Of a stretch of DNA of 64,000 nucleotides, positions 1 through 64,000 are shown piece after piece. The stretch covers positions 1,088,001-1,152,000 of the forward strand of contig OY970173.1 in NCBI GenBank assembly GCA_963707635.1, read 5' to 3'. The notes below the pieces were generated by a model. That model was not told the DNA's origin. It made no database searches and was given only the letters and a program-made list of their open reading frames with translations. The position numbers were made by a program, and so were the translations under genes. Source of the stretch: Candidatus Latescibacterota bacterium (lineage in GTDB: Bacteria; Krumholzibacteriota; Krumholzibacteriia; WVZY01; JAKEHA01). Position 1 is the stretch's first letter; each line of letters starts with the position of its first letter.

Positions 1-358
1 AGAGCGGCCGCTTGGTCTTGAAACGCCCGCCGAAGAGGAAGCGAAAGTCACGGACCGCCACGCCGGGTTCCATCTCGACCTGTTGCTTGCTCTCGTCGTC
101 CTGTGCGAAGGTGGCGAAGTCCAGCAGGAAACCGAGGCTCAGTCGAAACGTCGTGACGGGTCCGTCGTACTCGTTCCACTTGACCAGTTTCCGGCGCGGC
201 CCCGATTCTTCGGCCTCGGCGGTCGTGTCGATGGTCGAGTCGGGAGCCGCACCACGCGAATCCTGGCTGCGCGCGGAGGCCGGCGCCATCGCGAGGATCA
301 TCACAATCGTATTAACCAATAAAACCAGACGCGTGAGCGACTCCCGACCTTGTTTCAT
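1..358 (-). CDS. Probable OprO/OprP-like outer-membrane porin, N-terminal part (runs off the window edge)
   Basis: Manual translation MKQGRESLTRLVLLVNTIVMILAMAPASA...KLVKWNEYDGPVTTFRLSLGFLLDFATFAQDDESKQQV...RDFRFLFGGRFKTKRP shows a signal peptide and amphipathic beta strands. ATG lies 4 nt after the asparaginase stop. Confidence 0.6.
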   Translation of the reverse strand, partial: MKQGRESLTRLVLLVNTIVMILAMAPASARSQDSRGAAPDSTIDTTAEAEESGPRRKLVKWNEYDGPVTTFRLSLGFLLDFATFAQDDESKQQVEMEPGVAVRDFRFLFGGRFKTKRPL

Positions 359-362
359 GATG

Positions 363-1445
363 CTAGTACCGATTGAAGTAGTCCTGGACCTTCTTCGCGT
401 CCGACGTCTTCAGCAGGACCAGCTGGAGCAGCACGCGCGCCTTGGCGGGATTGAGCTCCATCGACGCCACCGTGCCGATCTGATCGTCGTTGACTTCGAT
501 GTTGCGGCGGATGATCCCACCGTTGACTCGCGAGGAGCGCACGACGACCACGCCTTGGCGATCGCCGCCTTGGCCGCCTCGATGGCCGGCGCCGTCATGT
601 TGCCGTCTCCGACCCCCGCGATCACCAGGCCCTTGGCTCCGTTCTGAACCGCAGACGTGATCACGTCGGGCGACATGTTCGCGTGGGCATAGATGATGTC
701 CACGCGCGGCAACGCCGTGACGCCGTCGATACTCCAGCTCGCTCTTCCGGTGTGGACCTGGACCGGGCGTGCGCAACCAGGTGTTCTTACCGAACAGCGT
801 CGCGCCGACCAGCCCGACTTCACCGGAACTCATCGTCCCGACGTCCGTCGTGTGCGTCTTGATGATGTCGTGCGCCGAGTGGATGTCGTCGTCGACGGTC
901 ACCAGCACCCCGCGTCCGCGCGCCGCCGGGTCGGCGGCGATACCGACGGCGTTATAGATGTTCAGCGGCCCGTCAGCGCTCATCGCGGTCGAAGGCCGCA
1001 TCGAGCCGGTCAGGACAACGGGCTTGTCGCTCTTGACGACCAGATCCAGAAAGTACGACGTCTCCTCCATCGTGTCCGTTCCGTGCGTGATCACGACGCC
1101 GGCAACGTCGATGTTGGCGAGAATTTCGTTCACGCGCTTTCCGAGTTTCAACCAGACCTCGTCGTTCATGTCCTGGCTGCCGATGCTGGCGATCTGCTCG
1201 CCGGTGACGTCGGCCAGGTCTTTCATCTGTGGCACCGCCTGGATCAGGATGTCGACGCCCACGGCGCCGGACTGGTAACCGGCTTCGGTCTGCGAGGCAG
1301 CCGCCCCGGCGATGGTCCCGCCGGTGGCCACGATCACCACCTTGGGTTTCTTGGGCGTTGCGGGTTTACTGGCGGTCTGCGCCATGGCGCTCGGCGCGAG
1401 CATCAGTGGCGCCAGGAGCAGGCTCATGATTCTTAGTGTTTTCAT
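363..1445 (-). CDS. ansB: Type II (periplasmic) L-asparaginase, with apparent frameshifts near 740-780 and 550
   Basis: Signal peptide, ATGGTIAG, HGTDTMEET and SQDM motifs; GGAGG RBS before ATG 1445. The C-terminal domain (LPRVDIIYAHANM...GVGDGN) is in the alternative frame of ORF 410..823. Confidence 0.9.
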   Translation of the reverse strand: MKTLRIMSLLLAPLMLAPSAMAQTASKPATPKKPKVVIVATGGTIAGAAASQTEAGYQSGAVGVDILIQAVPQMKDLADVTGEQIASIGSQDMNDEVWLKLGKRVNEILANIDVAGVVITHGTDTMEETSYFLDLVVKSDKPVVLTGSMRPSTAMSADGPLNIYNAVGIAADPAARGRGVLVTVDDDIHSAHDIIKTHTTDVGTMSSGEVGLVGATLFGKNTWLRTPGPGPHRKSELEYRRRHGVAARGHHLCPREHVARRDHVCGSERSQGPGDRGGRRRQHDGAGHRGGQGGDRQGVVVVRSSRVNGGIIRRNIEVNDDQIGTVASMELNPAKARVLLQLVLLKTSDAKKVQDYFNRY

Positions 1446-1471
1446 ATCACTTTCCTCCGAGTATTGGTTGG

Positions 1472-2984
1472 TTACTTCTTCTGGTACTTCGCAGGATCCA
1501 GGTTGGTTAGCTTCGATCGGATCGAGAAGCTCTTTTATCTGCGCTTCGGTCAGCATCTTCTGCTTCGCGAATGACCTCGAGGATCCCCTTGCCGCTCTTG
1601 TACGCCTTCTGGCGGCCAACTCGGTCGCCTTCTCGTAGCCGAGCACCGGGTTGAGCGCGGTGACGATGCCGACCGTGGTTTCCATGTAGTGCTCCAGCAC
1701 CTTCTCGTTCACCGTGATGCCGTCGACGCACTTGCTGCGGAACAGCTTCGATACATTAAAAAGCAGGTGCTGCGACTCGATGGGCGCCAGGCCGTTGAGC
1801 GGCTCGTACGCGTTGAGCTGCAGTTGTCCGCTGTGCGCCGCGAGCGACACGGCATAGTCGTTGGCGATCACGCGGAAGCACACGATACCTACTACCTCCG
1901 GTACGACGGGGTTCACCTTGCCCGGCATGATCGATGAGCCGGGCTGGAGCGCGGGCAAATTGATCTCGGACAATCCCGCCCGCGGTCCCGAAGTGAGCAG
2001 GATCAGGTCGCTCGAGATCTTGGCCAGCTTGATGGCCGTGCTCTTGAGAGCGCTCGAGTACACCACGAATCCCTGCTGGTCCCAGGTGGCCGCGATCATG
2101 TCGTCCGCCATGACGATGGGCCGCTTGGTAAGCTTGGCCAGCTCTTCCGCGCACTTCTCCGGGTACCCCTTCGGCACGTTGATGCCGGTGCCGATCGCCG
2201 TCGCACCCATGTTCTCGGCGTACAGGTACTTCTCGGCGTCCTTCAGCAGAGCGATTTCGGCGTCGATTCCCGCCGCGAAGGCGTAGAACTCCTGTCCGAC
2301 CGTCATGGGAACGGCGTCCTGCAGTTCCGTGCGCCCCATCTTGACGATGTACAGAAACTCGGCGCCTTTCTTCTTGAACGACGCCGACAGTTGCTCGAGC
2401 TCCGCGATCAGCTTTTCGTTGCGTAGAATGAGAGCCACCTTGATGGCCGTCGGGTACGAGTCGTTGGTCGACTGAGACATGTTGAGATCATCGTGCGGCT
2501 CGAGATACTGGTACTCGCCCTTCTTGTGGCCGCCCAATTCGAGCCCGATGTTGGCGAGCACTTCGTTCGCGTTCATGTTGGTCGACGTGCCGGCGCCGCC
2601 CTGATACCAGTCGACCAGGAACTGGTCGTGGTACTTGCCGTCCATCACGGCCTTGCAGGCCTTCTCGATCATCGCCAGACGTTCCGGCTTCATCGCTCCG
2701 ACCGCCGTGTTCGCGCGGGCCGCCGCCAGCTTGACGATGGCCCATGCCTCCACGTAGCCCGGGTAGTGATTGATCGCGACGCCGGAGAGTTGGAAGTTCT
2801 CCATCCCCCGCAACGTCTGGATGCCGTAGTACGCGTCAGCCGGAACCTGCTTTTCGCCCAGCAGGTCCTTTTCGGTTCGTGTCGCAGCCGCACCTTTGGC
2901 CGGTTTCGGGTCCGCGGCGGCCGCGAGCGACGCGGCGCACGCCACCACGCAGAAGGCAACGGCGACTATGGTTCTCGTTCTCAT
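1472..2984 (-). CDS. aspA: Aspartate ammonia-lyase with N-terminal signal peptide; C-terminal frameshifts
   Basis: [22 protein letters not shown] and [11 protein letters not shown] motifs; AAAGGA RBS. The natural tail ([14 protein letters not shown]...[16 protein letters not shown]) is recoverable in shifted frames, ending at TAA 1474-1472. Confidence 0.9.
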
Positions 2985-3165
2985 AAGAAGTCCTTTCGGC
3001 ATCGACACTGCTGCCGGCCAAACACCGTCGCCGCGTAATCATTGGAATTACCTGAACGGATTGTCCTGCAGACGATCGATAGCTCTGGCCGGGAGTGTAA
3101 CTCGCTTGCGCCTTCCCGTCTATCCCCGTACTCTAGGAGCCGGCGTAACCGCTGAGGAGGCACAC

Positions 3166-3567
3166 ATGGGTATGATCAAGGAATTCCGCGACTTCGCCGT
3201 CAAGGGCAACATGATCGACATGGCCGTCGGTATCATCATCGGCGGCGCGTTTGGAAAGATCGTCTCGTCACTGGTGAGTGACGTGATCATGCCGCCGCTC
3301 GGTTTGCTGATCGGCGACGTTCCATTTGCCGCCATGAAAGTCACGCTGCGGCAGGCGGCCGATGGTAATGAAGCGGTGACCCTCAACTACGGCAACTTCA
3401 TCGAAACCGCGGTCGACTTTCTTATCGTTGCCTGCGCAATCTTCATGGTTGTCAAGGCGATCAACTCGATGAAGCGCAAGGAAGCGGCCGCTCCTGCAAC
3501 GCCTCCGGCACCGACGAAGGACCAACTGCTGCTGACCGAGATTCGCGATCTGTTGAAGGCGCGCTAG
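3166..3567 (+). CDS. mscL: Large-conductance mechanosensitive channel
   Basis: [37 protein letters not shown]...[20 protein letters not shown]. Confidence 0.97.
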
Positions 3568-3579
3568 GCGCGCGGGGGA

Positions 3580-4617
3580 CTAGAACGTCCAGCCGAGGCT
3601 GGTGACGAGGCCGTAGTCGTTTTTGGTGGCGGTCGGATCCGGTGGGTCGCTGTCGTAGGAGTCGTAAAAAGAGAGCACGACGGTGAAGTCCCTCACGATC
3701 TCGCGGCTCGCGCTGATGTCGATCTCGGATCGAACACGTCCCCAGCTGGAAAGACTCGGGTAGACCGTGACCGCCGAGGTGATGTCCGTCTTCGGATAAT
3801 CGTAGCGAAACACGGAGAACCCGGCGGAAACGAACGCTTCGAGATTGGAGCTGCTGCTGTCGCCGGCCGACCACTCCCGGTTCACGCTCAAACCGGCGGT
3901 CGAAGCTAGGTCGGTGTGGTTGCTCTGGATCAAATTGGCACCGAGGCCGGACGAAAGTTGCACGCGACGATCCAGCCCCAGTTCGTCGTTGGTCTGGGTC
4001 GCCGCGCTCGTGGTCGAGAACAGCGGTCCATCGAACAAACGGTTGAACGTGAGTGAGATGTCCTCGCGGCGCTGCGTGTCCTCGCCTTCCTGTGCGGTCG
4101 TGATGGAGCTTATGTCCAGGGCGAGGGAACGGATTGGCGTCCGCCGCCGGACGCTGATATCGGTCGACAGTTGTGCCAGGCTGTTCGACTTCGTGTAGCT
4201 GAATCCCACGCTGATCGATCCGTCGAGCTGCTGCCAGAACGACGCCTCCAGGGGCGTGATGGCAACGACGTTTTCCTGCAGAACATGTTGGGTCTCTCCA
4301 CCGTGGATCACCTCGAGCATTCCGTCGTGGCGCAGAAAAATCGCGCCGAAATATTTCTGGCCGACGTGATCCTCGATGCGGAACTGATAGACGCTGTTCA
4401 GCGAATCGACGTCTTCCCACTCGATGTTGAGTGTCCCGATGTCGTTGGTCTTGGCCTGAATGATGCCGCGGTCCATCTGCTTGATTTCGCAGGTCACGCG
4501 GTCGCCGTTAACAAGATAGACCAGGTCGGTCTTGGCGCGCGCGAAAGCCAGGGCGGGGAAAGCGCCCGTGCCGGCCAGTGCGAGCGCAGCCAGAAGAAGG
4601 AGGCAACGAAGGCGCAT
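3580..4617 (-). CDS. DUF481/YdiY-family outer-membrane beta-barrel protein
   Basis: Signal peptide, D.VYLVNGDRVT N-terminal motif, beta-strand pattern, terminal LGWTF. Confidence 0.75.
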   Translation of the reverse strand: MRLRCLLLLAALALAGTGAFPALAFARAKTDLVYLVNGDRVTCEIKQMDRGIIQAKTNDIGTLNIEWEDVDSLNSVYQFRIEDHVGQKYFGAIFLRHDGMLEVIHGGETQHVLQENVVAITPLEASFWQQLDGSISVGFSYTKSNSLAQLSTDISVRRRTPIRSLALDISSITTAQEGEDTQRREDISLTFNRLFDGPLFSTTSAATQTNDELGLDRRVQLSSGLGANLIQSNHTDLASTAGLSVNREWSAGDSSSSNLEAFVSAGFSVFRYDYPKTDITSAVTVYPSLSSWGRVRSEIDISASREIVRDFTVVLSFYDSYDSDPPDPTATKNDYGLVTSLGWTF

Positions 4618-4672
4618 CGTGGCGCCAGCGTAGCACAGCGGACAGAGACGACGGTAGCTGCGAACTTCTTCT

Positions 4673-5857
4673 CTAGAGTTTGGTGAACTCGACGCGGCGA
4701 TTCATCGCGCGCCCTTCGGGTTTGTCGTTGCTCGCCACGGATTTCGTGTCGCCCATGCCGTCGGTCTTGAATCGATCGGCCGCGATCTTGAATTGCTCGG
4801 ACAGCACCTTCGCCACCGCCGCCGCGCGCCGCTTCGACAGGTCGAGGTTGCCGTCAGTCGTCCCCTGGTTGTCGGTATGGCCGAGGATCTGGACCTTCAC
4901 CGTCGCGTTCTTCTCCATGTAGGCCGCGATCTGTCGCAGCACCGGAGCGGACTCCGGCTGCACGACGTCGGAGCCGCTGGCGAAGTAGATTCCGTAGGTG
5001 ACGAGTTTGCCGCCGGCGAAGGGATCCGCCACCGGCTTGTTGCCCTCGGCGAAGCGCACGTTGGTGATCATCGGCTCCTTGTCCGACCAGAGCCAGATCT
5101 GGAAGTTGTCGGGTGGGCCGTTCTCGGGATTGATCTCCGGCACATTGGCCACGCGCTGGCGGTCGACGTACACCTTGAGTGCGGTGCCGCGCGCCATGAA
5201 CATGATGTGGTGTACTGCGCCCCACACCTTGGCACTCTCCAGCGGGGTGTTGGACGTCACCTTGCCGCTTTCGAAGTATGCGTTCTGGCCCGAGTAGGGA
5301 AACGTGGTCGTCCAGACGCTCTGGTCGCCTTTGAGCGCGCTCACGTTGAGCACGTTTCCCGAGGGCTCGCCGCAGTAGAAGTCCAATTCGAGTGTCCAGA
5401 ACTCCGGCAACGCCGGCGCGGCGGGCGTCTTCATGGCAAAGCGGCTTTCCACGCTGGTGCTGCGCAGCCAACGCTGGCCGTTCATTTCGGCGACTTCCAG
5501 CGTGCCCTGGGTCAGTTTCCAGTTGGCCGGAAACTCGCCCAGCTCGTCCTGGGTGAAGTCGTCGAAGAACAGCACCATGTCACCCGGCACGAAATCGAAC
5601 TTGGTCGATACGGCCGATATTGTTTCGCCGGATTCCTTCGCGCTCACCGCTTCGCCGGATGTTTCTGCCGGCTCCGCGGCCTTGTCGGTGGTCTTCGGGT
5701 CCGCCTTGTTAACGGCGTCGTCGGCGGTCTTGTTGGCCTTGTCCTCGGCCTTCTTCTTGAGCTTGTCACCGAGCCCGGCGGGCGACGGGGACGGGTTCGA
5801 AATCGCGGCGAACACGCACAACGCGAAGCATGCTCCGAGCCTCCACAAGCGGGTCAT
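4673..5857 (-). CDS. OmpA-family peptidoglycan-binding protein
   Basis: Signal peptide, KFDFVPGD..FFDDF..D.LGEFP domain, C-terminal GHTD...NLDLSKRRA...NRRVEF; GGAGGA RBS. Confidence 0.9.
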   Translation of the reverse strand: MTRLWRLGACFALCVFAAISNPSPSPAGLGDKLKKKAEDKANKTADDAVNKADPKTTDKAAEPAETSGEAVSAKESGETISAVSTKFDFVPGDMVLFFDDFTQDELGEFPANWKLTQGTLEVAEMNGQRWLRSTSVESRFAMKTPAAPALPEFWTLELDFYCGEPSGNVLNVSALKGDQSVWTTTFPYSGQNAYFESGKVTSNTPLESAKVWGAVHHIMFMARGTALKVYVDRQRVANVPEINPENGPPDNFQIWLWSDKEPMITNVRFAEGNKPVADPFAGGKLVTYGIYFASGSDVVQPESAPVLRQIAAYMEKNATVKVQILGHTDNQGTTDGNLDLSKRRAAAVAKVLSEQFKIAADRFKTDGMGDTKSVASNDKPEGRAMNRRVEFTKL

Positions 5858-6023
5858 GGTCAGGATCCTCCAGCGTTCGGGAAAGGATTGCCGTTGAGCG
5901 ATATGACGGCCCCACCGGGTCCGTGTCACGAACAAATTGTCGGCACGCACCCCTCGGCGCGGTTGGCATTTCGGGCCCGTGTGGACTACAATGGCCCCGG
6001 CCGACGATCGGAGGAGATTTCCC

Positions 6024-7415
<1,392 letters not shown>

Positions 7416-7420
7416 TCGGC

Positions 7421-8386
7421 GTGCTCGTCAATTGCGTCGCCTATCAGGACGGGAAAAAGCTCGCGACCATCGGTGTCGACGAGATCCGCCGCTACACCAG
7501 CCTGCCGGGATGCTTTGTCTGGATAGCGGTCAAGGACCCCGAGCCGGCCGAGCTGGCGGCCCTGGGGGCGGAGTTCGACCTGCACGAGCTGGCCGTGGAA
7601 GACGCGCAGCACGGCCACCAACGCCCCAAGCTGGAGGAATACGGCCATTCGATCTTCGCGGTGCTCCATATGGTGGAGATGACTGGAACTGAATTGGTGG
7701 TCGGCGAAGCGGCCATATTCGTCGGGTCGAACTATGTGGTGTCGGTCCGGCGCGGGACGGAGCGTGGGTTCGCCGACGTGCGCATCCGCACCGAGCGCGA
7801 GCCCGAGCTTTTGCAGCACGGCACGGGGTACGTCCTGTACGCCCTCATGGATGCGATCGTGGATCGCTATTTCCCGGTGCTGGACGCGCTGACGCGGGAG
7901 TTCGAGGAGATCGAAGAGAAACTCTTCGCCGGCCACGCGACCCGGGGGAACATCGAAGGGCTGTACGGCTTGAAGCAGAAGCTCCTGACCATGAAGCATG
8001 CGGCGGAGCCGCTGCTGGAGATGGTGGGGAAGCTATACGGCGGGCGCGTTCCCCAGCTCTGCACCGGCTTGCAGGATTACTACCGCGACGTGTACGACCA
8101 CGTCGTGCGGCTCAACCAATCCATCGACAGCCTGCGTGAAACCATGACCACCGCCATCTCCGTCAACCTCACGCTGATCCAGCTCCACGAGAACGAGGTC
8201 ACCAAGCGCCTCGCGGCGTGGGCCGCGCTGATCGCGGTGCCGACCATGATCGCGGGCGTCTATGGGATGAATTTTCGGTTCATGCCCGAATTGACCTGGA
8301 AGTATGGCTACCCGCTGTCGGTCGGATCGATGCTGGCGATCGATTTGTACATGCTGTACCGGTTCCGAAAGGCGAAGTGGCTCTGA
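7421..8386 (+). CDS. corA: Magnesium/cobalt transporter
   Basis: LHELAVEDA..GHQRPKLEEY, YGMNF signature, two C-terminal TM helices; GTG start. Confidence 0.93.
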   Translation: MLVNCVAYQDGKKLATIGVDEIRRYTSLPGCFVWIAVKDPEPAELAALGAEFDLHELAVEDAQHGHQRPKLEEYGHSIFAVLHMVEMTGTELVVGEAAIFVGSNYVVSVRRGTERGFADVRIRTEREPELLQHGTGYVLYALMDAIVDRYFPVLDALTREFEEIEEKLFAGHATRGNIEGLYGLKQKLLTMKHAAEPLLEMVGKLYGGRVPQLCTGLQDYYRDVYDHVVRLNQSIDSLRETMTTAISVNLTLIQLHENEVTKRLAAWAALIAVPTMIAGVYGMNFRFMPELTWKYGYPLSVGSMLAIDLYMLYRFRKAKWL

Positions 8387-9159
8387 TGCCGACCTACTGG
8401 GAATACCTGAAGATCGACGAACTCCTGGCGCTGCAGCAGCCGGGAGGCGACGAGCACGACGAGATGCTGTTCATCATCATCCACCAGTCGTACGAGCTGT
8501 GGTTCAAGGAAATGCTGCACGAACTGGATTACTTTCAGCTGCTCCTTGCCCGGAAAGATCTGCCGCGCGCGTTTCACACCATGAAGCGCACGCTCACCAT
8601 CCTCAAGATGCTGGTGGCCAAGATCGACATCCTGGAGACGATGACGCCGCTCGAATTCCTCGCGTTCCGCGAGCGGCTGGAATCGGGGAGCGGATTCCAG
8701 TCGGCGCAGTTCCGCGAGCTGGAGTTCGTGCTCGGGCACAAGCGGCGGAGCATGGTGGAGAACTTTCCGGCCGGCTCGCTCGGGCGGGAGAAACTCGCGC
8801 GCCGCTGGGACCAGCCGACGGTGTGGGACGCGTTCGTGCGTTTCATCGCCGACAACGGGTGGCCCGTGCCGCGCGCCGCGGTCGAGCGCGACCTGACGGC
8901 TGCGATCACGCCCTCCGCCGAGATGCAGCAGCTGCTGATCGACGTCTACAAGAGCAACGCGTCGCTCGCCAACCTGTGCGAGCGCATGGTCGACCTCGAC
9001 GAAGGCATGCAGGAGTGGCGTTACCGCCACGTCAAGATGGTCGAGCGCACGATCGGCACCCGGCGCGGCACCGGCGGATCCGAGGGCGCCGAGTATCTCA
9101 AGACCACGCTGATGCGCCCCCTCTTTCCCGACCTCTGGGAGATCCGCACGTCGTTCTGA
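8386..9159 (+). CDS. kynA: Tryptophan 2,3-dioxygenase
   Basis: HDEMLFIIIHQSYELWFK, SGFQSAQFRELE, WRYRHVKMVERTIG.RRGTGGSEG; TGATG overlap with corA. Confidence 0.95.
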   Translation: MPTYWEYLKIDELLALQQPGGDEHDEMLFIIIHQSYELWFKEMLHELDYFQLLLARKDLPRAFHTMKRTLTILKMLVAKIDILETMTPLEFLAFRERLESGSGFQSAQFRELEFVLGHKRRSMVENFPAGSLGREKLARRWDQPTVWDAFVRFIADNGWPVPRAAVERDLTAAITPSAEMQQLLIDVYKSNASLANLCERMVDLDEGMQEWRYRHVKMVERTIGTRRGTGGSEGAEYLKTTLMRPLFPDLWEIRTSF

Positions 9160-9164
9160 CGCCC

Positions 9165-10358
9165 ATGACCTCGCCGTCGGATCTGTATCGCTCCCCCAAC
9201 GCGCTGGTGCCCGATTACTCGCGCTTCCGGGTCGCGGAGCGCCTGCTGCTCACCGGCCACTCGCACCAGGCGTGGCCCGACGTGGCGTTCGAGGGCCAGC
9301 AGCGCGCGTTCCTCGACGCGGCGGAGCTGGTCGACGACAAGTGGCCGCGCGTCTTTGCGGTGGCCGACGAGGTGCGCCGCGGATGGGCGAGGCTCCTGGA
9401 CGACGCGCCGGAGCGCGTCGCGCTGGGCCACAGCACGCACGAGCTGGTGGTGCGCTGGCTCTCCGCGCTTCCGCTGAAGGCGCGCCCGCGCCTGGTTACC
9501 ACCGACGGCGAGTACCATTCCATCCGGCGGCTGGTGGACCGTCTGGCCGAAGAGGGCATCGCGATCCACAAGGAACCCGCCGCGCCGGTTTCGACCCTGT
9601 CGGAACGACTCGCGCGCACGGTGGACGACCGCACCGCCGCGGTGCTGGTGTCGTCGGTGCTGTTTCGCAGCGCCGAGATCGTGCCGAATCTGCGCGCGGT
9701 GGCGAACGCGTGCGCGCGCCACGGCTCGGAGGTCCTGGTCGACGTCTATCACCATCTCAACGTGGTGCCGTTCTCGATTGGCGAGATGGGGCTCGAGCGC
9801 GCGTACGTCACCGGCGGCGGCTACAAGTACTGCCAGCTGGGGGAAGGGAACAGCTTCCTGCGCTTTCCGAAGGGCTGCGCGCTGCGGCCGGTGGCCACGG
9901 GGTGGTTCGCGGAATTCGAAGCGAAGGAGAAAGCGCCCGACGGGCGCGTCGTCTACAGCGACGGGCCGATGCGCTTCGCCGGGGCCACCTACGACCCGAC
10001 CAGTCACTATCGCGCGCGCGAGGTGTTCGGGTTTTTCGAGCAACGCGGGCTTTCGCCCGCGCTCCTGCGCGACGTGAGCCAGCACCAGGTCCGACGCCTG
10101 GTAGAACGCTTCGACGCGCTCGACCTGAACCCGGCGCTCATCACGCGCGATCGCTCGGTCGCGGTGGAAGCGCTGGGTGGTTTCGTGGTGCTGCGCTCGC
10201 CGCGCGCGGGCGATATCTGCCGCGCCCTGCACGCTGCCGGCGTATTCACGGACTACCGCGCGGACGCGCTCCGTGTGGGTCCCGCGCCCTACCTCGCGGA
10301 CGCGCAGATCGACGAGGCGATCGGCAGGCTGGGCGAAGTCTGCCGCCGCATGGGTTAG
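9165..10358 (+). CDS. kynU: Kynureninase (PLP-dependent, class V fold)
   Basis: LTGHSHQAWPD, VDVYH, GGGYKY PLP lysine, GWF; directly follows kynA. Confidence 0.8.
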   Translation: MTSPSDLYRSPNALVPDYSRFRVAERLLLTGHSHQAWPDVAFEGQQRAFLDAAELVDDKWPRVFAVADEVRRGWARLLDDAPERVALGHSTHELVVRWLSALPLKARPRLVTTDGEYHSIRRLVDRLAEEGIAIHKEPAAPVSTLSERLARTVDDRTAAVLVSSVLFRSAEIVPNLRAVANACARHGSEVLVDVYHHLNVVPFSIGEMGLERAYVTGGGYKYCQLGEGNSFLRFPKGCALRPVATGWFAEFEAKEKAPDGRVVYSDGPMRFAGATYDPTSHYRAREVFGFFEQRGLSPALLRDVSQHQVRRLVERFDALDLNPALITRDRSVAVEALGGFVVLRSPRAGDICRALHAAGVFTDYRADALRVGPAPYLADAQIDEAIGRLGEVCRRMG

Positions 10359-10473
10359 GTCTCCGGCCGGCGCGCCAAGTTTGTATGCTGGACACTGCCA
10401 GCGGCCATAGACTATCATCTTGACAGTCCTGCCTCAATCTCGTCGCAGTGCCGCAATCTCAAGGAGAACCCAA

Positions 10474-12436
10474 ATGAGTGTCCGTGCCCTCACCAGACAC
10501 CTGCGGTTTGCCGTTCCATTTTTGCTTACCACCACCAGTGCGGCGTTGTCCCACGCCATGCCGGTCCACCTCTGGAGCAAGGCCGTGGGAGACACGGGTA
10601 TTGTGGTCTGCTACGACCGTCGCGGTAGACGGGGCCGAAGACATCGTGATTACCGGCTCGTTCTACGGAGTCATGGATTTCGGTGGCGGCCCGCTCGTCA
10701 GCGCCGGCGAAGGTGACATCTTCATCGCGAAATACAACGCGGCCGGAGCCCACCTGTGGAGCCAGCGAATCGGAGACATCGATAGTGACACCGGTTTCGC
10801 CCTTGCGGTCGATGCGGCCGGTAACATCTATGTCTCGGGCGGCTTCGCCGGTACGGTCGATTTTGGCGGTGGTGGGTTGGCGAGCGCCGGTGCGAGTGAT
10901 GTCTTTCTGGCCAAGTACAACTCGAGCGGGGTTCACCAGTGGAGTCAGCAATTCGGAAGCACGCTCACCGACATTGGCAGGTCCGTTACCGTCGATCCTT
11001 CCGGTGACATTATTCTCGCCGCCCAGTTTCGCGGCACCGTGAGCTTCGGCGGCGTGGGCCTGGTGAGCGCGGGTCTATCCGACATCGCCCTTGCCAAGTA
11101 CAACTCGAGCGGAGTTCACCAGTGGAGTGAGCGTTGGGGTGGTGCGAACTCCGACATCCCGATGGACGTCGCGGTCGATGGGGCCGGCGATATCGCGGTC
11201 ACCGGTGTGTTTACCGGGACGACGGACCTCGGGGGAGGCCCTTTGGCGAGTGCGGGCTTGAACGATATTTTTCTTGCCCACTACAGCTCGGGCGGGGCTC
11301 ACCAGTGGAGCAAGCGTTTCGGAACCGCGGGCGGGAACGAGTTCGGGGAGAGTGTGGCGATCGACGCGTCCGGCAGGGTCGTGTTCACCGGTCAGTTCAA
11401 CGGGACCGTGGATTTTGGCGGTGGCCCGCTGGTGGGCGCGGGTGGGGCCGATATCTTTCTCGCCCAGTACGACGCCACCGGTTCGCACCAGTGGAGCCAG
11501 CGTTTTGGAGCGGCCGGATCGAATCCGGAGGAGGGCAGAGGTGTCGCCATCGACGCCTCCGGCAACATCACTTGCACGGGCTTTTTCACCGGGACGGTGA
11601 GCTTCGGGGGCGGATCGTTCGTGAGTACTGCGCCTTACGACATTTTCTTCGCCCGGTACAGCTCGAGCGGTGTGCACCAGTGGAGCGCCGCGTTCGGCGG
11701 CCCGAGCTTGGGCTTTAGCGGGGACGCCGGCCAAAGTGTCGCCATCGACGGTCTCGGCGCCACGGTCTTCGTCGGCACCTTCGCGTCGACCGTTAATTTC
11801 GGCGGCGGGACGCTCACGAATCCCGGCACCTATTCCGATGTGTTCATCGTGAAGTTCGTGGAGGATATCCCGATCCCGGTTCTGATATCGAAGTTCGACG
11901 CCGTTGCGCGTCGCGGCAGCGTTGAAGTGAGCTGGGACGTATGGAGCGACGAAGCGCTCGCGAGCTTCTCGCTCTACCGGCGCGAAGGCGATGCCTCCCT
12001 CGCGGCGGCTGTCGCGCAGGGGTCGTTCGACGGCGCTGCCCGCGCGTTTGTTGACGATAGTGTCAAACCCGCGACCACGTATCACTACGAACTCGTGATC
12101 CAGGCGCGTTCCGGCGATGAGTTCCGTTCGCCGGTCGCGACCGTGACCACGCCGGCGGTGGCCGCCTCGCTGGGGCCGAACCACCCGAACCCGTTCAACC
12201 CGACAACGACGATCGAATACACGCTGAGCGAGCCGACGTCGGTGGTCATCAGCATATTCGATGCGTCGGGCGCAGTGGTGGCCCGGCTGGACGACGGACG
12301 GCGCGAGGCCGGCACGCATTCCATCGCCTGGGACGGCCGCAACTCGTCGGGCCGTTCGGTGGGAAGTGGCGTGTATTTCTATCGTCTGGAAGGATCGCCC
12401 GAGGCCGCGACCCGCAAGATGGTGCTACTGAAGTAA
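10474..12436 (+). CDS. Secreted beta-propeller (SBBP-like) repeat protein with C-terminal FlgD-Ig sorting-type domain; frameshift near 10615
   Basis: AAGGAG RBS and signal peptide lie in the frame of ORF 10420..10716. About seven ~61-aa repeats (DIFLAKY.SSG.HQWS.RFG) and the NHPNPFNP...GVYFYRL...KMVLLK tail lie in ORF 10478..12436. Confidence 0.85.
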
Positions 12437-12472
12437 TCTGATCTGAACGTCGTTGCGCACCAGCGCAAGTGC

Positions 12473-12510
12473 AAACGCCCCGGCGACCATTTCGATCGCC
12501 GGGGCGTTTT
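12473..12510. terminator. Bidirectional intrinsic terminator
   Basis: AAACGCCCCGGCGA-loop-TCGCCGGGGCGTTT inverted repeat between convergent genes. Confidence 0.85.
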
Positions 12511-12537
12511 GCGAAAGACTCGAAGCCCTGCCGGCCT

Positions 12538-13068
12538 CTACATCTTGCTCTTCATCGGCTCCTTTGACATCTCCATGGCGGCCTGGGCGAGCTTGGTGCT
12601 GACTTCCTGCACCATCGCCGCGTAGTCGTGGAGCGCCTTGACGCCATCGGGCGTGCTGGCCGACGCAACCGTGACCCAGCCCATGTCCGTCTTTCCGCCC
12701 TCGAACGAAACATCCTTGCGGCTCATCAGCGCGGTCATGCCTTTGCAGCAGTCGCACAGTTTGGCCTTCTGCTCGGCGGTCATGGTCGGGATGGACATGC
12801 AGCGGCTCTCGCATTCCATGTGCGCCTTCTCGAACGACGCCACCATCTTCTCATCCGTCGTCCCGAAGACTTCGACGTAGCCGGCCTTGGTAGGCAGGGT
12901 GTCGCAGCGCAGGGTCGGCCCCAGCGCCGGATCGGCTCCAAATGCGGAGCACACCGGACAGTTCATCGCCTTTTCCATCGCCTGCTGCGGCGTCATGTCG
13001 CTCACCGAGCCGGCGAACGCGACGGTCGCGATCATCAACGCCGCGACGGTACACAATACGCGCTTCAT
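12538..13068 (-). CDS. Secreted Cys-rich hypothetical protein
   Basis: AGGAGG RBS, signal peptide MKRVLCTVAALMIATVAFA, CPVC / CESRC / CDCC motifs. Confidence 0.8.
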   Translation of the reverse strand: MKRVLCTVAALMIATVAFAGSVSDMTPQQAMEKAMNCPVCSAFGADPALGPTLRCDTLPTKAGYVEVFGTTDEKMVASFEKAHMECESRCMSIPTMTAEQKAKLCDCCKGMTALMSRKDVSFEGGKTDMGWVTVASASTPDGVKALHDYAAMVQEVSTKLAQAAMEMSKEPMKSKM

Positions 13069-13359
13069 ACGAACCCTCCTTGAATGGTCATTGAAATCGA
13101 ACGAATGGGGACTGACTGCGAGCCTACCCATACCCTGTCGCTGCGCCGCGCGCGCGGCAGACAGCGAAAGTCAGCACTATTTTCCGCCGCCACCGGCCCG
13201 GAGTCAAGCCTGGTCCCAGGCGGACCTCAGAAATCTCCTTGCCCCTCCTAACCCCCTGTGGCAGACTCCGTTTCGAACGGCCGCAGGTGCTTCCGAGACG
13301 GCGTCCACGCCGGCTCACCCAGAAGACGAGACCATCTTGAACATCGGCAGGAGCACGTC

Positions 13360-14124
13360 ATGTCGCATCCGGTGACGATCGGAAAGCAGGGCTTTTTCGC
13401 GACGCTGCGCAAGGACAGGTGGTGGGTCGAGCCCGCGCTGGTGGCGTCCATCCTGACCGCGTTCGGCATTTACACCACCGTGTCGGCGGTGCTGCTCCAT
13501 TCCAACTTCGAAGTCGGCCCCTATCTCTCGCCGTTCTACGAGCCGCTGCTCAAGCCGAGCTGGTGGCCGTTCTCGCCCGCGATTCTCATTCTGTGGGCGC
13601 CACTCGGTTTTCGCGGCACATGCTATTACTACCGGGGCGCGTACTACAAGGCCTACTTCGCCAACCCGCCCGCGTGCGCGGTGACCGGCTATTCGAGCAA
13701 GAATTTCCGCGGCGAATCGCGGTTCCCGTTCACCATCATGCACCTGCACCGGTTCTTCCTTTTCTTCGCGCTGGCGCTGAACGTGTTCCTGTGGATCGGC
13801 GCCTTGAAGTCGTTCCGGTATGAAGGGCAGTGGGGCATTGGGCTCGGCTCGATCATCCTGACGACGAACGCGTTCCTGCTCATGATGTACAGCTTCGGAT
13901 GTCACTCGCTGCGCCACGTCGTGGGCGGCCGGCTCGACTGCTTCTCGTGCGCGAGAGGCAACAAGAGGGCGTGGGACAAGGTGTCGGTGTGGAACGCCGA
14001 TCACAAGCGCTGGGCGTGGATGAGTCTGTTCTCCGTGCTGATCGCCGACGTCTACATCCGCCTGGTGGCGTACGGAATCATTGCCGACCCCAACACCTGG
14101 GGCGCGCTTCGCGTCATTCACTGA
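13360..14124 (+). CDS. Succinate dehydrogenase membrane anchor, mycobacterial Sdh1 (Rv0249c)-like
   Basis: YLSPFYEP, FRGTCYYYRGAYYKAYFANPPACAV and GCHSLRHVVGG motifs; first gene of the sdh operon. Confidence 0.85.
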   Translation: MSHPVTIGKQGFFATLRKDRWWVEPALVASILTAFGIYTTVSAVLLHSNFEVGPYLSPFYEPLLKPSWWPFSPAILILWAPLGFRGTCYYYRGAYYKAYFANPPACAVTGYSSKNFRGESRFPFTIMHLHRFFLFFALALNVFLWIGALKSFRYEGQWGIGLGSIILTTNAFLLMMYSFGCHSLRHVVGGRLDCFSCARGNKRAWDKVSVWNADHKRWAWMSLFSVLIADVYIRLVAYGIIADPNTWGALRVIH

Positions 14125-14145
14125 CCCAACCGAGGAAACGCCCGC

Positions 14146-15870
14146 ATGTCCGACCATCAAACCCACGAGTACGACGTCATCGTGATCGGCGCCGGCGGCG
14201 CCGGTCTGCGCGCGGCCATCGAAGCGTCCGCGCAGGGGGCGAAGACGGCCCTCGTGTGCAAGTCGCTGCTCGGGAAAGCGCACACCGTGATGGCCGAGGG
14301 CGGCATGGCGGCGGCGCTCGCCAACGTCGACAAGTCCGACAACTGGCAGACGCATTTCCGCGACACCGTGCTGGGTGGAAAGTACATGGGTCACTGGCGC
14401 ATGCAGCAGCTGCACGCCCAGGAATCGCCGGAGCGGGCGCTGGAGCTCGAGCGCTGGGGCGCGGTGTTCGACCGCACACCGGAGGGCAAGATCAGCCAGC
14501 GGGCGTTTGGCGGGCACACGTACAAGCGCCTCGCCCACGTGGGCGACCGCACCGGCCTGGAGATGATCCGCACGCTCCAGGACCGCGGCGTTCACCAGGG
14601 CGTCGACGTGTTCATGGAGTGCACGGTCGTCGATCTCCTCAAGGACGGCGGGCGCGTGGTGGGGGCCTTCGCGTACTGGCGCGAGACCGGCAAGTTCGTC
14701 GTGTTCAAGGCGCGGGCGGTCATCATGGCCACCGGCGGCATCGGCAAGATGTTTCGGGTGACTTCGAATTCGTGGGAGTACACCGCGGACGGTCACGCGC
14801 TAGCGCTGCGCGCGGGCGCGGAGCTGATCGACATGGAGTTCATGCAGTTCCACCCCACCGGGATGGTGTGGCCCCCGGGGGTGAAGGGCCTGCTGGTCAC
14901 GGAGGCGGTGCGCGGCGAGGGCGGCCTCCTGACGAACACCAAGGGCGAGCGTTTCATGGAGCGCTATGACCCCAAGCGGATGGAGCTGTCGACGCGCGAC
15001 CTGGTCGCAAAAGCGATCTACACCGAGGTCAAGGAGGGGCGCGGCACCGAGCACGGCGGCGTCTGGCTCGACATTTCGCACCGGGACGCGGAATACATCA
15101 AGAAGAAGCTCCCGAGCATGTACCACCAGTTCAAGGACCTCGCGGACGTCGACATCACCAGGGCGCCGATGGAAGTGGGTCCGACGGCGCACTACGTGAT
15201 GGGCGGCATCCGCGTGGTGCCCGAGACGGCCGCCGCGACCGTTCCGGGCCTCTTCGCAGCCGGAGAGTGCTCGGGCGGCATGCACGGGGCGAATCGCCTC
15301 GGCGGCAATTCGCTCTCGGACCTGGTCGTGTTCGGCAAGCGGGCGGGGGAGGGAGCGGCGGCATTCGCACGCGAGAATCGCGGAGCCATCGGGCTCGACG
15401 AGGGAGCGATCAAGCGCGCCGAGAAGGAATTGCTGCGCCCGTTCGAGTCGAAGGCGACGCACACGCCCTACGACGTCCACTTCGCGCTGCAGGATGTCAT
15501 GCAGGACAAGGTGGGGATCATGCGCACCGGCGACGACCTCAAGCAGGCGATCGCGGACTTCCCCGGCATGGTGGAGAAACTCCGCGGGGCGCGCGTGGAG
15601 GGATCGCGCATGTACAACCCGGGCTGGCACCTGGCGTGGGACATGGTCAACATGCTCCTGATCGCCGAAGTGGTGGCGCGCGCCGCGCTCCAGCGCGAGG
15701 AGTCGCGCGGCGCCCACACCCGGCTCGATTTTCCGAAGACCGACTCCGGCGGCCCGTGGGAGAAGGTCAACAGCGTGGCCACCTGCATCGACGGAGTGGT
15801 GCGCGTCGGCACCAGCCCGAAGCCGGAGATGCCGCCCGAGCTCAAGGCCATCGTGGAGGCCAGCGCATGA
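14146..15870 (+). CDS. sdhA: Succinate dehydrogenase/fumarate reductase flavoprotein
   Basis: GAGGAG, AHTVMAEGG (covalent FAD His), QFHPTG, TEAVRGEGG, HGANRLGGNSL, REESRGAH. Confidence 0.95.
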   Translation: MSDHQTHEYDVIVIGAGGAGLRAAIEASAQGAKTALVCKSLLGKAHTVMAEGGMAAALANVDKSDNWQTHFRDTVLGGKYMGHWRMQQLHAQESPERALELERWGAVFDRTPEGKISQRAFGGHTYKRLAHVGDRTGLEMIRTLQDRGVHQGVDVFMECTVVDLLKDGGRVVGAFAYWRETGKFVVFKARAVIMATGGIGKMFRVTSNSWEYTADGHALALRAGAELIDMEFMQFHPTGMVWPPGVKGLLVTEAVRGEGGLLTNTKGERFMERYDPKRMELSTRDLVAKAIYTEVKEGRGTEHGGVWLDISHRDAEYIKKKLPSMYHQFKDLADVDITRAPMEVGPTAHYVMGGIRVVPETAAATVPGLFAAGECSGGMHGANRLGGNSLSDLVVFGKRAGEGAAAFARENRGAIGLDEGAIKRAEKELLRPFESKATHTPYDVHFALQDVMQDKVGIMRTGDDLKQAIADFPGMVEKLRGARVEGSRMYNPGWHLAWDMVNMLLIAEVVARAALQREESRGAHTRLDFPKTDSGGPWEKVNSVATCIDGVVRVGTSPKPEMPPELKAIVEASA

Positions 15871-16637
15871 GCACCTCCGCTGGAAGAGACCGCATGGAGA
15901 AGGGCAAGGAGGTCAAGTTTCGCATCCTGCGCGGGAGCGACGGCGACCTCAAGGAAGTCGAGTACGCCGTCGCGGCGGAGACCGGTTGGGTCGTGCTCGA
16001 CGCCGTGCTCAACATCCAGGCGAAACAGGCGCCGGATCTCTCCGTGCGCTGGAACTGCAAGGCGGCCAAGTGCGGCTCGTGCAGCGCCGAGGTGAACGGC
16101 AAGCCGCGCCTGATGTGCAAGACGCGCCTGGACGATCTCGACACCAGCGTGCCGGTCACGGTTCACCCCATCAAGAGCTTCCCCCACGTGAAAGACCTGG
16201 TCACGGACGTGAAGTGGAACTACGAGGTCAACAAGCGCATCACGCCCTTTACCCCGGCGCCCGGCGCGGACTTCACCTACTACCAGGAAGACGTCGACCG
16301 CGTGCAGGAGTTCCGCAAGTGCATCGAGTGCTTCCTGTGCCAGAACGTGTGCCACGTGCTGCGCAACCACGAGCAGCACGCCGCCTTCGCGGGGCCGCGC
16401 TTCTTCGTGCGCGTCGCCGGTCTCGAGATGCACCCGATGGACACGGCCGACCGGACGGCGTTCCTCGCCGAAGAGGCCGGCCTGTTCATGTGCAACATCA
16501 CCAAGTGCTGCACCCACGTCTGCCCGGAAGACATCCACATCACCGACAACGCCATCATCCCGCTCAAGGAGCGGGTGATCGACCGCCGTTACGACCCCCT
16601 GCAATGGCTGCTGCGCAAGGTGAGCGGAAGGAAGTAG
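15867..16637 (+). CDS. sdhB: Succinate dehydrogenase/fumarate reductase Fe-S subunit
   Basis: CKAAKCGSC, CIECFLCQNVC, CNITKCCTHVCP; ATGA overlap with sdhA. Confidence 0.95.
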   Translation: MSTSAGRDRMEKGKEVKFRILRGSDGDLKEVEYAVAAETGWVVLDAVLNIQAKQAPDLSVRWNCKAAKCGSCSAEVNGKPRLMCKTRLDDLDTSVPVTVHPIKSFPHVKDLVTDVKWNYEVNKRITPFTPAPGADFTYYQEDVDRVQEFRKCIECFLCQNVCHVLRNHEQHAAFAGPRFFVRVAGLEMHPMDTADRTAFLAEEAGLFMCNITKCCTHVCPEDIHITDNAIIPLKERVIDRRYDPLQWLLRKVSGRK

Positions 16638-16642
16638 CAACG

Positions 16643-16739
16643 GCGGGTCCTGTCGCCGGCAGCCCGGTGCGGCTCGCTTCGTCCGCGCCTGCGCACTAGA
16701 CTCGCTCGCCGCCCGGGCGCCCGCCGGCGCCACCCGCTC
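16643..16739 (+). repeat. 97-bp structured intergenic repeat, copy 1
   Basis: Reverse complement of 21274-21370 with 3 mismatches; nested inverted repeats. Confidence 0.9.
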
Positions 16740-16848
16740 CAGCTCCTCGGGTGGCGCGCCCCTTGCACGGTTTTCTCCACTTCGGGTCGATCGCGTCGCT
16801 TCGGATAGAAGCGACCGCGACGAGTTACAAGGCGAAACGGAGGGGCAC

Positions 16849-17694
16849 GTGGCAGTCTTGAAATGGGCGCGAGAGGAATTCCGAATCTGCGGGCATCCCA
16901 TGCCGAAGTCCGTGTTCGAGCGCTGGATAGCGGACGAGGGCAAGGTCGCGCTGCGCGACGAATTGCGCGCCACGCGGTGGAAGTGGTTCTATGGGTCGCG
17001 GCGAGCCCGGCTGCGCCTCTACCGCTCGGCGCGCACGGCGTTTCGCCCCGGCGGCACGTTTTCCGGGGCCCTCAGGAAGAAGTTGAGTCAACTTCCGCTG
17101 GTCATCCGAGCGTGCGCGGTGGAGATCCAGCAGAGCGGCTACCGGCAGCTGTGCACCTACGATTCGGCGAAATTCTTCGCGGTGGTTCCACGCGGGATCG
17201 TGCAGAACGATTTCAAGTCGTATCTTCTCAAGAAGCTGACCGAGCTGCCGCAGGTGCAGCACCTCCACGGACTCACCGAGCGCGTCATCACGGCGACCGC
17301 CGCCGAGGCCGAGGTCGTCCTCTTCAACCATCTGGAGAAGAGCAATTTCCTCGTGGATGAAAACGGCCGGGGTCTCGTGGTGGAAGTAGATCGCACGTTC
17401 GCGTGGAAAATCAACGGCGCCGACGGGCACTACTGCTACGCGTGCTCGCTCGACGAGGACACCAAGGTGGACCTGACGGGCCGGCGGGAGCGCAAAACCT
17501 TCCTGGCATCAATTGAGGAGATGGCGCGCGGGCAGAACGTCTATCTGCGGCGCCTCCGGCCCGAAGAGGTCCGGGAGGTCGTGGACGCGTTCAAGCTGCG
17601 GCGGCTCATGGGCGCCGCGCTAGACACCTCGCAGCGCAAGAGCGCGCGCCGGGACCGGTCCGCCGTGGATGCGATCACGATCGACGCCCGCTGA
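16849..17694 (+). CDS. Hypothetical protein
   Basis: GGAGGGG RBS before GTG; host-like codon usage; no recognised motif. Confidence 0.65.
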   Translation: MAVLKWAREEFRICGHPMPKSVFERWIADEGKVALRDELRATRWKWFYGSRRARLRLYRSARTAFRPGGTFSGALRKKLSQLPLVIRACAVEIQQSGYRQLCTYDSAKFFAVVPRGIVQNDFKSYLLKKLTELPQVQHLHGLTERVITATAAEAEVVLFNHLEKSNFLVDENGRGLVVEVDRTFAWKINGADGHYCYACSLDEDTKVDLTGRRERKTFLASIEEMARGQNVYLRRLRPEEVREVVDAFKLRRLMGAALDTSQRKSARRDRSAVDAITIDAR

Positions 17695-17696
17695 CG

Positions 17697-18770
17697 CTAG
17701 TTTCGGGGTCCTTTCATCACCACGGTCCGAATCGGGAACGGGATCTCGATCCCTTCGGCGGCGAAACGCCGGTGGATCGCTTTTACGAGTTCGTGTTGCA
17801 CGAGAAACTGCTCGGCGAATTCCGTACAGCGGACGATCAGGTTTAGCTCTATACTCGATTCCCCGAAGGTGTGAAAGCGCACGACCGGCTCGAACGTCTT
17901 CGCCGTTTTCTCCATCCGGGCAACGACTTCGCGCGCCACTTCGATCGCGACGCGCTCCACCTTCTCCAGGTCCGAATCGTACGCGACGCCGACCGCGAGC
18001 CGGACGGTCACGTTCGGGTCCTCCAGGGAGAAATTGGTGACGATCGCCTGCGCCAGCTTGGTATTGGGCACGATCACACGGTTGGTGTTGACCATGCGCA
18101 GGATCGTGTTTCGCCACCCGATGTCGTGCACATAGCCGTCCTGACCGGTGTCGAGGCGGATGTAGTCGCCGAGGTTGATCTGCTTGAGTGCAAGCAGCTG
18201 GATGCCCGAGAAGAAATTCGCCAGCGTGTCCTGCAGGGCCAGCGCGACCGCAATCCCGCCGACTCCCAGCGCCCCAACGATCGGCGTGATCTTGATGCCC
18301 ATGGTTTGGAAGATCACGAGCATTCCGATCAGGAACACCACGGCGTTGACGATGATCTTGGCAATGCTCACCGACGAGGGCAAAATCTTGTAGGCGTACT
18401 GCGCGGCGATGCCGCTCGCGAAACGCGCCGCCACGATGATCGAGAGCACCAGCACGGCCAGGCGCGAGCCCATCGGCACCTTGTCGTCGATGCGTTCGTA
18501 AAACGGGAGGAACGGGAGGGCGACGAACACGCCGATCAGGAAGAACACCCAGCGCGCGATGCCCTTGAGCGCGCCGATGGCGATGTCATCGAGCTTGGCC
18601 TGGGTGACGGTCGCGAGGCGGCGAATGCCGCCGATGACGAGCTTGTCGACGATCGCGCCGACCACCAACCCGGCGAGTATGATGGCTCCGGCCGTGATGA
18701 GGTCGCGCCCGGTCGCCGACAACGCCGCGAACTGGATGGTGTGAAGTGCCGGCGGCATGACAGCTACCAT
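17697..18770 (-). CDS. mscS: MscS-family mechanosensitive channel
   Basis: GALGVGGIAVALALQDTLANFFSG, IGWRNT, VPNTKL, GIEIPFP. Confidence 0.92.
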   Translation of the reverse strand: MVAVMPPALHTIQFAALSATGRDLITAGAIILAGLVVGAIVDKLVIGGIRRLATVTQAKLDDIAIGALKGIARWVFFLIGVFVALPFLPFYERIDDKVPMGSRLAVLVLSIIVAARFASGIAAQYAYKILPSSVSIAKIIVNAVVFLIGMLVIFQTMGIKITPIVGALGVGGIAVALALQDTLANFFSGIQLLALKQINLGDYIRLDTGQDGYVHDIGWRNTILRMVNTNRVIVPNTKLAQAIVTNFSLEDPNVTVRLAVGVAYDSDLEKVERVAIEVAREVVARMEKTAKTFEPVVRFHTFGESSIELNLIVRCTEFAEQFLVQHELVKAIHRRFAAEGIEIPFPIRTVVMKGPRN

Positions 18771-18806
18771 ACACGCTGCACGTGCGGGAGATCAAGCCGG
18801 GTGCGG

Positions 18807-19490
18807 TTATCGGCCCGGGTCCGGGAGCGCGACGGGAGGTCTCCCGCCCGCGGGATACCCGGCGCGCGCCTGTCTGCTCGCGATCGTTGCGGCGGCGCCT
18901 TCCACCGAAATGGAAAACTCTCCGCGCACGATGCGGCGCTTTCCGGCCGGGTCACCCGAGAGGACTTCGTCCATCGCCAGGTCGACATTGTCGAAGAAGC
19001 CGACCGCGATCTTGTCGTCGCTGTACGAAAGGCGGAAGGTCCCGCCGGTCACGGCGGTCGACTCGATCGGCTGTCCACTCGCGGGGATTTCTTCGTAGTA
19101 GACCCAGACGGCACCGGGATCCGAGGTCGCTTCGGCGATCGTGTTCACCACGCGCAACGAGAGCGGGAAGTCGTTGTGTTGCGCGAAGACCATGCGCAGC
19201 TGGTAGATACCGTCGTCGGTCTCCATCTGCGCGGCGACGTCGTAGCGCGAGAGCGAGGTGAGCAGCGCGGACACGTCAGCGTCGCTGACGCACACCTCGA
19301 GCGGCTGGGCGTTACCTTCGACCTTCAAGCCGACGCCGAAATCGCCCCCGCAAAGCGCGTCGGCCTCGGTCGGCGGGTCGTCGGCGCAGCCGGCGATGGC
19401 CGCAAGCCATGCGAGCGCGGCTGCCCGCGCCAGCACCGGGGCCCGGGGACGCCGCGAAGAGTTGGTAGTTTGCCGGGGCTGCAGTATCAT
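18807..19490 (-). CDS. Hypothetical lipoprotein
   Basis: Lipobox LAAIAGC followed by an acidic beta-rich domain; start uncertain. Confidence 0.6.
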   Translation of the reverse strand: MILQPRQTTNSSRRPRAPVLARAAALAWLAAIAGCADDPPTEADALCGGDFGVGLKVEGNAQPLEVCVSDADVSALLTSLSRYDVAAQMETDDGIYQLRMVFAQHNDFPLSLRVVNTIAEATSDPGAVWVYYEEIPASGQPIESTAVTGGTFRLSYSDDKIAVGFFDNVDLAMDEVLSGDPAGKRRIVRGEFSISVEGAAATIASRQARAGYPAGGRPPVALPDPGR

Positions 19491-19582
19491 TGTCGAAAGA
19501 TAGGCGCGAGAGGTGCGCCCGCGCAAGGCGCCTTCCGCACCGGCGTGCCTCCTACTATAATGGAATGGAGAGAGAGACCAGC

Positions 19583-20098
19583 GTGCCACGACTTCTACTC
19601 ATCTGCCTGGTGTTCGTGCTGATCGCCGGCTGCGGTTCGCGGCAAGAACCGCCGGCGGAGCACTCCACCGCGTTCACGCCGATCGTGTCGCGCGAGGCCG
19701 GGATTCGCTTCGTACCGCCCGTCAAGTGGAGCAGAGATCGCGTGGTGGTTACCGAGCTCCGGGCGGACAGCGCTGCGACGGAACTCGCCGGCGCGCTGCA
19801 TGGTGTTTCGTTCGACTACAAGGCGGAACAGCCCGGGCACCGCAACCAGTCGCTGCTCCGCATTCTCGTTATCGATCGAACCCGCTGGGCGGCGCACCTC
19901 GCCGAAGGCGGGCCGCCCGCGGGCGAGTCGATCGCGTCGGTCGGCGACTGGGTGTACGTCGCCATGCTGCCGGCGTCGAACCCGTACCGCGCCGAGACGC
20001 TGGACGCGGACCAGTTCGACGACATGAACCTTTCGCTCGACGAGGTGCGCGAGGCGTTCGCCGTCGAGGGCAACGGGCCCAGCCTGGCGAAACGGTGA
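19583..20098 (+). CDS. Hypothetical lipoprotein
   Basis: GTG start, LLLICLVFVLIAGC lipobox, TATAAT at 19556-19561 upstream. Confidence 0.7.
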   Translation: MPRLLLICLVFVLIAGCGSRQEPPAEHSTAFTPIVSREAGIRFVPPVKWSRDRVVVTELRADSAATELAGALHGVSFDYKAEQPGHRNQSLLRILVIDRTRWAAHLAEGGPPAGESIASVGDWVYVAMLPASNPYRAETLDADQFDDMNLSLDEVREAFAVEGNGPSLAKR

Positions 20099-20101
20099 GC
20101 G

Positions 20102-20845
20102 GTGGCGCGGCATCGCATCCTGGGCGCGGGCGTGCTCGTGACCGGCGTGGTCGGGCTGGGGATGGGAACGCTCGCGTGCGCGGACACCGGACAGGAGCGG
20201 GATGACATGACCGAGAAGCGCGAGCACATGGTCACCGAGCAGATCGAGCGCCGCGGGGTAACGGACGCGCGCGTGCTCGGCGCGCTGCGCGCGGTCAAGC
20301 GGCACCTGTTCGTGCCGGACGCAGAGCGCGAGGACGCGTACGAGGACCACCCGCTCGCCATCGGGCACGGGCAGACGATTTCGCAGCCGTACATCGTGGC
20401 CCTCATGACCGACGCGGCTCACCTGAAGCCCACTGACCGCGTGCTCGAGATCGGGACCGGATCGGGCTACCAGGCGGCGGTGCTGTCGCTGCTCGCGAAG
20501 GACGTCTACACCATCGAAATCGTCGAGCCGCTTGGGCTCACCGCGCAGCGGCGGCTCGAGGAGCTGGGCTACACGAACGTCCACGTGCGCATCGGCGACG
20601 GTTACAGAGGCTGGCCCGAGCACGCGCCCTTCGACGCCATCGTCGTCACCGCCGCGCCGCCGGAGATTCCGCAAGCCCTCGTCGACCAGCTGGCCGAGGG
20701 TGGGCGCATGGTCGTCCCGGTGGGGACGTCGTACCAGGAGCTGTTGTTGATCGAGAAGAAGAACGGCAAGACATCGAAGCGCGTCATCACGACGGTTCGC
20801 TTCGTGCCGATGGTGAAGGGGAAACCGGAAGGGAAAAAGGAGTAG
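20102..20845 (+). CDS. pcm: Protein-L-isoaspartate O-methyltransferase
   Basis: GQTISQPYIVA, VLEIGTGSGYQAA, GDGYRGWPEHAPFDAI, VRFVPM; hydrophobic N-terminus. Confidence 0.95.
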   Translation: MARHRILGAGVLVTGVVGLGMGTLACADTGQERDDMTEKREHMVTEQIERRGVTDARVLGALRAVKRHLFVPDAEREDAYEDHPLAIGHGQTISQPYIVALMTDAAHLKPTDRVLEIGTGSGYQAAVLSLLAKDVYTIEIVEPLGLTAQRRLEELGYTNVHVRIGDGYRGWPEHAPFDAIVVTAAPPEIPQALVDQLAEGGRMVVPVGTSYQELLLIEKKNGKTSKRVITTVRFVPMVKGKPEGKKE

Positions 20846-20851
20846 TTCGCG

Positions 20852-21220
20852 CTAGCCTGCCGCCTTCGACTCCCCCCACCGCACCGTGACCACGGTGTGA
20901 ATCCCTCCGCGCACGAAGAAATCCCCCACGACCTCAACGAAACGCGGCTTCGTCGCTGCGACGATGTCGTCGAGAATCTTGTTGCTCACCGCCTCGTGAA
21001 ACGCGCCCTCGTTCCGATAGGACCACAGATAGAGCTTCAGCGACTTGAGCTCCACGCAGAGTTTATCCGGCACATACCGGATGCGCATGGTGGCAAAGTC
21101 CGGCTGGCCTGTCCGCGGGCACAGACAGGTGAATTCGGGACACTCGAACGAAATGAGATAGTCCCGGTCCGGCTTCGGGTTGTCGAAGACCTCGAGTTGT
21201 CGCGATGGCTGGCTGGACAT
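20852..21220 (-). CDS. queF: preQ0 reductase (type I)
   Basis: [39 protein letters not shown]. Confidence 0.95.
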
Positions 21221-21273
21221 GCGCCAGATTCTACACGGGAACCATGCGCGGGACAACGGGCGTGGTCAGGCAC

Positions 21274-21370
21274 GAGCGGGTGGCGCCGACGGGCGCCCGG
21301 GCGGCGAGCGAGTCTAGTGCGTAGGCGCGGACGAAGCGAGCCGCACCGGGCTGTCGGCGACAGGACCCGC
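21274..21370 (-). repeat. 97-bp structured intergenic repeat, copy 2
   Basis: Reverse complement of 16643-16739 with 3 mismatches. Confidence 0.9.
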
Positions 21371-21391
21371 GTGCTCCAGGCGGGCGCGAGG

Positions 21392-23929
21392 CTACCAGCG
21401 CTGGATTGTCACCTCTCCGATTTCGACTCCGCTGTACGAGTCGTCGTCGAAGAAATAGTCGCGCAGCCGCTGATTCGGCTGGTTGGCGACCCGGCGCATC
21501 TTCGCCTCCACGCGGTACCGTCCCGGCGCCATGTCGGTGGGCACGCGCACGCGCACCCCGTCCTGAACGATGTCCGTCGCGCTCCACTCGTCCGGCCCGA
21601 ACAACCCGCCCAGGATCATGTGGTCTTCGCGGAAGCGGTAGCGCTCGCGCTTCGCCTTCTCGACCAGTTTGCGCGTGACCTTGGGGAACGGCCGGCCCTC
21701 GAACGGCAGCGCGAGCTGTTTCCGGTCGAAACGCACCGTCACCACGTAAGTGCCGGGCGGGGGTGCGGTCACGCACGACCAGTAGAGATCCATCGCCAAC
21801 TCGCCGCCCGCCGGGATGATGCCGGCGCCGTGGAGCGTCGCCCCCAGCAGCGTCGCCTCGCCGGCGACGACGCCGATCGACGCCACGTTCGAGGGCAGCG
21901 CATCGACCACCGGCCGCGGCACGGGGCGCGGCAGCGTATTGAGCCGTTCTTCGGCGCGCCAGCGAAACGCGGTCAGCCCGTCGTCGAGCGATATCGTCTC
22001 GAACTCGTAGCGCAGCGATTCGAACGTCTCCTCGGCGTCTTCGGCGGCCGACGGCTCGAGCGTCCAGTAGTTGAGGATCAGCCCCGGGGGCAGCGCCTGG
22101 TTGATGACGACGTGCGTCACGCCGTTCTCCCGAATCAGGCGCTCCTTGTCACGCGGGCCGGTGTATGGGCTCACGATGTCGCGCGCGGCGTTCATGCGCT
22201 GCTCGACGTGGAGGTCGTTGGGCGGCGCGTGCTGGTCGAGCGTGCACACCACGTAGTAGGGCGTGAACGCGGACACGAGATAGGAGGTAACCGGGTCGCT
22301 GGCGATTACGGACCCGTGGGGCAGGGCGTTCGCCAGCTGGTAGAGCCCGCGCGCCCAGCGATCCGGACCCCGGCGCCGTTCGGCGTCGAGCGTCGCCGCC
22401 GAGAAGGCAGTGTGCCTGAACAGCGGCGCGGTGGTGATGACGATTGCCACCAGGGTAACCGCGAGCGCGAACCGAGCGCGAGGCGGGCGGACGGCCACCA
22501 GGAAGGCCGGGAGCAGGTAGAACGGAACCATGGCGTCGAGCCGGAACACGAGGTACTTGAGCACCGAATAGGCCGGCGTCAGCACGAAGGGAACCAGCTC
22601 GACCACGAGCAGGGTGACGAACGCGGCGATCGTGTAGCCGACGCCGGGCACCTCGCGCCGTCTCGCCCACAGCGGCCCGATGCAGATGACCGCCGCGACA
22701 CCGAGCGGTCCGAAGATGTGCCACAGCCGGATAGGATCGGCCACGAACCACCGGTCGGTGACGAACATCGCGGCTTGCACCTGTTCGTGCAGCGGGCTGG
22801 TCTGATACGCGGTCACGAACCGGTACAGCGCGAACGGCATCGCGCCGGCGACGGCGGCGAAGGCCACGCTCAGGGTGCGCTGGAGGTGCTCGCCCCAGCC
22901 CCGCAGCGGCGAGCACGGCTTCCAGACCACGAACACGCCGGCTGCCCCGCACACCAGCACGGCGTACTGCACGTGCACGGCGGTGGCGGCGAACGCGTAG
23001 GCGGCACACCAGCGGAGCGCCGCGGCGGGCCCGCGATTCACGTACTCCGCCGCGGTGGCGATGAACAGGAGCAGGAACGCCGCGCCGAACCGATTCGGGT
23101 AGAACGCCGTGCGCACCATCAGATCGCCCACGCGCCAGTCGGTTCCGACCAGGAAGAGCACCACCGCGATGGCGGCGGCGAGGCGGTGGCGCCGCAGCAT
23201 CGTCCGCGACGTCGTGTACACGACCAGCGTCATGACCAGCAGCAGAAAGGCTCCGTAGATCGCGAACGTGTCGATCGGAGACGCACCGGTGTGGCGCACG
23301 GTGAAGCCGTAGATCGCGTGCAGGAGCGCCTTGCGAAAATCCTCGCCGTCGGCGCCCGGGTTGGAGTAGATCGCGGTGGTCGGAAATGGATCCCCGGTGC
23401 GCGCGATCTCGGCGACGTAGCCAGCGTGGTCGATGGTGTCGTTCGAGATCTCGAGCGGAGGGCCGACGAGTGCGACTCCGATGACGGGCTGCACGATGAG
23501 CAGGGCCAGGACGACCAGCAAGCGCCGATCGCGGGCTCGAATCGGGGTGCGGAGCGCGTCGACGCGCGTGATATCGCGCCCGGGTGTCAGGACCATGAGG
23601 GCCAGAATCAGGATCGGGAGCGTGATGCGGAAGGCGTCGATGGACGCGCCGGTGAGCGCCCACGCGAAGGCGGTCACCAGCATGAACAGGAGGCCGTTGG
23701 CGAAGACGTGCGTGGCCCGTTCGAGCGGGTCGTCCGAGCGCTGTCCGGTGAGGCGCGAGATGGCGTAGCCGGGGAGCACCACGCAGAATACGAGCACGAT
23801 CGGAATGCCGATCCACGCCGACGCCCACGCCGGCAGCAGCGGTGAGAGCGCGTACGCGACCAGCGAAAGGGCGGCGAAGACCAGCAGTGGGCGACCCAGA
23901 ACCACGGTGAATCTCCTAACGTTTTGCAT
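21392..23929 (-). CDS. Large polytopic membrane protein, GT-C-like (putative lipid-linked glycan transferase)
   Basis: Many TM helices, LPGY motif, NDTIDH loop, soluble C-terminal domain; divergent from the GT operon. Confidence 0.6.
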   Translation of the reverse strand: MQNVRRFTVVLGRPLLVFAALSLVAYALSPLLPAWASAWIGIPIVLVFCVVLPGYAISRLTGQRSDDPLERATHVFANGLLFMLVTAFAWALTGASIDAFRITLPILILALMVLTPGRDITRVDALRTPIRARDRRLLVVLALLIVQPVIGVALVGPPLEISNDTIDHAGYVAEIARTGDPFPTTAIYSNPGADGEDFRKALLHAIYGFTVRHTGASPIDTFAIYGAFLLLVMTLVVYTTSRTMLRRHRLAAAIAVVLFLVGTDWRVGDLMVRTAFYPNRFGAAFLLLFIATAAEYVNRGPAAALRWCAAYAFAATAVHVQYAVLVCGAAGVFVVWKPCSPLRGWGEHLQRTLSVAFAAVAGAMPFALYRFVTAYQTSPLHEQVQAAMFVTDRWFVADPIRLWHIFGPLGVAAVICIGPLWARRREVPGVGYTIAAFVTLLVVELVPFVLTPAYSVLKYLVFRLDAMVPFYLLPAFLVAVRPPRARFALAVTLVAIVITTAPLFRHTAFSAATLDAERRRGPDRWARGLYQLANALPHGSVIASDPVTSYLVSAFTPYYVVCTLDQHAPPNDLHVEQRMNAARDIVSPYTGPRDKERLIRENGVTHVVINQALPPGLILNYWTLEPSAAEDAEETFESLRYEFETISLDDGLTAFRWRAEERLNTLPRPVPRPVVDALPSNVASIGVVAGEATLLGATLHGAGIIPAGGELAMDLYWSCVTAPPPGTYVVTVRFDRKQLALPFEGRPFPKVTRKLVEKAKRERYRFREDHMILGGLFGPDEWSATDIVQDGVRVRVPTDMAPGRYRVEAKMRRVANQPNQRLRDYFFDDDSYSGVEIGEVTIQRW

Positions 23930-23970
23930 TTATAGCAGATGGATCGCTATGCTAGAATAACAATCTGGCC

Positions 23971-25131
23971 ATGCCGTATCGCGTTTTAATCCTCGATACC
24001 GAGTTCGAGATGGGAGGGAAGGAGAAGAAGCTCTTCGACTTCATTCGCCGCACCGATCGGTCCCGTTTTGAAATCTCCGTCTGCTGTCTCAAGCGGGGGG
24101 GATACTTCAAGAGCAAGCTGGATTCACTGGGCGTGAGGTTCTACGACGGCATGCAGCGGCACCGATTCGACGCGCTGGCCTTCCGCGGCCTCGCGCGCGT
24201 GCTCCGCACCGAGCGCATCCAGCTCATCTACACCTTCGCGCATCCGGTCACGGTCATATTCGCCTATCTGGCGAAGCTCCGTCGGTTGACGGAGCGAACG
24301 GTGGTGTCGTTCCACGCGACCGGAAATCCGGAAGACGGCCGGCAGGCGCCCGTGTACCTGGTTCCGTTGCTTCGCCGCATGGATCTGATCCTCGCGGTGG
24401 CGGAGAGCCACAAGGAGTATCTGGTTCGGGTCGAAGGCCTGCCCCGCGACCGGATCCGCGTCATTCACAACGGCGTCGACACCGCGGCGTTCCGCCCGGC
24501 CGGCGACGCGGAACGGACGGAGATCCGGCGCGCGCTTGGACTCGCGGACGACGCGATCGTGTTCATCGCGGTGTCGTCGCTCAAGCCGTTGAAGCGACTC
24601 GACCTCCTGCTGAACGCGGCGGCGCCGACGCTGCGCCGGGAAAACGCCCGGCTCGTCATCGTGGGCCGGGGACCCGAGCACGACCGGCTGGTGCAGCTGG
24701 CGGAGGAGTTGAGGATCGCAGACCGCGTGCTCTTCACCGGGATGCGCGACGACGTCGAGACGGTGTTGCGCGCGGCGGACGCGCTGGTGCTGTCGTCGCG
24801 CACGGAGGCGTTTCCCAACGTCGTGCTGGAAGCGATGGCGACCGCCCTGCCCGTGATCACGACTGACGTCGGCAGCGTGCGCGAGATGGCGGTGCACGAG
24901 GAGAGCGCGCTGATCGTGCCGGCCGAGGACGAGAGCGCGCTCGGCGCCGCCATCCAACGCGTCGCGACCGACGCCGCGCTGCGTCGCGCGTTCGGGGCGC
25001 GCGGACGCGAGATCGTCGAGGCGCGTTTTCGCATCGAGACCATGTGCGCCGCGCGGGAAGCCCTGTTCGAGGAGCTGCTGTCGCCCGCCGCCGCGATGCG
25101 CGACCTTGCCGCCGGGGCGAAGCACGCATGA
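23971..25131 (+). CDS. GT4 glycosyltransferase
   Basis: IHNGVD, KRLD, EAFPNVVLEAMA...TDVG. Confidence 0.92.
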   Translation: MPYRVLILDTEFEMGGKEKKLFDFIRRTDRSRFEISVCCLKRGGYFKSKLDSLGVRFYDGMQRHRFDALAFRGLARVLRTERIQLIYTFAHPVTVIFAYLAKLRRLTERTVVSFHATGNPEDGRQAPVYLVPLLRRMDLILAVAESHKEYLVRVEGLPRDRIRVIHNGVDTAAFRPAGDAERTEIRRALGLADDAIVFIAVSSLKPLKRLDLLLNAAAPTLRRENARLVIVGRGPEHDRLVQLAEELRIADRVLFTGMRDDVETVLRAADALVLSSRTEAFPNVVLEAMATALPVITTDVGSVREMAVHEESALIVPAEDESALGAAIQRVATDAALRRAFGARGREIVEARFRIETMCAAREALFEELLSPAAAMRDLAAGAKHA

Positions 25132-26396
25132 ACGTCCTCAAGTTCGTATTCGGTCACCGCGGGGCGGCCAACCTGGTGCGGCGCAGCGCCCAGATTGCGA
25201 CTCGATTCGGGCCGACTCCTGAGCGCATGGGGGGGCGGTTCGAGCGCTTCATGGACATCCTGGACGAGTTCTCGATTCGGCCCACGTTTCCGATCACGGC
25301 GCTGCCGATGAGCCGCAACCCGGCGTTCGCGCACCGGCTGCTCGAGCGCGGCGCCGAGCTGGCGGTGCACGCGTGGTCGCATATCGACCTCTCGGCGCTG
25401 GATCTCGCCGGGCAGCGTGAGCACCTGGGGCGGGCCGTGGATCTGTTTCGAGAGTGTTCGGTGCCCTTCACGGGGTTTCGGGCACCTTACCTGCACTGGA
25501 ACGAAGACACCATGCGCGTCGTGGGCGAGTTTCAGTTCAGCTACAGCTCCAACCGCACCGTCTGGTGGAACGTGCTGGATGTGCCCGCGCTGACCGCGCG
25601 CCAGCGGGAGGGTATGGAGCGCGGGAAGTCGTTCTATCGCCCGGTTCCGGCCACGCAGTTCCGCGCGCTGCCGTTCCGCCGCAACGGGTTCGTCGAGATC
25701 CCCGTGTGCCTTCCCGACGACGAGATCCCGCTCGACCGCATGTACATCCGCGACGCGAACTACCTCGGCGCCATGTGGCGAAACATCCTGAAGCTCACCC
25801 ACGAGCGCGGGGAGCTGTTCACGCTGCAACTGCACCCGGAGCGGATCGACTTCTTCGCGGACGCGCTGCGCGGGCTGCTGGCGGACGCGCGCGCGCGCAC
25901 GCCCGCGGTCTGGATCGCGACCCTCGATGAGATCGCCGTGTGGTGGAAGGCGAAGGCGCACAACCGCGCGCAGTTCGTCCGCGACGGTGAACGCTTCCGG
26001 GTCGCGATCGAAGCCTGCCCCGGGACCGCCGTGTTCCTGCGCGAGAACGGCGTCGAGCGGGCCGTCGCTCCCGGGCCGCTGGTGGTCGACTCGGCGTTTC
26101 GGCCCAGCGTGGGCGTCTCCGCGGGCTCGAGCCGGGATGCCGTGGGGTTCCTCACCGACCTGGGCTACTTCGTCGAGGTCGGCGATCGCTCGGGCGGGTA
26201 CTCGGTGCACCTCGGCCTGGTCGACAGCTCCGACTACACGTCGATCGAGGCGTGCCGACGGGTGATCGAGGAATCGAAGCGGCCGCTGGTGAGGCTGGGC
26301 ACGTGGCCGGACGGGGCCCGGAGTGCGCTCGCGGTCACGGGCGACATCGACGCGCTCACCATCTGGGATTTCGTCGCGCGTTTTCGCGGGATGTAG
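25128..26396 (+). CDS. Polysaccharide deacetylase (CE4/NodB-like)
   Basis: ELAVHAWSH, GFRAPYL, FSYSS, VEIPV, LQLHPE; C-terminal WPDG...TGDID. Confidence 0.8.
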   Translation: MNVLKFVFGHRGAANLVRRSAQIATRFGPTPERMGGRFERFMDILDEFSIRPTFPITALPMSRNPAFAHRLLERGAELAVHAWSHIDLSALDLAGQREHLGRAVDLFRECSVPFTGFRAPYLHWNEDTMRVVGEFQFSYSSNRTVWWNVLDVPALTARQREGMERGKSFYRPVPATQFRALPFRRNGFVEIPVCLPDDEIPLDRMYIRDANYLGAMWRNILKLTHERGELFTLQLHPERIDFFADALRGLLADARARTPAVWIATLDEIAVWWKAKAHNRAQFVRDGERFRVAIEACPGTAVFLRENGVERAVAPGPLVVDSAFRPSVGVSAGSSRDAVGFLTDLGYFVEVGDRSGGYSVHLGLVDSSDYTSIEACRRVIEESKRPLVRLGTWPDGARSALAVTGDIDALTIWDFVARFRGM

Positions 26397-26406
26397 CAGC
26401 GCCTCC

Positions 26407-27486
26407 ATGTCACCCCGCATCGTCATCGTGTCCGAAGACCTCGTCGAACCCTGGGACGAGGGGATCAAGAAGTTCGCCTTCTCGATCGGCCGTGCGCTCG
26501 GCCGTGACCATCCCGTGCGCATGATCAACGTCGACCGCAGCGGATTCGCGGCGGCGCGCAACGGCGCCGCCGGGGGCGAGCCGACGATCCACACCGTCGC
26601 TGGCACGCGCACCTTCATGCAGCCGGCGCTGCGACACGCGGTGGCGACCTTCGAGCCGGAGGTGGTGCTCTATGTGCCGTCGCCGTCGTCGACCATTGCG
26701 AGTTTCCTACGCGCGTTCGCGCTGCGCCGCCACTGGCCGCGCGCACGCCACGGCATGGTGGCGCTGATTCCGCGCCGTCATTCCTCGCGGTTGAAACCGA
26801 TGCTGCGCGGCGCCGCGCCGGACGTGATCTTCGTGGCGTCATATTCATCTCTGCTCCACTTAAGCGACCTGGCACTGCGCGGGGACGTGGTCCCGGTCGG
26901 CGTCGACCTCGCGGTGTTTCGCCCCGCGCGCGACGGGGAGAAGGCAGCGCTCCGGCGCGCGCACGGCGTCCCGGCGGAGGCGTTCGTCTACCTGCACGTG
27001 GGGCACCTGAGCCCGAAGCGGAATCTGCCGGCGCTCGCGCGTCTCCAGCGCGAACCGGGCACGCAGGTCATCGTGATCGGGAGCACCAGCACGCCCGAAG
27101 ACGCGGCGCTGCGCGCGGAGCTCCAGGCCGCCGGCGTGCGCGTAATCCGCGAGTTCGTCCCGGTCGACGAGTTCTACCGGCTGGCGGACGTCTACGTGTT
27201 TCCGGTGATCGACAGCGAGGGCTGCGTCGAGATCCCGCTGTCGGTGATCGAGGCGCTCGCGAGCGGGTTGCCCGTCATCGCGCGGCCGTTCGGCGGGCTG
27301 CGCGACTTCGTGTCGCCCGGCGACGACGTCCGCTACTTCGAGGGCGAGGAGGAGATGGTCGCGCACGCCCGCGCGCTACAGCGCGGACCGCGTCCGCGCG
27401 TGCGCGACATGGGCGACTTCGCGTGGGGTCGTGTGGCGGAGCGGCTGGTCGCGCGCCTGCGCGGGGATGGGGCGCCGGCGGCATGA
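26407..27486 (+). CDS. GT4 glycosyltransferase
   Basis: DEGIKK, VPVGVD, HVGHL.PKRN, EIPLSVIEALASGLPV. Confidence 0.9.
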   Translation: MSPRIVIVSEDLVEPWDEGIKKFAFSIGRALGRDHPVRMINVDRSGFAAARNGAAGGEPTIHTVAGTRTFMQPALRHAVATFEPEVVLYVPSPSSTIASFLRAFALRRHWPRARHGMVALIPRRHSSRLKPMLRGAAPDVIFVASYSSLLHLSDLALRGDVVPVGVDLAVFRPARDGEKAALRRAHGVPAEAFVYLHVGHLSPKRNLPALARLQREPGTQVIVIGSTSTPEDAALRAELQAAGVRVIREFVPVDEFYRLADVYVFPVIDSEGCVEIPLSVIEALASGLPVIARPFGGLRDFVSPGDDVRYFEGEEEMVAHARALQRGPRPRVRDMGDFAWGRVAERLVARLRGDGAPAA

Positions 27487-29354
27487 GCGCGGTGCTCGAA
27501 CCGGTGACGCTCGCGCCCGCTCACGACCACGCGCTGCGGATCGCGGCGAGACTCGCGAATCCGTACGGGAGCGAGGAGCTCGCGCGGCACGACGCGGTGG
27601 CACTGCACGCGGCCGCTGTCCTGCTCGAGAAGCAGGGCGTGTCGTTCATCCCGCTCGCCGGGCGCTACGGAGTCGCACTCGACTCCACGCCGATGGGCGA
27701 ATTCGTGAAACGCGACCTGGCGCGCTATCGCATGCAGCGCGAGGAATACGAGCGGATCCGGCTTCGCTTCATCGCCGCGGGCGTGGAATCGATGGTGTTC
27801 AAGTCCACCGGCGCTGTCCCCGCCTTCCACTATCTCTCCAGCAACCTCGACATCCTCGTGCCGGCCGGCCGCGCCGGCGCCGCGCGCCGGGTCCTGGTCG
27901 ACCTCGGCTACGTCGAACTGGTGAATGTCGAAGAGCCGCGGAAGTTTCTGTTCCGGCGCTTCCCCGGCGACGGTTCGAGCTTCGCGTTCCACCTGCACGA
28001 GGTGGTCGGGTGGGGCGTGCCGTTTCTGGACAACGGCCTGGTGTGGGCGCACGCGCGGCATCCGGTCGACGACCCCGACATCCTGATCCCGGGACCCTCA
28101 GAAGCGCTGCTGGTGACCCTCGCGCACTGGTTCTACGAGGACAAGGCGCTTTCGCTGGGAAATCTGTTCCTCACCGCGCACGCCCTGCGCGGGCTGGGCC
28201 AGGCGCTCGCCGACTCCGCCGCGCACGCCCGGCTGCGCGGGTGGGAGGAAGGATTCTGGGGTGCCTTGTGCGTGTTCGAGGAAACATGGAAGCGGCTTTT
28301 CGACCAGGGCTTTCTGAGCGAGGAGCAACGCGCGGAGCTCAATCGCGCGCCGGCGCGCTACGCCGCGGTGCGGGCGAACATCCTGCCGCGGGTGCGCTAC
28401 CTCGAGAACGGGGTCGCCGCGGCGGTCCCCTTCAACGCGAACAAGGTGGCGTACTACCGCAAGGTGCTGCGTGACCGGGCCCGCAGCGGCGGACGCAAGC
28501 TGCTCGACGTGTACGACACGCTGCTGTGGGCGGTGCGCTGGAAGCTCCACGTTCGCAGCCAGCCAGCCGTGCTGATCAGCTTGAGCGGGTGCGACGGGGC
28601 GGGGAAGACGCTCCAGGCGGAGCGGCTGCGAAGTGTGTTCGACGCGTGCGACCTGCGCGTCACGTGCATCTGGGCGCGCGGCGCGTCGTCGCGCGGAGCG
28701 GGCGCCGTGCTGCGCGCGGGCACGGCCGTGCTCGGGCGCGGCAGTGCGGACAGCGAGAGCGACGTGCCGAACGCGTCGACCACGGGCGGCGAAGCGGGGC
28801 GTTCGCCGCGACGCAGCGAAGCCGATCGCTTCAACCAGCGGCAGCGGAAGCTGCGCCACCCGTTCGTGCGCTGGGTGTTCAGCCTGGTGTTCGCGGCCGA
28901 CCTCGGGTGGTCGTACGTGGTGCGCACGCGCGCGGCCATGGCTGCAGGGTATGTCGTGATATGCGATCGCTACATCTGTGACGCGCTCGTCGACTTCGCG
29001 CTATACACCGGCACCGATCCCTCCAACCCCCCGCTCGCGCTCAAGCTCCTGCACGGCCTCGTGCCGCGCCCGCACGCGGCGGTGCTGCTCGACGTCGACC
29101 CGGCGGAGGCGCTGCGGCGCAAGCCCGAGGAGGGCGGCACCGCGCACCTCGAGACCGCGCGCGCGATGTTCGTCGGCCTGGCCCAGGCACGGCGGATGAC
29201 GATCATGCCCGCGGGGGCCGCGGCGGACGACATCCAGCGCTCGCTCGCGCGGCAGGCGCTCGGCGCGTTCTACGAGCGGTACGGCACCGTGATCAACTGG
29301 CTTCTGCGCTCGAACCCGGACCAACTGAACCCCGGCGACCGCTCGGCGCGGTAG
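27483..29354 (+). CDS. Fusion of an uncharacterised nucleotidyltransferase (NTP_transf_5-like) and a thymidylate-kinase-like P-loop domain
   Basis: N-terminal FKS...SSNLDILVP...LGY...HLH; C-terminal SGCDGAGKT, CDRY, PRPH..VLLDVDP.EAL.RK. Confidence 0.75.
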   Translation: MSAVLEPVTLAPAHDHALRIAARLANPYGSEELARHDAVALHAAAVLLEKQGVSFIPLAGRYGVALDSTPMGEFVKRDLARYRMQREEYERIRLRFIAAGVESMVFKSTGAVPAFHYLSSNLDILVPAGRAGAARRVLVDLGYVELVNVEEPRKFLFRRFPGDGSSFAFHLHEVVGWGVPFLDNGLVWAHARHPVDDPDILIPGPSEALLVTLAHWFYEDKALSLGNLFLTAHALRGLGQALADSAAHARLRGWEEGFWGALCVFEETWKRLFDQGFLSEEQRAELNRAPARYAAVRANILPRVRYLENGVAAAVPFNANKVAYYRKVLRDRARSGGRKLLDVYDTLLWAVRWKLHVRSQPAVLISLSGCDGAGKTLQAERLRSVFDACDLRVTCIWARGASSRGAGAVLRAGTAVLGRGSADSESDVPNASTTGGEAGRSPRRSEADRFNQRQRKLRHPFVRWVFSLVFAADLGWSYVVRTRAAMAAGYVVICDRYICDALVDFALYTGTDPSNPPLALKLLHGLVPRPHAAVLLDVDPAEALRRKPEEGGTAHLETARAMFVGLAQARRMTIMPAGAAADDIQRSLARQALGAFYERYGTVINWLLRSNPDQLNPGDRSAR

Positions 29355-29365
29355 CGCCCACGAAT

Positions 29366-30373
29366 ATGCGCGTGCTCGTGTTCACCAACATGTACCCGAA
29401 TCCCGCGATGCCGTTCTTCGGCTCGTTCGTGCGGGACGAAGCCGAAGCGCTCCGGCGCGCCGGCGCGGAGGTGGACGTCTACTTCGTCAACGGACGCGCG
29501 CGCAAGCTGAACTACTTCGGCATGCCGTTTGGTTTCTACGCGCGCTTGCGGCGCGCGAGCTACGACGTGATTCACGTGCACCACTCGTTCTGCGGGCTGG
29601 TCGCCACGACGCAACGCCGGATTCCGGTGGTGTGGACGTTTCACGAGGGCGAGATCTCCGGTAACACCGCCGACGCGCTGCGCGAGCAGCCGATCAAGCG
29701 CATCGCCTACTCCAAGCGGATGAAGCGCTACGTGGCGCGGCGAGTGGACGCGGTGGTCGTGGTGGCGGAGCACCTGCGCGACCCGCTTGGCCGGCCGGAC
29801 GCGCTCTGGCTTCCGAGCGGGATCGACTGGGAGAGCTTCGCGCCCATGGACACCGCCGAGGCGCGACAGCGGCTCGGGCTCGCGGCGGGGAAGCGCTACG
29901 TGCTCTTTCCGGCCGCGCCGTCGCGGGTCGAGAAACGCTACGAGCTTGCGCGCCAGGCCGTAAACGTGCTCAAGGAAACCTGGCCCGGGGCCAGCGACGT
30001 GGAGTTGATCGCGCTCAACGACGTGCCGCACGAGCAGGTGCCCCTGTTCATGAACGCGAGCGAGCTGATGCTCATGACGTCGTCGTTCGAGGCCTCCCCG
30101 GTGACGGTCCGCGAGGCGCTGGCGTGCGACGTGCCCGTCATCTCCACCGACGTGGGCGACGCGCGGGTGGTGATCGACGGTATCGCGGGGTGCCGGATCG
30201 TGCCACCCGACCCCGCGACGATCGCCGACGCGCTGCGTGGGGCGCTGGCGGCTCCGCGCCGAGTGCAGTCGCGCGAGCGGATGCGCGTGTACTCGCTGGA
30301 AACGGTGGCGGCGGCGCTGCTCACCCTCTACGGCCGCGTGATCGAAAAGCACCGTCGGGGTCGGCGCGGATGA
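29366..30373 (+). CDS. GT4 glycosyltransferase (TuaC-like)
   Basis: MRVLVFTNMYP...GSFV, KRY.LA, EASPVTVREALACDVPVISTDVG. Confidence 0.9.
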   Translation: MRVLVFTNMYPNPAMPFFGSFVRDEAEALRRAGAEVDVYFVNGRARKLNYFGMPFGFYARLRRASYDVIHVHHSFCGLVATTQRRIPVVWTFHEGEISGNTADALREQPIKRIAYSKRMKRYVARRVDAVVVVAEHLRDPLGRPDALWLPSGIDWESFAPMDTAEARQRLGLAAGKRYVLFPAAPSRVEKRYELARQAVNVLKETWPGASDVELIALNDVPHEQVPLFMNASELMLMTSSFEASPVTVREALACDVPVISTDVGDARVVIDGIAGCRIVPPDPATIADALRGALAAPRRVQSRERMRVYSLETVAAALLTLYGRVIEKHRRGRRG

Positions 30374-31614
30374 GCCGGGGACCCGCGCCGTCGCCGGCGT
30401 CGACGCACGGCCGCGGCGCGGTCGCGATCGTCCGCCACTCGTTCTACCCGTCCGAATTGAACGTCAAGCGCGAGGCGGAGGCGCTGCGCGACGCCGGCTT
30501 CGAGGTCCACGTGGTCTGCCTGCGCAACCGCGGCGAGACCACGCGCGCCACCATCGATGGTATCGAGGTCTACCGGCTTCCCGTCGGCCACCGGCGCGGG
30601 CAGGTTCTGCGCTACCTGTGGGAGTACAACGCGTTCTTCGTGCTCGCGTCGGTCAAACTCGGGTCCCTCCACCGCCACCATCGGTTCGTGACGGTGCAGG
30701 TCAACACCATGCCCGACTACCTCGTATTCGCGGCGCTCTACCCCAAGCTGACCGGCGCCCGGGTGGTGCTCCACCTCCATGAACCCGTTCCCGAGTTGTT
30801 CCAGACCATGTTCCCGGATCGCTGGTACACACGCCCGTTCATCTGGTTGATCACGCGGGTCGAGCAAGTGTCGATCCGCTTCGCCAACGACGCCCTCACC
30901 GTTACCGAGCAGATGCGCACGAACTACGGCTCACGTGGGGCGGACGTGTCGAAAATCACCGTGGTCGTCAACGTGCCCGACGACCGCGACTTTCGGCTCG
31001 AGCGCTGGGCGCACCTGCGCGAACGAATCGCGGCCATCAAGGCCGAGGAGCGCGCGCGCGGGGTCTTTCGCGTGCTCACCCACGGGGCGATCGAGGAGCG
31101 CTACGGCTTCGACACCATCGTGCACGCGGTGGCGCGCGCGAGCGAACACGTGCCGAAGATCCAGTTCCGGTACATGGGGACGGGCGAGTACCTGCCCGAC
31201 GTGCACCGGATCGCGGAGACCCTCAACGTGACCGACCGGGTGATGCACCTGGGATTCCTGCCCTTCGAGCAGATGATCGAGGAGATCCTGCTGGCCGACG
31301 TATGCGTGGTCGCGGTGAAGAAGAATCCGTACTCGGTGCTCGTGCACACCAACAAGATGTATGAGTACATCGCGCTGGGACGGCCGGTGATCGCGTCGCG
31401 CCTGGATTCTGTGGCGGCTTACTTCACCGAGGAGGCGCTGACCTTCTTCGAGCCGGGAGACGACGAAGACCTGGCGCAGAAGCTACGATGGGCGGCGGAG
31501 AGCCCCGACGAAACGGCGCGCCGCGTCGACGCGGCCACCGCCGCGTACGCCGAGTACCGTTGGGAGCGCGAGCGGTGGCAGTACCTCGGCGTCCACGGCG
31601 TATCCCGGGCGTGA
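30370..31614 (+). CDS. GT4 glycosyltransferase
   Basis: VKREAEAL, TMPD, DLHE-like HLHE, NKMYEYIALGRPVI. Confidence 0.9.
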   Translation: MSRGPAPSPASTHGRGAVAIVRHSFYPSELNVKREAEALRDAGFEVHVVCLRNRGETTRATIDGIEVYRLPVGHRRGQVLRYLWEYNAFFVLASVKLGSLHRHHRFVTVQVNTMPDYLVFAALYPKLTGARVVLHLHEPVPELFQTMFPDRWYTRPFIWLITRVEQVSIRFANDALTVTEQMRTNYGSRGADVSKITVVVNVPDDRDFRLERWAHLRERIAAIKAEERARGVFRVLTHGAIEERYGFDTIVHAVARASEHVPKIQFRYMGTGEYLPDVHRIAETLNVTDRVMHLGFLPFEQMIEEILLADVCVVAVKKNPYSVLVHTNKMYEYIALGRPVIASRLDSVAAYFTEEALTFFEPGDDEDLAQKLRWAAESPDETARRVDAATAAYAEYRWERERWQYLGVHGVSRA

Positions 31615-31790
31615 GCGCGGTGCCATAGTCCGCTCGCGATGATCGCCGGAGGGCCTGAAATAGGCCGGCGTGGACCTCGCCGCGACGGGTTTTTGCTTGT
31701 CGAATCTTGGGGCCTCCCCCTACCATCCGCCTCGAATTGCGCCCTTGACCGGAGAAGGGGCGTCCGTATCGCTCGAACGGAGTGAGGCGA

Positions 31791-33626
31791 GTGGCAAAAC
31801 CCAAACCGACCCGCAGAAGATCCGAACGCCGCGCCGCGCGGCGGGCCGCCGTCGAGGTGAAGGCGAAGAAGCGCAAACGCCTGCTGGTCGCCGAGCCGGA
31901 GACGCTGCCGCTGTTCGACGACGCGGCCCTGAAGAAGGCCTCGGCGAAGTCCGCATCGAAGGCGGCGAGCCCCGCGCCTAGAAAACCGCGCGCGACGCCC
32001 GCGAAGCCCGTCGAAACCGAGGCGCCCGCGGAGGAATCGAAACCGCCGCGCTCGCGCCGTTCCTCCCAGGGTTCGTACTCCTCCGCCGAAACCATCGCGC
32101 AGAAGCAGCGCGAGATCTCGGTCAGCGAGTTCTTCGCGAAGAACCGCCACATGCTCGGTTTCGACTCGCCGACCCGCGCCCTGCTGACGGCGGTGAAGGA
32201 GGCGGTCGACAACTCGCTCGACGCCTGCGAAGAGGCGGGCCTCGCGCCCGACATCCGGGTCGAGCTCCATGAGCTGGCGGAAGACCGCTACAAGGTGATC
32301 GTCGAAGATTCCGGCCCCGGCATCGTCAAGCAACAGGTGCCGAAGATTTTCGGGAAGCTGCTCTACGGGTCGAAGTTCCACGAACTGCGCCAGTCGCGCG
32401 GCCAGCAGGGGATCGGCATTTCCGCGGCCGTCATGTACTCGCAGCTCACCACCGGCAAGGCGGTGAAGATCACCTCGCGCACGGGCGCGAAGCAGAAGGC
32501 GCACCTGTACGAGCTGCAGATCGACACCAAGAAAAACGCGCCCATCGTCCTGGACGACGGCCCGGTGGAATGGGAGCGCCCGCACGGCACCCGCATCGAG
32601 ATGGAGATGGAAGCCGTCTACCAGAAGGGCAAGCGCTCGGTGGACCAGTACCTCCACCAGGTCGCACTCGCCAACCCGCACGCCGACATTCACTACCTCG
32701 CGCCCAAGTCGGACCCGGTTCACTACGCGCGTCTCTCCGACCAGCTGCCGCCTCCCTCGATGCCCATCAAGCCGCATCCGTACGGCGTCGAGCTGGGCGT
32801 GCTGATCGAGATGATGCAGACCTCGGGCGCGCGCAACGTGGCGGCGTTTCTCTCGCACGAGTTCTCGCGCATGAGCCCGAAGATCGCGCAGGAAGTCCTG
32901 CAGATCGCGGGCGTGCCGGTGTCGACCAAGCCCGGGCGCGTCACCCGCGACCAGGCCGAGGCGATCATCAAGGCCTTCCCGCAGGTAAAAATCATGCGCC
33001 CGCCCACCGACTGCCTCTCGGTGGTGGGGGAAGATCTCCTGGTCAAGAGCCTCCAGCGCGAGATCACCGCGTCGTTCTACACCGCCGTCACACGACCGCC
33101 CACCGTGTACCGCGGCAATCCGTTCCAGATCGAAGCCGCGCTCGCCTACGGCGGCAGCGAAATGCCCGGCGACGAGATCGTCCAGCTCTACCGCTTTGCG
33201 AACCGCGCGCCGCTGATCTACCAGCAGAGCGCGTGCGCCATCACCCACGCGGTCATGAACACGGCGTGGAAGTCGTACGGGATCGAACAGAGCCGCGGCG
33301 CGCTCCCCACCGGCCCCATGATCATCATGGTGCAGATCGCGAGCGTGTGGGTGCCGTTCACCTCCGAGAGCAAGGAGGCGGTCGCCCACTACGACGACAT
33401 CATCAAGGAGATCAAGCTGACGCTGCAGGAGTGCGGACGCCGGCTGGGCGCGTTCATTAGACGCGGCGCGCGCGAGCGCGACGAGATGAAGAAACGCTCC
33501 TACATCGAGAAGTACATCCCGCACATCGGCATCGCGCTCCAGGAAATCCTGGGCATCTCCGAGGCCGAGGAGAAGAAGATCGTGGAGACGCTCGAGGACA
33601 CGCTGGAGCGAAGCCGAAAGCTATAA
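31791..33626 (+). CDS. top6B: DNA topoisomerase VI subunit B
   Basis: [61 protein letters not shown]; ~95-aa Lys/Ala/Pro-rich N-terminal extension. Confidence 0.95.
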
Positions 33627-33636
33627 GGAGAACGCG

Positions 33637-34725
33637 ATGTCGTCTGGCAAAGTCTCCAAGAAGATCAAAGACGAAGCGGCGCGCGTGAAGACCGCCATCG
33701 TTGAGCGCAAGAAGCCTTCGATGAAGTTTCCGCTGCGCGCGCTCACCAACGTCAAGTACCAGCCCAAGGTCGGCTACCTCGAGATGAAGGGGAAGACCAA
33801 GGAGCGCACACTGACCGTCAACACGGTCAAGACCTTCGCGCAGACGCTGCGCATGATGGCGCTCTCCAAGCAGCTGGTCGACACCGACGACATCGCCACC
33901 AAGCGAGAGGCGTACTACGTCTCCAAGAACTGGGACGACGCGCGTTTCGACGAGCAGCCCGAGAGCGACACGGTCATGGACGACGTGGAGGCGCTCTTCG
34001 GGTTGAACCGCGAGCAGCTCGGCTTCATCCCGGAGGAAAAAGGCGGCGAGATCGCGGGCAAACTCATCATCGTCGACAAGGACCGCGACACCGGCAAGCC
34101 GCTGCGCATCGACTGCACCAAGTTCGGCAGCGGCGCGTATTCGATTCCGATCACCGTCGAGCACCTCGAGTTCGAGACCGACGCGAAGTTCATCCTGGTG
34201 ATCGAGACCGCCGGCATGTTCCAGCGGCTGGTGAAGCACAACTACTGGAAGTCGGCCAACTGCATCCTGGTCTCGATGGGGGGCGTGCCCACGCGCGCGT
34301 GCCGGCGCTTCATTCGCCGGCTCTCCGACGAGAAGAAGCTCCCCGTATACGTGTTCGTCGACGGCGACCCGTACGGGATCAGTAACATTTACCGCACCCT
34401 CAAGGTCGGAAGCGGCAACGCGGCGCACTTGAACGAATTCTTCTGCGTGCCGCAGGCGCGTTTTCTCGGGATCACGCCGCAGGATATCGTCGAGTACAAG
34501 CTGCCTACCCACCCGCTGAAGGACGTGGACATCAAGCGCGCCAAGGACGCGCTCAAGACCGACCCCTTCTTCCTCCACCACAAGGCCTGGCAGGACGCGA
34601 TCAACCAGCTGGTCGGGATGGGCGTCCGCGCGGAGCAGCAGGCGCTGGCCAAGCACGGGCTCAACTACGTGATCGACGAATACCTCCCCGAGAAGCTCAA
34701 GCACCCGGAGCGGTTCCTGCCGTAG
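33637..34725 (+). CDS. top6A: DNA topoisomerase VI subunit A (Spo11 family)
   Basis: TKREAYY catalytic Tyr, EQPESD, toprim VIET and DGDPYG, AEQQAL; AAGGAG RBS. Confidence 0.95.
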   Translation: MSSGKVSKKIKDEAARVKTAIVERKKPSMKFPLRALTNVKYQPKVGYLEMKGKTKERTLTVNTVKTFAQTLRMMALSKQLVDTDDIATKREAYYVSKNWDDARFDEQPESDTVMDDVEALFGLNREQLGFIPEEKGGEIAGKLIIVDKDRDTGKPLRIDCTKFGSGAYSIPITVEHLEFETDAKFILVIETAGMFQRLVKHNYWKSANCILVSMGGVPTRACRRFIRRLSDEKKLPVYVFVDGDPYGISNIYRTLKVGSGNAAHLNEFFCVPQARFLGITPQDIVEYKLPTHPLKDVDIKRAKDALKTDPFFLHHKAWQDAINQLVGMGVRAEQQALAKHGLNYVIDEYLPEKLKHPERFLP

Positions 34726-34853
34726 GCGAGGCCGCGGCCGACGGAAATGCTTGCCACGGCGCACCCCTGACGCGGTAGACTCCGCGTCACGCCGTTCGGG
34801 CGCGCGTGCCGTGCGGGCACGCCCGTGTTGCGTCGACCGGAGGGAGACCCCGG

Positions 34854-36614
34854 GTGCTCAAGGACATCCTCCGAACCAAGAACATCGCGCACATCCTGGC
34901 CACGGCCGACGGCCACGATTCGCTCAAGCGCACGCTCGGACCCGTGCAGCTCACGCTGCTCGGCATCGGCGCCATCATCGGCGCCGGGATTTTTTCCACC
35001 GTAGGCACCGCCGCCGCCGGCGGCGCGTCCCACAGCGGCGCCGGGCCGGCGCTGATACTCTCCTTCGTCCTCACCGCGATCACCTGCGGGTTCGCCGCGC
35101 TCTGCTACGCCGAGTTCGCCTCGATGGTGCCGATCGCCGGTTCCGCCTACACCTACGCTTACGCCACGCTGGGCGAATTCATCGCGTGGATCATCGGCTG
35201 GGACCTCATCATCGAATACGCGGTGGGAAACGTCGCGGTCGCGATCTCGTGGTCGGGGTACTTCCAGGAATTGCTGCGCGTGGTCGGTCTCCACATGCCG
35301 GACTGGCTCGGCATCGATTACCGCAGCGCCGCGCAGGCCGCCGCGCAGGTGAAGACGGCGATGGCCGGCGGTCCCGAGGCGCTGGAGGCGCTCGGCACGG
35401 CGACGCTGCGCGCCGGGCAGGCCTTCGGGCACGCGCCGCGTCTTTTCGACGTGCCCATTGTGTTCAACCTGCCCGCGGTGGCGATCGTGGCCGTCATCAC
35501 CTGGATTCTGGTGATCGGTATCCGCGAGAGCGCGTGGTTCAACACCACCATGGTGGTGCTCAAGCTCGCCATAATCGCTTTCTTCGTGGTCTTCGGCGCG
35601 TTCTTCGTCGACCCGGAGAACTGGCACCCCTTCGCCCCGAACGGCTCGGCGGGCGTATTCTCCGCGGCCGCGATCATTTTCTTCGCCTACATCGGATTCG
35701 ACGCGGTATCCACCGCGGCGGAAGAAACGAAGAATCCAAAGCGCGACATGCCGATCGCGATCATCGCCAGCCTGGTGGTGTGCACGATTATCTACATGGC
35801 GGTGGCGGTCGTGCTGACCGGCATGCTGCCGTGGCAGCAGCTGGGCACCGCGGAGCCGCTCGCGACGGCGTTCTCCGGCCGCGGGATGGTGTGGCCGACG
35901 CTGGTCATCGCCCTCGGCGCCGTGTTCGCGACCACGTCGGTGCTGATCGTGTTCCAGCTCGGACAGCCGCGCATCTTCTTCTCGATGGCGCGCGACGGGT
36001 TGCTGCCCAAGTGGGCCGCCGGCGTCCACTCGAAGTATCGGACCCCGCACGTGACCACTATCGTCACCGGCGTCGTCGTCGGGGTGCTCTCCGCGGTGGC
36101 GAACATCAATGAGGTCGTGGAGCTGACGAACATCGGGACGTTGTTCGCGTTCGTGCTGGTGTGCATCGGCGTGACCGTACTCCGGCTGCAGGAACCGGAG
36201 CGCGAGCGCCCGTTTCGCGTGCCGATGGGGCCCTGGCTGCTCCCGTCGCTGGGAGTCCTCTCGTGCGTGTTTCTCATGATCCACCTGCCGCCGGCGTCGT
36301 GGTGGCGCTTCATCGGGTGGCTGGTGCTGGGGATGTCGGTGTACTTCTCCTTCGGCTACAACCACAGCGCGATCGGCCGCGCGGCGGGCCGGCCGCTGAC
36401 CGCGTCGCCGGTGCAGCGCGCGGTGGCGATCGGGTTTCTCCTTGCGGGGGTGGGGTTGTTCGTGATTCCGCACAACGCGGGACCGGGCGAGCTCGCGCGG
36501 CTCGCGGCGGAGTCGAACGTACGCACGATCGCCGGTTTGCTCATGATCTTCGTGGGGTTGGTCGCCGCGAGTGCAGCCGGGTTCCGCCTGGGTACGGGAC
36601 GCGGTAACGGGTAG
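34854..36614 (+). CDS. APC-family amino acid permease
   Basis: GIGAIIGAGIF, CYAEFASMVPIAGSAYTY, AYIGFDAVSTAAEE, RIFFSMARDGLLP. Confidence 0.93.
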   Translation: MLKDILRTKNIAHILATADGHDSLKRTLGPVQLTLLGIGAIIGAGIFSTVGTAAAGGASHSGAGPALILSFVLTAITCGFAALCYAEFASMVPIAGSAYTYAYATLGEFIAWIIGWDLIIEYAVGNVAVAISWSGYFQELLRVVGLHMPDWLGIDYRSAAQAAAQVKTAMAGGPEALEALGTATLRAGQAFGHAPRLFDVPIVFNLPAVAIVAVITWILVIGIRESAWFNTTMVVLKLAIIAFFVVFGAFFVDPENWHPFAPNGSAGVFSAAAIIFFAYIGFDAVSTAAEETKNPKRDMPIAIIASLVVCTIIYMAVAVVLTGMLPWQQLGTAEPLATAFSGRGMVWPTLVIALGAVFATTSVLIVFQLGQPRIFFSMARDGLLPKWAAGVHSKYRTPHVTTIVTGVVVGVLSAVANINEVVELTNIGTLFAFVLVCIGVTVLRLQEPERERPFRVPMGPWLLPSLGVLSCVFLMIHLPPASWWRFIGWLVLGMSVYFSFGYNHSAIGRAAGRPLTASPVQRAVAIGFLLAGVGLFVIPHNAGPGELARLAAESNVRTIAGLLMIFVGLVAASAAGFRLGTGRGNG

Positions 36615-36626
36615 AACCCGCGAACG

Positions 36627-38306
36627 ATGTCGCTGACGCTTCTCGCCATCGCGTTCATGGTGCTGCTGGTCTCGGCGTACCGTCTCTACGGCGGGTGGGT
36701 GGCGCGGCGCTTTACCCTCGACGACACGCGCGCCACGCCGGCGCACCGCCGCGCCGACAACATCGACTTCGTTCCCACTCGCCCGTTCTATCTCTTCGCC
36801 CAGCACTTCTCCGCGATTGCGGCGGCGGGTCCGATCGCGGGGCCGATTCTCGCCTGCCAGTCGTTCGGGTGGTTGCCGTGCCTGATCTGGATCAGCCTCG
36901 GCGTGGTCCTGATCGGGGCGGTGCACGACTTCTCCACGCTGATCGCCAGCGTGCGACACGGCGGGCGCTCGATCGCCGAGATCGCGCGCGAGCACCTGGG
37001 CACCCGCGCCGGCCGTGCGCTCATGATCTTCATCTGGCTCGCGCTCATTTATGTGATTGTGGCTTTCGCGGACATTACCGCGGCGTCATTCGTGGTCGGC
37101 ACGGAGGAGTTGCAGCAGGGCAGCGTGTCGTTTAACCCCGGCGGCGCGGTAGCCGCGGCAAGCGTGATGTACCTGGCCCTCGCCGTGCTCCTGGGGTTGG
37201 TGCAGCGCTTCCTGAAGCCGTCGCTGTGGCTGGTCACGATCCTATTCGTCCCGGCGACGTTTGGTGTCGCGTGGCTCGGCACGTACACGTCGCACGCTCT
37301 CGTCCTTGATCACCGCACGTGGGGGCTGCTGATACTCGGCTACTGCTGCGTGGCGTCGGTCGTGCCGGTGTGGGCGCTGCTCCAACCGCGCGGATACCTC
37401 GGCGGTTTCGTCCTCTACAGCGCGATCCTGGTGGGCGTGATCGGGCTCCTCTTCGGCGGCTACCACGTGAAGCAGCCCGCGTTCAAGGGCTGGGAAGTGG
37501 GCGGGATGACCGGAACCCTGTTCCCATTCCTGTTCGTGACCATCGCCTGCGGCGCGTGCTCTGGATTCCACGGCCTGGTGTGCTCGGGGACGACGTCGAA
37601 GCAGGTCGAGAAGGAATCCCACACCCACGCGATCGGGTATGGCGCGATGCTGGCGGAGGGGTTCGTGGCGTTGATCGCGCTGGTCACCATCATGATCGCG
37701 ACCCCGGAGGACGTCAAAGGGCTGGCGCCGGGGACGATCTACGGCAACGGGATCGGAAAGTTCCTGACCCTCTTGATCGGCGAGGAGCGCCTTCCATTTG
37801 CGATCACTTTCGGCGCGATGGCGTTCTCGACCTTCGTGTTCGACACCCTGGACGTATCGATGCGCCTCGGTCGCTATCTCCTGCAGGAGCTGTTCGGCTG
37901 GCGGGGTCGTGCGGGTGCACTCGTCGGGACACTCGCGACGGTGGCGATGCCGGCGTGCTTCCTCGCTTTTGGTGAGCGAGGCAGCTGGCTCAAGTTCTGG
38001 ACCCTCTTCGGAGCGTCCAACCAGCTGCTGGCGGCGCTGTCGCTGCTCGTGATCACGGTATGGCTGCACCAGGCGCGGCAGCGGATCGCGTTTACGCTGC
38101 TCCCGATGCTGTTCGTGCTCACGATCACGCTGTGGTCGTTGACCCGGCTCACGATCGCCAATTTCGCGGCGGCGAACGGGGTCGACATCGCTTTTTTCAA
38201 CGCCGTCTCCGCGCTGGCGCTGACCCTGCTGGCGCTCTATCTGGTGGTGAGCGCGGTGATACGGGTGCGCGAGGAGCGCGCGACGACCCTGGTCCCGGAG
38301 CCATGA
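36627..38306 (+). CDS. cstA: Carbon starvation protein A family transporter
   Basis: HFSAIAAAGPIAGP, GAVHDF, LLQPRGYL, TIACGACSGFHGL, FGASNQLLA. Confidence 0.92.
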   Translation: MSLTLLAIAFMVLLVSAYRLYGGWVARRFTLDDTRATPAHRRADNIDFVPTRPFYLFAQHFSAIAAAGPIAGPILACQSFGWLPCLIWISLGVVLIGAVHDFSTLIASVRHGGRSIAEIAREHLGTRAGRALMIFIWLALIYVIVAFADITAASFVVGTEELQQGSVSFNPGGAVAAASVMYLALAVLLGLVQRFLKPSLWLVTILFVPATFGVAWLGTYTSHALVLDHRTWGLLILGYCCVASVVPVWALLQPRGYLGGFVLYSAILVGVIGLLFGGYHVKQPAFKGWEVGGMTGTLFPFLFVTIACGACSGFHGLVCSGTTSKQVEKESHTHAIGYGAMLAEGFVALIALVTIMIATPEDVKGLAPGTIYGNGIGKFLTLLIGEERLPFAITFGAMAFSTFVFDTLDVSMRLGRYLLQELFGWRGRAGALVGTLATVAMPACFLAFGERGSWLKFWTLFGASNQLLAALSLLVITVWLHQARQRIAFTLLPMLFVLTITLWSLTRLTIANFAAANGVDIAFFNAVSALALTLLALYLVVSAVIRVREERATTLVPEP

Positions 38307-38329
38307 GACGGGAAGGCACGACTATTGCT

Positions 38330-38359
38330 TTGACAGGTTTGGGCGATCGCGCCTATATT
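38330..38359 (+). promoter_or_regulatory. Sigma70-like promoter of the desaturase gene
   Basis: TTGACA-18 nt-TATATT. Confidence 0.6.
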
Positions 38360-38429
38360 GAGAATACGGGTTGCTCACACGCGGTGAAGGACCCCTTGGC
38401 AGTGCTGCACGAAAAGAGTTGACTCCCTC

Positions 38430-39524
38430 ATGAACACAGTCGAGAAACCCGCGCCCAGCGGCTCAAGAGCGCCAGCGTGGTTGAAAGCGGTCGCGAATTA
38501 TCGCCGACCCCACCACGGCCGGAGCGCCTGGCAGCTCATCAACACGCTGGGCCCCTACTTCCTCACCTGGTACCTGATGATTCGATCGCTCGAGGTCTCC
38601 TACTGGCTGACCCTGGCGATTATCCCGATCGCGTCCGGATTCCTGATCCGCTCGTTCATTATTTCACACGATTGCGGCCACGGTGCGTTCTTCCGTTCGC
38701 GCCGGGCAAACACGATCACGGGCACGCTGACGGCCCTGCTCGCGTTCACCCCCTACGACCAGTGGCGCCACGAGCACGCGGTCCATCACGCCTCGGGCGG
38801 CGACCTCGACAACCGCGGCATCGGCGATATCTGGACCATGACCATCGTCGAATACATGCAGTCGCCGCGTCTGCGGCGCTTCCGCTACCGGCTCCATCGC
38901 AGCCCGTGGGTGATGCTCACCATCGGCCCGTTGCTTCAATTCGTGGTCCTGCAGCGGTTCGCGCGCCGCAAGATGACGCGGCGGGAGCACTGGAGCATCC
39001 ACCAGACCAACCTGATGATCTTCGCCGTCGCCACCGTGATGTGCCTGACCGTCGGCTGGCAGGCGTACCTGATGATCCAGTTGCCGGTGATGTTCCTCGC
39101 CGGCGTGATCGGTGTGTGGCTCTTCTACGTGCAGCACCAGTTCGAAGGTGTGCAGTGGGCGCGCCACGAGAAGTGGGATTTTGCGACTGGCGCCGTGGAC
39201 GGGAGTTCGTTCTACCGGTTGCCGCGCTGGCTCCAGTGGATCACCGGCAGCATCGGCTACCATCACATCCATCATTTGAGCCCGAAGATCCCGAACTACT
39301 ACCTGGAGAAGTGCTACAAGGAAAACGCGCTCTTCCAGAAGGTGAAGAGCATCACGCTGCGCACGAGCCTGAAGTCGCTCACGTTCCGGCTCTGGGACGA
39401 GGAGTTGCAGCAGCTGGTCGGGTTCCGGGGCCTCTCCGAGTACCGCAAGCGCCACGGCTTGCCACCCGGCGACCTGGCCTTCGACACGGTGCGCGTGAAC
39501 CCAAACGTCCGGCCCGGGTTCTAG
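38430..39524 (+). CDS. Membrane fatty acid desaturase (Bacillus Des-like)
   Basis: His boxes HDCGH, HAVHH, HHIHH; FYVQHQFE. Confidence 0.92.
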   Translation: MNTVEKPAPSGSRAPAWLKAVANYRRPHHGRSAWQLINTLGPYFLTWYLMIRSLEVSYWLTLAIIPIASGFLIRSFIISHDCGHGAFFRSRRANTITGTLTALLAFTPYDQWRHEHAVHHASGGDLDNRGIGDIWTMTIVEYMQSPRLRRFRYRLHRSPWVMLTIGPLLQFVVLQRFARRKMTRREHWSIHQTNLMIFAVATVMCLTVGWQAYLMIQLPVMFLAGVIGVWLFYVQHQFEGVQWARHEKWDFATGAVDGSSFYRLPRWLQWITGSIGYHHIHHLSPKIPNYYLEKCYKENALFQKVKSITLRTSLKSLTFRLWDEELQQLVGFRGLSEYRKRHGLPPGDLAFDTVRVNPNVRPGF

Positions 39525-39567
39525 CCTGGCGTACTTCCGCACGTCGGTCCTTCGGGTCGCACGCCCA

Positions 39568-40551
39568 ATGATCCGCAGATCATGGCTCACCCTCGCCGTG
39601 CTCGCCGCCGCGGGGAGTACATCGCCTGGGCGCGCCACCACGCCGCGGTGGAGCGAGACCGTCGTCGTCCGCGGGCAGTTCGGCGCCGCACCCGAGCAGT
39701 TCGGACGCTCCGGCATCGAGACCAGCAAGAAGACGCTGCGTCTGGTCACCTGCTTCGCGGCCAACCCCCGCCACATCGCCGTCCACGACCGCGTCAAGAA
39801 AGATGTAAAGGTGTTCGCGCCCACCGGCGCCTTCGAGGAAGCGTTCCCGCTCATTTTGAAGGAGAGTTCGCGGCCGGACACGGTGCGGGCGCGCGACATC
39901 GCGCTCGACGCCGACGTCCTCTACGTGCTGGTCGACGAGAACGACGGCGGCAAGTCGATCCCGGCGACGATGCGCGTGGCGACGTTCGACGTCGAATCGG
40001 GCGCGTGCACGGGAGTCACGGTGATCGAGACCGCCCGGCTCGCGCAGGCGGGGACACCCACCGCGCGCGGCGCGGACGCGTTCGTAATCCATCCGAACGG
40101 GCCGCGCCTGTGGATCTTCGACACGCTGCGGCAGTTGAGTTTCGAAGTCGTTTCCCAGGGACCGTCGCATTTGAGCGATCGCCCGGTGTTCGGATGGGGC
40201 GGGACGACACGCGTGCGCACCGACGACAACGCCTCGACAATCAACCTGCTCGACGCCGAGGGGAAGCTGACGCGCCGCATCCCGGGATCGGGCGTGCTGG
40301 TTGCGGTCTCGCAGGACGGAGACGCCTTTGCCGTGCTCCAGACGGCGGGCGGGGCGGACTGGGTGGTCGCCGTGTTCAGCGCCGAGGGGGACCCGATCGG
40401 GACTGCGCCGCGGCCGAACCGCTCGTGGAAGCCGTTCAAGGCGCCGGTCATGGAGCGCAAGTACGAAGTCGTCGAGACGCCGGCGGGCGCAGAGCTCTAC
40501 GAGTTGTACGCCGGCACAGACGGCGTGCGGGTCGTCCGGTGGGGACGCTGA
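39568..40551 (+). CDS. Secreted hypothetical protein, possibly beta-propeller
   Basis: Signal-like N-terminus, short beta-strand repeats. Confidence 0.6.
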   Translation: MIRRSWLTLAVLAAAGSTSPGRATTPRWSETVVVRGQFGAAPEQFGRSGIETSKKTLRLVTCFAANPRHIAVHDRVKKDVKVFAPTGAFEEAFPLILKESSRPDTVRARDIALDADVLYVLVDENDGGKSIPATMRVATFDVESGACTGVTVIETARLAQAGTPTARGADAFVIHPNGPRLWIFDTLRQLSFEVVSQGPSHLSDRPVFGWGGTTRVRTDDNASTINLLDAEGKLTRRIPGSGVLVAVSQDGDAFAVLQTAGGADWVVAVFSAEGDPIGTAPRPNRSWKPFKAPVMERKYEVVETPAGAELYELYAGTDGVRVVRWGR

Positions 40552-40599
40552 AGAAGCACCAATTGACCGTCTCGCGCGGGCTGTGCTAGACAAAAGGCG

Positions 40600-40836
40600 A
40601 TGATGAAGTTTCTCAAGCTCATCTGGCGCGGGTGGATGAAGTTCGCCCACGTGCTCGGGTGGATCAACACCCGGATCCTGCTGACCATCTCCTACTTCGT
40701 CGTCTTCGCCATCGCCTGGATCGGCACCCAGTTCTCTCGCGCCGACCTGCTGGACAAGCGGCCGGGCAAGCCGGTCCACTATCACGATCGCCAGCCCTTC
40801 AAGGACACGCTCGCGAGCTGCCGGCGGCAGTTCTGA
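40600..40836 (+). CDS. SxtJ-family small membrane protein
   Basis: WMKFAHVLGWINTRILLTISYFVVF...RQF. Confidence 0.8.
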   Translation: MMKFLKLIWRGWMKFAHVLGWINTRILLTISYFVVFAIAWIGTQFSRADLLDKRPGKPVHYHDRQPFKDTLASCRRQF

Positions 40837-40851
40837 AGCGGCGCCCGACCC

Positions 40852-42588
40852 ATGCATATCCTCGGCATTTCGTGCTTCTACCACGACGCGGCCGCCTGCC
40901 TGCTCAAGGACGGCGAGATCATCGCGGCCGCGCAGGAAGAACGCTTCACGCGCATCCGGCACGACCAGGATTTCCCGATCCATGCTATCCGGTACTGCCT
41001 CAAGCACGCGGGCATCACCATCGAGCAGGTGGACTACGTCGGTTTCTACGACAAGCCGTTCATCAAGTTCGAGCGCATCCTCTATACCTACATGGCGACG
41101 TGGCCGCGTTCGTTCCCGTCGTTCATCAAGGCGATGCCGGTGTGGATGAAAAAGAAGCTCTGGATTCCGCAGATGATCAAGAAGGAGCTGAAGTACGACG
41201 GCGATGTCCTGATGGTCGAGCACCACCTCTCGCACGCGGCGAGCAGCTTCCTCGTGTCACCGTACCAGGAGGCCGCCATCGTCACCGTCGACGGGGTCGG
41301 CGAATGGGCGACGTCGACCATCTGCAAGGGCGTGGGGAACGACATCACCATCCTCAAGGAGACCCGCTTCCCGCACTCGCTGGGGCTGCTCTACAGCGCG
41401 TACACGTACTACCTGGGCTTCAAGGTGAACAGCGCCGAGTACAAGGTCATGGGGCTGGCGCCATACGGAGAGCCGAAGTACGTCGACAAGGTGCGCGAGA
41501 CCATCTCCTACGGGGAGGACGGCTCGTTCAAGATGAACATGACGTACTTCGCCTACGACTACGGGCTGGAGATGACGAACCGCCGCTTCGAGAAGTTGTT
41601 CGGCCAGCCCAAGCGCGACCCGGAGTCCAAGCTCGAGCAGTTCCACAAGGACGTCGCGATGAGCGTGCAGGTGGTCACCGAGGAGATCGTGCTGCGGATG
41701 GTGCGCCACGCGTACGAGCTGACCGGGAGCAAGAACCTGTGCATGGCGGGAGGCGTCGCGCTCAACTGCGTGGCCAACGGCCGCGTCATCAAGGAGACGC
41801 CGTACCGGGACGTGTTCATCCAGCCGGCGGCCGGCGACGCCGGCGGCGCCGTCGGGGTGGCCACCTACATCTATCACACCGTGCTCGGCCACGAGCGCAA
41901 ATGGCAGTGGGAGCATGCCTACCTGGGACCCGAGTACCACACCGACGAAATCCGGGACTATCTGAAGAACAACGACATCGTTTTCCATGAGCTCTCCGAG
42001 GATGGAATGATCGACGCCACCGTGCAGGCGATGGTGGATCAGAAGACCGTCGGGTGGTTCCAGGGCCGGATGGAGTTCGGGCCGCGGGCACTCGGGAGCC
42101 GCTCGATCATCGCGGACGCGCGCAACCCGGAGAACAAGAGCGTCGTCAATTTGAAGATCAAGTTCCGCGAATCGTTCCGGCCCTTCGCGCCGTCCGTGCT
42201 GGAAGAGAAGTGCAGCGAGTGGTTCGAGCTGGATGTGCCGAGTCCGTACATGCTGCTGGTCGCGGACGTTCGGGAGGGCAAGCGAACGATTCCGTCGGTG
42301 ACGCACGTGGACAATTCCGCGCGCATCCAGACCGTGGATCCGAAATCGAGCCCGCGCTACTACCAGCTCATCAAGCGTTTCGACGAGAAGACCGGCTGCC
42401 CGCTCATCATTAATACCTCGTTCAACGTGCGCGGCGAACCCATCGTGTGCACGCCGCACGAAGCGTACCTCTGCTTCATGCGCACCAACATGGACGTGCT
42501 GGTGATGGATCGGTTCGTCCTGTACAAGCCCGACCAGAAGCCGCTCAAGGAAGACGTGGACTGGCGGACGCTGTTCGCGCTCGACTAG
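40852..42588 (+). CDS. NodU/CmcH-family O-carbamoyltransferase
   Basis: ILGISCFYHDAAA, AAQEERFTR, EHHLSHAAS, GDAGGA, EFGPRALG.RS, NTSFNVRGEPIV. Confidence 0.95.
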   Translation: MHILGISCFYHDAAACLLKDGEIIAAAQEERFTRIRHDQDFPIHAIRYCLKHAGITIEQVDYVGFYDKPFIKFERILYTYMATWPRSFPSFIKAMPVWMKKKLWIPQMIKKELKYDGDVLMVEHHLSHAASSFLVSPYQEAAIVTVDGVGEWATSTICKGVGNDITILKETRFPHSLGLLYSAYTYYLGFKVNSAEYKVMGLAPYGEPKYVDKVRETISYGEDGSFKMNMTYFAYDYGLEMTNRRFEKLFGQPKRDPESKLEQFHKDVAMSVQVVTEEIVLRMVRHAYELTGSKNLCMAGGVALNCVANGRVIKETPYRDVFIQPAAGDAGGAVGVATYIYHTVLGHERKWQWEHAYLGPEYHTDEIRDYLKNNDIVFHELSEDGMIDATVQAMVDQKTVGWFQGRMEFGPRALGSRSIIADARNPENKSVVNLKIKFRESFRPFAPSVLEEKCSEWFELDVPSPYMLLVADVREGKRTIPSVTHVDNSARIQTVDPKSSPRYYQLIKRFDEKTGCPLIINTSFNVRGEPIVCTPHEAYLCFMRTNMDVLVMDRFVLYKPDQKPLKEDVDWRTLFALD

Positions 42589-42677
42589 CACCCTGCTCCC
42601 GTCGGCTTGCGGCGTCTCGACGCCGTGTGATACCCTCCCGTTTTCGATTCCACATTTCAAGACCCGGAGGATTTGTC

Positions 42678-43319
42678 ATGCACCTCGCCGACGGAACTCT
42701 TGCCAATCAGGTTTGCACCGCCACGGCGCTCGCCTCGGCGACCGGTCTGGTCTACGCGGCCGTGCGCGCGCGGGCGCATGCGACGCCGCAAACGCTCGCC
42801 CGGGCGGGCGTGGGCGCGGTCGTCGTTTTTGCGGCTCAACTGATGAACGTGCCGTTGTTCGGCGCGGTGCCGGTGCACCCGGTGGGTGCGGCGTTTCTGG
42901 TCGTGCTGTGCGGCCCCGCGCTGGCGCTGCTGGCGATGACGGCGGTCCTCGTCGTCCAGGCGCTGGTCATGCACGACGGCGGGGTTACGGCGCTCGGGGC
43001 GAACGTGTTCAACATGGGAGTGGTCGGGGTGACGGTCGCCACGCTTTGCATGAACGCCGTGCGCGCACGCATCGGCGGGCGCGCGGGCCGGTTGCTCGGG
43101 GTGGCGTTCGCGAGCGCAGCGTCGATGGGCGCCGCGGTCGTGGCCATGGCGGCGGAGCTGGCGCTCTCGGGGGTGTCGCGTGAGGTGTTTACCACGGCGA
43201 TCGCCGCGCACGCGCCGTTTGCGGCCTTCGAGACGGTGGTGACGGTCGCGGTGGTCGCGGCGCTCGCGAACGCGCCGGTATTTGCCGGCGAGACCGGGGT
43301 CGAGAGGGCCGGGAAGTAA
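42678..43319 (+). CDS. cbiM: CbiM/NikM-family ECF metal-binding component
   Basis: MHLADG N-terminus, FAAQLMN.P, QAL..HDGGVTALGANVFNM. Confidence 0.85.
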   Translation: MHLADGTLANQVCTATALASATGLVYAAVRARAHATPQTLARAGVGAVVVFAAQLMNVPLFGAVPVHPVGAAFLVVLCGPALALLAMTAVLVVQALVMHDGGVTALGANVFNMGVVGVTVATLCMNAVRARIGGRAGRLLGVAFASAASMGAAVVAMAAELALSGVSREVFTTAIAAHAPFAAFETVVTVAVVAALANAPVFAGETGVERAGK

Positions 43320-43320
43320 C

Positions 43321-45870
43321 GTGCCAAAACGCGTGGGCGGAAAGCCGGCTGCGAAGCGCGCGGCCGCATCGGCCCGGTTTCGGTTCGAGCTGGCGGCGAA
43401 GGACCTCCGCTGGCGCTGCGACCCCGACGGACTCGGGTTCGAGACGACGCGCGAGATCCAGGCGAAGCCCAACATCATCGGGCAGGATCGCGCGCTCGAC
43501 GCGATTCGCCTCGGGCTCACGCTGCACAGTCCCGGCTACAACATCTTCATTTCCGGCCTCACCGGCACCGGCAAGCTCACGGCGATCCGGTACATGCTCG
43601 AGGCCATGGACTTGCACAGAAACGACCTCACCGACATCTGTTACGTCCACAACTTCCGCGCCGAAGATCACCCGGTGTGCATCCAGCTTCCCGCGGGAAA
43701 AGCGTGCCGTTTCCGCGCCAAGGTGAAGGAACTGCTGGCCACCATCGTCGACTTCATCCCGGCGGCGCTGCAGAGCGACGAGTTCAAGCGTAAGCAGGCC
43801 GTGATCGCCGACGAGACCCGCCACCGGCGCGAGGAGCTCCTGCACTCGCTCGAGAAGGAAGTGATCGAAAAAGGGTTCACGCTGGTGCAGGTGGAGTACG
43901 AGAATCTCTCCCGCCCCGAAATCGTCCCGATGGTCGGTGGGGAGGCGGTGCCGATGGACCGGCTCCCGGGCCTGCTCGTGCAGGGGAAGATCGGCCAGGG
44001 CGACTACGACAAGCTCCAGACGGCCTATCCGACGCTGTCGCGCAAGCTCGACGATTTCCTGCTCGCCACCCGCGACCTGCAGCGCGACCTCGACCACCGC
44101 ACCGCCGACCTCGAGAAGCAGCACCTGGCGCCGCTGATCGACTTCGCCATGAAGGAGATCGTCCACGAGTTCAAGACCGAGAAGGTGTCGCGCTTCGTCC
44201 TGGACTTGCGCGAGTACGTGCTCTCGCACCTGCCGGTGTTCGCGATCAGCAAGGGCGCGGCGGACAGCGGAGCGCGGCCATTCCTGCCGTTTCAGGTGAA
44301 CGTGCTGGTGGACAACGAGGGGCTCAAGGAAGCGCCGGTCGTGATCGAGACCTCGCCGACCTACGGCAACGTATTCGGCACCGTGGAACGGCTCGCGGGG
44401 CCGGACGGCGAGCACTCGGCCGATTTCACCTCCATCCGCGGCGGGTCGTTGCTGCGCGCCAACGGCGGCTTTTTGATCATGAACCTGATCGACGTGTTCG
44501 AGGAACCGCTGGTGTGGCCCGCGCTGAAGCGCGCGCTCAAGAGCCAGCGTCACGCCATCCGCGGGTTCGACTCGTTGCTGCTCATGCCGATCGCCACCAT
44601 CAAGCCGGAGCCGGTTGAGCTCAACTTGAAGGTGATCCTGATCGGCGACGCGTGGAGCTACCAGCTGCTCTGGGAGTACGACGAAGATTTCAAAACCATC
44701 TTCAAGGTGAAGGCGGACTTCGATTCCGCCATGCCGAACACGACCGCGAACCGGTACAAGTACGCGCGCTTCCTGCGCGTGCTGTGCGACCAGGAGAACC
44801 TGCCGGCCTTCCACAAGGACGCGGTCGCGGCGGTGGTCGAGGAGGGCGTGCGCCTCGCGGGCCGCCGCAATCGCCTGTCGACCCGCTTCAGCGACGTGGG
44901 CGACGTGGTGCGCGAGGCTGCCCACTGGGCGGTGAAGAAGAAGTCGAAGACTGTGCGCGCCGCGCACGTCGCGCTGGCGCAGCGCGAGCGAGAGCGCCGC
45001 GTGAGTCTGGTGGAGGATAAGGTGCAGGAGATGTATGACGACGGCGCCATCCTCCTCGACACGACCGGCGCCAAGGTGGGGCAGGTGAATGGCCTCGCCG
45101 TCTACGACCTCGGCGACCATTCCTTCGGCCGGCCCAGCCGCATCACCGCCGAGACCGGGGTGGGACGCGCCGGCGTGATCAATATCGAACGCGAAGCGGA
45201 GATGAGCGGGCGCATTCACAACAAGGGCATGCTCATCCTCGAGGGCTACCTTCGGAAGATGTACGCGCAGGACAAGCCCATCACGGTGTCCGCGAGCCTG
45301 TGCTTCGAGCAGGGGTATTCGTTCGTCGACGGCGACAGCGCGTCATCCGCCGAGATGTACGCGCTCCTCTCGAGCCTGGCGTACGTGCCGCTGCGCCAGG
45401 ACATCGCGGTGACGGGATCGATGAACCAGAAGGGCGAGGTGCAGCCGATCGGCGGCGTCAACGAGAAGATCGAGGGGTTCTTCGACGTGTGCCGCGCGCG
45501 CGGTCTCACCCGCAAGCAGGGCGTCATGATCCCGGCGATCAATATCCCTGAGCTGATGCTCCGCGAAGACGTGGCCGACGCGGTGGCGCGCGGCCGGTTT
45601 CACATCTATGCGGTGAGCACGATCGACGAAGGCATCGAGCTCTTGTCCGGAAAGAAGCCCGGCCGGTGGATCCCGCGCAAGGGGTACGAACGCGGTTCGA
45701 TCCATTTTCTGGTCGACGAGGGGCTGCGCCACTTCCACGATCGCCTGCGCGACGCCGAGGACGGCGGCCACGATGCGGCCCACAAGCACGATAAGAAGAA
45801 AGCGAAACCCGCCAACGACAAGCCGAAGCCGCCCCGGCGGCGAAAGCGCCGCGAAAAACCGCGGCGTTGA
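43321..45870 (+). CDS. Lon-like (LonC/AAA_32) protease
   Basis: IIGQDRA, GYNIF..G..GTGK, VGQVNGLAV, FEQGY..VDGDSAS.AE, IGGVNEKIEGFF. Confidence 0.92.
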   Translation: MPKRVGGKPAAKRAAASARFRFELAAKDLRWRCDPDGLGFETTREIQAKPNIIGQDRALDAIRLGLTLHSPGYNIFISGLTGTGKLTAIRYMLEAMDLHRNDLTDICYVHNFRAEDHPVCIQLPAGKACRFRAKVKELLATIVDFIPAALQSDEFKRKQAVIADETRHRREELLHSLEKEVIEKGFTLVQVEYENLSRPEIVPMVGGEAVPMDRLPGLLVQGKIGQGDYDKLQTAYPTLSRKLDDFLLATRDLQRDLDHRTADLEKQHLAPLIDFAMKEIVHEFKTEKVSRFVLDLREYVLSHLPVFAISKGAADSGARPFLPFQVNVLVDNEGLKEAPVVIETSPTYGNVFGTVERLAGPDGEHSADFTSIRGGSLLRANGGFLIMNLIDVFEEPLVWPALKRALKSQRHAIRGFDSLLLMPIATIKPEPVELNLKVILIGDAWSYQLLWEYDEDFKTIFKVKADFDSAMPNTTANRYKYARFLRVLCDQENLPAFHKDAVAAVVEEGVRLAGRRNRLSTRFSDVGDVVREAAHWAVKKKSKTVRAAHVALAQRERERRVSLVEDKVQEMYDDGAILLDTTGAKVGQVNGLAVYDLGDHSFGRPSRITAETGVGRAGVINIEREAEMSGRIHNKGMLILEGYLRKMYAQDKPITVSASLCFEQGYSFVDGDSASSAEMYALLSSLAYVPLRQDIAVTGSMNQKGEVQPIGGVNEKIEGFFDVCRARGLTRKQGVMIPAINIPELMLREDVADAVARGRFHIYAVSTIDEGIELLSGKKPGRWIPRKGYERGSIHFLVDEGLRHFHDRLRDAEDGGHDAAHKHDKKKAKPANDKPKPPRRRKRREKPRR

Positions 45871-46844
45871 CCGACAGGACCCGCGTGCAAATGAACCCGA
45901 CGCGCGAAGAAACCGTCAAACGCCTGGCCCGCGAGATCGGGTTCTCGCTCGTGGGCATCGCGTCCCTTGAACCCAATCTCCGCTCCAACGATGCGTTCGC
46001 CCGCTGGCTCGACGCCGGCATGCACGGCGAGATGTCGTACCTCGAACGCCACCGCCCGCTGCGTGAGGACTGGCGGTCGCTGTTGCCGGGTGCGCGCTCG
46101 GCGGTGTGCGTGGCGCTGAACTACTACCACGACATCGAGCGCGAACAGCAAGCCATGGACGGGCGCGACCGGCGCGGACGGTTCTCGATCTATGTGCACG
46201 GGGAGGACTACCACACCGTGATGGACCGCATGCTCGCGGACCTGGGCCAACGGCTGGCCGCCAGATTTCCCGGCGCGCTCACCCTCGCGGCCTGCGACAC
46301 CAAACCGGTATCGGACCGCACCCTCGCCATGCGGGCCGGCATCGCCTGGCTCGGCAAGAACACCAATGTGATTTCACCGGAATTCGGGTCCTGGGTGTTT
46401 CTGGGAGAGATACTCACCACGCTCGACCTGCAGCCCGATGCTCCGCTCACGACGCTGTGCGGCAAGTGCACGAAGTGCATCGACGCCTGCCCGACCGGGG
46501 CCCTCGACACCCCCTTCGTGCTCGACGCCCGCCGCTGCATCTCGTACCTCACCATCGAAAAGCGCGGCGAGATCGCGCCCGAGCTGGCGTCGAGGCTCGG
46601 CGCCGACGTCTACGGCTGCGACACCTGCCAGAGCGTGTGTCCGTTCAACCGCGTGGCGTCGGAGTCGATCGTGTTCCGCCGCGAAGACAGAAGCCCGCTC
46701 ATCGACATGACACTCGATGAACTGGCTGTCATCTCGGACGACGAGTTTCGGGACAAGACGAAAGGGAGCGCGATCCGACGCTGCAAGCCGGAGGGGATGC
46801 GGAGGAACGCGCGGGTAGTAAGAGCGAATGCAGAGCTTGGGTGA
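45867..46844 (+). CDS. queG: Epoxyqueuosine reductase
   Basis: GMHGEMSYL, DYH, GIAWLGKNT, GSWVFLGE, CGKCTKCIDACPT, DARRCISYLTIE, YGCDTCQ.VCP.N. Confidence 0.95.
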   Translation: MTDRTRVQMNPTREETVKRLAREIGFSLVGIASLEPNLRSNDAFARWLDAGMHGEMSYLERHRPLREDWRSLLPGARSAVCVALNYYHDIEREQQAMDGRDRRGRFSIYVHGEDYHTVMDRMLADLGQRLAARFPGALTLAACDTKPVSDRTLAMRAGIAWLGKNTNVISPEFGSWVFLGEILTTLDLQPDAPLTTLCGKCTKCIDACPTGALDTPFVLDARRCISYLTIEKRGEIAPELASRLGADVYGCDTCQSVCPFNRVASESIVFRREDRSPLIDMTLDELAVISDDEFRDKTKGSAIRRCKPEGMRRNARVVRANAELG

Positions 46845-46857
46845 TCGTTGCGTTGGA

Positions 46858-46881
46858 GTTCGAGTCCTGCCTGGGGAGCCA
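46858..46881 (+). repeat. tRNA 3'-end fragment (tRNA-Asn-like), left att site
   Basis: GTTCGAGTCCTGCCTGGGGAGCCA = T-loop, acceptor strand and CCA; no matching 5' half upstream. Confidence 0.8.
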
Positions 46882-47273
46882 TTCTTTCCCATACAAAGAA
46901 CTTCGCCTGAGAGCGGCTCGACGCCTCCTGGCGGCACGAGCGGGCAAGTGTACTTCAGTTCCGCGATCGGGTAGTCCACGTCGATGCGGCTGACGAACGA
47001 ACGAAGGAACGTCTTCTGCTCGGCGATGGAACCCTTCCGGAGGGTCTCGTGTAGATCCTCGACGTACCGGCGAACGGCCGCGCGGGGAAGAGCCTTGGGG
47101 GCGGGTAGCTGGGTGTTGGCCGTCAACTCGGCTTTCCGTTTCTCCAGTTGCTGCCGACTGGCGGTCAGTTCCCGCAGCCGCGGCGCGGCTTCGTCGAACG
47201 CAAGCTTCTCATCCTCGATGAGGCCGTAGAGCTTCCCGAGCCGGCGATCGGTGTCAACGAGTTGCCTCTCGCG
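46858..47273 (-). pseudogene. C-terminal remnant of a large serine recombinase
   Basis: RERQLVDTDRRLGKLYGLIEDEK...LEKRKAEL...IAEQKTFLRSFVSRIDVD...KNGSPGRTRT: coiled-coil tail reading antisense into the tRNA fragment; no catalytic domain. Confidence 0.75.
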
Positions 47274-48359
47274 GGAGAAGGGGCGATCTCCCAGATATTG
47301 TACTTGGCAGTAACGAGCCGACTCCTGGATGACCCAGTGTCGATAGCGGTCAAAGGGCCTTCATCGGGTGGAAAGTCCTACTTGGTGAGGCGGGTTCTCG
47401 ATTTCTTTCCGAAGAGCGCCTACTTTGCCCTTAGCGCGATGAGTGACAAGGCGCTCGCCTATTCCCAGGAACCACTGTCGCATCGCTTCCTCGTCCTCTA
47501 CGAGAGCGCCGGCTTGAATAGCGAGACCGCGACGTATCTTCTGCGGTCCCTGCTGAGTGAAGGGCACATCCGATACGAAACCGTTGAAAGCACCAAGAAC
47601 GGTCTCGAGCCACGTCTGATCGAGCGACCTGGGCCGACCGGCTTGATCGTGACCACCACTGCACTCCAGCTGCATCCCGAGAACGAGACTCGCATGCTCA
47701 GCCTCACGGTCACCGACAGCAGGGAGCAGACTAATAGCGTGCTCATGGCCATTGCAGATGAGGACAAGCCCGAGGTCGACATCACCGAATGGGGGGCCTT
47801 TCAGGAGTGGGTGGCGCAGGGGGGGACCCGGGTCATGGTTCCGTTCGGGAAACAGCTGGCTTCACGTATTCCACCAGTTGCGGTGCGACTGCGGCGGGAC
47901 TTCAAGATCGTTCTGACCTTGGTGCGTGCCCATGCGTTGCTTCATCGCGAGAACCGCTCGCGGAACCCGCAGGGGCGTATTGTTGCAGAACTCGATGACT
48001 ACCGCATCGTCCGTGAACTCACGGCCGCCTTCCTCGCGGAGGGCGCAGAGATGTCGGTACCCGAGACAGTCAGGGAAACAGTCCTCGCGGTGGAAGAACT
48101 CCTTGCGTCCCATCCCGAGGTGACCGTGAACGAAGTCGCCGGGCGACTCGGGCTCGACAAGTCCGCGGCGCTCCGACGCGTCAGGAATGCCATCCGCCGT
48201 GGCTTTCTGGTGAACCAAGAGGACCGGAAAAGCCGGCCCGCAAAGCTCGTCATGGGAGATCCACTGCCAGAAGCATGTTCCTTGCTCCCATCTGCCCGGG
48301 AGCTGAGCGGTTGCACGGTTGCAGAAGAAACTGCGGAAGGGGCACCGCATGACGACTGA
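47268..48359 (+). pseudogene. 5'-truncated primase-associated P-loop helicase/replication ATPase with C-terminal winged HTH
   Basis: LYLAVTSRLLDDPVSIAVKGPSSGGKS, LRSLLSEG.I.YET, IVTTT...HPENETR, RLRRDF; no credible start. Confidence 0.7.
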
Positions 48360-49260
48360 CAAGCAGCGCCGGGCTAATCGCCGTAACGCGCTATGTTCCA
48401 CGGGTCCGAAGACGCGAAGCGGCAAGCAGGCCGTCCGGTGGAACGCCGTGAAGCACGGGTTACTCGCCCGCGAAGTGGTTATCGGTGTCGGTGATGGCAA
48501 AGAGAATCAGCGGGAGTTTCAATGGATGCTGGAACAACTTCGAACGGATCTTCAGCCTCAAGGTGTCTTGGAAGAGGTCCTCGTGGAACGTATTGCCGTG
48601 AGCTACTGGCGCCTTCGCCGGGTACTTCGTTGCGAGGTGGGAGAGATCCGAGTTCACCTCGACGCCGCGATTCGGAATCAGCTCGTGGCAACTGCGGTTG
48701 AGTACAATCGCGAGAAGAGGCTCGCCGCAATCGATCCCGAGCGGCGCCTGGAACGGACCTCGCTGGGGACCAAGCACTTGATTGCCATCATCGATTCGGT
48801 GGCCGAGAGCGTCCAGCAGGAGGGCCAGCTCGCCGAGGGGCCCAGGAAGCTCCTGTTCGACAGTTTCGGGTTCGGAGAGGACGGGATTGCAAGTCGGTGT
48901 TTGCTCTTCCACATCATGGCAACCGAGGGTCCGGAAAAGGCAAAAGCAGATCCCGAACAATACAGGGATACTCCTTCCCCCGAAATGTGCAAGGAGTTGA
49001 TCTTGGGGATTCTGCAAAAGGAAAAGGAGCGTCTCAGCGAGCTCCACGAGGAGTTCACCGAAATCGAGACCTTGCGGCTTAGGGCCCGGGTTATGGGTTT
49101 CAGCCTGCCGAGTGCCGACGCGAGCGACCGGATTCTGCGCTATGAAGGGGCGATCGAGCGCCAGCTCTATCGGGCAATTGCCCATCTTGAACGCCTGCAA
49201 CGCCAGCGCCGTGGCGAGCCCGTCCCTCCCCCGATCAGCGTGGATGTGGGGACGAGCTAA
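48349..49260 (+). CDS. Mobile-element-associated hypothetical protein (ANRRNA..STGPKT..GK...NAVKHGL family)
   Basis: Characteristic N-terminal motif and C-terminal ILRYE..IERQLYRAI..LERLQ. Confidence 0.8.
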   Translation: MTTDKQRRANRRNALCSTGPKTRSGKQAVRWNAVKHGLLAREVVIGVGDGKENQREFQWMLEQLRTDLQPQGVLEEVLVERIAVSYWRLRRVLRCEVGEIRVHLDAAIRNQLVATAVEYNREKRLAAIDPERRLERTSLGTKHLIAIIDSVAESVQQEGQLAEGPRKLLFDSFGFGEDGIASRCLLFHIMATEGPEKAKADPEQYRDTPSPEMCKELILGILQKEKERLSELHEEFTEIETLRLRARVMGFSLPSADASDRILRYEGAIERQLYRAIAHLERLQRQRRGEPVPPPISVDVGTS

Positions 49261-49378
49261 AGACTCTTCTGCGAAACAAAGCCAATCAAACTCGTATCAA
49301 GCTGTGGGTTAGTCTCGGGTGGCAGAATCGAATCCAATGTGACCTCGAAAATTGCGCGTGACAGTCGCAGGCAGGACG

Positions 49379-49672
49379 ATGAATGACGAGGTCACGCGTC
49401 GAGAGCGAAGTCTGCAGATCGTCCACATGGCGCTGGTCCAACTCGCGAAAGCGATCGCCGAAGGAGACCTGCGCATGACCTTATCTGATCTCGACAAGCT
49501 CATCCGTCTGGAGGCGTTCTTGAGCGACGAGCCGGAGTCGCGGCATGAAGTCTTGGTGAACGATCTCCGCGACCGGTCGGATGCGGAACTTCGCGAGATG
49601 GTCCAGCAGGAGGTCGATATTCTGCAGGAGATCACGCACGCGGATGTTGCCGCCGAGCCTCCGCCAGGATGA
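49379..49672 (+). CDS. Small hypothetical protein, possible terminase-small-subunit-like remnant
   Basis: Helical DLDKLIRLEAFL.DEP...SDAELRE pattern; start uncertain. Confidence 0.45.
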   Translation: MNDEVTRRERSLQIVHMALVQLAKAIAEGDLRMTLSDLDKLIRLEAFLSDEPESRHEVLVNDLRDRSDAELREMVQQEVDILQEITHADVAAEPPPG

Positions 49673-49812
49673 AGTGTCAGGAGAATCTATCAGGAGCAAT
49701 ATTTCAGTAGACGATAATTGCGGATAGGGCTATCTTGTATTGTATAGGGTGACAGGACGAGCATTTCGAGTTCATTCTTTAAGTTGGGCGCGAGTCCGTA
49801 AAAAAGGAATGG

Positions 49813-50523
49813 ATGACCTTGAAGAAACCATTCGTGGTTCCGCTCATTCTGACTTCAATCCTGGGTGCTCACTGGGCGCTCGCGCAGCACTTAAGCGCCG
49901 ATCCGACCGGTGGGGCGCGAGTGATCGCGATCGAGGAGTTGAAGAAACTGCCGGCCCGCGTTACTGCAGTTCCAAGCCATTCGCCTTTCTTTGTTTCTGA
50001 TCGCAAGCTTCTCGAATCGGCGACCCTGGGAGAGCCATTTGTTTTCTACTGGCCCGATAGCACGTTTCTGACCCATTACAAGAACGCGGAAGCGGGCCAA
50101 ATACTCCGGTATTTTCGGAAGAGTGTGCTCTTTCCCGTGCATGCCGGGGAACGGATGCTTGGAACCATTAGCGTTCAAGTGAATGAGAACGGAGTGTGGG
50201 TGACGGGACCCCGCACAGTAGGTGACCGCGTTGTGAATGCCCTGGAGGAGTGTGGCCGCACTGCTGCCGTCACTGCTGGCCAGAGGCTTTCAATACTCGA
50301 TACGGGGTTCGCGGGCAAATTTGGTGTTGTTGAGGATGAAACAAGAATCATTGCAATGATGCCACTAGACGAATGGACTCGCGAGCTTATTGAGTCTGCT
50401 ATTTCACCCAATGGAGAGAGCGCTTGGATCCTTCCTGAACAAGGGTTTCCAATCATCCAAGCGAAGGTGCGCGCCACCCGGGAGAGTGAACAGCTCCATC
50501 ATGAGCCAATCGACGATCGCTAG
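49813..50523 (+). CDS. Secreted protein, putative protease pro-domain-like partner
   Basis: AAGGA RBS, signal peptide, ATLGEPFVFY...VLFPV...TISV...GVWV. Confidence 0.7.
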   Translation: MTLKKPFVVPLILTSILGAHWALAQHLSADPTGGARVIAIEELKKLPARVTAVPSHSPFFVSDRKLLESATLGEPFVFYWPDSTFLTHYKNAEAGQILRYFRKSVLFPVHAGERMLGTISVQVNENGVWVTGPRTVGDRVVNALEECGRTAAVTAGQRLSILDTGFAGKFGVVEDETRIIAMMPLDEWTRELIESAISPNGESAWILPEQGFPIIQAKVRATRESEQLHHEPIDDR

Positions 50524-53386
50524 TCCGGTCAAGATGGTCGTTCGCTGTCGATCGCGTGCGCAATTGATAGCTCCTCTGGTCATTGCACTAGCGGTCGCCC
50601 CGAGTGTTGCGCGAGCTCAATTCAACATAATCTGCGGCGTAGTGTGGACACAAGCGATCCACCAGGAATGGGGCGAACCCTGGTGCACGTTTGCGTGTTT
50701 GGAGTTCGTGGCGAACGAGCTTCTCGGTTACGGTGGTGACCAGTGCGATTTTGTGGTCGAGGCCTGCGCCCGTATCCCAAAGCTAACATGCGATGGGAAC
50801 TGTTGCGGCACCTACTGCCATGGTTACTACTTGACCGGAAATGAGCTCAGCTTATTCATGGACTACGTAGGGTTCCAACGGCATGGTGGTGGCATGGTCT
50901 CATGGCAGTCGGGGCCGACCGCCACACCGTCCCAACTGTACGATGCCATATGTGACGAGAACTATCTGATTTCAGCACACAACGAGATGGGAAGTCCGCT
51001 TGGTCACGCCGTTGTGGTTTGCGTCTTCGATATTGATTCTAACGAGATCACAATAATGGACCCGTATTGGGGCTCTTACCAGCAGGAGATAACGTTCGCG
51101 GAGCTCAAGTCGGGTAGCTACCAAGGCGGGTTTGGTTTACCCATGATAGCGTTTCTCCGTGTAGGCTACTTCGACCCGAAATTCGTTGGCATTGATGACA
51201 TAACCAGGCCTTGGGTGGACGAGCACGTGCCCACCCAGTCGGTAACACTAAAGTACGGAGTATACTGGACCGCCGATCCGGATGATTCAACCTGCTTATA
51301 CATATCCGACAATCCATGGGGTCCCGTGCGCCGAGTCCTGGCGACCAAGCCTCTCAGTCAAGCGTTGCCGTACGGTGAGGAGGCGATTGTATCGATTACG
51401 GATGTCCTGCCATACGTTGAACACGCTTTTGTCCGCTATTTCCTAGATCACGGGCCCGGTGGGTTCGCGGCTCTCCGTTCGCCAGACGACCTCAAGAACT
51501 GCGTCAACAATCCAGTAGAGTTACTTGGGTTCAACGTGGAGCGAGACACGTTGGACGCGCCCGACTTGCTTTCCTTGGTGCCCTCCGGGCCCGATCCGCA
51601 GGTCGGCATTCGGCTAGTTTGGGAACTGTCTGATGATGACGCGATCATTGACTACTACAATGTCTATCGTCAGGAGGACCTCGAGTACAACCCTGGTTGG
51701 ATTTGGCTCGCCTCGGTGCCACGCGGAACGAGTAGTTTCGTCGACGACGTGAACATATTCACGGGTGTGAATTATACATATCGGGTCTCAGCGGCTCACC
51801 ATGGCGGGAATCCCTCCGCTGGAAACGGACGAAAGGGTATCTACAACGACTTCAGTGAGCCTATCACCGGGGTCGCAAAGATGGGGGAAATAGCGAACAA
51901 TGAAACGTGGTCCGGAAACGTGTTCGCGACCGGTGATATCACGGTTCAGAGCGGAAAGACGTTGACGATAGCCGCGGGAACCCATATCTGGATCTGGCCG
52001 GTCGACACAAGCAATGCCGGAGTTGATCACGACCGGGTCGAGATCAAAGTCGATGGGACGCTGGTAGCAAATGGGGCCACTGCAAGTCCGATCGTATTTG
52101 AATCTTGGAACGGGCAACCGCAGACAACGCAAGACTGGTGGGGCATTTTCGTGAACGCGGGTGGTGACGGCGCGTTCGAGCATTGTGCCATTCGGAATAC
52201 CCGGTGGGGTATCGGAGCCAACGCACCGATCTCCGTCGTCGGCTGCACGATCGAGTCAACAGCGTATAGAGGCATCAACATCGCATCGGCAGGCACCGTG
52301 ATCGTAGACAACACGACAATCCGGGGCCCAGAGTACGGAATCAACGCGTTAAATGGAACGAACCTCATCCTTTCGAACTCGACCATCGAGGACTGCTCAT
52401 CGTACGGAGTGGCCCTCTACAAGGGTTCAAAGCTCAACGCGACGGAAACCACCTTTGATGGCAACGACATCGGCTTGTATCTCGCGCGTGAGACGACAGC
52501 GTGGGTTAAGGGGACGGTCCATGATTGCACTTTCACCAACAACACCGACGGCATTTGGATCGACGATGTCGGGGACTCTTCGGTGGTCATCGACGGCTGC
52601 ACGATCGATGACAACACGACGAGCGGAATCTACATCGAGGACAATGGCGACGTATCGATTACCGGTAACACGATCACAGGCAGCGCGGCGGGTGTGTTCA
52701 GCTACAACAGCAACCCCTTGATTCGCTCCAGGAACACGATTCAATACAACACGATCGGGATCAAGTGCGACAACTACTCGGCGGCGGTGGTCGAGTCGTG
52801 CACTGTGACCCAGAACTATCGGGGGGTCTGGGTCGGATGGGAATGCACGACGGACCTGGGGAGCTGGGGCTCCGAGTCGAGTGGCCGCAATATCCTAAAG
52901 CCCAACACGGCGCGCTACGTCATGAACTTTTCGGGCTATCCCGTGAGTGCCCTTTGGAACTACTGGCCCACGAACCCGCCCACTAACTGTATCCCGGAAA
53001 GTGCCAAGTTCTACGGCCCCGTGGACGCGTCCTTCCCGCTCTGCACAGCACCCTCCCTGTCGCCGCTTGCATGGCAATTGCCGGCGCCGGACGGGGATGC
53101 GCCGGAGCGTTTCAGCCTGAGTCAGAATTACCCAAACCCGTTCAACCCAACGACAACAATTGCCTATCAGGTCCCGAGACCGGGAGGCGACGTGGATCTA
53201 GCGCTTTATGACGTGACCGGCAGACTCGTTGGCACGTTGGTTCGTGAACATAAGGTACCAGGGTCCTATGTCGTGACGTGGGATGGTCGCGATCGAAGCG
53301 GTGAGCCGGTGGCAACGGGAGTGTATTTCGTGAAGATGCGGGCGGGGTCGTTCGTGGAGACGAAGAAGATTGTGATGCTGAAGTAG
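50501..53386 (+). CDS. Secreted papain-fold (C39/C70-like) cysteine protease + FN3 + right-handed beta-helix + FlgD-Ig C-terminal domain
   Basis: Signal peptide; Q..(W)C.FAC, GHAVVV, IMDPYWG triad pattern; YNVYR...YTYRVSA; NosD-like G(I/V).I repeats; SQNYPNPFNP...GVYFVKM...KKIVMLK. Start is 50501 or 50534. Confidence 0.8.
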   Translation: MSQSTIASPVKMVVRCRSRAQLIAPLVIALAVAPSVARAQFNIICGVVWTQAIHQEWGEPWCTFACLEFVANELLGYGGDQCDFVVEACARIPKLTCDGNCCGTYCHGYYLTGNELSLFMDYVGFQRHGGGMVSWQSGPTATPSQLYDAICDENYLISAHNEMGSPLGHAVVVCVFDIDSNEITIMDPYWGSYQQEITFAELKSGSYQGGFGLPMIAFLRVGYFDPKFVGIDDITRPWVDEHVPTQSVTLKYGVYWTADPDDSTCLYISDNPWGPVRRVLATKPLSQALPYGEEAIVSITDVLPYVEHAFVRYFLDHGPGGFAALRSPDDLKNCVNNPVELLGFNVERDTLDAPDLLSLVPSGPDPQVGIRLVWELSDDDAIIDYYNVYRQEDLEYNPGWIWLASVPRGTSSFVDDVNIFTGVNYTYRVSAAHHGGNPSAGNGRKGIYNDFSEPITGVAKMGEIANNETWSGNVFATGDITVQSGKTLTIAAGTHIWIWPVDTSNAGVDHDRVEIKVDGTLVANGATASPIVFESWNGQPQTTQDWWGIFVNAGGDGAFEHCAIRNTRWGIGANAPISVVGCTIESTAYRGINIASAGTVIVDNTTIRGPEYGINALNGTNLILSNSTIEDCSSYGVALYKGSKLNATETTFDGNDIGLYLARETTAWVKGTVHDCTFTNNTDGIWIDDVGDSSVVIDGCTIDDNTTSGIYIEDNGDVSITGNTITGSAAGVFSYNSNPLIRSRNTIQYNTIGIKCDNYSAAVVESCTVTQNYRGVWVGWECTTDLGSWGSESSGRNILKPNTARYVMNFSGYPVSALWNYWPTNPPTNCIPESAKFYGPVDASFPLCTAPSLSPLAWQLPAPDGDAPERFSLSQNYPNPFNPTTTIAYQVPRPGGDVDLALYDVTGRLVGTLVREHKVPGSYVVTWDGRDRSGEPVATGVYFVKMRAGSFVETKKIVMLK

Positions 53387-53398
53387 GGCGGTGCGTAG

Positions 53399-53962
53399 AT
53401 GATGGACTCAAGGAGACTTCTAGCACTGGCGTCGGCGTGGGTTGTCCTAACTGGGGCCGCCTCGGCACAGACACCAGGGAAGATCTCGATCATGATCCGT
53501 GGCACTGACGCGTCAGTGCACGCGGGCGAAAAGACGACTCTTGGGCAGTGCTACACGGTTCAGTATGCGCTACCGGACGATCTTACGAGCCAGCAGGTCG
53601 AGCGTGCGGTGTTGGAATTGTATGTCGATGTTCGAGCGAAGACCCGGGAGGACTACATCAACGAGGCTCCGATTCTTGAGGTCTACGCGCCGACGGAAGC
53701 ATTCGCAGGTGGCGTCGACCTGAAGAAGGTCGACATCGCTACGCGAGCTGGTCGACCGATCGCTCTTGGCGCGAAACGTCTTGTGCGCATCGATGTAACA
53801 AGAGTCGTTCGCGCGCATGCAAGCAAGACCTTGGCTAATTATGGGCTCGTGATCGGATCACTATCAGGAATGCGCGAAGGCGACTTCACGATTGTTGCAG
53901 ACATGTTTCCTGACGGGGCGATAGGACGGCTGAACATCTACACGAGTGATCCGGTCAAGTGA
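53399..53962 (+). CDS. Small secreted DNRLRE/CBM96-like jelly-roll protein
   Basis: Signal peptide; RAVLELYV, IDVTRVVRA...NYGLVI. Confidence 0.65.
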   Translation: MMDSRRLLALASAWVVLTGAASAQTPGKISIMIRGTDASVHAGEKTTLGQCYTVQYALPDDLTSQQVERAVLELYVDVRAKTREDYINEAPILEVYAPTEAFAGGVDLKKVDIATRAGRPIALGAKRLVRIDVTRVVRAHASKTLANYGLVIGSLSGMREGDFTIVADMFPDGAIGRLNIYTSDPVK

Positions 53963-53994
53963 CGACGGCGCTCCGGCGCGACGACGTCTCTCTG

Positions 53995-54020
53995 GAAGGG
54001 CCGCCTTCGGGTGGCCCTTC
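53995..54020 (+). terminator. Hairpin terminator of the cargo operon
   Basis: GAAGGGCCGCC-TTCG-GGTGGCCCTTC. Confidence 0.75.
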
Positions 54021-54142
54021 TACGTTGCTGGGCAAGTGCCGCGAAACGTGCATAGGGACCCCCAATGCGGTTGCACGGTTGCGCCTACGTCGGCGGAGCA
54101 CGGACCTAGAGAGGGATCGCGATCCTCAAAGTTCTTGATATG

Positions 54143-54160
54143 GTCCTACCCGGGGAGCCA
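54143..54160 (+). repeat. tRNA 3'-end fragment, right att site
   Basis: GTCCTACCCGGGGAGCCA vs GTCCTGCCTGGGGAGCCA at 46864-46881. Confidence 0.75.
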
Positions 54161-54176
54161 CTTCATTGCGCCGGGC

Positions 54177-54707
54177 TCAGGCGGCGTCCGATAGAAAGGC
54201 ATCCACGGCCGTTTCGACCGCGCTCCTCGACAGGCTGGGATACTTCGCGTATGCGGAATCGGGGATGGCCGCTACCAGGGCTCGGAATCGCGCGGGATCC
54301 ACCATGCCGCTGCGAATGAACTCCCGCGCATCTTCCAGATCGCGCTGGAACCCACGGACGACCTTGGATAGAAGCTGCGCATAGGGATCGTAGTGGTAGA
54401 ACGTGATCGAGCCCACGGTATCGATGAACGCGTGGCGATCCGCGCTGCCTTTCAGCGGCGGCACGAAGTCTTCCGGACGGGCGAACTCGACGTTGATATT
54501 GAGCCGCTCCTTGATCTCCTGAATGCCGCGAAATACGACCTCCTGGTCGGAGAAGAGATCCACATCGATGGATGATCGTCGCCAACCGAGGTAGACGGCG
54601 GTCCCCCCACCCACCAGGTAAACCGCGAACGCACGTCGATGCGGCGCCGCTCGCGCCAGCTCCTTCATGAGCGGCACAAGGCGCTCACGGGTCATCTCTT
54701 GGCGCAT
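54177..54707 (-). CDS. DUF6036/AbiEii-like nucleotidyltransferase, putative toxin
   Basis: YLVGGGTA...RRSSIDVDL, LSKVVRGFQRDLED. Confidence 0.8.
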   Translation of the reverse strand: MRQEMTRERLVPLMKELARAAPHRRAFAVYLVGGGTAVYLGWRRSSIDVDLFSDQEVVFRGIQEIKERLNINVEFARPEDFVPPLKGSADRHAFIDTVGSITFYHYDPYAQLLSKVVRGFQRDLEDAREFIRSGMVDPARFRALVAAIPDSAYAKYPSLSRSAVETAVDAFLSDAA

Positions 54708-54714
54708 GCGATCC

Positions 54715-55152
54715 TCACTCCAGGCGGGCGGCTGAGCACGCATCCGCGAACGACTCGGCCTGCCGCAGATAGGCGAGATAGCGCGCATGCGCCAGGCCGC
54801 CGGCCGTTCGCTCGAGCAGGCGATAGAGTCGCACGTCCGCATCCGCGAACACGTCGCGAGGAACGGGCACGCCCTCGCGCTTGAGGCGCGGAGCGGAGAG
54901 CGACACCAGCAGGCTCTCGATCGACTCTTCGCCGGCCGCGAGGGAGGCCAGCCCTGCGTCGACGATCTCGCCGCCGGGCAGGGCAAGCGCCTTGAAGTCG
55001 GGGGCACCGAAGCGGACCTGAATCCAGCGTCGGATGGCGCCCTGACAGGCCACGCGTTTCCGCGCCCCCGGGCTCATGCGCGCGGCTCGCGCGCGGCCGC
55101 CGCGGCGGCCGTGGGAACGAAACTGCTCTCGAACGGATTCGGGGAGCTTCAT
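54715..55152 (-). CDS. Putative antitoxin / DNA-binding partner
   Basis: Basic GRRGGRARAARMSP.ARK.VA..GA..RW N-terminus; LPGGEIV..GL..L..G domain; 7 nt upstream of the NTase. Confidence 0.7.
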   Translation of the reverse strand: MKLPESVREQFRSHGRRGGRARAARMSPGARKRVACQGAIRRWIQVRFGAPDFKALALPGGEIVDAGLASLAAGEESIESLLVSLSAPRLKREGVPVPRDVFADADVRLYRLLERTAGGLAHARYLAYLRQAESFADACSAARLE

Positions 55153-55158
55153 GATTCG

Positions 55159-55187
55159 AATTTACTAAGGGGGTAAGCATTTGTCAA
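55159..55187 (-). promoter_or_regulatory. Sigma70 promoter, probably giving leaderless mRNA
   Basis: TTGACA-17 nt-TAAATT-6 nt-ATG; no SD sequence. Confidence 0.75.
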
Positions 55188-55239
55188 CCGGCGATACGCC
55201 GCCAGGCCGCGAGGATGCAGGCGTGCTGAAAACGGGGTG

Positions 55240-56854
55240 CTAGCGGCTGGTGCTGAGCAGCGTCGGCGGCGGCGTGTCCTTGCCTTCGGCGAGGCCTTCG
55301 AAGTAGCGCTTCCGCGCCTCGAGGATCCAGTCGTAGAGATACTCTTTACGCCAGAACTTCCCGGCGCGCTCGTAATGTTTGGCCGCCGCGGTGTAGTCGC
55401 CGCGGCTGCCGAGAATCTCACCCGCGCGCACGCACGCGTACAACTGGTAGCGCTCTTCCCACGGGGCCGCCTTCGGGTTGAGCGCCCCCGTGTAGGCGGC
55501 GAGCGCCTGCTCCGTGTCGTTCGACAAGAGCCACGCCTCGCCGAGATAGAACATGTCGGCGACGGTCGGTTCCGTGGTCGCCTCGATCTGCCGGCGCACC
55601 TCGGCGCGCGCGTCCTCGTCCGCGTAGTAGATGGCGGCGACGTCGGCCGGTCCCGCCGCTGGGCCCACGTCGGTGCTGGTCGAGGTAGGTGCGCATGGTC
55701 CGGATTTCGTCGTGCAGGTACTTCACGCCCGCGTTGTCGAGGGCCTGATCCCAGTACTCCCGCGCGGCGCCGGCGTTGCCCCGGGACGCCATCATGCATC
55801 CGAGTTCGTACGCGGCGAAGCCCGGCACCCAGTCCGGGTGCTCGGGGTTCTCGCTCACGATCTGCTCGAAGCGTTCGATCGCGCGCGGCGGATTGAAATA
55901 GCGGTCCGCGCACGCGCGCTCGAAACGAATGAGCGTGTTCGTCATCTGATCGCCTTCGTTCGCGGGCAGCGCGGAGATCCGCGCCATGGCCGCGTCGAGA
56001 CTGTCGCCGACGGCGGAGTAGCGGCGCGGCAGGAAGGGATACATGATCGCGGCGGGGCGCAGGAAGGTCGCGTGGTCCGGGTACCCCCTGCGCAGGTAGG
56101 CGAACCCGTCGAGCCCCTCTTCGAATTGCCCCTCGAATCCGAGGTACACCGAGTAGAGAATGAGCGAATTGTCGGTCTCCATGAAACTGTTCGCGCCCCG
56201 CGCAATCTCCATCATCTGCAGGCCGCGGTCCCGGTCCCCGGACGGGAGGAAGAACAGCTTCGAGACGAACTTGTAGGCGGACGGGAGCGTGTCCGCGAAA
56301 TACAGGAACGCGCCCATTAGCGCTGACGCCACCGCGTCGTTCGGTTCCCTCTGCAGGTACCACTCGAGGTCTTCCTTGCCCTTCTTCGCCTCGCGGCCCG
56401 CGGACCAGAAGCTCTTCTCGTAGGTGTGTACGTGCGACATCATCATCCACGCCCAGCCGCGGTAAAGGCGAAGCGTCGGGTCGGTGTCCTTCGCATCGAG
56501 GCGCGCGTCGCAATACGCGATCACGTGGTCGAGCTCGGCGAACAGCGGCTTGTTCTCGCGCTTGAGGACCTCTTTCTGCTCGTCGTCGACCGGGATCAGC
56601 TCGCGCAGGAGCCGGGCCCGCATCAAGTGGTAGCGGGGTCGGCCCGCGCACTCGGGGGCCAGCGAGTCCGCCCAGGCCAGGGTCTCGCGCACGCGAGCCC
56701 GGAACACGCGGTCCAGCACCATTCGCACTTCGTCGTCGGTGAGGTCGCGAGATGCGGTGAGGGCGGGCCCGTCGCCGGCCGCGGGGCGGCTGGCCCCGAG
56801 CGCCCATCCCGCCACGGCCATCCCGGCAACCAACAGTAAGATATAGCGTTTCAT
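55240..56854 (-). CDS. Secreted TPR-repeat protein; frameshift near 55670
   Basis: Signal peptide MKRYILLLVAG, helical repeats, LPSGDRDRGLQMM; C-terminus continues in ORF 55240..55668. Confidence 0.75.
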
Positions 56855-56987
56855 AAAGTTAAGCCGGCCTGGAGCCGGCTGGAGTGCCGCACAGTATGCA
56901 CGAACCGGACCGCTTTCGCCAGTCCCGGCCGGCGGGGTCCGTGGCATGGGGGTTGCAGCGCGACTGCGGATTCCTTCCACAATTCAT

Positions 56988-58820
56988 ATGCAGACGAAAG
57001 ATACGAAATCCCCCGGGGCGGCGGAACGGCCCGCGGCCACCCGGCAGGACACGGCGGTCGACGCCGTCGTCAAGGCGCTGGTCAAGCTCGTCAACGGGCG
57101 GAAGATCTACGCGGACAACAACCCGCGGCTCGAACAATTCCGCCAGGAGTTCGAAGCCGCGCTGCAGCGGTTTTTCGAGCAGGAAGACGAGCTGGTGCTG
57201 GCGATCGACCAGTTCGCGATGCGCTGGAACGACCGGGTGGTCTACGAGAACGTGCGGCGCGAAGACAGCCTCGCGTTCATCCTGTTCAAGGACGGCATCG
57301 GCGAAATCACCGTGCAGCCGAAAGCCGTCGGCAAGGAGACCACGGCGCTGATCGGCATCCTCGCCGACGAGCTGCACAACGTGACCAGCGACGAAGACGT
57401 CGTCACCCGGTTCTGGAACGCGGACTTCCAGCACATCACCTATCGCGTGCTCGACGACTACCTGGCCAACGAATTCGGCGCCGGCGGCGCCACCGCCGAC
57501 GGCGCGGGGAAGTCGGACGAAACCAGCGACCATGAGGAATTGCTCCCGAGCCTCGCCGACAAGGGGCGCGTGATCATCCAGCATTCGGCGTCGCTGGTGT
57601 CGATCGACACCATGCTGCGCGAAATGGTCTCCCGGCACCACCACGACGCCGACGAGCGCGAGCAGGAGGCCCAGTACCAGCGCACCCTGCGCGCCAGCTT
57701 CACCGTCCCGGCCGAGGAAATTGCGCTGTATTCCGCCGAGATCGAGCGCGAGCGCAACGAGGACGGCGTCATCGCCTTCGTCGATGCGATCTTCGTGTTC
57801 ATGCTTCTGACCGATAACCCGTCCGCCGTGCGCGACGTGGCCTCCATCGTCGAGCGCTTCGTCACCTTCGCCCTGGAGGAGAAGAACCCGGTCACGCTGG
57901 AAGGTCTGGCCCGCTTCATCCGCGAATTCAGCGAACGCGAGGATCTGCCGGAATCGGTGAAGACCTTCTGCGCGGGCATGCGGGCGCAGGTCGCGAGCCC
58001 CGCGCTGGCGTCGGCGTTTCTCGACGAGCTCACCGCCGCGGATGCCTCCGCGGATGTCGCTCTCTCGTACGCGGCCGAAGTGGGAGCCGCCGCGACGGAC
58101 GCGCTGGTGCGCACGCTCCACCGCATCGACGCCGGCCCGTTGCACCGGCGCATCTGCGACACGCTGATCGCGGTTGCGGGCGAGAAGCTGGCCCCGGTGC
58201 TCGACCGCTTCGACGTCGACCACCCCGAGGTCGCGCTCGACGCGGTCTACCTCGCGAAGGCGATCCGGATTCCGTCGCTCTCGCCGCGGCTTCGCCAGCT
58301 CGCGTTCTACCCCGACTCGCGGGTGAAGCTGGAGATGCTGGGCTGGGTGATCGAACGAAACGACCCGGACTCCACCGAGGTCCTGCTCGCGTCGCTGAAC
58401 GATCCCGACAAGCGGGTGCGCCTCAAGGTGCTCGAGGCGCTGCTCGAACGCCCGCAGGCGCGGGTGCGGGAGGTGCTCGCCGGGATCGCCTTCGGCAGGG
58501 AGCTGGCCGAGCGGTCGGCCGACGAGCAGGACGCCATCTTTCGCACCCTGGGCCGCGTCGGTGACGCGGGCACCGTGACGCAACTGCGCGCGATGGTGGA
58601 ACGGCGCAAGATCGGGTTGAACAAGGGCAACGAACCCAAGCTGCTCGCGCTGCGCGCGCTGGAGAATATCCGTGACAGCTCCGCGCTGGAGCTGGTCGCG
58701 CGCCTCGCGGAAGACCCGAACGAAGCGGTCCGGCTGCGGGCGCTGCGCGCGAAGGACGCGATGGCCGCGGCCCTGGCGGCGCCGTCGGGTGCCGCCGCGA
58801 AAGGGGAGAAGCGACCATGA
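56988..58820 (+). CDS. HEAT-repeat protein
   Basis: KIYADNNP, ILFKDGI.EI N-terminal domain; C-terminal D.D.RVR / DPNEAVR repeats. Confidence 0.85.
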   Translation: MQTKDTKSPGAAERPAATRQDTAVDAVVKALVKLVNGRKIYADNNPRLEQFRQEFEAALQRFFEQEDELVLAIDQFAMRWNDRVVYENVRREDSLAFILFKDGIGEITVQPKAVGKETTALIGILADELHNVTSDEDVVTRFWNADFQHITYRVLDDYLANEFGAGGATADGAGKSDETSDHEELLPSLADKGRVIIQHSASLVSIDTMLREMVSRHHHDADEREQEAQYQRTLRASFTVPAEEIALYSAEIERERNEDGVIAFVDAIFVFMLLTDNPSAVRDVASIVERFVTFALEEKNPVTLEGLARFIREFSEREDLPESVKTFCAGMRAQVASPALASAFLDELTAADASADVALSYAAEVGAAATDALVRTLHRIDAGPLHRRICDTLIAVAGEKLAPVLDRFDVDHPEVALDAVYLAKAIRIPSLSPRLRQLAFYPDSRVKLEMLGWVIERNDPDSTEVLLASLNDPDKRVRLKVLEALLERPQARVREVLAGIAFGRELAERSADEQDAIFRTLGRVGDAGTVTQLRAMVERRKIGLNKGNEPKLLALRALENIRDSSALELVARLAEDPNEAVRLRALRAKDAMAAALAAPSGAAAKGEKRP

Positions 58821-60328
58821 GCGAGGGACGGAGCCAGGTCAGCGCCCTCGACGCCATCGACGCGCTGGGCAGCGACGACGGCCGCACACCCGAGGATCGC
58901 GCGTTCTTGAAGGCCCACGGCGAATCGCTGGTCATCCACCTGTTTGCGGCCAGCAAGACGCTGCGGCTCTACGACCTGAAGAACCGCGCGACGCAGCGCG
59001 CGCTCGCCGACGTGATGACCCCGCTGCGCAAGCTCCTCGAGCGCGAGGGGCGGGTCCTGCTACGCTCGTCCAACGAATTCCTGCTCCTGAACGAGTACCG
59101 CATCACCGTGGAGTCGCAGCACTACGGGCCGTTCGAGTACTGGGTCGGGGAAATGAAGAAGCGCGGCGTCGAAGCGATCGAGTTCGGCGCGGCCGCCGGC
59201 GGGGAAGAGGTCGCGACCTTCCTGCTGGAGTTCTTCAAGGTCGAGGCGGGCGAGGATGCCTGCGCGGAGGTCGAGCATCGCCTGAAGGCGGCGGGCGTGG
59301 ACACGATCGCGGTCACGCGCTACGTCGAGCGGGAGACCGTGCTGGCCGACGTGCGCCGGACCGTCACCGACGTACGCCAGGACAGCAACCGCGTCTACTT
59401 TCGCACGGTGGCGCTGATGGGGAACGTGCTGCGCACCGCGGAAGAGACCCACGTGCTCCAGGTGCGCAAGGCGAAGCGACTCACCCAGCAGATGGTCGAC
59501 ATCATCCAGACCGACGAGTCGATGCTGGTCGGGCTCGCGAGCATCCGGGACTTCGACGCGTACACGTTCGCGCACTGCGTCAACGTGTGCGTGCTGTCGA
59601 TGCTCATCGGCGACCGCATGCGCCTCGACAAGGCCGACGTGGCCCGGCTGGGGCTCACCGCGCTCATGCACGACATCGGCAAGACCTACATCCCGGCCAC
59701 CATTCTCAACTCGACGGGCAAGCTCACGGAGCGCGAGTGGGAGCTCATGAAGTACCACACCTTCTTCGGGGTGAAGGAACTCTCGCGCGTGAACGCGCTG
59801 CGCGAGGCGATCGACCCGATGTTCGTCTCCATCCAGCACCACGCCCAGTTCAACGGCAACGGGTACCCGCAGCGACCGGGCGGGTGGAAGCTGCGGCTCT
59901 TCAGCCGGATCGTCACGGTGGCGGACTACTACGACGCCATGACCGCCTACCGCGTCTATCAGAAGGAACCGATCACGCCGGACAAGGCATTACAGTTCAT
60001 CCTGCAAAACGCGGGCAACATCTTCGACCCCTTCATCGCGAAGGTGTTCATCCAGGCGATGGGGCTCTTTCCGGTGGGGACGATCGTGGAGCTGGATCGG
60101 GGAGAAATCGCCGTGGTCACGCGGCAGAACGCCGACAACCGGCTCCTGCACCGGCCGGTGGTGGAAGTGCTCCACACCGACGCCGGCGTGATGACGCGCG
60201 AGAACGTCGACCTCTCGGAGCGCGACCCCGCCGGCGGGTACAACCGCACCATCAAGCGCGCGCTCCACGAGTCGCAGGTCGGCGTGGACAAGCGCCTCTG
60301 CTTCCTCGCCGACGCGGCGGCCGACTAG
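58817..60328 (+). CDS. HD-GYP cyclic dinucleotide phosphodiesterase
   Basis: YTFAHCVNV, LMHDIGK, QHH...GNGYP, VADYYDAMT.YR.Y, FDP; ATGA overlap with the HEAT gene. Confidence 0.9.
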   Translation: MSEGRSQVSALDAIDALGSDDGRTPEDRAFLKAHGESLVIHLFAASKTLRLYDLKNRATQRALADVMTPLRKLLEREGRVLLRSSNEFLLLNEYRITVESQHYGPFEYWVGEMKKRGVEAIEFGAAAGGEEVATFLLEFFKVEAGEDACAEVEHRLKAAGVDTIAVTRYVERETVLADVRRTVTDVRQDSNRVYFRTVALMGNVLRTAEETHVLQVRKAKRLTQQMVDIIQTDESMLVGLASIRDFDAYTFAHCVNVCVLSMLIGDRMRLDKADVARLGLTALMHDIGKTYIPATILNSTGKLTEREWELMKYHTFFGVKELSRVNALREAIDPMFVSIQHHAQFNGNGYPQRPGGWKLRLFSRIVTVADYYDAMTAYRVYQKEPITPDKALQFILQNAGNIFDPFIAKVFIQAMGLFPVGTIVELDRGEIAVVTRQNADNRLLHRPVVEVLHTDAGVMTRENVDLSERDPAGGYNRTIKRALHESQVGVDKRLCFLADAAAD

Positions 60329-61764
60329 TACTTCGGGAGCGCCGGGTCGATCTCGTCCGACCAGGCGTGGATGCCACCCTTCAGGTTCCACACCCGCTCG
60401 AACCCCGCGTCCTGCAGGAATTCCACCGCCTGCGCGGAGCGAATCCCGGTCCGGCAGTGCACCACGATGTCGTGCGCCGAATCCAGCTCGTGCACGCGCG
60501 CGGCCAACTCGCCCAGCGGAATCAACCGGCCCCCGATGTTGCAGATCTGGTACTCGTGCGGCTCGCGCACGTCGAGCACCACCACGTCTTCGCCGGCGTC
60601 GAGCCGGCGCTTGAGCTCCTTTACCGCCATTTCCGGAACCGCCACGTCGTCCTGAACCTCCTCGCCGCGAATGCCGCAGAACGCGTCGTAATCGATGAGC
60701 GCGTGGAGCGTGCGGTGCACTCCGCACACGGGGCAGTCGGGATTCCTCCGCAGCTTGAGTTCCCGAAAGCGCATCTTGAGCGCGTCGAACAGGAGCAGAC
60801 GGCCGCTCAACAGGTCGCCGGCCTGCAAGATCCACTTAATGGCCTCGTTGGCCTGGATCGCCCCGACGATCCCCGGGAGGACCCCCAGCACGCCGCCCTC
60901 GGCGCAGCTCGGCACCAGCCCCGGCGGCGGCGGCGACGGGTAGAGGCAGCGATAGCACGGGCCGTCCGCCGTCGCGAACACCGTGATCTGGCCTTCGAAG
61001 CGGAAGATGCTCCCGTAGACGTACGGCTTTCCGAGCAGCACGCACGCGTCGTTGACCAGGTAGCGCGTCGGAAAATTGTCGGTGCCGTCGACGACGATAT
61101 CATAGTCGCGGATGATGTCCAGCGCGTTGGCGCTGGTGAGCCTCGTCTCGTGCAGCACGAACTCGACTTCGGGGTTCAAGTCCGCCAGGCGCTCGCGCGC
61201 GGCGTGCAGCTTGGGACGCCCGACATCCTTGGTGCCGAAGGTAACCTGTCGCTGCAGGTTGGTGGCGTCGACCACGTCGAAATCGACCAGCCCGATGCGC
61301 CCCACGCCCGCCGCGGTCAGGTACAGCCCCGCCGGCGCCCCCAGCCCGCCGGTGCCGATCAACAGCACGCGCGCGCGCTTCAGCCGCAGCTGTCCCTCGA
61401 CGGCCACCTCGGGCATGATGAGGTGGCGGCTGTAGCGCTTCACCTCCTCGGGCGAGAGCCCCTCGACCGCGTAGACATTCGGCTTCGGCGACCCGCCCGC
61501 GATGGACGGGACGATGCTCACCACGTCGCCGGCGGCGAGCGTGGTCGCGTCCTGCGCGAGATAGCGCACGTCCTCGTCGTTCACGTACACGTTCACGAAG
61601 CTGCGGAGCCGGCCGTGCTCGTCGAAGAGGTGCTTCTCGAGGTCGCGGTGCTCGGCGACGAGGCGCTGGAGCGCCTCTCCGACCGTGCGCGCGTCCACGT
61701 CCACCGCGTCGCGCGCGCCGGTGAAACGGCGCAGCGCGGACGGAATCAGAATCCGGGTTGTCAT
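60325..61764 (-). CDS. moeZ: MoaD/CysO ubiquitin-like domain fused to a MoeB/MoeZ E1 adenylyltransferase and a rhodanese domain
   Basis: Ubl RSFVNVYVNDEDVRYL...PSIAGG; RYSRHL, GTGGLG, NLQRQ, PCYRCL, PSCAEGG, CPVC; rhodanese HCRTGIRS. Confidence 0.92.
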   Translation of the reverse strand: MTTRILIPSALRRFTGARDAVDVDARTVGEALQRLVAEHRDLEKHLFDEHGRLRSFVNVYVNDEDVRYLAQDATTLAAGDVVSIVPSIAGGSPKPNVYAVEGLSPEEVKRYSRHLIMPEVAVEGQLRLKRARVLLIGTGGLGAPAGLYLTAAGVGRIGLVDFDVVDATNLQRQVTFGTKDVGRPKLHAARERLADLNPEVEFVLHETRLTSANALDIIRDYDIVVDGTDNFPTRYLVNDACVLLGKPYVYGSIFRFEGQITVFATADGPCYRCLYPSPPPPGLVPSCAEGGVLGVLPGIVGAIQANEAIKWILQAGDLLSGRLLLFDALKMRFRELKLRRNPDCPVCGVHRTLHALIDYDAFCGIRGEEVQDDVAVPEMAVKELKRRLDAGEDVVVLDVREPHEYQICNIGGRLIPLGELAARVHELDSAHDIVVHCRTGIRSAQAVEFLQDAGFERVWNLKGGIHAWSDEIDPALPKY

Positions 61765-61774
61765 GGATATCACC

Positions 61775-62266
61775 TCAAGCACTCTCGGCGCGCGCTGCCG
61801 GGCCCCGGCCCGGCCCCTCGCCCGCGATGGGTTCGAACGTGAAGGCGTGGCGGTCGTCGTCCAGCACCCAGCTCGTCAGGTCGGCGGGTGTCTCTCCGGC
61901 GCGGCCGGCGCGCACCGAAATGATGACGTACGAGTACCACGGCAGCGCGTGCTCGCGGTCGTACTCCGACGGGCGCGCGGGATGGTCGGGATGCGAATGG
62001 TAGAACCCGAGCACGTCGAGCGCGCGCTCGCACGCCTCGCGTTCGATGGCCCGGTAATCGTCGGGCGTGATGAGAAAGCGACGCGGCGCGGCTTCGGCCT
62101 CGCGGCGGTTCTCCGCCGCGCGCAACGCGATTACCACGCGCGTCTCGCCGGCGCCCGCTGCCGACGGTTCGACGCGGCCCAGGAGCGCGCCGCAACATTC
62201 GTGCGGGTAGTCGCGCCGGGCGTGGTCGCGAATCGCTCCTACCAGGGCGTCGGGGATGTGGATCAC
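61775..62266 (-). CDS. JAMM/M67 metallopeptidase (Mec-like)
   Basis: YPHECCG, FYHSHPDHPARPSEYD; GTGA overlap with the cysteine synthase gene. Confidence 0.92.
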   Translation of the reverse strand: MIHIPDALVGAIRDHARRDYPHECCGALLGRVEPSAAGAGETRVVIALRAAENRREAEAAPRRFLITPDDYRAIEREACERALDVLGFYHSHPDHPARPSEYDREHALPWYSYVIISVRAGRAGETPADLTSWVLDDDRHAFTFEPIAGEGPGRGPAARAESA

Positions 62267-63246
62267 GCCGGTTCCTCCGTACTCTCTTCGGGCAGCTCCT
62301 GCCAGAATCGCTCGTTTAAGTACTTCTCGCCGTGGTCGGGGAAGATGGTCACGATCATGGCCGGGCGGCCGGGCGGAATCCGCCGCGCCACCTCCAGGCA
62401 CGCCACCAGCGCGGCCCCGGACGACACGCCGACCAGCATTCCCTCCTGGCGAATCAGCCGCTTCACCGCGCGGTACGCGTCTTCGGTGCGCACCTCGATG
62501 TTTTGGTCGGCGAGCGACGGGTCGTAGATGGCGGGCACCCTCGCGCTCGGCATGTGCTTCATTCCTTCGAGCCCGTGAAACGGCGCGTCCGGCTGGACGG
62601 AAATGCACCGGACGCGCGGGTTGAGCTCGCGCAGGCGCCGCGTCGTGCCGGTGAAAGTCCCGCTGGTCCCGAGCACGCTGACGAAATGGGTGAGGCAGCC
62701 GGCGGTCTGATTCCAGATCTCCCACGCGGTTCCTTCGTAGTGGGCGCGCCAGTTGTCGTCGTTGTCATACTGGTTCAGGTACACATAGCGCTCGGGGTCG
62801 GCGGCGTAAATGGCCCGCGCTCGCTCGATGGCGCCGTCCGCGCCGAGACCGGGGTCGGTGAGGGTCAGGGTGGCTCCGAACGCGTGCAGGATCCGGATGC
62901 GTTCCGGGCTCGCGTTGGCCGGCAGTGTCAAATGGACCGGGTGGCCACGTGACGCGCCGATCATGGCGTAGCCGATGCCGGTGTTCCCCGAGGTGGCGTC
63001 CAGGATGGTGCGTCCCGCGGTGAGGCGGCCGGACTGCTCCGCGGCCAGGATCATCCGCAGCGCGGGCCGGTCCTTGACCGAACCGCCGGGATTGAGCCAC
63101 TCGGCCTTGGCGTAGATCGAGACGTGGGGAAGGTCGCGGTCGACCCGTTCTAATCGAAACAGGGGCGTCCGGCCGACTTTCGACAGGATCGACTCACTCT
63201 CGGACCCCTGGTTGGGCCGGATGAGGCGAAGTGGGATCGACAACAT
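62263..63246 (-). CDS. cysM: Cysteine synthase (CysM-like, PLP)
   Basis: GRTPL, KAEWLNPGGSVKDRPA, DATSGNTGIG, GTSGT, GVSSGA, PDHGEKYL. Confidence 0.9.
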   Translation of the reverse strand: MLSIPLRLIRPNQGSESESILSKVGRTPLFRLERVDRDLPHVSIYAKAEWLNPGGSVKDRPALRMILAAEQSGRLTAGRTILDATSGNTGIGYAMIGASRGHPVHLTLPANASPERIRILHAFGATLTLTDPGLGADGAIERARAIYAADPERYVYLNQYDNDDNWRAHYEGTAWEIWNQTAGCLTHFVSVLGTSGTFTGTTRRLRELNPRVRCISVQPDAPFHGLEGMKHMPSARVPAIYDPSLADQNIEVRTEDAYRAVKRLIRQEGMLVGVSSGAALVACLEVARRIPPGRPAMIVTIFPDHGEKYLNERFWQELPEESTEEPA

Positions 63247-63499
63247 GGCAGGCGCATGGCGATATCGGACTTCTTTGGTGCGATTTAGCCGTTTCAAAAA
63301 CGCGCCCCCCAGGCGCGCACCGCAAAGCATAGCACCGGTTTCCCGCTCCCGCAAGATCCTGGGCGGCCCGGCGGGCCCGCTTCATGCTCAAAACGGCGTG
63401 GAACCTGCTGCAGCGGCAGCGTATAATACCGATGCCGCCCCCCGGACGAGGGCCATCCAGCCGGTATCGTTACTCATTGAAAGGAAACGGCTTCGAAAA

Positions 63500-64000
63500 A
63501 TGACCTCCGCGAGAAACCGTACGAGAAATGTGCTCGTCAGTACTGCTGTGTGGCTCGCCGCGGCCGTTGCCTCCGGATCGGGAGCCCAGGAAGCGGCGAA
63601 GAGTGCCTCCGGAGAGGCCTCCGTCGAGATTCCGAAGATGAGAATCGACCTCGGCAAGGTCTACGAGCGCGACACGTACGAGTACAACTTCGTCGTTCGC
63701 AACAAGGGCAGCGCGAACCTCGTGATTGACGTCAAGCCGGGGTGCGGGTGCACCGCGGCCAGGTTCGACAGCGTGATCGCTCCCGGCAAGGAGGGCAACA
63801 TCGCGCTGATCGTCGACGGCCACCGGGTGGACGGGGAGTTCACGAAGCAGGCGACGGTCGTGACCAACGATCCTAAGTACCCGGAGCTGATGATCTTCGT
63901 GGAGGGATCGAAGATTCCGTTTCTGACCGTCACGCCGCCGGGGATGATCTTCCTGCAGGGGCTCTACGGAGAGCCGGTCGAGCAGGAGCTTACCATTGTG
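63500..64000 (+). CDS. Secreted DUF1573 domain protein (3' partial)
   Basis: Manual translation: signal peptide, DLGKV...FVVRNKG..NLVIDVKPGCGCTAA...IAPGKEG...VVTNDP; TATAAT at 63422. Confidence 0.8.
   Translation, partial: MTSARNRTRNVLVSTAVWLAAAVASGSGAQEAAKSASGEASVEIPKMRIDLGKVYERDTYEYNFVVRNKGSANLVIDVKPGCGCTAARFDSVIAPGKEGNIALIVDGHRVDGEFTKQATVVTNDPKYPELMIFVEGSKIPFLTVTPPGMIFLQGLYGEPVEQELTIV

Follow-up and report, generated by a model that had tools for sequence, protein, structure and literature searches.

Organization of the locus

The window, that is, the whole 64-kb stretch of DNA analysed in this study, carries three consecutive plus-strand genes, here called A, B and C, which are separated by gaps of only 10 nt (A-B) and 12-15 nt (B-C) (Table 1). 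A hydrophobic, signal-peptide-like N-terminus was recognised by eye in each of them, in agreement with the sequence-only reading, which had described three signal-peptide genes in a row, and the motifs listed in it were all found, namely TLGEPFVFY, LFPV and TISV in A and WCTFAC, GHAVVV and IMDP in B. All three reading frames are intact, and the Cys, His and Asp of the B head are kept. Moreover, a second assembly encodes a protein (P0005) that is 99% identical to B across the head region. The possibility that an assembly frameshift had split a single A-B gene was rejected, because B has its own signal-like stretch, B is predicted as a gene by itself in the second assembly, and a split is also seen at ten further loci. 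A single terminator had also been proposed at the end of the cassette; a GC-rich hairpin of 11 bp with a UUCG loop can be read on the plus strand 3' of C (53995-54020), but it lacks a T-run and was not called by the terminator scan, making it a possible terminator with a weak U tract.

Table 1. Coordinates of the features in the island and the gene cassette (positions within the window)
Feature	Position	Strand	Remarks
Left att-like repeat	46857..46881	+	Copies a tRNA 3' end (2 mismatches); directly follows queG
Open-frame fragment	46882..47360	-	No Pfam match
ATPase-like and HTH island ORF	47148..48359	+	Weak AAA and HTH matches
Gene A	49813..50523	+	236 aa; secreted, free-standing, pro-domain-like protein; unnamed family
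Gene B	50534..53386	+	950 aa; papain-like protease with multi-domain tail
B signal peptide	50534..50617	+	Residues 1-28, by inspection
B papain-like head (C70/C39-like)	50618..51190	+	No pro-region; C51, H158, D176
B FN3-like stretch	51566..51883	+	By eye; similar stretch in the G069 relative
B beta-helix region	51902..52933	+	Passes Pfam cut-off; also present in a metalloprotease paralogue of the same genome
B FlgD-Ig / T9SS type A sorting domain	53129..53386	+	FlgD_ig passes Pfam cut-off
Gene C	53399/53402..53962	+	187 aa; secreted DNRLRE-like protein
Right att-like repeat	54143..54160	+	Identical to last 18 nt of intron-bearing tRNA-Asn (genome ~246.0-246.3 kb, minus strand)

The island and its tRNA-derived repeats

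The GC content between the flanking repeats is 0.577, compared with 0.662 for the genome, and a repeat search in the window showed that the pair 46864-46881 and 54143-54160 copies the 3' end of tRNA-Asn. The 64-kb window holds no tRNA gene, the source tRNA lying about 890 kb away, and the element is therefore not in its tRNA now. No integrase match was obtained among the scanned island ORFs, and the minus-strand fragment next to the left repeat, which resembles the coiled-coil end found in large serine recombinases, may be a recombinase remnant. Of the mobility genes that had earlier been described as broken, one ORF gave weak AAA and HTH matches and the others gave no match. Spread by tRNA-targeted elements, as proposed earlier, has its backing in the att-like repeats that copy a tRNA 3' end at this one locus.

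The intron-bearing tRNA-Asn(GTT) (L002:10032-10275) is interrupted by a group I intron after position 35 (Rfam RF00028, 95.5 bits), and a second, intron-free tRNA-Asn is located at 1664314. Two more copies of the last 9 nt of the intron-bearing gene occur 1.2 and 2.6 kb downstream, which suggests serial integrations. Inside the island, a perfect 16-nt direct repeat (48307-48322 and 54067-54082, 5760 nt apart) flanks the cassette, and just outside the right repeat (54177-55152) two minus-strand genes form a pair that includes a DUF6036 nucleotidyltransferase, similar small pairs being seen beside several A loci.

The papain-like head of B

The claim that B begins, directly after its signal peptide, with a Cys-rich papain-like domain and has no pro-region was borne out, as the catalytic Cys is residue 51, lying 22 residues past the likely cleavage site, with the expected motifs in place. 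The head scores weakly on C70 and C39_2; for Pfam C70 it reaches 15.1 bits, below the cut-off of 19, whereas a relative in G079 passes it at 37 bits, and no C47 match was found. Among five aligned heads the Cys and His corresponding to C51 and H158 are invariant, D176-P is kept in three, and the oxyanion Gln is not conserved. The predicted model of the head (pLDDT 38) is too poor to use, and its best fold matches were papain-like proteases, none of them at E 0.001. Two phylum matches to the head alone were rejected as relatives, being RimK-operon peptidases. In three linked proteins (L040:560-7221, L139:7182-10475 and L142:7046-10321) a papain-like head is joined to a gingipain-type C25 domain before the C-terminal sorting domain (CTD), so that two protease domains reside in a single cargo.

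The tail of B, type IX secretion and gene C

Of the domains that had been placed after the head, the beta-helix and FlgD-Ig domains pass their Pfam cut-offs, but FN3 gave no Pfam match and is recognised by eye only. The sorting domain scores 26.7 against a cut-off of 27 for Por_Secre_tail in Pfam, and 35.1 against 23 for TIGR04183 in NCBIfam. Since two type IX secretion system (T9SS) proteins, SprA and PorV, pass their cut-offs in the host, B is likely a T9SS cargo, and the T9SS of the host supports the earlier picture of B as a surface-displayed protein. The host genome (G000) also shows ten PorV-family matches, at least six of them over the cut-off alone or by frame. With its CTD-like ORFs numbering about 83, it has a large set of T9SS cargo for a genome outside Bacteroidota.

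Gene C matches the DNRLRE model NF033679 at E 2e-5, but its 24.6 bits lie below the cut-off of 34. Eighteen of 27 C loci sit directly after a CTD-tailed gene, and five of the other nine have less than 200 nt of upstream sequence. All 11 scanned genes upstream of C carry the beta-helix and CTD, with heads of different kinds (six S8, four C25 and one HExxH); 14 extended C loci contained neither A nor a papain-like head, and no C-like gene follows the heads at the three linked loci inspected (G039, G069 and G079:C14). For these reasons the proposal of a three-gene system was rejected: C goes with the tail, whatever the head. Judged from gene order, C is a separate passenger belonging to the beta-helix/CTD tail, perhaps serving in ligand binding or as a chaperone of the tail. 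Two modules, 'A + papain head' and 'beta-helix-CTD + C', are joined in the chimeric cassette, which here sits on a low-GC island in decay. A paralogous cassette of the host (L001:6921-11402) comprises a small secreted gene, a gene in which the same beta-helix/CTD tail bears a metalloprotease-like HExxH head, and then a C homologue.

Protein A and its family

In a fold search, the predicted structure of A aligned best with the proregion of prostaphopain B (1X9Y), the structural match being modest, and further comparisons gave weak echoes of the staphopain proregion. No family match to A was found in the Pfam and NCBIfam scans, and PF14731 (Staphopain_pro) matched neither A, nor 71 relatives of A, nor the host genome. 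The resemblance to a staphopain pro-region noted earlier from sequence patterns is therefore retained at the level of predicted fold, but not as a match to the family profile. A has no CTD sorting domain; its relatives also begin with hydrophobic signal-like stretches, as judged by eye, and a lipobox-like motif was present in none of the 64 rows of A and relatives.

A protein library search recovered 78 proteins, most of them free-standing with lengths of 200-300 aa, of which 70 are non-spurious at 50% clustering. None of the 71 library relatives scanned carries a papain-family domain, and eight long matches, seven GAF proteins and one Ig-repeat protein, were spurious and were rejected as A fusions. 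Word-index homologue searches gave no more than one A relative and one almost identical B copy, two metagenome scans gave no match, a genome scan gave one locus already in the set, and plasmid searches with the B head or A-like proteins gave no match. The closest relative of A (P0004) has an N-terminus that copies its own C-terminal 42 residues, suggesting tandem duplication with deletion.

A-like domains can also be arrayed with, or fused to, two further secreted modules of no named family (L084:201-3497, L019:7919-11032, L021:2256-3644, L023:10136-12578 and L136:5168-5884). We take one of these modules to resemble S8 pro-regions and the other to resemble the OB/TIMP-like domains of matrixins; one OB/TIMP-like module precedes an M10 peptidase gene. 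These bacteria may hold several kinds of detached pro-domain.

Linkage of A and papain-like heads across the phylum

The survey set comprised 208 genomes of the phylum, in which iterated A profiles gave 30 matches in 20 genomes and then 45 in 30 genomes, grouped as 39 loci. A papain-like head is the next gene at 12 of these loci, 20 are without one and seven end at a contig edge. The linked loci, namely the window, three in G079, and those in G033, G037, G039, G069, G090, G040, G174 and G072, come from four families. The expected co-occurrence of A homologues with papain-fold proteases is thus real at 12 loci but absent from 20 of the 32 decidable ones, and the four closest relatives of A are themselves unlinked. 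The settings of orphan A genes include a position behind glnE, a DUF58/BatA operon and fusions with other domains; one orphan (G079:C41) is followed by a CTD-tail remnant, which suggests a deleted partner. The counts include kin, which are not independent loci, and for this reason no statistic is given for the linkage.

The last A profile was seeded with many of the same loci; among the 13 loci new to it, four are linked, five unlinked and four undecidable. To guard against circularity, an independent profile was built from A and 55 library proteins only, and with it 15 of the 16 A-like pieces from linked loci had E values no worse than 2e-6, compared with a best background of 0.45 among 26,696 sequences. 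From the head side, a two-row profile found eight places, the six non-seed ones being four with A upstream, one contig end and one without A (G057), where the gene is broken. In the Pfam C70 survey of the same 208 genomes there were 14 matches, with neighbours read for ten, and among these A accompanied just the one secreted, CTD-tailed protein, which has three A-like genes upstream; it had been missed by the first profile (E 1.1) and was recognised by motif. The host genome has one A and one head among its roughly 83 CTD-like ORFs.

A and the head are separate genes at the window and at ten other loci. At these ten split loci the A-head gap ranges from -14 to 81 nt and the catalytic Cys lies at residue 29-65, and the heads are therefore without a pro-region in cis. 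The one in-frame junction is at G072:C16, where, past a slip of one base in a run of G, the latter half of an A-like gene shares the reading frame of the head. This half resembles, by eye, A relatives in G062 and G063 but gave no score with the independent profile; the junction could represent a naturally occurring pre-pro-enzyme marred by an assembly error, or else a fusion in decay. We conclude that A and the head form a real, conserved two-gene module, for which a split-zymogen mechanism is plausible.

Secreted Streptomyces and Bacillus proteins also score on the head profile. Three plasmid papain-like proteases of these genera (L192:2977-3876, L193:2995-3630 and L194:2967-3839) have a secreted hypothetical gene 5-26 nt downstream, in all three inspected of 56 records; of these downstream genes, only the Bacillus one scored for likeness to A, and weakly (9.5 bits against 5.2 for the best shuffle).

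Proposed mechanism and alternatives

We favour the reading, with a probability of roughly 0.6, that A is a detached pro-domain which binds the pro-less head of B and keeps B folded and inactive until T9SS export. A and B would be exported together to the periplasm, where A is expected to be located because it lacks a CTD and a lipobox-like motif. There A would bind the catalytic head, as the staphopain pro-region does in cis, and inhibit or chaperone it until the T9SS exports B; A would then stay behind or fall off, and export or the degradation of A would activate B. That the A family at large consists of obligate, interchangeable caps and folding helpers, stripped at the T9SS so that export activates the enzyme with no propeptide cleavage, is a bolder extension which we offer tentatively, at clearly less than even odds.

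A could instead be a stand-alone periplasmic inhibitor or immunity protein, similar to Spi or the potempins, acting on mislocalised or foreign papain-like proteases and unneeded for the folding of B. The persistence of 20 orphan A loci, some at conserved places, the tandem copies (2-3) of A at several loci, and the precedents of Spi (PMC2873492) and of potempins upstream of peptidases (PMC9890683) would fit such a protein. We regard it as rather unlikely, since the partner heads have no pro-region of their own, unlike SpeB, and the G072 in-frame junction fits a pro-enzyme. It is more improbable still that A does not act at the active site at all, being a co-exported scaffold or substrate, or merely a small secreted gene of the kind that gathers before T9SS cargo genes. 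Although A copies can adjoin, or be fused with, further small secreted domains or lie downstream of an M10 metalloprotease gene, and the likeness of A to the proregion is of modest strength, the linkage is specific to papain-like heads, the 14 extended C loci, with S8, C25 or HExxH heads in the 11 cargo genes scanned, having yielded no A, and four separate methods indicate the proregion of a papain-fold protease. A decaying passenger, with an inactive head or an unexpressed cassette, would agree with the broken look of the island's mobility genes and with frameshifts or deletions in the related loci G037, G057, G072 and G079:C41; the three undamaged frames, the retained catalytic residues and the near-identical head in the second assembly make it very improbable.

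Comparison with known systems and significance

The closest comparison for the favoured detached pro-domain is prostaphopain B (MEROPS C47; PDB 1X9Y; PF14731), which supplies the best structural alignment of A and likewise involves a papain-fold cysteine protease. The staphopain pro-region is in cis, whereas A is encoded apart, carries a signal peptide of its own and has no Pfam match; the B head is C70/C39-like with no C47 match, and B, a T9SS cargo of several domains, comes from a Gram-negative phylum of environmental bacteria. Proregion-mediated inhibition in prostaphopain B was reportedly the subject of work by Filipek in 2004. The B head shares the WC-x-A, H-x-V and DP motifs of Peptidase_C70, or 'papain-like cysteine protease family protein', but it falls below the cut-off, is rich in Cys and is joined to a tail with beta-helix and T9SS parts. 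SpeB of Streptococcus pyogenes (C10) keeps its own propeptide.

The SpeB-Spi pair shares with A-B a free-standing propeptide look-alike beside a papain-fold protease (PMC2873492, PMC3462683), the likeness of A being one of predicted fold, and Spi is termed 'a propeptide analogue' (PMC2873492). Spi is thought to be cytoplasmic (PMC3462683), whereas A is secreted, encoded upstream and staphopain-pro-like, with a partner that has no pro-region; staphostatins are lipocalin-like and, like Spi, thought cytoplasmic, and Bacteroides C10 genes lie on mobile elements (PMC3462683, PMC2873492). In the KLIKK pairs of Tannerella forsythia, potempin genes are located immediately upstream of the secreted peptidases to which they are cognate (PMC9890683). 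Potempins differ in being lipoproteins of 98-132 residues, while A, at ~230 aa, is about twice that size, lacks a lipobox-like motif in its family alignment and has a pro-domain-like fold. In titles and the opening parts of abstracts, which covered few subscription papers, neither a free-standing staphopain-type pro-domain nor the A-head pairing was found.

These precedents bound the novelty, as cognate inhibitors beside secreted proteases are an established theme, and control of the head by its neighbour A would add a further variety of it. If the reading is true, it would give a function to the unnamed A family, carry the staphopain pro-region fold well outside the staphylococci, and provide a natural split zymogen that is activated by secretion instead of cleavage. 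On the bolder and less probable extension given above, splitting the zymogen would allow one head to be combined with many different adhesive tails, and a similar pairing may reach the secreted C70-like proteases of Bacillus and Streptomyces.
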